The notes under the pieces: model-generated | Databases searched by the model: none | Told to the model about the DNA's origin: nothing | Seen by the model: only the letters and a program-made list of their open reading frames with translations | In this document: piece by piece, positions 1 to 26,606 of the stretch | Numbering within the stretch: position 1 is the first letter of the stretch | Layout: every line of letters begins with the position of its first letter | Made by a program: the position numbers and the translations under genes | Virus record (IMG/VR): IMGVR_UViG_2061766007_000205 | From: an uncultured virus (IMG/VR IMGVR_UViG_2061766007_000205) | Lineage: Duplodnaviria > Heunggongvirae > Uroviricota > Caudoviricetes | DNA length: 26,606 nt | Direction: 5' to 3' (one strand)

Positions 1-1
1 C

Positions 2-358
2 ACACCGCAGAGCGTTCTTGAAAAAGCACGAAATAAAAAGACGGAACTTCACAAATGTTTTGAATGGGATGATTCAGTAGCATCTGAAAAGTACCGCCTT
101 ATACAAGCAAGACAGATTATACAACATTTCGTGATAATTCACAACGAAGGTGAAGAAACCGAGCAAAAGATACGCTCATATCAGGTCACAACAGAAGCAA
201 CGAAGTATGAAAAGACCGAACTGTTTTTACAGAAGCCGGATGAATATGCCGCACTTCTGGAACGTGCAAAGGCGGAACTTGAAGCCTTTAAGAACAGATA
301 TAGGACTTTGACAGAACTTGAAAGCATTTTTGCAGAAATCGACTTATTGCTCACATAA
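2..358 (+). CDS. Conserved phage protein, 5'-truncated; partner of the RAMP-like gene (copy 1)
   Basis: The frame is open from base 2: TPQSVLEKARNKKTELHKCFEWDDSVASEKYRLIQARQIIQHFVII...ELEAFKNRYRTLTELESIFAEID. It aligns end-to-end with 1926..2369. The ORF track start at 131 is internal. Confidence 0.85.
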   Translation, partial: TPQSVLEKARNKKTELHKCFEWDDSVASEKYRLIQARQIIQHFVIIHNEGEETEQKIRSYQVTTEATKYEKTELFLQKPDEYAALLERAKAELEAFKNRYRTLTELESIFAEIDLLLT

Positions 359-364
359 GAATAA

Positions 365-580
365 GCCTTGATGGGTGGATTGTTGGCTATTTGCCAAAGT
401 AAAGGAAACTTCAATAAACAAAACCAAAGATAATCATAGCAAAGGAAACAATAGGACATTAAAAAACACTTTACATCAGATAGTCAGCAATGCACCTATC
501 AAGGCGAGCAGATTAAACATTAGAGAATAAGAACAAAATGCAGAACACTTTAGCAAACAATCAGCAAAGGAGAACAAAAA
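365..580 (+). ncRNA. Putative guide-like structured RNA, unit A: 29-bp stem enclosing a pentamer-periodic tract, followed by a second tract
   Basis: 365-393 pairs with 477-505 (G.U wobbles, one G.G mismatch). 396-480 reads as 17 pentamers, all with A at position 3. 510-559 adds 10 more such pentamers. Intergenic, directly upstream of the RAMP-like gene. Confidence 0.75.
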
Positions 581-581
581 C

Positions 582-1265
582 ATGGCAAAAAAGACAGAAA
601 CAATCGTATTGGAGCAGATAAGAAAAGGTAGTTTGATCGTAACAATCGAAGGTATGACAGACCTTCTGTTAAAGGCAATGCCCCGGTCAACAGAGTTAGA
701 GCAGATATTTAAGCAGTCACATCCGAAGGGAACAAAGATTCCTGCAAAGTTCACACAGCCGTATTGCTTGTGGGAAAAACTGATAACTTCTATTCATTGG
801 CAGAATCCTATCACGTTACATGACGATGATTGGTCGCTTTATACCGAAGATGAATGGAAGGACTACATGAAGAACAACAAGCCTTGCATCTTGGGTAAAG
901 CATTTAAGGATTCATTTAAGGAAACATTTGTTTCGTGCGGATTCAAGGAAACAACGGGCAAGGCAGGAACAGACTTTAACAGGACGGTATCAATATCCGC
1001 ATTGAACCCTGTAACATTTGTTGAAGCATCTTATGAACAGACGTTGCCGGAAACAAGCGGTTTGAATAGAACAAAAGTGTTGACGGAAACTAACAGATTC
1101 AGCGGTTGGAAGTGTGATTTTAAGATCAGTTATCTTGAATCCGCTTTCCCGAAAGAAACACTTATGGAAATCATTTCTTATGCCGGAGAGTTTATCGGTA
1201 TCGGCGCAAGACGTGGCGAAGGTTATGGAAGATATTGCATAACCAACATGAAAACAGCGGAATAA
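582..1265 (+). CDS. Stand-alone RAMP-superfamily (Cas7/Csm3-like) protein, copy 1
   Basis: N-terminal strand LIVTIEGMTDLLL; PCILGKAFKDSF resembling the RAMP P.IpGsslKG motif; C-terminal glycine-rich loop GIGARRGEGYGRY. RBS AAGGAG upstream. Confidence 0.75.
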   Translation: MAKKTETIVLEQIRKGSLIVTIEGMTDLLLKAMPRSTELEQIFKQSHPKGTKIPAKFTQPYCLWEKLITSIHWQNPITLHDDDWSLYTEDEWKDYMKNNKPCILGKAFKDSFKETFVSCGFKETTGKAGTDFNRTVSISALNPVTFVEASYEQTLPETSGLNRTKVLTETNRFSGWKCDFKISYLESAFPKETLMEIISYAGEFIGIGARRGEGYGRYCITNMKTAE

Positions 1266-1273
1266 ATAGTTGT

Positions 1274-1298
1274 AGCTGACCTAACGGCATGACGGGGT
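1274..1298 (+). promoter_or_regulatory. Conserved pseudoknot-like leader element upstream of recT (copy 1)
   Basis: agctgacctaacggcatgacggggt; near-identical copy at 3400-3423. GCUG/CGGC stem whose loop ACCU can pair with the downstream GGGU. Confidence 0.5.
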
Positions 1299-1315
1299 AG
1301 GGAAGGATATATCAC

Positions 1316-1575
1316 ATGGCAAATGAATTAACGGTTAAGGAAAAAGGTATTGCGGAGTACCTTGCAAGTCCGGCGGTCAAAGAGAATATCATCAATGTTT
1401 TAGGCGAGAAACACGCGGATGCTTTCATATCTGATTTAGTGGCTTGCGTTCAAAACAATACGGAATTAGCGAAATGCTCAAACAAGTCTATTTTTTCAGC
1501 GGCATTGTTAAGTAGGTCGATCAACTTACCACTTACACCGCAGTTATCTTATTGCTATCTCGTTCCATTTAACAA
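1316..1575 (+). CDS. recT: RecT-family ssDNA annealing protein, N-terminal part, cut by an assembly gap
   Basis: FISDLVACVQNNTELAKCSNKSIFSAALLSRSINLPLTPQLSYCYLVPF is a typical RecT N-terminus. Same syntenic slot as 3512..4279. Ends at the 10-N gap 1576-1585. Confidence 0.75.
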
Positions 1576-1737
1576 NNNNNNNNNNAAGGTACATCACCGA
1601 GAAGAAAGAACGTGATGCAAAGGTAGCGGAAATCCGCAAGAACAGGAGACTATCTCTCGAACTGTACCATCACAAGATAGAAAAGATGCGGCAGGAGGAT
1701 AAAAAGCACAAATACAAATGAAAGGAGGAAAGCACAC

Positions 1738-1926
1738 ATGATTTACAGAGTAATTCTGAAAGTTGGGTATCACAACGCACATTTCGATTTTGAAACGGTG
1801 GAAGATGCGGCAACATTCGCAAGGGTAGCATTGTCTCATATGGTTGATTGTGACGACACGAAAGCGAAAGCGTCTATCACGATGCTGATAATCGACCCTA
1901 CGAAGGAAAGTGAGGAGGATGACTGA
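1738..1926 (+). CDS. Small hypothetical phage protein
   Basis: 62-aa ORF with strong RBS AAAGGAGG; the stop overlaps the next start. Confidence 0.75.
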   Translation: MIYRVILKVGYHNAHFDFETVEDAATFARVALSHMVDCDDTKAKASITMLIIDPTKESEEDD

Positions 1927-2369
1927 TGGAAAGAATCAGATGGTCGGTTGAGGGACTTCACAAAGCTGATGCTCAAAAATGCTACAACGAATGTCAGACC
2001 CTTGAGGAAGTCACACCTGCAAACGTCCTTGAGAAAGCACGAAACAAGCGCACAGAACTTCATAAATGTTTCGAGTGGGATGACAGCATAGCGGGCGAGA
2101 AATACAGACTTATTCAGGCGAGAGACGTAATCCGGCATTTCGTGATATACACCCCTGATGAGGAAAACTTGCCGAAGATCCGTTCGTATCAGATTTCAAC
2201 AGAATGTACCAGATATGAACCTACTCGGATGTTTCTTCAGAACCCGGACGAGTACACGGAATTGCTTAAAAGGGCAAAGAATGAACTTGAAGCCTTTAAG
2301 CAGCGGTATAAGACCTTGACGGAACTTGAAACGATTTTTGAGGAGATCGACAGATTTCTCGAAGGATAG
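1926..2369 (+). CDS. Conserved phage protein (LHKCFEWDD motif); partner of the RAMP-like gene (copy 2)
   Basis: 147-aa ORF with GAGGAGG RBS; homologous to 2..358 and in the same position relative to the RNA array and RAMP gene. Confidence 0.85.
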   Translation: MERIRWSVEGLHKADAQKCYNECQTLEEVTPANVLEKARNKRTELHKCFEWDDSIAGEKYRLIQARDVIRHFVIYTPDEENLPKIRSYQISTECTRYEPTRMFLQNPDEYTELLKRAKNELEAFKQRYKTLTELETIFEEIDRFLEG

Positions 2370-2378
2370 AAATACCTA

Positions 2379-2504
2379 TAGCAAGCGTAGTGTTGGCTTT
2401 ATGCCAAAAGAAAAGTCTCAAAAAGCGAACCAAAGGAGAGATAAAAAAACCGAAAGAAACCACACTACACAAAACTAAACATAAAGTCAGCACTACGCTT
2501 GCTA
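2379..2504 (+). ncRNA. Putative guide-like RNA, unit B: 25-bp stem enclosing a pentamer tract
   Basis: 2379-2403 tagcaagcgtagtgttggctttatg pairs with 2480-2504 cataaagtcagcactacgcttgcta (two G.U). 2407-2481 is 15 pentamers, 14 with A at position 3. Confidence 0.75.
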
Positions 2505-2516
2505 AAAAAATACCAA

Positions 2517-2571
2517 AAACCAAAGCATACTTAACGAAACCAGATTAAAGGAAACGAAAGCAAATTACAGA
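2517..2571 (+). repeat. Pentamer-periodic linker tract between units B and C
   Basis: aaacc aaagc atact taacg aaacc agatt aaagg aaacg aaagc aaatt acaga: 11/11 with A at position 3. Confidence 0.75.
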
Positions 2572-2735
2572 TAGGACTTTGGCTTTATGCCAAAACTAAA
2601 GCAGACATTGAGAAGGAAAAGAACACTACACTAAAACTAACAAAAGCATGAAGTCAAACTCCTGTCTGTAATGAGACAGTACCAAAAGAAAGTCACGAAA
2701 GGAAACACACACCAAAACAAACTAAAAAACAGAAA
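2564..2735 (+). ncRNA. Putative guide-like RNA, unit C: 27-bp stem enclosing a pentamer tract, plus a trailing tract
   Basis: 2564-2590 pairs with 2646-2672 (three G.U, one C.C). 2593-2647 is 11 pentamers, 9 with A at position 3. Further AAA-NN units follow at 2674-2733 with register slips. Confidence 0.7.
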
Positions 2736-2747
2736 GGGGAAACAGCA

Positions 2748-3386
2748 ATGAAGAAAGAAGTTGAAGTTATCGAGTTTAAGCCTATTGTACCGAAAACGGT
2801 AGAAATCACGATTGAGGGTGATACGGATCTTGTGTTGAACAAGATGAATGATGTTACCACAAGACAGTTGACGGATGCCAGAAAGGACAAGGCAAAGGAT
2901 TTATCAAAGCCTAACGAATGGGAGGAGATCATCACGGCAGTTCATTGGATAAACGGCAAGCCGGAAGAGTTCTCGGAAAAGACCCTCAAGGAATGTCTGA
3001 ACCCGAAGAAAAATGCTCCTTGCATAACAGCTTTCGGACTTAAAAAGAGTTTCGGAGAGGCGCTTACTCGAAACAAAATCAGCACATACTCCACGGAGTT
3101 TAGGGCAACTGTAAATGTTATCGGGGAAAGAGCAAATCTCATTCCGATAAGGTTTTCTGAATATCATTTGGACGAAATGCTCATGTCACCGAAGAAGGGT
3201 GCGCCTGTCCTTGTAAAACTGAATAGGTTCAGCGGATGGAGTGCAAAATTCAGAATCAGTTTCCTTGAGAATGTGTACTCACTTGAGCAGATCGTGAACA
3301 TCATAAACTTATCTGGTTTCGGTATTGGTATCGGTTCAAGCAGAAACAGTGACTTTGGCAGGTATCATGTCACGAACATACAGTAA
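2748..3386 (+). CDS. Stand-alone RAMP-superfamily (Cas7/Csm3-like) protein, copy 2
   Basis: VEITIEGDTDLVLN, PCITAFGLKKSF, NRFSGW and the glycine-rich loop GFGIGIGSSRNSDFGRY. Clearly homologous to 582..1265. Confidence 0.75.
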   Translation: MKKEVEVIEFKPIVPKTVEITIEGDTDLVLNKMNDVTTRQLTDARKDKAKDLSKPNEWEEIITAVHWINGKPEEFSEKTLKECLNPKKNAPCITAFGLKKSFGEALTRNKISTYSTEFRATVNVIGERANLIPIRFSEYHLDEMLMSPKKGAPVLVKLNRFSGWSAKFRISFLENVYSLEQIVNIINLSGFGIGIGSSRNSDFGRYHVTNIQ

Positions 3387-3399
3387 ACCTCCATATATA

Positions 3400-3423
3400 A
3401 GCTGACCTATCGGCTATACGGGG
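3400..3423 (+). promoter_or_regulatory. Conserved pseudoknot-like leader element upstream of recT (copy 2)
   Basis: agctgacctatcggctatacgggg, matching 1274-1297; followed by an unstructured A-rich leader up to the recT RBS. Confidence 0.5.
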
Positions 3424-3511
3424 AAGTAAAAAACATTTTACATAAACAAAGACAATAAGAAAAAGGGAAAGAAAAATTAAAAAAATCAAACTATTTAAGA
3501 AGGGAGACAAT

Positions 3512-4279
3512 ATGGCAACGAATGACAAGAATTATTTGGTAGAGATTCACAGTGGGTTAAATGACAGCCTTGATAAGCAGGTGGCAGCATTACCCAAAAA
3601 TTTCAACAAACAAAGGTTTATGCAGAATTGCATGACAGTATTGCAGGACGGAACGGCAGACTTTTCAAAGTGCGATGCCAAAACCGTTGTCAGGACACTT
3701 CTAAAAGGAGCATTTCTCGGACTCGACTTTTTCAATGGCGAGTGTTACGCGATTCCATACGGGTCTAACGTTTCGTTTCAGACAAATTATACAGGCGAAA
3801 TCAAGCTGTGCAAGCGGTATTCAAGCAATCCCATTCAGGACATATATGCAAAGATTGTTCGTGATGGAGATCAGTTCGAAGAAATCATTGAGAACGGAAA
3901 GCAGACAGTTACGTTTCATCCAAAGGCTTTTAACAACGGAGAGATTATCGGTGCATTTGCGGTTTGTCTTTATAAAGATGGCGGCATGATATATGACACC
4001 ATGAGCGTTGCCGAAATCGAACATACTCGGCAGACATTTTCAAAAGCACCGAACAGTAAGGCATGGAAAGAGAGTTACGGGGAAATGTGCAAAAAGACCG
4101 TTCTCCGCAGACTTTGTAAACTAATTGACCTTAATTTCGATACGGCAGAACAGATGCAAGCCTTTGAGGACGGATCAGCCTTTGATGTGAAGGAACATAA
4201 GCCAGAGCCTGAAAAGGCGGTTGATGTTTACGCAGATGTCGAGGCGGTAGAGGTTACGGAGGAAACAAAGGATGAGTGA
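3512..4279 (+). CDS. recT: RecT-family recombinase / ssDNA annealing protein
   Basis: LGLDFFNGECYAIPYG, FQTNYTG, AFAVCLYKDGG and W...EMCKKTVLRRLCK motifs. Confidence 0.92.
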   Translation: MATNDKNYLVEIHSGLNDSLDKQVAALPKNFNKQRFMQNCMTVLQDGTADFSKCDAKTVVRTLLKGAFLGLDFFNGECYAIPYGSNVSFQTNYTGEIKLCKRYSSNPIQDIYAKIVRDGDQFEEIIENGKQTVTFHPKAFNNGEIIGAFAVCLYKDGGMIYDTMSVAEIEHTRQTFSKAPNSKAWKESYGEMCKKTVLRRLCKLIDLNFDTAEQMQAFEDGSAFDVKEHKPEPEKAVDVYADVEAVEVTEETKDE

Positions 4280-5135
4280 TTTCGTTCTGAATGAGCAGAC
4301 ATATTTCACACCAGAGGCCAATCTCAAGTGGCTTGACTGCTCCACATATAAGAACGTAGTCGGGACTGCCGGAAGAAAAGGCTGTGAGTGTCGCGCTTTG
4401 GCTATCGCTAAAGGTGAATACGAACAGCCAAAGACCGAGCCGCTTTTGGTCGGATCGTATGTTGATGCGTACTTTGATAATTCGCTGTCGCAGTTCTGTC
4501 TTGACAATATGGATGACGTATTCTCCAAAGCGTCTATAAAGAAGTTCGAGAAGAGTGGAAAAGCTGAAGATTTAGAGCGCCTTGCCGCCTTTAAACAGGC
4601 AGACATAATGATAAAACGTGCGATAAAAGAGCCGTTGTTTATGAAATATGTCGAGGGCGAAACACAGAAGATACTGACCGCCGAGATCGAGGGTGTGCCT
4701 ATCCGGGTGAAACTCGACTCATTTGACGGAAACAGAATCACGGACGTAAAGACTGCCGCATCCATCACAGAGACATACTATGCCAAAGATTTGGGGCAGA
4801 GACTTACCTTTATTGAGTATTTCGGATATGTGGAACAGGCATATTTCTATCAGACAGCCGTAGAGCAGAATTTTGGCAAGCGTCTGCCGTTCTATTTGGC
4901 GGTCATAACAAAAGAAAAGCACAACAATGTACCTCATCCGAGAGTAGCGGTTATACAGATCCCCGACAAAGTAATTGAGGATAAGGGGAAAGAGATCAAA
5001 GAGAAAATTCCCGGTGTTTGGAGATTGCTTCAGGGCGAGTATGAGCCTATTCCTTGTGGTACTTGCGAATGGTGTGCTGACTTCCTGCCGCTTGAGAAGG
5101 TTATCAGCATGGATGAGATCATGTTGGAGGTATAG
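4272..5135 (+). CDS. PD-(D/E)XK exonuclease (RecE / DUF3799-like), RecT partner
   Basis: LLVGSYVDAYF, RVKLDS...ITDVKT (D-x-K), Y..QAYFYQ and C-terminal CGTCEWC. Overlaps the recT stop. Confidence 0.85.
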   Translation: MSDFVLNEQTYFTPEANLKWLDCSTYKNVVGTAGRKGCECRALAIAKGEYEQPKTEPLLVGSYVDAYFDNSLSQFCLDNMDDVFSKASIKKFEKSGKAEDLERLAAFKQADIMIKRAIKEPLFMKYVEGETQKILTAEIEGVPIRVKLDSFDGNRITDVKTAASITETYYAKDLGQRLTFIEYFGYVEQAYFYQTAVEQNFGKRLPFYLAVITKEKHNNVPHPRVAVIQIPDKVIEDKGKEIKEKIPGVWRLLQGEYEPIPCGTCEWCADFLPLEKVISMDEIMLEV

Positions 5136-5138
5136 AGC

Positions 5139-5414
5139 ATGATAACCGAGTACATGGACATTTGCCTATTCTGTGGCAGAAAAAAGCAGGACGTTCATCA
5201 TTGTGTGTTCGGCACAGCGAACAGAAAACTATCGGATGCTGATGGGTTAACCGTTCCTGTTTGCCGAGAACATCACGAATTGCTGCATAAGAATGACAAG
5301 ATCAGTAAAGTAATAGGTCAGCTTGCATATGAGCGTGACAGATGCTCCGAAGGATGCACACCAGATAAGGCGCGAAAAATGTTCATTGACCGATACGGTA
5401 AAAATTACCTTTAG
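5139..5414 (+). CDS. Small HNH-like zinc-binding phage protein
   Basis: CLFCG...VHHCVFG...VPVCREHH; RBS GGAGGT. Confidence 0.7.
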   Translation: MITEYMDICLFCGRKKQDVHHCVFGTANRKLSDADGLTVPVCREHHELLHKNDKISKVIGQLAYERDRCSEGCTPDKARKMFIDRYGKNYL

Positions 5415-5542
5415 ATGATGTCAAAATGTGACTTGAAAAACACAGTAACCCGGTCGAAAGACCTAAACATATGCTTGGCAAATTGTATCACAACCAAAAG
5501 CCACACAAACGCCCCTGAAAAATGGGGCGAGAAAGGGGGAAT

Positions 5543-5821
5543 ATGAGCAGAAAGATAAGGGTTGGCGCACTCTGTAAGAAATGCAAATTCTATTCAGGGC
5601 GAACGCAGACTTGTGATTACTGCAATATCATGCACCAATCCCGACTATACACGAACGGGGTGAGGCTTGACCCTAAATTTTGCAACAAGTTTGTGATGGG
5701 AAAGAGAGAATATAACGCAGTTGATTGGAAAAACGGAAGGACAAACGGAGAACGTGACTACTCACAAGATCGTAATAGAGGGTGCATATTACGGCACAAA
5801 GACATTACCGAGCCTGAATGA
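5543..5821 (+). CDS. Cys-rich hypothetical protein
   Basis: RBS GAAAGGGGG precedes the ATG at 5543 (in frame with the 5522 ORF); CKKC and CDYC pairs. Confidence 0.6.
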   Translation: MSRKIRVGALCKKCKFYSGRTQTCDYCNIMHQSRLYTNGVRLDPKFCNKFVMGKREYNAVDWKNGRTNGERDYSQDRNRGCILRHKDITEPE

Positions 5822-6158
5822 TTATCTAGCAGAACAAGGCAGACATCCGAAAGCCGGGGGCAAACAGAAAAATGATTATATGTGGGTTTGCATAGGTGCA
5901 ATCAGGAAGTGCCTAAAAGGTTGGAAAGTGACGAATCCACCTATCATTTTGAAGTATGACTTCTACGAACCAAAAGACGGACACGCAAGGGATATAGGCA
6001 ACATTTTGGGTGAAGCTGACAAACTGTTTGAGGATGCTTTGCAAGCGTGTAAGGTCATTGGAAATGACAATCCTGATTGGGTCATAGGCATACAAGGATT
6101 TTATCATCAGACAGACGGAGAACCGTATATTGAGATTGAGATTGAGGAAAGGGGTTAG
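5754..6158 (+). CDS. rusA: RusA-like Holliday junction resolvase
   Basis: LPSLNDY, FYEP...RDIGNI...K..EDALQ...IGNDN and C-terminal IEIEI. Likely GTG start at 5754 after GGAG. Confidence 0.75.
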   Translation: MTTHKIVIEGAYYGTKTLPSLNDYLAEQGRHPKAGGKQKNDYMWVCIGAIRKCLKGWKVTNPPIILKYDFYEPKDGHARDIGNILGEADKLFEDALQACKVIGNDNPDWVIGIQGFYHQTDGEPYIEIEIEERG

Positions 6159-6161
6159 AAG

Positions 6162-6386
6162 ATGGCAAAGAAAAAGACGCAGTGTGACAAGATTTTGAAG
6201 TTCATGGAAACGCATAAGAACGGCATCAACGGGCAACAGGCATACCGAGTAGCAAGATCAATGAACCTGCCGCAGAGGATATATGACCTGCGCAAGAGAG
6301 GACACGAGATCGAAGATGATTTCGTTAACGTCAAGGGAGAGGACGGGACTGTTTACAGAGTAAAGCAGTATAGGTTGGTGAGGTAG
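6162..6386 (+). CDS. Small winged helix-turn-helix protein (HTH_39-like)
   Basis: QCDKILKFM...RIYDLRKRGHEI...YRL pattern. Confidence 0.7.
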   Translation: MAKKKTQCDKILKFMETHKNGINGQQAYRVARSMNLPQRIYDLRKRGHEIEDDFVNVKGEDGTVYRVKQYRLVR

Positions 6387-7142
6387 ATGGCAGAGAGGAA
6401 ACCATTAAGCAAAAAAATACGCTTTGAAGTATTCAAAAGGGATAAATTCACTTGTCAATACTGCGGTCGGTCTGTTCCTGATGTGATATTGCAAGTAGAT
6501 CATATAAAACCCGTTGCCAAAGGTGGTAAGAATGACCTCGTTAACCTTGTTACCTCTTGCCGGGATTGCAATTTAGGCAAAGGGGCAAGGGAATTATCGG
6601 ATGATTCCGTTGTAAAAAAGCAACAACAGAGGATAGAGGAACTTGCTGAAAAAAACGAGCAGCTTGAAATGTTCCTTCAATGGAGAAATGACATCCAGAG
6701 CATCGAGGATAAAGAGGTTGAAGCGGTCAATGATTTACTATCGTCACTTTCGGATTGGTCAGCTAATGACAAGGGTAAAAGAACCATAAAAAAGTGGATA
6801 AAAGAGTTTTCGATACAACTTGTCATGGACGCTGTTGAGATTGCTTTCGACCAATATTACACAGGATCATCCGAAAGTTGGAATTATGCGTTTGATAAGA
6901 TCGGTGGAATTTGTAGAAACAAACAGACAGACGGAGATGATAAGCGAAGGTACTACTGCAATTACATCAAAAAGGGATGCAGAAACAAATTCAATTTTCA
7001 CAATCCGACTTGGATAGAAAGTTTTATCTACCATTATGTCGAGGATGAAGAAGATTTTGAGTGCATCAAAGATACTTTAAAGAGTTCAAGGAATTGGACA
7101 ATATTCAGAGAAAGGTTAATCGGGATATATGGCGATTTTTAG
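6387..7142 (+). CDS. HNH endonuclease domain protein
   Basis: RFEVFKRDKFTCQYCG...VDHIKPVAKGG...NLVTSCRDCNLGK, followed by a coiled-coil and helical C-terminus. Confidence 0.88.
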   Translation: MAERKPLSKKIRFEVFKRDKFTCQYCGRSVPDVILQVDHIKPVAKGGKNDLVNLVTSCRDCNLGKGARELSDDSVVKKQQQRIEELAEKNEQLEMFLQWRNDIQSIEDKEVEAVNDLLSSLSDWSANDKGKRTIKKWIKEFSIQLVMDAVEIAFDQYYTGSSESWNYAFDKIGGICRNKQTDGDDKRRYYCNYIKKGCRNKFNFHNPTWIESFIYHYVEDEEDFECIKDTLKSSRNWTIFRERLIGIYGDF

Positions 7143-7878
7143 AAATATTCAAATGTCCTTTTGGACAGACCCGAAGATAGCCGATGATTTTACACCTGAT
7201 GATAAGCTCTTTTACTTGTACCTTATGACAAACCCACACACGAAACTCTGCGGTTGCTATGAAGCGAGTATGAAGCAGATGTCGGACGAGACAGGGTTCA
7301 CCAAAGATCGGATAGAGAAACTTTTATCCCGGATGGAAGAGACGCACAAAGTGATGGCATACTCACAGGAGACGAAAGAGATACTTTTGGTTAATTGGCA
7401 CAAGTACAACTGGACTTCTTCTGAAAAATTCAGGATTCCGTTGTGGAAAGAGATACAAAGTGTTAAGAACGCTGATTTTAGGCTATTTTTGACGAATATC
7501 TTTAATGGTATCGATACCGTATCGATACCGTATCAATACCGTACCGATACAACTGTTACTGTTACTGATACTGATTCTGATACTGTTACTGATACTGAAG
7601 AAAATATACCACCAAAACTTTTGTACTATCCGAACGATGAAGAACTCGATAGGGCATTTGCAGATTTTGTGGCTATGAGAAAGAAGATCAAAGCGCCTAT
7701 GACCGAAAAGGCTATCGAGTTGGCAATAAACAATCTGAATAAGTTATCAGGTGGGGATAGCGAAGTAGCGATAAAGATAATCAATCAAAGCGTAATGAAC
7801 AGTTGGAAGGGTTTTTATGAACTGAAGAACAACAACAAACAGCAACAAGACTTCTTCGAGCAGATGCGGAACGCATAG
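7129..7878 (+). CDS. Phage replication initiator (replisome organizer)
   Basis: FWTDPK...KLFYLYLMTNPHT..CGCYE N-terminus, low-complexity TDT linker, C-terminal MRKKIKAPMT...SVMNSWKGFY; contains iteron-like repeats. Confidence 0.85.
   Translation: MAIFRNIQMSFWTDPKIADDFTPDDKLFYLYLMTNPHTKLCGCYEASMKQMSDETGFTKDRIEKLLSRMEETHKVMAYSQETKEILLVNWHKYNWTSSEKFRIPLWKEIQSVKNADFRLFLTNIFNGIDTVSIPYQYRTDTTVTVTDTDSDTVTDTEENIPPKLLYYPNDEELDRAFADFVAMRKKIKAPMTEKAIELAINNLNKLSGGDSEVAIKIINQSVMNSWKGFYELKNNNKQQQDFFEQMRNA
7508..7598. repeat. Iteron-like repeats, putative replication origin
   Basis: Four tandem 11-mers GTATCGATACC (7508, 7519, 7530 variant, 7541 variant), each around the palindrome GTATCGATAC. A run of ACTGWT hexamers follows at 7552-7598. 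Confidence 0.75.
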
Positions 7879-7886
7879 GAGAGAAC

Positions 7887-8444
7887 ATGACGAGAGACGA
7901 TACAAAAGAACTATTGATGTCAATTAAGGCAATATATCCGAACTTCAACATTAAGCCTGAAGAAATGACGGTCACGATCAACGCTTGGCACATGATGTTA
8001 GACGAGTACCCGGCACAGGCGGTAGGCGCGGCATTACAGATATACGTCAAGACAAACAACAGCGGTTTTGCTCCTTCAGTGTCGCAGCTTATCGGATGTA
8101 TGCACGAGCCGAAAGAGCAGGACAGACTGACAGAGGGTGAAGCGTGGTATTTGGTGAAAAAAGCGCTTGCTGACAGCGCATATAACGCAAAAGAGCGCTT
8201 TGAGGAATTACCGCCAGAGATACAAAGAGCGGTCGGCGGTGTGGAAATGTTAAGAGCATGGGGGCAGATGGACAGCGAGGAAGTCAATTCTGTTGTCGCC
8301 TCGAATTTTCAGAGGACGTACAAGGCGGTTTTGGCACAAAACGATTACGCAGATCGTGTTCCGTCATCGGTATCGGATTTGGTGAAATCGTTGTCAGATA
8401 AGACAAGTTCAAACTTCAGGATAGGTGCAAGTGATGAGAATTGA
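7887..8444 (+). CDS. Replicative helicase loader/inhibitor (G39P-like)
   Basis: MTRDDTKELL..IKAIYPNF...WHMMLDEY...FAPSVSQLI; directly follows the initiator. Confidence 0.8.
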   Translation: MTRDDTKELLMSIKAIYPNFNIKPEEMTVTINAWHMMLDEYPAQAVGAALQIYVKTNNSGFAPSVSQLIGCMHEPKEQDRLTEGEAWYLVKKALADSAYNAKERFEELPPEIQRAVGGVEMLRAWGQMDSEEVNSVVASNFQRTYKAVLAQNDYADRVPSSVSDLVKSLSDKTSSNFRIGASDEN

Positions 8445-8787
8445 GCGAAACATCGAGGAAAGAAACGGCAAATACATAGTCTACTTCAACGGGAAATACT
8501 GCGGAATGTACGACACGATAGAAAAGGCAAGGGAAGAACGCGACAGCCGGAAAGCGGCGCACATAGGCGGTAGACGGACAGTGTACCTTGAGGGATTTAC
8601 GGAAAGGTTCAATAAGGCGATATGGGACAGCAAGATGGACATCAGCATGATAAGCAAGCAGTCAAGGGTATCGAGATCCGTGATATGGAGTTATCAGAAC
8701 GGTGTCCTGCCAAAGTGCGATAACCTTGCGAAACTTGCGGTAGTCCTGAATGTAAGTGCTGATTACCTGCTAGGGATAGAAAGATGA
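8434..8787 (+). CDS. DNA-binding protein: AP2-like N-terminus fused to an XRE HTH
   Basis: KYIVYFNGKYCGMYDTIEKAREERD followed by SRSVIWSYQNG..P..NLAKLAVVLNVSADYLLG. Confidence 0.7.
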   Translation: MRIERNIEERNGKYIVYFNGKYCGMYDTIEKAREERDSRKAAHIGGRRTVYLEGFTERFNKAIWDSKMDISMISKQSRVSRSVIWSYQNGVLPKCDNLAKLAVVLNVSADYLLGIER

Positions 8788-9002
8788 CGAGAAAGGAACG
8801 GGCAAGGGCGATACAGAACGCTATACCGCAAAAGCCGATACGGGTGGAATTGGGAGGCGGGTACTACTACAGATGCCATTGGCTGAAATGTGACAACACA
8901 GTGCATCCGTGGGAGCGGTACTGTAGCCAATGTGGGCAGAGACTCTCGTGGGATGAATACTACGTTGACGATTTCGAGAAGTTATTCTACGAAGGCAAAT
9001 GA
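8784..9002 (+). CDS. Zinc-ribbon phage protein
   Basis: IPQKP...YRC...YCSQCGQRLSW pattern; translationally coupled to the upstream gene. Confidence 0.7.
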   Translation: MTRKERARAIQNAIPQKPIRVELGGGYYYRCHWLKCDNTVHPWERYCSQCGQRLSWDEYYVDDFEKLFYEGK

Positions 9003-9105
9003 CCCCACAGAACGAACGCAGAGGGGTCAAAAATCGATTTTCAGAGTTTAAATAATAACTTGATAGGGTAAATAACAAAAATGTCTTAAAAGGGCAAATA
9101 CGAGG

Positions 9106-9513
9106 TTGAAAGATATGGGAAGAAGATCAAGGGAAAGTTGCACATATGATTATAAGGTCACAATCAACATGACAAACATTGTTGACGAGATCATCAGGCG
9201 ACTGCCGGGAACTGAAACGAGCGATTGGGAACTTTGCGGCGAGGAATTGATTATTTACATGAATGATGACGCGATAGCGGATTGTTGGTACTGTCGTGCA
9301 ACTCTTGAAAGTCCCGAAGAAAACGAGGTCGAACTTATAAACAGCGTTGACGAAGTGGACATTGACGGGTCAATCCTTGAAGCATTACACGGCATTGAAA
9401 AGGTCGATAGTGATTGCGAGATCGACTATGACAGCATCGAGATTGAGGAAACAGAACCCGACCCGGACAGGGCATATGACGAGTGGCGAGATAGACAGTT
9501 TGAGGAGTACTGA
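9106..9513 (+). CDS. Highly acidic hypothetical protein
   Basis: 135-aa Asp/Glu-rich ORF ending PDPDRAYDEWRDR; start codon uncertain. Confidence 0.7.
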   Translation: MKDMGRRSRESCTYDYKVTINMTNIVDEIIRRLPGTETSDWELCGEELIIYMNDDAIADCWYCRATLESPEENEVELINSVDEVDIDGSILEALHGIEKVDSDCEIDYDSIEIEETEPDPDRAYDEWRDRQFEEY

Positions 9514-9556
9514 TTTAGATGTCAAAATGTGACGTAAAAAATGCACAGATAGGAAG

Positions 9557-10135
9557 ATGAAAGACGGATATAAAATCGTAAGCCGAATGATAGGCTCACA
9601 CAATTTAAGTGCCGAGGAAAGGGCAGGTGAAGATTTTTACGCGACAAGTCCCGAAGCAGCGGAGTGGTTGATAAAGATCGAGAATCTAAATCCGAACATA
9701 TGGGAATGTGCGTGTGGAGAAGGTCATCTGTCAAAGGTATTTGTGCGGGAAGGTTTCAAAGCAATGAGTACCGACCTGATAGATCGAGGGTATGGAAAAG
9801 GCGGTGTGGACTTTCTAAAGCTGAAGATGCCATATGCCGGAGATATAGTAACCAACCCACCGTATAAACTTGCTGAAGAGTTTTTGGAAAAAGCAATGGA
9901 ACTCATCTATGACGGGAACAAGGTGTGTTTGTTTCTGAAGATACAGTGGCTAGAGGGCAAGGCAAGGAAGGAATTGTTTAAGAAATACCCGCCTAAAACG
10001 ATATGGGTGTCGTCATCCAGAATAAAGTGTGGCACGAACGGGAATTTTTCAAAATCAAGTTCGATGATGGCATTGGCATGGTTCGTATGGGAGAAGGGGT
10101 ATAAGGGCGACACAGTTGTGAAATGGTTTAATTGA
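9557..10135 (+). CDS. Phage DNA amino-methyltransferase (probably N6-adenine)
   Basis: DFYATSPE, SAM-binding IWECACGEG, catalytic IVTNPPY. Confidence 0.85.
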   Translation: MKDGYKIVSRMIGSHNLSAEERAGEDFYATSPEAAEWLIKIENLNPNIWECACGEGHLSKVFVREGFKAMSTDLIDRGYGKGGVDFLKLKMPYAGDIVTNPPYKLAEEFLEKAMELIYDGNKVCLFLKIQWLEGKARKELFKKYPPKTIWVSSSRIKCGTNGNFSKSSSMMALAWFVWEKGYKGDTVVKWFN

Positions 10136-10147
10136 GAGGACAACAAC

Positions 10148-10483
10148 ATGAATAATATCGAGCGATTTGTAGATCACATAGAGGACGAATATCCGACACA
10201 GTATAGCGCAGGACACGTCGGACAAAGGTACGGGGATTTTATTATTGTGGAAGAACAGGTAGGAGCAAGAGAAACGTTTTCAATCGGTCAGCCTGTTTAT
10301 GACAAGGACGGAAACCTTTTAGGGTATTTAGGCATAGGGTTATACGCAAACTTTGATTATGCGGTAGGAATAAGAGTGCCTGTTGAATATTGGAGAATAT
10401 GTTTGCCTACACAGGATTGTAAAGAGGGCAAGAAGGTATATACATATTGGCAGATGTTAGAAAATCAGGGAGATAAGGGATGA
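10148..10483 (+). CDS. Hypothetical protein
   Basis: 111-aa ORF with GAGAGGA RBS, within the co-directional gene run. Confidence 0.7.
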   Translation: MNNIERFVDHIEDEYPTQYSAGHVGQRYGDFIIVEEQVGARETFSIGQPVYDKDGNLLGYLGIGLYANFDYAVGIRVPVEYWRICLPTQDCKEGKKVYTYWQMLENQGDKG

Positions 10484-10806
10484 AAAATTGCGTACTAATG
10501 ATATTGGCAACAGTAGTGTTAACCGCCGGACTAGGACGGATCACATATAACGGACACACCGAAACATGGTATGACCTGCCGATGGAAAACGTGATACAGA
10601 GAAGTCAGGATGCAGGTATTCCGTGTGATTATTGGGTACGGGATGACGGGGTTAAGATGTTCGGGCAATGGGTAATTGTAGCGGCTCATCCGAGCAAGAT
10701 CAGGTACAGCATGGTAGATACAAGCTTGGGAGAAGGGATAATCCTTGACACCCACGAAACAGATGATACAGAACTGATAGACATAGCGACAACATGGGGA
10801 GAATAG
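10480..10806 (+). CDS. Secreted 3D-domain-like (MltA/RlpA fold) protein
   Basis: Hydrophobic N-terminal signal, then VAAHPS...TSLGEGIILDT...IDIATTW resembling 3D-domain motifs. Confidence 0.5.
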   Translation: MKNCVLMILATVVLTAGLGRITYNGHTETWYDLPMENVIQRSQDAGIPCDYWVRDDGVKMFGQWVIVAAHPSKIRYSMVDTSLGEGIILDTHETDDTELIDIATTWGE

Positions 10807-11010
10807 ATGACAGGACAAATGACATTGTTTGAATATATGGATGCACAGCAAGGGTACAGTATGTGTACTTCCTGCGTAAATGCAAAATTCAAAGAACGCA
10901 TGAGAAACGGACATGACGTGTATTTCTGCAATAAGAAACGTGCAGTCATAACGGAACATACGGGAAGTTGGCTGTGTAAAAACCTGGAATACGAAAGGAG
11001 AATCCCATGA
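10807..11010 (+). CDS. Small Cys-containing hypothetical protein
   Basis: GQMTLFEY start typical of phage accessory genes; CTSC. Confidence 0.65.
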   Translation: MTGQMTLFEYMDAQQGYSMCTSCVNAKFKERMRNGHDVYFCNKKRAVITEHTGSWLCKNLEYERRIP

Positions 11011-11168
11011 GTGAGCAGGAATTAGAGGAGATCAAAGAAGCTATATGTGACGAGTATTGCAAATACCGGGAAGAGTATTTGGCACAGTATGAAGATCCCG
11101 ATGTAGCAAATACGGAAATGATAAATGAGGTCTGTGACTACTGCCCTTTGGGAAATTTAAGGATTTAA
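11007..11168 (+). CDS. Small hypothetical protein (53 aa)
   Basis: Not in the ORF track. RBS AAAGGAG, ATGA overlap; MSEQELEEIKEAICDEYCKY...CDYCPL. Confidence 0.7.
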   Translation: MSEQELEEIKEAICDEYCKYREEYLAQYEDPDVANTEMINEVCDYCPLGNLRI

Positions 11169-11179
11169 GGAGATCAGGA

Positions 11180-11356
11180 ATGACATACTATGAAGCGTAT
11201 TCCGCTTGTCAGAATGAGGCAGAAATAAAAGAAATGGCTATACGTGACACAAAAGTGGCTATTTTCTTGGGAAATAATCCCGACAGAATAAAAGCGATAG
11301 AAGATGCCATGAACAAGGCAATCGCAGATAAGGCAGAGAAGGGCGATCAGGAATGA
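11180..11356 (+). CDS. Small hypothetical protein (58 aa)
   Basis: Not in the ORF track. RBS AAGGAG; MTYYEAYSACQNEAEIKEMA...; the stop overlaps the next start. Confidence 0.65.
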   Translation: MTYYEAYSACQNEAEIKEMAIRDTKVAIFLGNNPDRIKAIEDAMNKAIADKAEKGDQE

Positions 11357-11541
11357 CTTGTAAAGATTGTAAATACCATTCATATATAGCCAACACACAT
11401 TTCTGTGACAGCCGAAACCACAAACGCAGAACAGTACGAATAAGTCAAGAGGATGCTGAAAAGGATATGGATTGCTATTGGGCAGACGAAAAGAAAAAGG
11501 GAGTGGTAAGAAATGACAAGGGAACAGTTAAGAGAATTTGA
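11353..11541 (+). CDS. Small Cys-containing hypothetical protein
   Basis: MTCKDCKY start; translationally coupled. Confidence 0.65.
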   Translation: MTCKDCKYHSYIANTHFCDSRNHKRRTVRISQEDAEKDMDCYWADEKKKGVVRNDKGTVKRI

Positions 11542-11758
11542 AAAAGATTTAATAAAAATAGGTCTTGAAAATGTAAAGAATATTGTGCTTATTAAAAATG
11601 GTGCAACGAATGGTGATGTAATAAAAGGATTTTTTGATACTACGGAAGAACATTTCTATGACGAAGATAGAATGGTTGATGTGTATGGACTTGATAGAAG
11701 TGATGACCCATCAACATTTTATGCAGATTGGTGGAACGCATTATATGAAAGGAATTAG
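11513..11758 (+). CDS. Hypothetical protein with an ATNG..IK...WWNA module
   Basis: C-terminal module shared with 11761..12093. Confidence 0.7.
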   Translation: MTREQLREFEKDLIKIGLENVKNIVLIKNGATNGDVIKGFFDTTEEHFYDEDRMVDVYGLDRSDDPSTFYADWWNALYERN

Positions 11759-11760
11759 AG

Positions 11761-12093
11761 ATGAGATTAGTTAACGTTAATAGTTTATATCGTCATTTAT
11801 TTACTTGTAGTGACGGAAGAATATGTCCAAATACAGATATTGATAATTTTCCTATTCAGTTTAATGTGAAAACTATTAAAAAGATAATAAGAAAAGAGCC
11901 AATAGTGTTTGATATACCCGATAATGCGACAAATGGGGAAGTGATAAAGGCAATATTCCCAAATACAGAAGTCGATGATTACGATTATGGTAAAGACCCT
12001 GTTATTGATGTATATGGCATAGATGATACCGAGTACATCACGTTGCGTAAGACTTGGTGGAACGCACCATATCAGAAAGGCGGTAAGGAATGA
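11761..12093 (+). CDS. Hypothetical protein with an ATNG..IK...WWNA module
   Basis: ATNGEVIKAIFP...IDVYGID...WWNAPY. Confidence 0.7.
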   Translation: MRLVNVNSLYRHLFTCSDGRICPNTDIDNFPIQFNVKTIKKIIRKEPIVFDIPDNATNGEVIKAIFPNTEVDDYDYGKDPVIDVYGIDDTEYITLRKTWWNAPYQKGGKE

Positions 12094-12353
12094 AAAACGA
12101 AACAGCAAGACGAGAAATAGAATCCTTGGATTATTACTTACAAAACCATACCGATGATTACAGCGAAGAAAGCCACACAGCTATGATGATGGCTAAAGAT
12201 GCTTTGAACAATACGGATGTGCTTGACAAGATAAGAGCCGAGATAGAACAAAACGCATATCCGATAGTACACGGAGTTAATAATCACGAAAAAGGAATGA
12301 CATTATATGGGATATTGCAGGTTATCGACAAATACAGGGGGAATAATGAATGA
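12090..12353 (+). CDS. Hypothetical protein
   Basis: 87 aa; VLDKIRAEIE...LQVIDKY motif typical of phage accessory genes. Confidence 0.7.
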   Translation: MKNETARREIESLDYYLQNHTDDYSEESHTAMMMAKDALNNTDVLDKIRAEIEQNAYPIVHGVNNHEKGMTLYGILQVIDKYRGNNE

Positions 12354-12531
12354 GGTTACAAGAGCGACATAAAAGAGATTTGAAAAGGCTATTGAAGAAT
12401 TGACCGCAGAATATAACAAAGCCATTGAGGATGGTTATGTGTTCAAGCCGATGGCGTTTACATTATATCACTTATGGCAGAAGTGGGATGATATAGAATA
12501 CTCAAGAATATCAAATACAGGGGGTGATTGA
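12346..12531 (+). pseudogene. Small gene interrupted by an in-frame TAA
   Basis: MNEVTRAT*KRFEKAIEELTAEYNKA...GD*; the stop is at 12370-12372. The frame fills the gap between its neighbours exactly. Confidence 0.55.
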
Positions 12532-12651
12532 ATGACCATATTTGAGGGGATGTGTATAGGCTTTTTGGCGGGAGTGGTTGGAACGCTTATTTGCGTACTA
12601 GGTGGAGCATTAATAGATCAGATAAGAAAGGGGGCAGATGATGATAAATAA
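12532..12651 (+). CDS. Small single-pass membrane protein (39 aa)
   Basis: MTIFEGMCIGFLAGVVGTLICVLGGALIDQIRK...; RBS GGGGGTG. Confidence 0.6.
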   Translation: MTIFEGMCIGFLAGVVGTLICVLGGALIDQIRKGADDDK

Positions 12652-12829
12652 CCTGCAATACAACAAAATGTATGAAGAGTATCAGAAAGACAGGAAGTTT
12701 GCTGATTACGTCCGGCGCTGCATGAGAACGTATGGAACAAATCTCCGCGAGGAACTGCATAAACAGATTACATGGGAATACTATTTGAGCGTAACGGAAG
12801 GAGTAAACAAAGAGAATGACAGAACTTAA
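12638..12829 (+). CDS. Hypothetical protein
   Basis: 63-aa ORF with AAAGGGGG RBS. Confidence 0.65.
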   Translation: MMINNLQYNKMYEEYQKDRKFADYVRRCMRTYGTNLREELHKQITWEYYLSVTEGVNKENDRT

Positions 12830-12939
12830 ATATCTGAAAGACATAGCTGAACAACTCAAGGGCATAAAAAGGGAACTGCATAAGCACAACGAGATCATGC
12901 AAAGATCCTTTTCGTTAAAAGGTGATGTGGGGGTAAAGG

Positions 12940-13128
12940 ATGAAACTATCTGTTGTATGGAAACCGGGCAACCCGATGACGTGTGAAGCGTACTTGGACG
13001 GAAAAAAGCTGAATGGATGTAAGTATGTGAGTGTAGAGATGACATTGCATCCGGCTGAAGGGTGCGTACTAAAGGGTGAGATCGAGGGCGAATTTGTCTT
13101 TAAGGACGGGATTGTAAGAAGAAGGTGA
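12940..13128 (+). CDS. Hypothetical protein
   Basis: 62-aa ORF in the co-directional run. Confidence 0.6.
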   Translation: MKLSVVWKPGNPMTCEAYLDGKKLNGCKYVSVEMTLHPAEGCVLKGEIEGEFVFKDGIVRRR

Positions 13129-13135
13129 TAGAGAA

Positions 13136-13495
13136 ATGTCGAGAATGACAAGAGAAGATGCGATAGAAAGTTTTAAGAAAAGTGTCGAACTATGTAAAGC
13201 GCGTCTGGATGTTGAAAAGATGCGGATGGACATTGGTGAAATCAAGGAACTTGAGTTTTACATAGAACGTGATGAAATGGCAATACAGGCACTTGAAAAA
13301 GAAAATATATACGATGATGGCGAGCATTACGTAACTATTTCAAAAGCACTGTACGACAAGTTGAATATAGATTATGACGCATTATCGCAAGAGCCGTGTG
13401 ATTACACAGGCAACGAGTTTTTTAACTTCGATGCTCCAATGGTTAAGAAAAGCATGGAACAGGATGCGATAAGCCAAAAGGAGAATAGCCTATGA
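13136..13495 (+). CDS. Hypothetical protein (MTREDAI...QEPCD type)
   Basis: MTREDAI, MAIQALE, QEPCD and DAIS motifs, common in modular phage accessory genes. Confidence 0.7.
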   Translation: MSRMTREDAIESFKKSVELCKARLDVEKMRMDIGEIKELEFYIERDEMAIQALEKENIYDDGEHYVTISKALYDKLNIDYDALSQEPCDYTGNEFFNFDAPMVKKSMEQDAISQKENSL

Positions 13496-14118
13496 GAGAT
13501 TTATTAGGGCAGAAGTTTGGAAAACTAACTGTTATCGGCTTTGAAGAAAGCATAAGGACAAACACGGGCACTTTAAGAAATCTTTGGAAATGTCGGTGTG
13601 AGTGTGGAAACGAGAAAATCACACAAGACAATTTGCTGATAACTGGCAAAGTGACAAGTTGCGGATGCGGAAAACCCGAACGCATGATAAAAATGCACAC
13701 TAAACATGGGGGAGCAAAAAGAAAAAATGAGGAACGCCTATATAGCATTTGGCGAAGCATGAAAAGACGGTGTGCGAACAAGAACGATATGAATTATGGC
13801 GGTAGGGGTATAAGCGTTTGTGACGAATGGCAAGATTATCAGACATTCAAAGAATGGGCGTACAACAACGGCTATGATGATAAAGCAGATAAAGGACAAT
13901 GCACGATAGACAGAATCAACAATGACGGGAACTATGAGCCGAGTAATTGTAGATGGGTGGATATGGTAGCACAAGCAAACAATACAAGGAAAAGCCGATA
14001 TGTTGATTTTCAAGGCAGAACAATGACTATCGCAGAGTTTTCAAGGGTTATGAATATAAAGCCGACACACGCTTGGTACTACATAAACAAGTTTGAAAAG
14101 GAGATAGAGCATGAGTGA
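13492..14118 (+). CDS. HNH-type free-standing homing endonuclease-like protein
   Basis: DLLGQKFGKLTV, WKCRCECG, SCGC, RLYSIWRSMKRRC, YGGRGISVCDEW, TIDRINNDGNYEPSNCRW...QANN. Confidence 0.85.
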   Translation: MRDLLGQKFGKLTVIGFEESIRTNTGTLRNLWKCRCECGNEKITQDNLLITGKVTSCGCGKPERMIKMHTKHGGAKRKNEERLYSIWRSMKRRCANKNDMNYGGRGISVCDEWQDYQTFKEWAYNNGYDDKADKGQCTIDRINNDGNYEPSNCRWVDMVAQANNTRKSRYVDFQGRTMTIAEFSRVMNIKPTHAWYYINKFEKEIEHE

Positions 14119-14521
14119 TTTGGTGGAACGTGAAGCAGTATTAAAACTCAAACATCATAAACCCGAATACGGCGATATGATATATGCGTTTGATGTTGAA
14201 CAGTTACCTTCCGTCACGCAGAAGACGGGTAAGTGGATACCTATTAATGAGAGGTTGCCGGAAGATGAACAGGAAATATTATTCAGTACAAAAACAGGAA
14301 GAGTACATAGCGGAAAATATCACGATGATGATAGTGCTAATCAGTGGTATTCACATAGGGATAAATGTAGAGCGTGGAACAATGTTGTTATCGCATGGAT
14401 GCCATTACCGAAACCGTATGAGCCACAGGAAAGTGAAAAAGTAAATTGTAAATCTACAAAATGCGAAAACTGTATAAACCATAATTACTGTGATTATGAG
14501 CCACAGGAAAGCGAGGAATGA
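14111..14521 (+). CDS. DUF551-like phage protein
   Basis: WIPINERLPE...VIAWMPLPKPY. Confidence 0.8.
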   Translation: MSDLVEREAVLKLKHHKPEYGDMIYAFDVEQLPSVTQKTGKWIPINERLPEDEQEILFSTKTGRVHSGKYHDDDSANQWYSHRDKCRAWNNVVIAWMPLPKPYEPQESEKVNCKSTKCENCINHNYCDYEPQESEE

Positions 14522-14926
14522 ATGATAGACAGCGGCAAACGATACTGTGACAGATGCGGAAAGACGCTCACAAGAGATAATAACAAGTGTGGTTATGAGG
14601 TATGCGATAACTGTAATGAGTATTTAGAACAGGCTAAAGCAGAAAAAATCAGCGACCGCAACATGAAGATGTGGGAAAAATTATTTAAGGCAGAAAGGGA
14701 GAAGGAAGGAAGTATGAATTTACAGAGATTTGCTGATGGTGAGGACATAAACAAGGTGTTAGAACCTCTGGGGTTGTGTGTAGATCCGCTTACACAGGGT
14801 TTTGTCAATCAAGCTGCAAGGAACACCTATTACCTGCTGACAATGGGATTTATGACGCAGGAAGAGGCGCAGACGGTGTTTAACCGCATAATAGCCATGA
14901 TAGGGCGAAAGATGAGGGAAATATGA
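14522..14926 (+). CDS. Hypothetical protein with a Zn-finger-like N-terminus
   Basis: YCDRCG...CDNC. An internal RBS plus ATG near 14714 suggests the C-terminal half may also be translated separately. Confidence 0.6.
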   Translation: MIDSGKRYCDRCGKTLTRDNNKCGYEVCDNCNEYLEQAKAEKISDRNMKMWEKLFKAEREKEGSMNLQRFADGEDINKVLEPLGLCVDPLTQGFVNQAARNTYYLLTMGFMTQEEAQTVFNRIIAMIGRKMREI

Positions 14927-15397
14927 ATGGGTGACAATTTCGGATTACAGCCAAACAACACATATGAGCGTACTGCGACAGAACGTGGTTATGAGATCAT
15001 GTCGTACTACGAAACCAAAGACGAGATAGATCATGTCATAAACCAACTTCACGGGTCGAATATCAGGGCATTTAAGGCTCACCATAAGATAGCCGAGAGA
15101 ACAGCCGGATTTTCAAGTGATTTGTGGTATCTATGGGTAAAGACAGAGGATCTTGTCGAATACAACAGACGCATCAAGCTAGGACTGCCACTGAAAGACC
15201 CGAAACCTATAAAACCAAAGAAGATCAGACCATCTCGTAAAGAGTGTGCAGATAAGATCATCAAAATGAAAGATGAAGATGGGATGAGTTGGGAGGAAAT
15301 CGCGCAAGTTGTAAACAGAACGCAATGGACTACACAAAATTATTACTACCGGGGCAAGCGTGGAGAGTTTGACAAGAAAGAGGGTGATAAGAAATGA
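14927..15397 (+). CDS. Protein with a C-terminal helix-turn-helix
   Basis: GMSWEEIAQVVNRTQWTTQNYYYR. Confidence 0.65.
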   Translation: MGDNFGLQPNNTYERTATERGYEIMSYYETKDEIDHVINQLHGSNIRAFKAHHKIAERTAGFSSDLWYLWVKTEDLVEYNRRIKLGLPLKDPKPIKPKKIRPSRKECADKIIKMKDEDGMSWEEIAQVVNRTQWTTQNYYYRGKRGEFDKKEGDKK

Positions 15398-17362
15398 GGT
15401 ATGGATTGCCTTATAAAAGGCTCAAAGAACAGCATAGCGGAATGGATTATTGATAATCTCCCATCTGCTGATACATTTGTGGATTTATTCTTTGGCGGCG
15501 GTGCGGTGACACACAGAGCAATGCTGACCGGGAAATATAAGCACTTTATAATCAATGATATTGATGATCGTCTACCGAGACTGTTTCTCGATTGCGTACA
15601 CGGCAAGCATACAGCCGAAAAACACCCTGAATGGATAACAAGGGAAGAATTTAACAAGCGCAAGCGTGAGGATGCTTACATAGGCTTGATATGGAGTTTT
15701 GGGAATAATGGGAAAGACTATCTGTACGGCGCGGATATAGAGGACATGAAACACGCATATCATAAAGCCGTGTATTTTGACGATATAGACGCTTTGCGAC
15801 CCTTCGGGTATAAATTAACCTTGAGCAATAAAAAGGGCATATATGACCGATATCTGGACTATCAGAGGCAGATAAAAAAGCAGACCCCGGACATCCGCAA
15901 CGAAATAATTGAGCGCCAAACCGAGATCGAGAGACTACAATCCTTACAGTCGCTACAATCCTTACAGTCGCTACAATCCTTCGGGCGGGATTATCGCGAA
16001 GTGGAGATCCCCGCGGGGGCAATGATATACTGTTTTGATAAAGAAACAGAGATTTTAACCAAACGTGGATGGATAAATGTTGGTGATGTTAGACTTAATG
16101 ATTATTGTTTATCAAGGCAACCCAACACAAAAGTCCTTGCATGGAAAAAGGTTGTAAATCTAATCAGTTACAAGTATTCAGGCTATATGTATGAATATAA
16201 AGGGAAAAATGTAGATTTATGCGTAACGCCTAATCATAGGATGTTTATAGCCGCTACGCACACAAGAAAAAGAATATACATTGAGGATTTTGAAACAGCC
16301 GAGAACATTTTTAGTTGTGCGTCAAAAAAACAATTTATATCAGCAGGAGGAAAATGGGAAAACAAAGCAGATGATGATTTTATAAATATATGTGGCGATA
16401 CATTTCTCAAATATGATTTTGCATACCTATTAGGTATTTTTCTGACCGATGGGAGCGTAAATAACCAAGGCGCAATAACTATTTCGCAAACAAAAAAAGA
16501 TATTAAAACCAAAATAATTGATGTGTTAAACAAGCTGAATATCAAATATTCAGAATACACTGCCAAAGGACGCAACCCGGAATTAAGAACCTTTTATATA
16601 ACAAGAAAATACCTTCCGTTCTTTGAACAATTTTATAGAAAAAGCGATAGGAAAATACCACAAAATATCAAAGATTGGGATAAAAAACATCTTGAAAGGT
16701 TATTAGAGGGGATAATAGACGGTGATAGCGACAAAGAACGCCGTAGAATTTTTTGCGGATCAAAGTCATTAGTGGATGACATTCAAGAAATATGCTACAA
16801 ATTAGGTTTAAGTTCATGTATTCGAGAAATGCAATCAAAAAAGACATATTTGAAAGGCGAGGATAGATGGATTGAACCTAAAAGCTCCTATTATGTTCTG
16901 TCTATCAATCATAGGGAACATTTGTGCATAAGAAAAGACAATATACACAAAATACCATATGATGATGTTGTAAATTGCGTAACTTTAGAAGGTTGGCATA
17001 CTGTATTAGTACGGCGAAATGGGAAACCTATATGGTGCGGTCAATGCGATATACCGTACTTCCAAACAGACTGCGGTAAGTATGACGGGTTTAACCACGA
17101 GAGATTTTATGAGTGGGCTTGGGAACAGGACAACATATTCATATCCGAGTACACAATGCCGGATGATTTTATAGAGGTGGCGAAAATTGAAAAGACCATA
17201 CTTTCTGCGGCAAACGGAAACAGTCAGAAAGCCGAGGAAAAGATATATACTAATAGGCGCACTTATGATCGTTTGGATGAGGACTTCAAAGAGTGTATCA
17301 AATTCAATAGAGCAGAACAGATGACGATGTTTGACTTCGGGTACTGCCCGTATCAGGAATAA
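15394..17362 (+). CDS. D12-class (Dam-like) DNA adenine methyltransferase with an intein; apparent +1 frameshift near the start
   Basis: MRYGLPYK (from 15394) / GSKNSIA, FVDLFFGGGAV motif I, IINDID, and catalytic IY|CDIPY reconstituted after intein removal, then FISEY. Confidence 0.85.
15935..15979 (+). repeat. In-frame tandem repeat encoding (LQS)5
   Basis: ctacaatccttacagtcg x2.5. Confidence 0.85.
16031..17044 (+). mobile_element. Intein with LAGLIDADG homing endonuclease (338 aa)
   Basis: Starts CFDKETEILTKRGW; block B VTPNHRM; YLLGIFLTDGS and LLEGIIDGDS; ends VRRNGKPIWCGQ before the +1 Cys. More AT-rich than its flanks. Confidence 0.92.
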
Positions 17363-17387
17363 TCGCGTACGAGGAAGGAGATCACAG

Positions 17388-17591
17388 ATGATAGACAGAC
17401 TACTTGAAAAACTAATTCAGTGCCTTGTTAAGTGGTACATAAGAAGGAAAAAAGCCTTGGTTTTTGGGAATTATTCATTGAGTTTTGACGACACAGATTT
17501 TCTGTATGCGTGGGTAGCACACAACAGAGCGCAGATCGTATATGATGCGATGCACAAGGCTTTAGAAGAGTCGCGTACTAGCGCGTACTAG
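17388..17591 (+). CDS. Hypothetical protein
   Basis: ATG at 17388 after GAAGGAG; ends just before an N-gap. Confidence 0.55.
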   Translation: MIDRLLEKLIQCLVKWYIRRKKALVFGNYSLSFDDTDFLYAWVAHNRAQIVYDAMHKALEESRTSAY

Positions 17592-17753
17592 AAANNNNNN
17601 NNNNNNNNNNNNNNNNNNNNNNNNNNNNNNNNNNNNNNNNNNNNNNNNNNNNNNNNNNNNNNNNNNNNNNNNNNNNNNNNNNNNNNNNNNNCCGTCATCA
17701 AACGGATGTTCTCGCGAACGGATGTTTTAAACATATGTTCATTACAAGATCAC

Positions 17754-17791
17754 AAAAAAAGAGACCCGGCAAAAGTCCGAGTCCCTTTTTT
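17754..17791. terminator. Probable bidirectional intrinsic terminator
   Basis: A7, imperfect hairpin gagacccgg...ccgagtccc, then T6; lies between convergent genes. Confidence 0.65.
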
Positions 17792-17794
17792 ACT

Positions 17795-18769
17795 TCAGGC
17801 GATCCGCGTTATCTCTTCAAGGGTTATAAAGGGCGCTTGTATTCTTTCGAGATGCTGCGCACCGTTCCGAAGGTATAGCCCGTCGCCGTTCCCGGTCAGA
17901 TGTTCAGCCCCCGAACGGTCAAGGATGATCCGCGAGTCCGTGTTTGATAATGTCCGAAAAGCCACGCGAGTCGGAATGTTGCCTTTTAATGTCCCATTAA
18001 TAACAGTGGAGTCGGGACGTTGAGTCGCTAAAATGACATGACAACCCGCCGCGCGTCCCTTTTGCACTATTCTCAATAATTGAGGGACTAACACCCGCCG
18101 CGACTCCTNNNNNNNNNNNNNNNNNNNNNNNNNNNNNNNNNNNNNNNNNNNNNNNNNNNNNNNNNNNNNNNNNNNGTAGTTATTGACTCCGGCTCTTTCC
18201 ATCTCTGCATATCTGGACTCCATATTATCAATGATAAAGGATGCAAAGCGGGCGGCGCTGTTAGTCCCGAAAACCTCAGAACACACATTGCAATGACTCC
18301 TATATATTGAGAACTCGACTCGCTTGCAATCCACCAAAAACAGATTGCAATTATCATTTAATAATAAAGATAATATGAGGTCATGCAAAAACACACTTTT
18401 GCCGCTTCCTGTCGTTCCTGCTATGAGGACATGACGCGCCGACTCGATGTCATCCAGAATTATCTCCCCATTGTTAAAACCTACAATAAAAGGAATATCG
18501 GGATTTTTATAATCAATATATCCGTTGTAGTCCATATAATTATATACTGTTTTCCCGTCTTTGATGCGGACATATAACCCCGTTGAATCGGTTATAATTT
18601 CAAGATTGCATCCCGTGACCGCTTCGAGATCGGGGAGTCGGTTTTTTAATCTTTGGATTGTAGCGGCTGACCCGNNNNNNNNNNNNNNNNNNNNNNNNNN
18701 NNNNNNNNTGATTATATCCGTTACAATATACGGTATTTTGTAAAGCTGTAAAGCCTCATCAAGTTTCAA
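17795..18769 (-). CDS. FtsK/SpoIIIE-family ATPase domain protein
   Basis: HVLIAGTTGSGKS Walker A, LVDCKRVEF, QKGRAAGCHVILATQRP, GAEHLTGNGDGL. Walker B falls in an N-gap. Confidence 0.9.
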   Translation of the reverse strand: MKLDEALQLYKIPYIVTDIIXXXXXXXXXXXXGSAATIQRLKNRLPDLEAVTGCNLEIITDSTGLYVRIKDGKTVYNYMDYNGYIDYKNPDIPFIVGFNNGEIILDDIESARHVLIAGTTGSGKSVFLHDLILSLLLNDNCNLFLVDCKRVEFSIYRSHCNVCSEVFGTNSAARFASFIIDNMESRYAEMERAGVNNYXXXXXXXXXXXXXXXXXXXXXXXESRRVLVPQLLRIVQKGRAAGCHVILATQRPDSTVINGTLKGNIPTRVAFRTLSNTDSRIILDRSGAEHLTGNGDGLYLRNGAQHLERIQAPFITLEEITRIA

Positions 18770-18977
18770 TGTTTTCGCCTCCTTCCATATCTGCCCTAAT
18801 GAGCATTTTTATATAAGTTTGCTTTTTGGGTTGTTTATTTAAGTGGTTTATAATATCCGAGTCTGTTTGTTTGTTCAATGCTAGTTTAATTTGAGTCACA
18901 TTTTTCGAGTTATAAACCATATTTTTTTGGATCAGATCATCAGATGATTTTCTGACCCCGTCTTTTGATTTCGGCAT
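18759..18977 (-). CDS. Small ribbon-helix-helix-like DNA-binding protein
   Basis: QIKLALNKQTDSDIINHLNKQPKKQTYIKMLIRADM; GGAGGG RBS before MPKSK. Confidence 0.65.
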   Translation of the reverse strand: MPKSKDGVRKSSDDLIQKNMVYNSKNVTQIKLALNKQTDSDIINHLNKQPKKQTYIKMLIRADMEGGENIET

Positions 18978-19254
18978 TTTTACACCCTCCATAATATTAT
19001 GTTGTCAATGTTCTATTAGTGCGCCTTTTGCGGTGCGCGTCCCGGGGTGTTATATCGGCGTCCCTTCCGGCTGCTGATCTTTGTTTTGCGGTGTTAACAG
19101 CAGATCACCGCTTGACTTTTGCCGCGATTGTTTACCGCTTGCGGCGCTCGGATCTTGCGACTCTCTTCTTATATTCTTCGGGCGGGCTGTCAATGTTCTG
19201 CTATTTTTGTTTACCCTTGCGGGCGGTGTCCCCGTTCCCTGTCCACCTGACAAC

Positions 19255-19361
19255 ATTATAATTGATATTTTGTAAAATGTACATTGTTAATATTAACTAA
19301 AACAATGTACATTTCTTTGGTGATACTGTACATTGTAAAGCAATGTACATTGTGCTAATAT
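19255..19361. promoter_or_regulatory. Divergent sigma70-type promoters overlapped by four TGTACA-core operators
   Basis: Leftward: TGTACA(19283-78)-17 bp-TATAAT(19260-55). Rightward: TTGTAA(19333-38)-17 bp-TAATAT(19356-61) with extended TG. Palindromes at 19276, 19303, 19327 and 19341 (perfect CAATGTACATTG). Confidence 0.75.
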
Positions 19362-19406
19362 ATAGACAGATCAAAACAAAACAGCACCAAAGAAGGAGGG
19401 CAACGC

Positions 19407-19523
19407 ATGAAAACATATCTTTTATATGAGGACGGGGAGCAGGTCGGACAGATCGACCTTGACCCGGAAGAAGTGACAGCACTTGAAAACATTGGAATCG
19501 AATTGAAGGAGGTAGCAGCATGA
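19407..19523 (+). CDS. Small acidic protein (38 aa)
   Basis: RBS AAGGAGGG; MKTYLLYEDGEQVGQIDLDPEEVTALENIGIELKEVAA; ATGA overlap with the next gene. Confidence 0.65.
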   Translation: MKTYLLYEDGEQVGQIDLDPEEVTALENIGIELKEVAA

Positions 19524-20206
19524 AAAAAATGATTGAATTATTAAGGACATTAGAAGGACATACGGACAGCGAAACAATGACAAAATTAATAACCGGGATC
19601 AGGCTTGACATCTTGGAGACAGCGCAAAACATCCATCATAACAACAGCACCAGAAAAGCCGCTTTGAGTTCTTATATTAAGAGCATCCCGGACAGACTGC
19701 AGGAAAAACAGGACACCGAAAACGGGTTATATATAGACGGGGTAACGGCTGTATCAGTCAGGACACCCGGCGCAAGGTATGACGAGAACAACGACACAGT
19801 TAAAATGTTTTTATCTATCCTGAAGGACAGAAAACCCGCTGACATGAGAGACTCGCTTGATTATCCCATAGCGGAAGCAAAAGAAAACGGATGGAGACTC
19901 GGCGATACGGATCATTATATCACGGTCAACGGCGAAAAATACAATCTTTCTTTGGTGGCTCGTATCTATAACATAATAGCAGACCCAAAGTCAGAATATA
20001 ACGGGGTCAGATGGGAGATTGAGTCGGGGGACGATAGAAAGCATCACGCACTTATATTGACATCAAAGCACGGTATCGGGGTTGTTTTACCGTTCAACAG
20101 TTCAACGGCTCGTATGTATGATGTAACGCCGGGAGCGTCCGACCTTGACGAGATACAGAAAAGGATCAGCGAAGCGGCATGGAATGAGGCAGAAAAGACA
20201 GCATAA
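19520..20206 (+). CDS. Hypothetical protein
   Basis: 228-aa ORF with AAGGAGGT RBS. Confidence 0.8.
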   Translation: MKKMIELLRTLEGHTDSETMTKLITGIRLDILETAQNIHHNNSTRKAALSSYIKSIPDRLQEKQDTENGLYIDGVTAVSVRTPGARYDENNDTVKMFLSILKDRKPADMRDSLDYPIAEAKENGWRLGDTDHYITVNGEKYNLSLVARIYNIIADPKSEYNGVRWEIESGDDRKHHALILTSKHGIGVVLPFNSSTARMYDVTPGASDLDEIQKRISEAAWNEAEKTA

Positions 20207-20221
20207 CAAGGAGGGCAGAAC

Positions 20222-20437
20222 ATGGAAGAGTTCAAAATAATATTAAACGAGAGACAAAAAGACGGATTGAGAAATGCAGGCTTTGAAGGTATGGCAGAAG
20301 ATACCGACAACATATTATTTTATACGTATCATATGCTAGATGTATTGGAGAGACACAACAAGAACTATACCAAAGATCAATACAACAGAATCAGCGCATT
20401 AAAAGACATTTTCGAGTCAATTTGTAACGGATTTTAA
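20222..20437 (+). CDS. Hypothetical protein
   Basis: 71-aa ORF with AAGGAGGG RBS. Confidence 0.7.
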   Translation: MEEFKIILNERQKDGLRNAGFEGMAEDTDNILFYTYHMLDVLERHNKNYTKDQYNRISALKDIFESICNGF

Positions 20438-20454
20438 AATAGGAGGGCGACAAT

Positions 20455-22184
20455 ATGTGTAAAATTAATATCAATCAGGAGTTAAACGGAATCGAGTTAT
20501 CATTTGAGAGCAAGCCGGAAGCGGCAACGCTTGACGAGATCAAAAAGCAGGGGTTCAGGTGGAATCGTAACAAAAGAATATGGTATGCAAAGCAGACCGC
20601 CGACCGCTTGATATTTGCGGAGAGCCTCGGACAGATCGAAGAGACACCCGAAAAGACAGCCGGAAAAATCAATCTTGAAGGACTTGGCGCGGATGGTAAA
20701 AAGTATTATGGCGGGGCAGAGTTGACAAAAGCTATCCGCGAGGACTTAAAGCGGCGCGGGGTCAAGGGTTGCACAGTCAGAGTCAGACATCACGACGCAA
20801 TCACTGTAACGGTTAAAGCATCCCCGGCAGACTTTACAAGCCTTGAAGAGTATCAAAAAAGATACAGCTTTTCGGAGTTTTCTTGCAATGTTGAGTGTCA
20901 CGGACGTTATACGGGCGACTCTTGGTGTTATTCTCTCGAAGGGTTAACGGATGAGGAGNNNNNNNNNNNNTCTGCCGTTATGAGATCGAACACCGCCACG
21001 ACTACAATAATTACCACCGTGAGCGGAAGTTATATCCGCAATATACCACGGCATTTTGTGAGAAGCTCGAAGCGGTTTATCTTATAGCAAATCAATGGAA
21101 TTGGAATAATAGCGACTACATGACAGATTATTTTGATGTTGGTTATTATCTCGATATTGATATAAAGTGCGAGGACTTCAGCGCCCGCGAAACCATGACA
21201 GACGAGGAGCGGAACGCATACGAGGCCGAGCAGGAACAGGAACGGGCAGAAGAGGCCGCGAGGCTTGCACAGTATGAGGAGGAGCGCAGACAGGCAGAAG
21301 AGGAGTCCAGACGTTACGAGGCACAGCGGAAAGAGGACGAGACAATTATATATAATAATGTCAGGGTTGAGGATCTCGAAGAGTCCGAAAGATATTTTGT
21401 TAAGGGATTAATGCAAGGAATCGGCAAGGAGTGCAGCCTTGAACAGTTAACCGAAAACGCAGACCGCGACAGCATCCCGGCGCTGATAACTAGAAAGATT
21501 ATCTTTGACAATGAGTCAATATTTGAGACGTTCGGAAAGTATCTATTGAATGATTGGGTATTTGTAGCGGGCAAGGGCGGCACAGCTTCCGAGGATGTGA
21601 GACTCGATAATGTGAGTTATTACGACTTGAACGAGGAGCAACGGAAAACGGTTGATTTTTATAATAATGACTGTGTAGCGGTTTATGTGGGCGACTCGTT
21701 GCGGCTCGTGGTTAATCCTGAAGGTTATAATTACTGCAGATATTGCATGATACCAAACAACCCCGAAATTATACCCGCCTCGGAAGAGTTGGAGCGGATG
21801 AGGGCAGACAGCGAATCAAAACGCGCTTTCTATATCCCGGCGCCGATTGCGGAGCAGGTCGAGAACATCAAGCCGGGCGAGGATATCACAATATACATGA
21901 ATGATGGATGGATGTTGAATCACATCGAGAGCGGGCGCGGAACGGTTGAGGCAGTCTATCCGGGAACGTGGGCGCAGTATAGCGGCTATNNNNNNNNNNN
22001 NNNNNNNNNNNNNNNNNNNNNNNNNNTATATAAAGGCATCAAGCCGAGACTGCCGGAGAGCGTGACAACGGAAAGAATCAGCAATAATATGGTTCAGGTG
22101 TTAACGGTGTTCGATGGTATCTGGGAGCGGGTTCTTAAATATTACGAGGGTGAGACTCCCATTGTTGATACGATCCAAAGGTAA
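20455..22184 (+). CDS. Large polyvalent-protein-like gene (LPD29-like domain); one gene split in the ORF track by an N-gap
   Basis: N-terminal GIELSFESKP...GFRWNRNKRIWYAK, then LTKAIREDLK. After the gap the frame CRYEIEH...NWNNSDYMTDYFDVGYY runs straight into the 21120 ORF. Confidence 0.65.
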
Positions 22185-22196
22185 CACGACAGATCG

Positions 22197-22230
22197 AAAA
22201 GAGGACGGGCAAAAAACCCGTTCTTTTTTT
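22197..22230 (+). terminator. Intrinsic terminator
   Basis: aaaagaggacggg-loop-cccgttc followed by T7. Confidence 0.8.
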
Positions 22231-22291
22231 GTGCGTCTTGACAATAACGGCGGNNNNNNNNNNNNNNNNNNNNNNNNNNNNNNNNNNNNNA

Positions 22292-22895
22292 ATGAATCTT
22301 GACGAGGACGGATATATTAACACCGACTATTATATAAACGCATCTATTGACATCATAACACGCGCAGCAGAGGAGCGCGGGCAAGATCCCAGACACTTGA
22401 CAACAAATGACGCTTTCGCATTATACAGAAGAGTATATAACACCCTATTTAAGCCAGAGCGTAGCGGGGGAGAGGAGAAGAGTCACCTTTTCGAGCCGGG
22501 ATGCAGTGTTAAATATAACGCCGAGAACCTGAAAAGACTCCTGATGGTATATAGTGCGGTCTNNNNNNNNNNNNNNNGTGGACGGGTTGCAGTGGTTAAC
22601 GGGTGTATATATCGATACGGTGGAAAAGTATGTTACCGGGGCGCGGTCATTCGTTCAAAATATCCGAAAAGACAACATACAAAACAGACTCCAGGCTTTC
22701 CCGATTGGAATAGTTACACTTGCAAATAACGACATCGACACGGGTCTTTGCTACAACCGCCAGAACATCACCGACCGGGCGACAGTTAGCAAGGCATTAA
22801 ACTTCTCCGACCTTGTGAGAATAGGTGAGAATGTCACCCAAAAAGAGAACGTTTCACAGCTAGAAACGGCACAAACACAAGATATTGTGGATTGA
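22292..22895 (+). CDS. Putative terminase small subunit (split by an N-gap)
   Basis: Two ORF halves joined across the gap at 22563-22577; lies upstream of the large terminase; TTGACA at 22238. Assignment is mainly positional. Confidence 0.5.
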
Positions 22896-23132
22896 TAGAT
22901 GATGCCACTATATGTTGTATATAAACTATTCGTTAAATTTAGTATTTAGCGAATAGATACATCAAAAAAGTATTTTACTGCACTTTTCAGGACACCAACA
23001 GCACCCGCGACAAGATCCCCCGCCGATGATCAAGCATAACCCCTGGGGGGTCTATACGATAGCGGATAGGTCGGGCGGGTNNNNNNNNNNAAATTAAGGG
23101 AAGAGAGCGACAACACAGAGTTATTAAGGCGA

Positions 23133-23639
23133 ATGGTAGCAAACATGAATGGCGAGATATGCGCTAATTGCGGTGGGAAAGAGTGTATCGAGTACCATCA
23201 TATTGTGCCATTAGCTTTAGGCGGGACGAACAGGCTAACGAACTATGTAGCATTGTGCCATAGGTGTCATATGGCGGCGCATCACGGACGAAAGATAGCT
23301 GATTATCGAAACAAGAAGGTGTCCGGCAGACCACACAAAGTCGATAACGAGAGGATGGAGGAGGCATTTGAGTTATTTCTTACCGGGCAGATAGGGCGAA
23401 AACAGTGCATTGAAATGCTGAATATGTCACCCGCTTGTAAGTTGTCGGATATGAGCGCATATAAACGGTATATCGAGAAAAAAGGGATAAAGAAGGTTAT
23501 AAACAAGATCGATATCATAACCTGCATAAGATCCCACGCAAAGAGACAGAAAGTATTAAAAGACGGTCAGAATGTCGGAACAATAATCTATATAGACGGA
23601 AGAGAGGATGTATTGATATACAAAAATAGCAATAATTAG
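23133..23639 (+). CDS. HNH endonuclease
   Basis: CANCG...EYHHIVPLALGGTN...NYVALCHRCHMAAH. Confidence 0.85.
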   Translation: MVANMNGEICANCGGKECIEYHHIVPLALGGTNRLTNYVALCHRCHMAAHHGRKIADYRNKKVSGRPHKVDNERMEEAFELFLTGQIGRKQCIEMLNMSPACKLSDMSAYKRYIEKKGIKKVINKIDIITCIRSHAKRQKVLKDGQNVGTIIYIDGREDVLIYKNSNN

Positions 23640-23816
23640 GAACTCGGTATCAAAAAATACGGGAGTTATACCTAAAAATTGCTATTTAAGGTCAAAAAAT
23701 CAAAAANNNNNNNNNNNNNNNNNNNNNNNNNNNNNNNNNNNNNNNNNNNNNNNNNNNNNNNNNNNNNNNNNNNNNNNNNNNNNNNNNNNNNNNNNNNNNN
23801 NNNNNNNNNNNNNNNT

Positions 23817-24056
23817 CTGCCGATGTTTCCGAACAGGGCGGTAAAGAGGTTCATAAGGTATATCGAGAAGTTGGACGGATATTTAGGGATGTACCCGTGT
23901 TATCCGAGGGGGACATTGGTGATATTCAGGAGTGAGAACGAGGCGAAGAGCGGTCGCAATCTGATAAGGGCATACCCGGAATATGAATGTGGGGTAGGCA
24001 ATAATATAGGCACAGTGTATGTGAATAAGAAGTATGTCAAGAAGGGGAAGGTATGA
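23817..24056 (+). CDS. Hypothetical protein, 5' end in a gap (same gene as 26479..26606)
   Basis: LPMFPNRAVKRFIRYIEK...; 23817-23866 is identical to 26557-26606. Confidence 0.65.
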   Translation: MPMFPNRAVKRFIRYIEKLDGYLGMYPCYPRGTLVIFRSENEAKSGRNLIRAYPEYECGVGNNIGTVYVNKKYVKKGKV

Positions 24057-24215
24057 AGGATAAGAGGTGTAAGGAGGAGTGCTTTGCGAACTATGAGGGG
24101 TTGTGTCGGACATTGATCGAGCCGATACGGAAGAACTGCCCGTTTAAGAGGACGGACATCACATGGGAACAGCAGGTAGCGGATGTAGCACAGCACAATT
24201 CGTTGAGGTCGGTAT

Positions 24216-25406
24216 ATGGCGAACTTAAATGATCTAGTCGGACTAGTGGAAAATCTCGACCGAGAATACGAGAACCGGGGGTATCTGGATGAGGTCATGT
24301 TGGATGCCTACGTGAAGTATGCGACATTTGCGATATTTCAGCTTGGGGAATACAGATACGGACGGGAATTGGCAAAACGGGCGACCGATTTGGTGACTGA
24401 AACGGTCAAGAAGGCAAATTTCCGTGATATCTGGGACATGGAACTGAAGATATCGGGGATGCAGTCATACTTGTTGGACGGATTTTATGATTTGTGTCTG
24501 TTACGTTCGTTTTGGGATCTAGAATGTTTCATGTTCTATATGGAGCGCGACAGGGCGCAGTCAAAGAGGTTTTACCTGCCGAGAATGAACCCGCTTCAGG
24601 TGGNNNNNNNNNNNNNTGTCGAACAGGGTGATAAAGTTCTTGGGGGTATCAGAACCACCGAGAACGGGGAAGTCTACTCTGTGCATTTTTTTCCTTACAT
24701 GGACGGGACTGCGGCGGCCAAACTCACACAATGCAATGGGCGGTCATTCAGGTGTCTTAACGAAGGGGTTTTACAAGGAACTTATGAACCTTTTCGACAG
24801 CGCGGAATACCGATTTGCGGAGATATACAAGTTTTGGCACGAGAAAGAGCAGAAAGTCATCTTGGATAAGTCGGCAGAGGATCTGACTATCAATTTAGGC
24901 AAGCCGGACAGATTTTCGACAATCACCTGCCGTTCGATAGATGCGACATGGACGGGCGCGGTAGATGTATCGTGGGACGGGGTACTGTATGTCGACGACC
25001 TTGTGCGAGATCGTGAACATTCGCTGTCACCTATACGAATGGAGAACACATGGCAGGAATACCTGAACAAGATGGTTGACCGAAAAAGCGGATATAACCC
25101 GATGCCGGAAACACTTGACTTGGGATTTGATATAGACATACATTTCGACTTTGCGGGTGCGTGTGAACTGATGGTAGGTACATTGTGGAATGTTTACGAC
25201 CCACTGTACCGACTTGAACAGCTGTATGCGGATGACCCACTATACAGATTTCGGAAAATCCCGGCGCTCGATGACAATGACGAGAGCAACTTTGACTATC
25301 CTGTGAACGGGTTTACCACGGAATACTACCGCGATATGCGCGAGAGGCTAGACGAACCTGAATGGATGGCAAAGTATCAGCAAGCGCCGTTTGTGCGTGA
25401 AGGTAT
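24216..25406 (+). CDS. terL: Terminase large subunit, N-terminal ATPase part (gap-split, 3'-truncated)
   Basis: KRFYLPR, Walker A EPPRTGKST, Walker B VLYVDDL, motif III VGTLW, IPALD, W.AKYQQ.P. The frame shifts across the gap at 24604-24616. Confidence 0.88.
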
Positions 25407-25416
25407 NNNNNNNNNN

Positions 25417-25529
25417 GACTATCCTGTGAACGGATTTACCACGGAATACTACCGCGATATGCGTGAGAGGCTAGATGAGCCTGAATGGATGGCAAAGTAT
25501 CAGCAAGCGCCGTTTGTGCGTGAAGGTAT
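25417..25529 (+). repeat. Allelic duplicate of 25294..25406 (assembly bubble)
   Basis: 113-bp copy with 4 synonymous differences, flanked by 10-N gaps. Confidence 0.85.
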
Positions 25530-25539
25530 NNNNNNNNNN

Positions 25540-25750
25540 CGGATTATCTCAATTCCCTATCGGCATGGTAACGCTAGCTAATAACGACATCGACACGGGA
25601 CTTTGCTACAATCGGCAGAACATCACCGACCGGGCGACAGTCAGCAAGGCCTTAAACTTCTCTGACCTTGTGCGAATAGGTGAGAATGTCACGCAGAAAG
25701 ATAATGTTTCACAGCTAGAAACGGCACAAACACAAGATATTGTGGATTGA
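25540..25750 (+). CDS. Variant C-terminus of the putative terminase small subunit
   Basis: FPIGMVTLANNDIDTGLCYNRQ...QDIVD is nearly identical to the end of 22292..22895, with many synonymous changes. Confidence 0.65.
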
Positions 25751-25965
25751 TAGATGATGCCACTATATGTTGTATATAAGGTGTGCGCGAAAGATTACTT
25801 TAACGAATAGATGTATAAAAAGTGCGTGTTTTCGGGTGTTTGTGCGTGATCCTGATGTCCTGATACCGTGACCCGGAGCGGGGGCAGATTGTAACCCCTG
25901 GGGGGTGTATCAGATCATCAGAGGGCGGGGCGGGTTACCCCCTCAAGTTCCCAAAAAACAAAAAG

Positions 25966-26298
25966 GGTGTCAACACCGCTAAAATAGGGCATTTGCGAAA
26001 AATAAAATCAAAGAAACATAGTAAAGAGAGGTGTCAACACCATGACAGAGAAAACGAAATCGTTCTCAATCCGCTTAAATACTAGGGATAAAGAGGCATT
26101 AACGAAACATATCACGCGAAAAAGTCTTGAGAGCATACTGCGTCAGATAGAGGACGGGGAGATAGAAATAACGGATAAAGGTGTAAAAATCCTAGGAAAT
26201 AAAGGTGTCAACACCGCATCAGAAGGTGTCAACACCGCTATAGAGCCGATTTCAGAGAGCAAAGATTTGGAAAGTACCGAAATAAGCGGTGTCAACAC
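25966..26298. repeat. Five dispersed GGTGTCAACAC repeats
   Basis: Exact copies at 25966, 26030, 26204, 26225 and 26288. Confidence 0.9.
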
Positions 26299-26434
26299 TT
26301 GCGATGGGTGTCCATATATGGAAGCGGCAGAGGAATTAAACACAAGCGGTTATCTTGAAGCGTGTCATACGCAAGGAGTAGATGCACAGAAAGCACTAGA
26401 TAAGTACACGCAGAGTATATGGCGGCAAGGCTAA
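26042..26434 (+). CDS. Hypothetical protein with an RHH-like N-terminus
   Basis: KSFSIRLNTRDKEAL; GAGAGGTG RBS; three GVNT repeats. Confidence 0.7.
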   Translation: MTEKTKSFSIRLNTRDKEALTKHITRKSLESILRQIEDGEIEITDKGVKILGNKGVNTASEGVNTAIEPISESKDLESTEISGVNTCDGCPYMEAAEELNTSGYLEACHTQGVDAQKALDKYTQSIWRQG

Positions 26435-26478
26435 AATTTCAAAAAAATTTTTCGCTTACGCGAAGGGAGGGAAGGGAA

Positions 26479-26606
26479 ATGGAAAAGTGGATGCCCCCGC
26501 AGTTTGGTGAAAAGAGGGATGACGAGGTTGAGTGTTACACAGTAGCGATACCGAACCTGCCGATGTTTCCGAACAGGGCGGTAAAGAGGTTCATAAGGTA
26601 TATCGA
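26479..26606 (+). CDS. Hypothetical protein, 3'-truncated
   Basis: GGGAGG RBS; MEKWMPPQFGEKRDDEVECYTVAIPNLPMFPNRAVKRFIRYI. Confidence 0.7.
   Translation, partial: MEKWMPPQFGEKRDDEVECYTVAIPNLPMFPNRAVKRFIRYI

Follow-up and report, generated by a model that had tools for sequence, protein, structure and literature searches.

A VIPR variant with an A-rich guide scaffold beside phage recombination genes, with guides that match genes of a competing mobile element

The window, a stretch of 26,606 nucleotides from an uncultured Caudoviricetes virus (IMG/VR record IMGVR_UViG_2061766007_000205), opens on a compact two-gene cassette that is referred to here as copy 1. Its first gene encodes a partner protein, which is 148 aa at full length in the two related contigs L001, a phage contig bearing an integrase, and L173. 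An intergenic stretch of 223 bases separates it from a gene for a RAMP protein of the Vipr family, which is followed by a short leader element and the start of recT (Table 1). The same order of partner, RNA region, RAMP, leader element and recT recurs at 1926-4279 (copy 2), as described in the initial annotation. All cassette genes lie on the + strand, with recT and a DUF3799 exonuclease gene directly downstream. These neighbors do not form a multi-gene cas operon of the Class 1 CRISPR-Cas type. No direct-repeat CRISPR array was found in window positions 1-6000, and PADLOC returned only weak scores for Cas6/Cas10.

Table 1. Features of the two cassettes in the window
Feature	Coordinates	Strand	Remarks
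Copy 1 partner gene; Vap-like accessory protein, phrog_15946	2-358	+	5' end cut by window start
Copy 1 long stem, arms 365-393 / 477-505	365-505	+	guide tract enclosed
Copy 1 small alternative hairpin at 5' edge of tract	383-397	+	exclusive with long stem; candidate handle
Copy 1 guide tract	396-480	+	17 pentamers, A-rich trinucleotide + variable NN
Copy 1 second pentamer run	505-559	+	outside stem, 11 units
Copy 1 Vipr-family RAMP gene	582-1265	+	227 aa
Copy 1 leader element	about 1269-1298	+	conserved hairpin + 2-3 bp pseudoknot
recT start of phage 1 (Pfam RecT)	1316-1575	+	cut by gap
10-N gap	1576-1585		misjoin between two phage sequences
Copy 2 partner gene	1926-2369	+	other phage
Copy 2 stem 1	2379-2504	+	tract 2407-2476 matches VRR-NUC gene
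Copy 2 pentamer run	2512-2571	+	between stems
Copy 2 stem 2	2564-2672	+	tract 2593-2647 matches ResIII/DEAD-type helicase gene
Copy 2 Vipr-family RAMP gene	2748-3386	+	212 aa
Copy 2 leader element and downstream tract	3392-3482	+	tract 3423-3482

The guide tract of copy 1 is built of pentamers in which an A-rich trinucleotide, the scaffold, is combined with two variable bases (NN). Over positions 401-480, all 16 units have A as their third base, at period 5 (p 4e-4, 5000 shuffles). The enclosing stem has a z-score of -8.6, and none of 200 shuffles was equally stable; its predicted folding energy is -48.1 kcal/mol on the + strand and -35.7 kcal/mol on the - strand. The second run of pentamers is weaker; it is called by the tract finder and is unchanged in L001, and a phase test over 506-581 was not significant (p 0.64). 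An earlier count of one stem-enclosed unit in copy 1 and two in copy 2 holds for the long stems, and copy 1 also carries pentamers outside its stem.

Related loci share this arrangement. Among 54 IMG/VR loci, a set without the partial match L055, 38 carry A-rich pentamers between an upstream partner gene and the RAMP gene. The other 16 are more distant (23-32% identity); their arrays are of the GGY/NN type and lie downstream, as does a partner of the same family in 15 of them. A further 21 loci of the copy 1 subclade, a count that omits the partial matches L194 and L195, are also A-rich. A motif-free period-5 test gave a z-score of at least 2.0 upstream in 48 of the 48 distinct A-rich loci with sequence there and of about 3 or more in 44 of them, compared with 2 of 54 control stretches above 2. 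Periodicity is thus present beside the homologs rather than absent from most of them, as the initial annotation expected of a genuine system.

Over 1,804 inner units, the scaffold of the A-rich clade is ACA (38-39%), ATA or AAA, which can be summarized as AHA, and its third position is A in 81-92% of units. GGY, the scaffold of canonical type II VIPR, makes up 0.1-0.25% of units. The NN positions carry 1.94-1.98 bits of entropy and the scaffold 0.5-1.6 bits. Clade tracts have a median length of 13 units, within the 9-16 units of VIPR pentamer arrays, and the copy 1 tract has 17. The tract finder, which was seeded with the authors' own A-rich matrix, called 195 upstream tracts compared with 1.4 in shuffles. 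Stems flank 93 of 143 tracts and none when the flanks are shuffled. Read on the + strand, these stems contain 265 G-U and 82 A-C pairs, an excess which indicates that the guide RNA runs in gene direction. Of 139 tracts, 58, that of copy 1 among them, have a small hairpin at their 5' edge, compared with 7.8 in shuffles and 29 at the 3' edge. The 3' side of the copy 1 tract is the second arm of its stem, and tracts that lie downstream of leader elements have a pseudoknot-like hairpin on their 5' side (7 sequences). A search of window 1-4000 against Rfam at E 10 gave two chance matches and assigned neither the stems nor the leader to a family.

Longer or additional arrays also occur. In L186, L187 and L193, all of the copy 1 subclade, the RAMP gene is preceded by arrays that span 1.2-1.5 kb and contain many stem-loop units. 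L036 contains a second periodic stretch (about 12100-12750; z 7.8) that lies 1.5 kb downstream of the RAMP gene, is G-rich on the + strand and is perhaps an orphan or opposite-strand array.

The AlphaFold model of the copy 1 RAMP (pLDDT 90.9) contains a predicted RRM core, thumb and G-loop, features common to the Cas7/Csm3 RAMPs of Class 1 systems. RAMPs of the Csm3/Cmr/Cas7 type are the top matches in both structure searches (Foldseek E 3.8e-7; Z 12.1, rmsd 4.2 and 160 aligned residues in the other). Class 1 CRISPR systems use a contiguous guide, whereas the guide here is gapped and neither a CRISPR array nor a cas operon lies beside the RAMP gene. Pfam contains no family for either RAMP of the window. 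When a profile of 25 family members was compared with the PDB at E up to 1, its sole match was the SUSP1 Vipr (E 5.3e-7), and hhalign matched the family profile to a near relative of SUSP1 Vipr from phage SapYZU01 with a probability of 92%. The two RAMPs of the window had been considered alike at motif level only; their alignment instead spans both proteins in full (31% identity, E 2e-30). The copy 2 RAMP matches 1,904 protein clusters, for most of which the scaffold type is unchecked.

In SUSP1 Vipr, the G-loop residues D177 and W178 read G1 and G2 of the scaffold, and the third scaffold base sits in a purine-excluding pocket (10.64898/2026.04.26.720927). This acidic-Trp pair, which is characteristic of canonical type II VIPR, is found in 12 of 12 distinct GGY loci and in 0 of 49 A-rich loci, so that the G-loop covaries with the scaffold. 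Because the A-rich clade places a purine where the SUSP1 pocket excludes one, the SUSP1 structural model is not transferable unchanged. A quick tree with 75 rows shows a single switch of scaffold label, on one branch (support 78; long branches). This tree omits L198, L201-L203, L211 and L216, and three of its rows are called A-rich by default, having few or no strict AHA runs. Copy 1 falls within a separate subclade of 21 rows (support 99) and copy 2 within another, and with two subclades this deep the copies do constitute the independent evolutionary replicate that had been proposed. No relative of the copy 1 subclade was confirmed in GTDB genomes.

The partner protein has no family and no nuclease match in Pfam, and a PDB sequence search also returned no match. 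Its predicted model (pLDDT 83) gave a best structure-search Z of 6.3, with matches that are mostly helical hairpins and uninformative, and the Atlas clusters that match it are unnamed. Its invariant residues are His, Trp, Arg, Tyr and Glu. The partner has no detectable relation to the SUSP1-like Vap, as no profile match was found with the gene beside SUSP1-like Vipr (hhalign 0.3%). The partner family also adjoins GGY-type Viprs, as well as Vipr relatives in Gordonia, Mycobacterium and cyanobacterial phages. It is the upstream gene in all 38 A-rich IMG/VR loci, and the cassette has the composition of a minimal VIPR locus, namely an accessory gene beside the RAMP gene in a phage without a CRISPR array. 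RAMP homology, together with a partner common to GGY-type Vipr loci, therefore links the family to canonical VIPR by both genes.

In VIPR guides, the NN doublets pair with DNA and one base is skipped (10.64898/2026.04.26.720920). Twelve copy 1 units were written with a skip of one base, with both alleles allowed at unit 7, and this pattern has at least 117 exact matches in IMG/VR; the reversed unit order has none. Among the matches listed, 117 of 117 encode the same helicase peptide in one frame, with the skipped base at codon position 3 as in the wobble skip of VIPR, and the five units outside the pattern match in 100, 22, 44, 88 and 11 of these 117. The target is the motif V region of an SNF2-type helicase gene, on which the best score is 33/34 for the window allele and 34/34 for the L001 allele, compared with at most 24/34 for skips of 0, 2 or 3 and at most 25 for shuffles. 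A first scan confined to VIPR loci gave 25/34 against 24 for shuffles. In L063, the target helicase gene follows a D5 primase gene, a VRR-NUC gene and what is presumably a DNA polymerase fragment (named by likeness, with no Pfam match), and it is followed by ParB-methylase and SAM synthetase genes.

The window allele mismatches all 117 listed targets at unit 7, with 16 of 17 units still matching, and no exact target for this allele was found in IMG/VR. The same allele occurs in L173 and in an independent sequencing run, X4. Within the tract, the window and L001 have three differences, two of which fall on scaffold positions rather than NN. An exact scan found no target for the second copy 1 tract (505-559). 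In the family of one relative's host, a Blautia MAG, 4 of 401 genomes have sites scoring 31/34 (control 0), and five host genomes of relatives contain no target site. No self target was found in 4 of 4 phage records searched, L001 among them. As in VIPR, targets lie in competing mobile elements and, in these records, not in self.

For the first guide of copy 2, 112 sites match 13 units exactly, and its score on a VRR-NUC gene is 28/28. The guide of the second stem matches exactly at 4 sites, each in frame within the same helicase motif, and 3 of 3 of its targets tested are ResIII/DEAD helicases; no target was found for the run between the stems. Among 80 copy 2 VRR-NUC loci fetched with flanks, 75 contain the copy 1 target (27/34 or better) 1.2-1.7 kb downstream on the same strand. 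The NN content of the two copies, which the initial annotation called unrelated, does differ as strings, yet both copies aim at adjacent genes of one element class. Its proposal of programmable NN guides is upheld by the combination of a RAMP with a pentamer RNA and by targets decoded through skip-1 matches.

In the clade as a whole, the best 10-unit window at skip 1 scores at least 19/20 for 31 of 131 tracts within 3.65 Mb of fetched DNA, compared with 0, 0 and 1 tracts at skips 0, 2 and 3 and none in shuffled order; the tracts are not independent, since near-identical phages contribute to them. For the other 100 tracts, no target was found in the 3.65 Mb. The matches lie in frame in 27 of 31 cases, in open frames of at least 190 codons and many in the same element class, and 27 of 31 targets are read as the coding strand. 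Some targets carry motifs that we take to be those of a polymerase or a terminase. One L037 tract (L037:4049-4108) scores 24/24 with skip 1 on the non-coding strand in L056. With skip 3 it also reaches 19/20 in L029, on the - strand near 2317, at what may be an unmasked related array.

The leader element folds as a hairpin with a short pseudoknot, in a structure drawn by the authors from few sequences (7 instances, pairing in 83% of cells, a single clean compensatory pair). It marks the point at which sibling phages diverge and the swap point of the downstream cassette, whose genes vary freely among relatives. A further tract lies behind the leader in L001, L173, X4 and copy 2, whereas the leader of window copy 1 is followed directly by recT. 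The downstream guide of L001 (10721-10775) matches the exonuclease gene of its sibling L173 (L173:6843) at 22/22 and its own contig at 14/22, and that of L173 matches the recT of the window's phage 2 at 21/24 and its own contig at 15/24. The downstream tract of copy 2 decodes to a RecT motif, which its own recT matches at 20/24. L001 and L173 have near-identical Viprs, with guide and recombination genes swapping together. Downstream tracts of L013, L014, L020 and L004 match the next gene downstream in siblings L030, L013 and L026, presumably a metallo-hydrolase-like gene. In L173, another leader element precedes the partner gene (L173:3968-4080) and is itself followed by A-rich pentamers.

Copy 1 is most likely a phage-borne VIPR module with a changed scaffold that would silence the helicase gene of a rival element. 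The partner-array-vipr cassette would be transcribed with the early recombination genes, and each stem-loop would yield one guide RNA on release from the stems, with the small 5' hairpin as a putative guide handle. By analogy with SUSP1, Vipr protomers would line the pentamers as a filament, one per unit, each gripping the A-rich trinucleotide and exposing NN. The doublets would then pair with double-stranded DNA as a triplex in which every third target base is skipped, and binding within the gene would repress it without cutting, with the partner probably acting as a helper. Since the copy 1 guide reads like the helicase coding strand, it would pair with the template strand and skip the wobble base. 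DNA is the likelier substrate, since most guides share the sense of the mRNA.

The same guide and code may instead lead to cutting, nicking or recombination of the target by the partner or the RecT/exonuclease, an outcome suggested by the position of the cassette directly before recT and the DUF3799 exonuclease gene, by targets deep within genes and by the invariant residues of the partner. It is improbable, however, as the partner has no Pfam nuclease match, the downstream genes vary freely, and published phage VIPRs repress (10.64898/2026.04.26.720920).

Less probable still is a guide transcribed from the - strand (T-rich TDT/NN) that pairs with target mRNA as in type III CRISPR RAMPs. The G-U excess in the stems, the greater stability of the copy 1 stem on the + strand, the + orientation of every cassette gene and the binding of DNA on either strand by SUSP1 VIPR all speak against it, although the nearest folds are type III Csm3/Cmr subunits and a - strand RNA would be antisense to mRNA at the 27 of 31 targets read as coding strand. 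There is a similarly slim chance that window copy 1 is a decaying module, with a mismatched guide at unit 7 and its downstream guide lost, given that L001, L173 and X4 have a tract behind the leader. Its reading frames are nevertheless open and conserved, 16 of 17 units still match, and the same allele recurs in X4 and L173.

The two copies belong to two phages rather than one. The initial annotation had pointed to the 10-N gap and cautioned that two related phages might be joined in the scaffold. The gap is present, contig depth differs about threefold across it (32-36 over 1-1555 and 11.5-16 over 1587-4300 in two runs of the probable source sample), and contigs continue into different sequence beyond 1575 on the left side and ahead of 1587 on the right. 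Copy 1 is present at 97.5-97.8% in L001 and L173, where different recombinase genes follow it and where the stretch fetched contains no intact copy 2. The depth difference, the divergence of contigs at the gap and these other recombinase genes argue that two phages were joined, and the suggestion that both copies occupy one genome fails on the unequal coverage and on the lack of any contig bridging 1576-1585. A tandem pair of VIPR modules in one phage genome, which the adjacency and same orientation of the copies in the window would suggest, can practically be dismissed on that evidence, on the separate contigs of the two copies in X4 and on the occurrence of copy 1 without intact copy 2 in L001 and L173.

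In run X9, a related-phage contig joins 1924 to 3351, lacking the partner, the array and most of vipr while keeping the leader; this empty site marks copy 2 as an accessory cassette. Between 17595 and 25539, the window contains many N gaps and duplicated stretches (for example, ORF 24628-25581 has a repeated end), and ORFs 22554-22895 and 25475-25750 have sequence in common. The patchy scaffold may therefore hold further misjoins. A 653-aa ORF at 15401-17362 resembles, by eye, what we take to be a DNA adenine methylase split by an intein with a homing endonuclease.

The cassette resembles VIPR, as described for SUSP1 and P. fulva type II with GGY/NN vrRNA and Vap, in its phage two-gene locus with a single small RAMP, its pentamer guides of about 13 units (clade median), its one-base wobble skip, its rival-element targets and the lack of a self target (10.64898/2026.04.26.720920, 10.64898/2026.04.26.720927). 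It differs from that system in its AHA scaffold, with GGY under 0.3%, and in a G-loop without the acidic-Trp pair. In addition, SUSP1-clade VIPR has a 3' pseudoknot tail, whereas guides here lie in long stems with a 5' hairpin. The VIPR definition admits "a related consensus" to GGY, and the alternative repeats given in the available text (NNNGG, YNNNG and NNNNG) all retain a G (10.64898/2026.04.26.720920). GGY-type VIPRs of Clostridia, Gordonia and Mycobacterium phages (L038-L054, L223-L225) have the same partner family, and their RAMPs, also of the same family, are 23-32% identical to those of the window. They differ in their vipr-array-partner order and in arrays without the A-rich scaffold, and they fall on the opposite side of the branch with support 78. 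Copy 1 is a VIPR variant, in agreement with VIPR in protein, locus and code and at variance with its canonical type in the GGY scaffold and the G-loop.

The COMPASS study describes 21 clusters beside Vipr-like folds whose cores, for example GAC, CAC, WGT and TGH, are other than GGY (10.64898/2026.10.21.760802). Both sets have period-5 arrays by Vipr-like folds, and WGT/NN and TGH/NN resemble the opposite strand of the A-rich clade. A rough copy of the COMPASS scoring gave TGY and TRT on the - strand of this clade and RCA and AYA on the + strand, so the A-rich clade may be among the 21 clusters, as far as the published passages allow a comparison. The text passages of that source mention neither targets nor a skip rule, and they give no strand, no stems and no changes in the G-loop (10.64898/2026.10.21.760802). 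A further paper belongs to the literature on known systems (10.64898/2026.10.15.759431). No literature on A-rich scaffolds, stem-enclosed guides or their targets was found in a search that covered few subscription journals and on which supplements may bear. Non-GGY VIPR repeats are thus already published, possibly including the A-rich clade, and no targets for them were found in the literature, as represented by the available text.

A bolder reading, which is tentative and falls somewhat below an even chance, regards the clade as a new VIPR class orthogonal to GGY, with a rebuilt G-loop, guides cut from stems with a 5' hairpin handle and a recombination-linked guide slot that attacks sibling cassettes. 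In such a class, the G-loop would recognize an AHA scaffold that is free of G and has a purine at the position where SUSP1 allows none. The guide slot, linked to the recombination cassette, would attack the alternative cassettes of siblings that share the Vipr, and the cassette would therefore act as a selfish allele.

The gapped code of VIPR does not depend on a GGY scaffold, and the scaffold change is tied to named protein residues. GGY-based guide callers would miss A-rich arrays, and for programmable repression the AHA and GGY scaffolds would together offer a natural orthogonal set. For a large gut-phage family, the matches supply natural targets, and the one PolA-primase-VRR-NUC-SNF2 element on which many guides converge stands out as a major rival of these phages.

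Follow-up and report, generated by a model that had tools for sequence, protein, structure and literature searches.

An A-rich pentameric tract in an uncultured caudovirus is probably the guide region of a hairpin-enclosed VIPR RNA with an adenine anchor

RESULTS AND DISCUSSION

An A-rich tract with a strict 5-nt period (396..475, + strand) in an uncultured caudovirus is very probably the guide region of a VIPR RNA (vrRNA), within a module that would consist of a vap-like accessory gene, one or two vrRNA hairpins, and a vipr gene. The tract lies in a stretch of 26,606 nucleotides (IMG/VR record IMGVR_UViG_2061766007_000205), referred to here as the window. The tract comprises 16 pentamers, each made of an A-H-A triplet and two variable bases (NN). 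When 1 nt is skipped after every NN pair, the resulting string agrees with helicase C-terminal genes of other phages at up to 30 of 32 positions.

As described in the available preprint text, VIPR is a phage-borne system that combines a stand-alone RAMP protein (Vipr) with an accessory gene (vap) (bioRxiv 10.64898/2026.04.26.720920). Its vrRNAs carry 9 to 16 YNNGG pentamers, the NN bases of which pair with double-stranded DNA (dsDNA) by a "1 nt skip rule"; the skipped base is usually the codon wobble position, the targets lie in competing phages and satellites, and NNNGG, YNNNG, and NNNNG are listed as alternative pentamers (10.64898/2026.04.26.720920). Seven VIPR types have been published, with Escherichia phage SUSP1 and a Pseudomonas fulva prophage as the exemplars of Type II (10.64898/2026.04.26.720920 and 10.64898/2026.04.26.720927). 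The SUSP1 structure has one protomer per repeat, in which H17 and D177 read G1, R138 and W178 read G2, and a pocket with R179 accommodates Y3 (10.64898/2026.04.26.720927). The kind of RNA found in the window is known; its A-H-A anchor, its enclosure in a hairpin, and the matching change in the protein constitute a variant that goes beyond the preprint texts as far as these are available.

Gene content of the two loci

The window represents the early part of a phage or prophage, which serves recombination and replication. It contains two homologous yet different copies of the module, divided by a run of N at positions 1577-1586, and the order of elements is the same in both: a PHROG-15946 gene, an A-rich intergenic region (359-581 in locus 1 and 2370-2747 in locus 2), a PHROG-4652 gene, and RecT. 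All module genes described here are on the + strand. The vap-like accessory gene of locus 1 (2..358; phrog_15946, E value of 1.6e-17) has its 5' end cut by the window edge, and the putative vipr gene of this locus (582..1265; phrog_4652) encodes a 227-aa Vipr-type RAMP protein whose loop rich in glycine (the G-loop) is GIGARRGEGYGRY. Locus 2 contains a vap-like gene for a 147-aa protein (1926..2369), assigned by phrog_15946 and by its linkage to vipr, and a putative vipr gene (2748..3386) for a Vipr-type RAMP protein of 212 aa with the G-loop GIGSSRNSDFGRY.

The two Vipr proteins of the window share 31% identity (E value of 2e-30). There are 1,904 public homologs of the protein downstream of the tract, none of them functionally named, and 54 loci of this family were found in viral contigs. 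An alignment of 73 diverse homologs (A1), of which the locus 1 protein is a member, was used as a profile against solved structures and gave one match, PDB entry 36pp, "SUSP1 Vipr protein" (E value of 5.9e-14), with an alignment that spans the C-terminal 76 residues and takes in the G-loop; a single Vipr sequence had no match in the solved structures. The glycines of the G-loop are invariant in A1. Pfam RAMP families were matched by 8 of the 73 family members, and a Pfam search with the window Vipr proteins themselves returned no family. The AF2 model of the locus 2 Vipr (pLDDT of 96.5) was placed by Foldseek closest to Cas7-type subunits (Cmr/Csm) of type III and type VII CRISPR complexes (E value of 2e-6), in a library that is older than the Vipr entries. 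On the basis of the profile match and the model, both window proteins are assigned as Vipr-type RAMP proteins.

The vap-like gene flanks vipr in 22 of the 23 loci with A-H-A pentamers (A-type) and in all 10 loci with YNNGG pentamers (G-type), that is, in 32/33. Its 147-aa product was modeled by AF2 with a pLDDT of 87.3 and has no Pfam family, no solved relative, and no Foldseek match at an E value of 0.001 or better; VIA-align recovered a generic C-terminal helical hairpin alone, with Z scores of 5.6 or below. Among the 37 window open reading frames (ORFs) scanned, no cas families were detected, and the window carries phage replication and recombination genes. CRISPR-like repeats are absent from positions 1-3500.

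Periodicity of the guide tract

The initial annotation had divided positions 396-480 into 17 pentamers with A at position 3 in 17/17 units, G/C at position 4 in 13/17, and an overall A content of 48/85 bases, figures that were identical on recount; position 1 is A in 13 of the 17. The letters of all 17 units stand, but the last unit (476-480) falls within the 3' arm of the closing stem (477-505) and does not belong to the loop, which holds 16 clean units. The hypergeometric probability of 17/17 A in one phase of 396-480 is 1.3e-5, or 6.6e-5 over five phases.

A permutation test of the periodicity, which the initial annotation had proposed, bore it out at period 5 and gave a weaker result when the period was left free. 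The period-5 A power of 396-480 and that of 396-559 were each matched by 0 of 2000 dinucleotide-preserving shuffles, that of the whole intergenic region (359-581) by 8 of 2000, and that of the independent intergenic region of locus 2 (2370-2747) by 6 of 2000. With any period from 2.0 to 12.9 allowed, the number of matching shuffles out of 2000 rose to 28 for 396-480, 99 for 396-559, 911 for 359-581, and 345 for 2370-2747. Because of this weaker result, the periodicity as judged from the window alone is just moderately secure, and it is the related loci that supply the decisive support.

A survey of hairpins was made in 17 regions, namely, 15 distinct viral loci with a protein at least 50% identical plus the two regions of the window. 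Upstream of the vipr homologs in these regions there are 44 hairpin units (1 to 4 per region) with arms of 23 to 38 nt, loops of 52 to 110 nt, and 10 to 21 pentamers per loop. When the 44 loops are pooled in register, A has a frequency of 0.73 at position 1 and 0.85 at position 3, position 2 is C (0.43), A (0.28), T (0.21), or G (0.08), and positions 4 and 5 are mixed and can be any base. The mean normalized A power of the loops is 8.7 at a period of 2.5 and 1.74 at a period of 5 (null = 1), the period of 2.5 being the harmonic expected of an A-x-A-x-x unit. In 37 of the 44 loops, the observed A power was reached by no more than 5 of 500 shuffles.

Hairpins that enclose the guides

Three predicted vrRNA hairpins, all on the + strand, were located in the window. 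The hairpin of locus 1 (365..505) consists of a 5' arm at 365-393, a loop at 394-476, and a 3' arm at 477-505 (inverted repeat I1, 29 nt, 83% complementary). Locus 2 contains hairpin W2a (2379..2504), with arms at 2379-2403 and 2480-2504 (I2, 25 nt, 92% complementary) and a loop at 2404-2479 that includes 14 pentamers at 2407-2476, and hairpin W2b (2564..2672), with arms at 2564-2590 and 2646-2672 (I3, 27 nt, 85% complementary) and a loop at 2591-2645 that includes 10 pentamers at 2593-2642. The RNA fold of 359-581 has a z score of -7.3, equalled by 0 of 200 shuffles, and that of the locus 2 intergenic region has a z score of -8.1, equalled by no shuffle. All three hairpins share an inner stem sequence (TTGGCTTTATG / CATAAAGTCAGC), which also occurs in two related loci (L001 and L002); their outer stems differ yet pair. 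Directly next to the first pentamer, the 5' inner arm is also able to fold on itself into a small hairpin, TTGGC-N5-GCCAA.

Across the 44 units, the stem sequences are unrelated to one another; the arms of the same unit pair in 95.2% of 836 cells, in comparison to 44% when arms are swapped between units. Since the stems were detected through a search for complementarity, the former figure is partly circular, and the informative observations are the swap control and the diversity of the pairs. G-U pairs account for 114 of the 836 cells. In the window, the G-U pairs of the stems identify the + strand as the one that folds, and the structure is therefore a feature of RNA. The hairpins are arrayed in two styles: they are either 0 to 12 nt apart or spaced by A-x-A periodic linkers of 59 to 97 nt, as in the linker between the two hairpins of locus 2 (2505..2563, + strand), a candidate extra guide in which positions 1 and 3 are A in 20 of 22 cells. 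No Rfam family reached the gathering score anywhere in the window. A scan of positions 1-3500 for promoters and terminators remained at or below chance, and the hairpin units are therefore probably cut out of an operon transcript.

A further periodic tract lies outside the hairpin of locus 1 (510..559, + strand), with a phase offset of 4 nt from that of 396-480. The initial annotation had added it to the same series; its periodicity is sound (A at position 3 in 10/10 units), but a role as a guide with a target found no backing, as its decoded pattern occurred 4 times in 401 genomes against 3 occurrences of the reversed-pattern control. The best local match of this tract was 15/20, below the shuffle maximum of 17, and the linker at 2505-2563 and the other linker or tail tracts had no target among the local sequences scanned.

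Decoding of the guides and their targets

For decoding, positions 4 and 5 of each pentamer were taken as NN, viral contigs were searched with exact seeds of eight NNx units, and the full guide was scored at each match. The guide of locus 1 (W1, 16 units) reads GT GG CT AT CA CC GA TC GC GG CA GG TT AA CT CA. Its seed matched 63 viral contigs, of which 23 score 23/32 or better, far beyond chance; the best site reaches 30/32, followed by one at 28/32 and ten at 26/32, and none of the matches is perfect. The 12 best sites, when translated, are all in frame and in the sense orientation; the base that is skipped is the third of its codon, and the sites spell VGLIHPESAGHGLNLQ or near variants in a Helicase_C domain. 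The proposal of the initial annotation that a skipped base would tolerate codon wobble is borne out by these sites. A 10-unit W1 seed had 6 matches in the metagenome collection, which score 22-24/32 and thus extend at the level of chance.

Under the one-skip reading, the guide of hairpin W2a found at least 116 loci. None of them scores below 23/28, and 57 are perfect (28/28); the perfect sites encode EVKAPGEKPRPLQL, which surrounds the E-V-K motif in VRR-NUC nucleases. These 57 sites represent 23 distinct sequences that differ at the skipped positions alone and whose flanks are 60% identical in the median. Controls for skip and order were done for this one guide: a shuffled order of the W2a seed found 7 loci, a 0-skip reading 13, and a 2-skip reading 16, none of which scored above 21/28. 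The initial annotation had suggested that the dinucleotides encode a target and had offered two ways of reading it, contiguous or with a base skipped per dinucleotide, to be told apart by a search with gap variants against shuffles. The one-skip alternative is upheld by W2a and by the 30/32 site of W1, and the contiguous alternative is rejected because its 0-skip control stays at chance. The one-skip reading of the tract is therefore supported.

The guide of hairpin W2b matched 33 loci, with 4 sites at 20/20 and 3 at 19/20, in a test that leaves just 4 free bases for extension beyond the seed. These seven sites follow the PTGxGKT box in ResIII/DEAD helicases and encode LAHREELLTQ (or VAHRDELLTQ). 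Another 20 matches at 18/20 come from near-identical large contigs in which the frame is not open. The target families of the three window guides are accordingly Helicase_C, VRR_NUC, and ResIII/DEAD, and none of these was found among the 37 window ORFs scanned against Pfam. A search for self-targets or other targets in the window and the 54 loci found none, with a best score of 23/32 against a shuffle maximum of 22.

Evidence for the generality of targeting across the clade is thin. When 20 of the 44 guides of the clade were scanned against the target fragments, a guide of L001 alone reached 19/20 (shuffle maximum of 18), and the unit 1 guide of a 56%-identical locus (L031) had 29 seed matches that all score 17-20/26, which is chance.

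Alternative explanations

The periodicity could in principle have no function of its own and arise merely because the composition, or a translational leader, is rich in A. The free-period tests of the whole intergenic regions, in which hundreds of shuffles did as well as the real sequence (911/2000 and 345/2000), are in line with such an origin, but it would not produce a phase-locked A-x-A in 37/44 loops from loci with unrelated stems, nor variable positions that spell real gene motifs, and we give this explanation almost no weight. Another explanation is that the A-rich loops are scaffolds or decoys bound by Vipr, which titrate or regulate Vipr or its translation and hold no target information. 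The location of the tracts directly upstream of vipr, in the vipr leader, would suit this role, as would the tail at 510-559 and the inter-hairpin linkers, which are periodic and had no target found, and the available text of a preprint on satellite-encoded solo vrRNAs describes decoy-directed examples (bioRxiv 10.64898/2026.10.15.759431). All three loop guides of the window, however, decode to in-frame conserved motifs of phage genes far beyond chance, and the skip and shuffle controls fail to do so, which makes a pure scaffold or decoy very improbable. Also improbable, if a little less so, is that RNA or replication intermediates in single-stranded form are what the guides act on, and not dsDNA. 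The targets are replication genes of rival phages, and the VIPR filament is described, in the available text, as accepting single-stranded DNA or RNA within the duplex of guide and target (10.64898/2026.04.26.720927). Against this, all three guides are in the sense orientation relative to the ORFs they target and thus cannot pair with mRNA, and published silencing, as far as the available preprint text goes, works on either DNA strand, the complete filament requiring a third strand of DNA. A vrRNA guide that is read with one skipped base and directed at dsDNA accounts best for these observations.

Several other classes of element were considered and rejected. A Class 1 CRISPR-Cas effector does not fit a period of 5 nt instead of 6, the lack of a repeat-spacer array in positions 1-3500, and the lack of other cas genes among the 37 ORFs scanned. 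A RecT filament site was set aside, as RecT neighbors just 3 of the other 33 loci. TRAP-like proteins are small beta-sandwich proteins that form a ring and bind (G/U)AG triplets spaced by 2 to 3 nt in a leader; such a ring on triplet repeats disagrees with the predicted RAMP fold of the adjacent protein, with the variation from 10 to 21 units, and with the target information carried by the variable bases. An Hfq or CsrA sponge, a type III toxin-antitoxin RNA, a Cas6 site, and a MITE were dropped once the protein had been identified.

Relationship to known VIPR and CRISPR systems

The loci of the window have much in common with published VIPR. Their RAMP protein is small, stands alone, and is a homolog of SUSP1 Vipr; they are located in a phage or prophage with one accessory gene; and their guides consist of 10 to 16 pentamers in which three bases are fixed and two vary. 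Also shared are the 1-nt skip at the codon wobble position, targets in competing phages, and the absence of self-targets. They differ in the fixed triplet, which is A-H-A without a conserved G and corresponds to none of GGY, NNNGG, YNNNG, and NNNNG. The guide is enclosed by a 23- to 38-bp stem formed by its own flanks (25 to 29 bp in the window), whereas the SUSP1 clade has a 3' pseudoknot tail, and the vrRNAs are found upstream of vipr, in the interval that separates it from vap. The accessory gene also differs from published ones in that it encodes a 147-aa protein without a recognizable fold.

The change of anchor in the RNA is mirrored in the protein. The G-type relatives (L037-L053 and L311-L313), from metagenome-assembled genomes (MAGs) labeled Oscillospiraceae, Ruminococcaceae, and Clostridia, encode Vipr proteins with 24 to 29% identity and YNNGG tracts that score 17 to 18 of 18. 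They have the same vap-like PHROG-15946 gene and, like the window, vrRNAs between both genes; their YNNGG tract, in contrast, lies downstream of vipr as one continuous stretch of about 300 nt and lacks strong closing stems (fold z scores of -1.8 and -1.9). The protein alignment splits cleanly by RNA type, with 10 G-type and 23 A-type proteins. At the G-loop, all 10 G-type proteins have G-E-W-R, aligned to G176-D177-W178-R179 of SUSP1 (numbering counted from the residue range of the A1-36pp alignment), and all 23 A-type proteins have S-G-R, S-S-R, or A-R-R together with a 3-residue deletion. The D177-W178 of SUSP1 is thus replaced by S-G, S-S, or A-R. Strand beta-1 has His in the G-type proteins and Asn in the A-type proteins, and this His would correspond to H17 of SUSP1, the N-terminal part of which falls outside the alignment.

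A genomic language model survey reports, in the text available, 21 non-canonical period-5 clusters next to Vipr-like folds, with GAC/NN, CAC/NN, WGT/NN, and TGH/NN as examples (bioRxiv 10.64898/2026.10.21.760802). The loci studied here resemble these clusters in their period-5 arrays by Vipr-like folds and in a fixed triplet other than GGY; no targets or skip rule were tested for the variants in the available text of that survey (10.64898/2026.10.21.760802). The terms "ACA," "AHA," and "ACANN" have 0 occurrences in this text, and its Fig. S10 motif list may include the present clade among the 21 clusters. More broadly, neither an A-H-A/ACA anchor nor a long closing stem is mentioned in the available text of the four 2026 VIPR preprints, and Fig. 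S17, Fig. S10, or the data tables may cover the clade.

The backbone of Class 1 CRISPR complexes (Cas7: Csm3/Cmr4) is a more distant parallel, with an RRM/G-loop/thumb fold and a protein filament on a guide RNA that leaves bases unpaired at regular intervals. The period is 5 here, with 3/5 bases withheld from pairing, and 6 in Class 1 CRISPR, with 1/6 withheld. CRISPR repeats and other cas genes are lacking here, and the guides are hard-wired and not acquired as spacers.

Proposed mechanism and implications

By homology to SUSP1, Cas7-like Vipr copies would line up along the RNA, one per pentamer, and each copy would keep the A-H-A triplet from pairing and present the two variable bases. The mode of binding is itself an inference, given that GGY is absent and that the residues reading it in SUSP1 are replaced. 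In silico, the NN string matches genes of other phages with one base skipped after each pair, and because the guides have the same sense as the genes and do not pair with mRNA, pairing with the template DNA strand is suggested. Each of the three window guides appears to be directed at a catalytic motif from a replication module absent from the phage of the window: one at a motif in the C-terminal part of a helicase, one at the ResIII helicase motif that follows the Walker A box, and one at the E-V-K motif of VRR-NUC. Extrapolated from the published system, the transcription of competing phages or prophages in gut Clostridia would probably be silenced. Production of a vrRNA from the hairpin at 365-505 and its binding by Vipr are predicted, and the closing stem of 23 to 38 bp, formed by the flanks of the guide, suggests maturation by a double-strand RNase.

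A broader scenario can be offered tentatively, with somewhat less than even confidence. The loci may represent a separate, A-anchored VIPR lineage of gut Clostridia phages, in which the pocket has been re-tooled (E/D-W to S-G, a 3-residue deletion, and beta-1 His to Asn) and is orthogonal to GGY, the RNA is matured by a double-strand RNase, both the loops and the linkers serve as guides, and the guides are written against amino acid motifs. The last feature would explain how a single 14-unit guide covers VRR-NUC genes with flanks that are about 60% identical.

The discovery of VIPR is months old, and the mechanistic work has all been done on GGY guides from phages of Proteobacteria. The published picture is extended, not overturned, by the observation that adenine can fully take the place of guanine in the anchor, along with a switch of the residues reading it, which provides a natural test of anchor recognition and a protein-RNA pair that is a candidate for orthogonality. 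The skip rule, untested for non-GGY variants in the available preprint texts, survives this switch. The hairpin-enclosed format may point to a different biogenesis of the guides. One W2a guide is perfect on 23 distinct sequences because only wobble bases differ among them, and these sequences illustrate a code that defeats synonymous escape.

Occurrence in metatranscriptomes and Clostridia genomes

Parts of locus 2 are represented in public metatranscriptome assemblies with 95 to 99% likeness to the window. Two 151-nt contigs of one metatranscriptome (X1, recorded as a bovine gut metagenome) cover 2544-2772, and short contigs of two others cover 2924-3084 (X2) and 3210-3400 (X3); all of them may be DNA-derived and show presence in an RNA library only. 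The guides suggest that gut Clostridia phages with a RecT/DnaD-type replication module target the catalytic motifs of the SNF2/ResIII-helicase and VRR-NUC module of other phages. Relatives of Vipr occur in MAGs labeled Faecalimonas, Lachnospiraceae, Oscillospiraceae, and other Clostridia. The W2a pattern, with up to 3 mismatches, was found in 12 of 401 genomes from the family of a MAG labeled Lachnospiraceae (reversed-pattern control, 0 of 401), and this MAG carries an A-type locus and, on another contig, a W2a site.

Two copies of the module and a conserved element

The window contains two copies of the module, each with a vap-like gene, one or two vrRNA hairpins, vipr and RecT, and these are separated by a run of 10 N (1577-1586). 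The copies on either side of this run are homologous yet clearly different, with vap genes that share about 71% nucleotide identity and Vipr proteins that are 31% identical. On this evidence the window resembles a scaffold, or two related phages joined together, and not a single continuous genome. Both loci carry a conserved 44-nt element between vipr and RecT (1274-1317 and 3400-3443; AGCTGACCTA.CGGC...ACGGGG), with 73% identity between the two.

Periodic tracts outside the hairpin loops

In some arrays, the linkers between hairpins (59-97 nt) match the loops in the strength of their A-x-A periodicity, with normalised power reaching 16.9. Loops and linkers may thus provide guides in alternation. 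Such linkers are found at 2505-2563 of the window and in L031, a related A-type locus, at 986-1053 and 1178-1254 (numbered within its 1,399-nt upstream stretch, not in locus coordinates). A scan of a small sequence set found no targets for the periodic linkers. In the G-type (YNNGG) relatives, a single continuous GG-periodic tract fills nearly all of the 300-350 nt separating vipr and the vap-like gene (L311, 3637-3986; L037, 2544-2838). This tract may represent what the preprint that first described VIPR systems (bioRxiv 10.64898/2026.04.26.720920) calls "staggered, overlapping vrRNA".

Co-occurrence in one host lineage

Metagenome-assembled genome G002 encodes an A-type VIPR prophage (L305) and, on a different contig, a VRR-NUC site (L315; C89, 5802-5842) that differs at 2 positions from W2a, one of the two locus-2 loop guides of the window. 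A single host lineage thus harbours both attacker-type and target-type elements.

Other genes of the window

In a 653-aa open reading frame (15401-17362), the beginning of a D12-class N6-adenine DNA methyltransferase occurs together with LAGLIDADG homing-endonuclease domains, as would be expected if the methylase gene had been invaded by an intein or a homing endonuclease. An FtsK/SpoIIIE-family ATPase gene (17795-18769) lies on the minus strand amid a phage gene block that is otherwise plus-strand.

Follow-up and report, generated by a model that had tools for sequence, protein, structure and literature searches.

Gene content and operon layout

The window, by which we mean the whole 26,606-nucleotide stretch of viral DNA analysed here, carries phage genes and, on its plus strand, two arrays in which long inverted repeats enclosing A-rich pentamer tracts lie between an accessory gene and a gene for a small RAMP protein (Table 1). 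The array adjoins a RecT/exonuclease module.

Table 1. Features of the two arrays (window positions)
Feature	Position	Strand	Basis
Candidate vap (phrog_15946 family) copy 1, 3' part, cut by window start	2..358	+	PHROG E 1.6e-17
Unit 1, 5' arm of long stem	365..393	+	pairing; covariance model match 362-508, E 2.5e-22
Unit 1 core, local UUGGC/GCCAA handle hairpin possible	383..397	+	local fold -6.4 kcal/mol
Unit 1 guide tract, ~16 pentamers, AAA/NN type	394..476	+	period-5 z 8.6
Unit 1, 3' arm, with AGTCA	477..505	+	pairing
vipr copy 1, 227 aa, single-RRM RAMP	582..1265	+	31% identical to copy 2; in alignment A1
Candidate vap (phrog_15946 family) copy 2, 147 aa	1926..2369	+	homology, conserved neighbourhood
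Unit 2, 5' arm, core 2393-2407	2377..2403	+	covariance model match 2372-2511, E 6e-23
Unit 2 guide tract, ~15 pentamers	2404..2479	+	period-5 z 3.2
Unit 2, 3' arm, with AGTCA	2480..2506	+	pairing
Inter-unit spacer, period-5 A-rich tract, possibly unstemmed guide	2507..2563	+	period-5 z 4.5
Unit 3, 5' arm, core 2579-2593	2564..2590	+	covariance model match 2558-2678, E 1.4e-19
Unit 3 guide tract, 11 pentamers	2591..2645	+	period-5 z 3.1
Unit 3, 3' arm, with AGTCA	2646..2672	+	pairing
vipr copy 2, 212 aa, single-RRM RAMP	2748..3386	+	A1 profile against SUSP1 Vipr; AF2 model

VIPR is a CRISPR-like RNA-guided DNA silencer described in 2026 (bioRxiv 10.64898/2026.04.26.720920,.720927). As set out in the text of these preprints, Vipr is a small RAMP built on a single RRM and bearing a thumb and a glycine-rich loop, the Vipr-vrRNA ribonucleoprotein binds dsDNA by a one-nucleotide-skip rule, type II is represented by Escherichia phage SUSP1 and a Pseudomonas fulva prophage, and the systems worked on are two, both G-type and from Proteobacteria. 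A profile of alignment A1 (24 family members) matched PDB 36pp_D, "SUSP1 Vipr protein", with an E-value of 9.2e-10 over the C-terminal 64 residues, the G-loop included. When an AF2 model of copy 2 (pLDDT 88.4) was compared with known structures using Foldseek, the best matches were Csm3/Cmr/Cas7 chains (E 3e-6 and above, TM ~0.5 (0.52)). The first-pass annotation had taken the neighbouring gene for a RAMP; the profile match and the Csm3/Cas7-like fold agree with this and identify the product specifically as a Vipr homolog. PADLOC returned a weak Cas6d match (E 0.0017) for one of the two vipr copies, and Pfam gave no match for the Vipr or accessory proteins. The clade accounts for more than 1,900 family proteins in metagenomes; a protein identical to copy 1 is encoded in a 56-kb viral contig, and A-type relatives, those with the A-rich guide code described below, occur as prophages in Clostridia MAGs from gut and rumen. 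None of the cultured-phage records matches an A-type Vipr.

The two accessory copies are 71% identical, and all but one of 55 related loci (54 of 55) have a homolog next to vipr. An AF2 model of copy 2 (pLDDT 85.3) revealed no structural match at E<=0.001. The same accessory gene is present in G-type relatives, from which the long stems are absent. The operon order is accessory gene, one to four vrRNA units, vipr. The first stem begins 1-18 nt past the upstream stop codon in 13 of 17 arrays (both window arrays and those of 11 of 15 related loci), and the last stem ends 23-117 nt upstream of the vipr start. No promoter-like or terminator-like site was found in the plus-strand array. A phage or prophage location, a vipr gene, an accessory gene and adjacent guide arrays are the marks of a VIPR locus, and all are present here. 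The units occupy the space between the accessory gene and vipr, which makes their excision from a polycistronic RNA probable.

Covarying long stems on the plus strand

The presence of three long RNA stems in the window is confirmed, at the coordinates proposed in the first-pass annotation. Stem 1 (365-393/477-505) has 29 positions, consisting of 24 Watson-Crick pairs, four G.U pairs and one G.G mismatch; stem 2 (2379-2403/2480-2504) has 25 bp, two G.U among them, and can be extended to 2377-2403/2480-2506 at the cost of one mismatch; stem 3 (2564-2590/2646-2672) has 27 positions with three G.U and one C.C. RNAfold gave a z-score of -6.6 for region 355-585, with none of 200 shuffled sequences folding equally well, and of -7.6 for region 2365-2750 (none of 100). 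A scan of the whole window for stems of at least 22 positions, with G.U allowed, at most two mismatches and a loop of 30-160, recovered the three stems with 26-28 pairs each, while just one of the three passed the same scan on the minus strand. Twenty Markov-simulated windows contained 0-2 such stems each, and 14 of them contained none. The scan also picked up a weak fourth stem of 20 pairs at 22219. Because the loops are 55-110 nt long, no U-tract follows the stems and consensus sites are lacking, readings of the stems as terminators, attenuators or promoters were rejected. Rfam produced no matches in the window, so no ribozyme was found there.

In a seed alignment of the stems, both partners change in 24 of 30 pairs, and 89.3% of cells are paired, compared with 31-39% when the partners are slid; none of 500 shuffles reached 89.3%. 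A covariance model gave 41 full-length matches at E<=4e-4, every one on the plus strand; they come from the window and from 14 of 15 A-type loci, and none of 10 G-type loci had a match. The result was the same in kind in an independent set of Clostridia MAG prophages, with matches in seven of eight A-type and none of three G-type loci. In the alignment fitted to the model, all 30 stem pairs covary. When stems were detected by a strand-symmetric procedure, 140 G.U and 79 A.C pairs were counted; G.U outnumbered A.C in 29 stems, and the reverse was true in eight. Strong covariation, the excess of G.U over A.C and the confinement of covariance matches and pentamer runs to the plus strand bear out the earlier proposal of RNA-level selection on that strand.

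Stems are 24-34 bp long (median 28) and contain at most two mismatches. The G.U pairs concentrate 8-14 positions from the loop, and mismatches at positions 13-17. A unit can be described, from the outside inwards, as a ~13-bp outer helix of freely varying sequence, a hinge with mismatches in many cases, an inner helix of ~13-15 bp that is rich in G.U and conserved within a clade, and a loop of 11-20 pentamers of the A-H-A/N-N type, which constitutes the guide (vrRNA) tract. The arms have accumulated 0.031 substitutions per site, as against 0.04-0.19 in the loops, and one contig from run X3 retains the two arms of unit 2 around another loop. Inverted repeats of this kind might also act as DNA, by forming cruciforms or replication or recombination hairpins near RecT, or as sites at which guide cassettes are swapped, and both the adjoining RecT/exonuclease module and the exchange of loops between constant arms in relatives would fit such a role. 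We consider it very improbable, since the wobble pairs are biased to one strand, the covariance-model matches and pentamer runs keep to the plus strand, and the loops hold the guide code of an RNA-guided system.

The handle hairpin and the pentamer code

The TTGGC...GCCAA core is found in exact copies at 383, 2393 and 2579 and is absent from the rest of the window. In the three window units, the local UUGGC/GCCAA hairpin has a predicted energy of -6.4 to -7.5 kcal/mol. The first-pass annotation had described this core as a conserved, handle-like element with two mutually exclusive folds, and had noted AGTCA in every 3' arm; the exact copies and the local fold energies substantiate the former, and AGTCA is seen in all three window stems. 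The core is one case of a more general 5' handle hairpin that is present in 41 of 42 units, with differing sequences: the 5' strand of the inner helix has an alternative, local pairing with the first bases of the loop, and the resulting handle hairpin forms at the expense of the long stem's inner half. The arm/loop junction holds a local hairpin of -5 kcal/mol or lower in 38 of 42 units, compared with 0-5 of 42 at four control positions. In the window units, the long stem is favoured over the outer stem plus handle by 9-11 kcal/mol. A column test of handle covariation on the model-fitted alignment discriminated poorly (63.9% paired versus 57.5% in shuffled alignments, with six of 500 shuffles reaching the observed value) because the position and loop size of the handle shift between clades. 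What supports the handle hairpin is its folding energy, assessed sequence by sequence.

The class of handle does not follow Vipr phylogeny: the window copies of Vipr are only 31% identical, and their handles are almost the same. Therefore, Vipr may not be the protein that reads the handle. The handle class in the window follows the accessory protein (71%) better, and the conserved inner helix and handle might be a binding site at which the accessory protein of the phrog_15946 family, or another factor, recruits guides or licenses them, with the outer helix merely stabilising that site. The nearly constant association of the accessory gene with vipr speaks for such an arrangement, which we nevertheless regard as improbable as the principal explanation of the stems, given that neither a fold nor an RNA-binding family could be recognised for the accessory protein and that its gene is kept in G-type relatives lacking long stems. 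Such binding would, moreover, be compatible with processing at the stems and does not exclude it.

The loops had been described in the earlier annotation as pentamer tracts, and this is upheld: among 42 loops, 38 score best at a period of five, and the period-5 z exceeds 3 in 33. There are 11-17 pentamers per stem in the window, and in the unit 1 tract every pentamer (100%) has A at the third fixed position. The consensus (A.73 / C.41, A.32, T.20 / A.81 / N / N) has three constrained and two free positions. Of 39 A-type sources, 37 contain a run of five or more AHANN units and none an NNNGG run; of 18 loci with a distant Vipr, 17 contain a run of five or more NNNGG units. No source contained runs of both kinds, and no run was on the minus strand. 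The fixed motif is A-H-A, and neither the canonical GGY (YNNGG) nor the published NNNGG, YNNNG or NNNNG motifs describe it. Among close relatives, substitutions are not confined to the NN positions, and the middle fixed position is the most variable (16 non-independent pairs). Long inter-unit spacers in relatives have a period of five (z>3 in 11 of 13) with no stem or handle of their own; thus, the stem is dispensable around some tracts. In MFE and centroid folds of the two window arrays, no 3' tail or pseudoknot was seen, and the tract runs directly into the 3' arm.

The code and the protein differ together. In SUSP1 Vipr, residues H17, D177 and W178 read G1 and G2 (bioRxiv 10.64898/2026.04.26.720920,.720927). 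The corresponding positions are H, E and W in all eight G-type rows, and N, S and G/S in 15 of 16 A-type rows; the remaining row, window copy 1, has K, A and R. Distant relatives in the same Vipr family retain canonical NNNGG arrays.

Targets were sought in the window and the 55 loci (710 kb counting both strands) with skip rules of 0-3 nt in all five registers. The search gave nothing beyond guides of shuffled order except a trivial self match; a candidate with 26 of 30 positions was discarded, as its register is that of the A-rich fixed bases. In the RNA-library runs, coverage of the window is limited to two 151-nt contigs from a single metatranscriptome, spanning positions 2544-2772, and such contigs cannot show transcription, strand or ends. 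A conserved 24-nt motif after vipr that could pair with the 3' arms was dropped, since complementarity amounts to 6 nt and is lost in loci L001 and L002.

Proposed guide maturation and comparison with known systems

In our view, the long stems probably serve as closing helices, one for every vrRNA precursor unit of a phage VIPR system. The units would be co-transcribed with the flanking genes, and the long helix would form, mark each unit and insulate the unstructured A-rich tract. A double-strand-specific nuclease, most likely host RNase III, would then cut the helix and free the unit from the mRNA. Cleavage of the stems by RNase III is plausible on the basis of their lengths, which are those of its substrates (a near-perfect helix of about two turns or more). 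The inner helix, weakened by G.U pairs, would open as Vipr polymerises on the tract, whereupon the handle hairpin could form as a 5' cap, and the Vipr-vrRNA filament would read DNA through its NN positions, as in SUSP1. The analysis establishes the helices with their covariation and plus-strand orientation, the two alternative folds, the pentamer tract, the Vipr homology and the operon layout; cleavage, the fold switch, loading and targeting are inferred.

The same structural evidence, covariation and handle folds alike, would apply if the stems stayed uncut and served as clamps that shield the A-rich tract from single-strand nucleases and ribosomes and bound Vipr polymerisation, the helices being melted by Vipr loading alone or the guide freed by another route. 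Inner helices rich in G.U should open easily, and the SUSP1 guide is capped by a 3' pseudoknot with no nuclease step stated in the text of the preprints. We judge this unlikely. The units lie inside an operon without promoter-like or terminator-like sites of their own, so a release step is needed to obtain a ~100-nt guide; in addition, a 28-bp helix joining the ends of a filament of 11-17 protomers would presumably be at odds with the extended, DNA-threading filament described for SUSP1.

Taking this clade of VIPR systems from gut-Clostridia phages as a whole, we tentatively propose, as a reading somewhat less likely than not, that an AHA/NN rewrite of the scaffold, changed guanine readers in Vipr and an RNase III-excised, two-state precursor that is handle-capped on loading belong together. 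If true, the two-state precursor is a route of guide biogenesis that the VIPR preprints, in the text available, do not describe, and the AHA/NN clade is a natural example of re-engineering the fixed part of a code. The clade indicates that a G-rich fixed trinucleotide can become A-rich while three identifiable positions of the protein change with it, and this paired change gives direct access to the way in which Vipr reads its scaffold. Operon-embedded guides delimited by long covarying helices point to host-dependent maturation, and the guide appears to carry a built-in structural switch. The AHA code, the helix-delimited guides and the proposed switch each bear on efforts to engineer VIPR into a compact tool for DNA targeting.

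RNase III processes stems in tracrRNA:crRNA duplexes, in phage early transcripts and in the precursors of rRNA, where sequences on either side of a functional RNA pair over more than 20 bp and cleavage of the helix frees that RNA from a long transcript. The stems described here likewise form a helix of more than 20 bp from sequences flanking an RNA inside a long transcript, but the helix overlaps an alternative local hairpin, and its cleavage is a prediction. As with CRISPR repeat hairpins cut by Cas6, a small conserved hairpin borders the guide and a RAMP gene is adjacent; unlike them, the handle is 4-8 bp long and varies between units, and the direct repeats and spacers of CRISPR are absent.

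Resemblance is closest to VIPR type II as characterised in the preprints' text, with which the locus shares a phage-encoded single-RRM RAMP homologous in sequence to Vipr, tandem pentamers of three fixed and two variable bases (9-16 units there, 11-17 here) and a minimal layout of one accessory gene and several guides. In contrast to type II, the fixed trinucleotide is A-H-A rather than GGY, the G-reading residues H17, D177 and W178 of SUSP1 are replaced, the guides lie upstream of vipr within the operon, and a 24-34-bp helix closes every tract, which begins with a small handle hairpin; the conserved 3' tail (pseudoknot) reported for the SUSP1 clade has no counterpart in the MFE and centroid folds. 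Hammerhead-ribozyme-interspersed and staggered vrRNA arrays (figs S18-S19 of the VIPR preprint, bioRxiv 10.64898/2026.04.26.720920,.720927) also have a means of splitting a multi-guide transcript into units, whereas the unit boundaries here are long double-stranded helices for which a host nuclease would be needed. Non-canonical VIPR motifs GAC, CAC, WGT and TGH have been listed (bioRxiv 10.64898/2026.10.21.760802) in addition to NNNGG, YNNNG and NNNNG of the first VIPR preprint (bioRxiv 10.64898/2026.04.26.720920 /.720927). Those non-canonical systems and the present one have in common a Vipr-like fold beside a period-5 array with fixed bases other than GGY, but A-H-A is not among the motifs named in that paper's text, which makes no mention of closing stems. 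Judged against the text of these sources, membership in VIPR removes the "unknown system" aspect of the locus, and its stem architecture is still new: we conclude that it is an A-rich form of VIPR with a previously undescribed packaging of guides in stems.

A duplicated module encoding a Vipr-like protein

The window is phage DNA that encodes RecT, a DUF3799 exonuclease, HNH nucleases, a DnaD-like replication protein and a G39P-like helicase loader. A run of ten Ns divides two diverged copies of one module (Table), in which an accessory gene, an A-rich intergenic region with stems, vipr and RecT follow one another; RecT of copy 1 is truncated at the N run. An identical copy 1 protein is encoded on a 56-kb viral contig (L055); two related phages, and not a single genome with two systems, may therefore make up the window as a scaffold. 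At a distance of 9-15 nt past the stop codon of vipr, a conserved motif of ca. 24 nt is shared by both window copies and three relatives, which are all members of the TTGGCT-handle clade. The complementarity of this motif to the 3' arms of the stems spans 6 nt and is probably due to chance.

No recognisable fold was found for the accessory protein, and Pfam contains no model for the PHROG 4652 (Vipr) protein, which the first-pass annotation had taken to be a RAMP. A profile constructed from 24 diverse members of the family matched one solved structure, the Vipr protein of Escherichia phage SUSP1 (36pp_D, E 9.2e-10); the match spans the C-terminal 64 residues, in which the glycine-rich loop lies. 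An AlphaFold model (pLDDT 88.4) matched RAMP subunits of the Csm3, Cmr and Cas7 kinds (E from 3e-6, TM about 0.5), and both results bear the assignment out. VIPR systems are known from preprints of 2026 (10.64898/2026.04.26.720920, 10.64898/2026.04.26.720927, 10.64898/2026.10.15.759431 and 10.64898/2026.10.21.760802). According to the preprint text, Vipr, a small RAMP, polymerises on a guide (vrRNA) of 9-16 pentamers, where a fixed GGY alternates with a variable NN, and double-stranded DNA is read through the NN positions, one base being skipped.

Coordinates of the features discussed (L numbers denote related loci)
Feature	Position	Remarks
Accessory gene (PHROG family 15946)	2-358 and 1926-2369	copies 71% identical
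vipr (PHROG family 4652)	582-1265 and 2748-3386	227 and 212 aa; copies only 31% identical
N run	1577-1586	
Stem, unit 1	365-393/477-505	
Stem, unit 2	2379-2403/2480-2504	
Stem, unit 3	2564-2590/2646-2672	
15-nt core	383, 2393 and 2579	
Spacer between units 2 and 3	2507-2563	
Inner arms of unit 2 kept in X3 contig	2387-2409, 2478-2496	
Contigs of RNA library	2544-2772	
Motif after vipr	1274-1297 and 3400-3423; L001 3659, L002 3682, L055 2693	
Inverted repeat, late region	22219-22377	20/22 paired, loop ~115 nt
Extra stem-enclosed units downstream of vipr	L003 3624-3755, L012 3629-3764, L028 3659-3795, L030 4509-4662	
Extra stem-enclosed unit upstream of accessory gene	L055 948-1089	
NNNGG/YNNGG array (example)	L039 3640-3850	

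Conserved stems and the handle hairpin

The three long stems noticed at first pass were all located at their positions, and their deviations from Watson-Crick pairing were, as claimed, mostly G.U (9 G.U pairs and 2 true mismatches in total, or 3 mismatches if stem 2 is extended). The fold energies of the two stem-bearing regions were 6.6 and 7.6 standard deviations lower than those of shuffled sequences. No further stem of comparable quality was revealed by a scan of the whole window, and simulated windows yielded 0-2 stems each, weaker than the real three. The 15-nt core at the junction of 5' arm and loop is confined to three positions in the whole window. The stem scan also detected a weaker long-range inverted repeat in the late region.

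Together with 15 related loci, the window supplied a set of 42 hairpins. A-type loci, whose guides are built of AHANN pentamers, contain one to four hairpins each between the accessory gene and vipr (five in L030). The first stem begins 1-18 nt past the accessory-gene stop codon in 13/17 arrays, namely both window arrays and those of 11 among the 15 related loci; the last stem ends 23-117 nt ahead of the vipr start. A consensus scan of the plus strand revealed neither promoter-like nor terminator-like sites inside the arrays. Five related loci carry an extra stem-enclosed unit outside this interval (Table); the window has none there.

The structure of the stems is conserved and their sequence is not. 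Covariation, a check proposed at first pass, was assessed on a MAFFT seed alignment of nine units and with a covariance model built from it. Both sides change in 24 of the 30 seed pairs, and 89.3% of cells are paired versus 31-39% with slid partners, values that were reached by none of 500 shuffles. The model gave 41 full-length matches at E<=4e-4, in the window and 14 of 15 A-type loci but in none of 10 G-type loci (distant Vipr relatives with NNNGG arrays); the remaining A-type locus, L026, lacks a match, yet a hairpin was seen there by the stem finder. In an independent set of bacterial assemblies (prophages in Lachnospiraceae, Oscillospiraceae and other Clostridia MAGs), matches were obtained in 7/8 A-type and 0/3 G-type loci. 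All 30 pairs covary in the model-fitted alignment, which itself leans towards the structure.

Stems are 24-34 bp long (median 28), with G.U pairs concentrated 8-14 positions from the loop, mismatches at 13-17, and an outer half that is nearly all Watson-Crick. One G.U pair is invariant in the seed clade (9/9) and is flanked by invariant G-C and C-G pairs. When stems were detected with G.U and A.C scored equally, 140 G.U versus 79 A.C pairs were counted in the 42 stems (G.U in excess in 29, A.C in 8, equal in 5), many of the A.C "pairs" being artefacts of extension into A/C-rich loops. On the minus strand, one of the three window stems survives the scan. Since G.U exceeds A.C, and every model match and pentamer run lies on the plus strand, the sequences support the earlier proposal that the stems are selected as plus-strand RNA.

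Sixteen non-independent pairs of close relatives differ by 0.031 substitutions per site in the arms versus 0.04-0.19 in the loops, and the middle fixed position of the pentamer is the most variable between them. In a 197-nt contig from another sample (run X3), the two inner arms of unit 2 are retained but enclose a different loop (97 nt versus 68 nt in the window), which looks like replacement of a guide within a constant scaffold.

The core had been proposed to fold in two ways, and both folds are available: besides pairing within the long stem, a local hairpin of 4-8 bp, the handle, can be formed at the junction in 41/42 units (E<=-3; mean -7.6 kcal/mol; mean z -3.2). Energies of <=-5 kcal/mol were obtained at the junction in 38/42 units versus 0-5/42 at four control positions; the hairpin potential is thus junction-specific. 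Handle sequences vary (TTGGC/GCCAA, GGTG/CACC, GGCGGT/ACCGCC, GGGC/GCCC and others), and in the fitted alignment handles of different clades are out of register in a column-based pair count. Handle class does not follow the Vipr phylogeny: copies 1 and 2 share a class at 31% identity, and L003-type loci, with Vipr 65% identical, carry a different one.

A possible route of guide release

For the three window units, folding into the full long stem is 9-11 kcal/mol more favourable than folding into "outer stem plus handle". A closed precursor is therefore expected, with the handle predicted to form solely after release of the inner helix. A helix of ca. 28 bp is a natural substrate of RNase III. 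We propose that the stems delimit and enclose each guide inside a polycistronic RNA, and that an RNase III cut would free the guide and part the two mRNAs. The leftover inner helix, weakened by wobble pairs, could come apart during coating of the tract by Vipr, after which the handle would cap the guide 5' end. Some opening step would be required, since a closed loop could hardly follow the extended SUSP1 filament.

Where a spacer separates neighbouring units, it too is a period-5 tract (z>3 in 11/13). In the window, units 2 and 3 are separated by an A-rich tract of this kind (z 4.5) that has no stem or handle of its own. Such stemless tracts could be extra guides, freed once both adjoining stems are cut. 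Of the leaders ahead of vipr long enough to assess, 1/13 has period 5. Contigs from one bovine-gut metatranscriptome cover part of the array (Table), at best a faint indication that it is expressed. No DNA targets of the guides were found in the window and 55 related loci (710 kb, both strands counted). The literature search returned no paper combining "vrRNA" and "RNase III"; in the main text of three VIPR preprints "stem" and "RNase III" are absent, with "hairpin" and "processing" in unrelated contexts only, and "stem" and "RNase" are absent from one supplement PDF.

The A-type code and known VIPR systems

The loops are pentamer tracts, as had been claimed: period 5 was the best period in 38/42 (z>3 in 33/42), and the pooled pentamer is A (73%), C/A/T (G just 7%), A (81%), N, N. 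The code was surveyed in 56 sources, A-type being defined as Vipr at least 50% identical to copy 2, or copy 1 itself. AHANN runs of at least five units were present in 37/39 A-type sources, and equally long NNNGG runs in 17/18 loci with Vipr 24-29% identical, the eighteenth being cut directly after the gene. No source among the 56 had both types, or any run on the minus strand. A textbook G-type array is found in L039, with vipr on one side and the accessory gene on the other. In L037-L054, NNNGG/YNNGG arrays without long stems lie between these genes. Cultured Gordonia and Mycobacterium phages encode homologs of the Vipr of these loci, 35-39% identical and annotated as hypothetical proteins (33 GenBank records).

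The VIPR system as such is already known. Its published motifs, as given in the preprint text, are YNNGG, NNNGG, YNNNG and NNNNG, with GAC, CAC, WGT and TGH as examples; A-H-A is not named among them in that text, figures apart. According to the text of the structural preprint, H17, D177 and W178 of SUSP1 Vipr contact two guanines, and R179 is on the pyrimidine. Transferred through a HMMER alignment to SUSP1 and the family alignment, these positions are H, E, W, R in 8/8 G-type rows and N, S, G/S, R in 15/16 A-type rows; window copy 1 has K, A, R, R. Vipr and its guide RNA have thus changed in concert between G-type and A-type systems.
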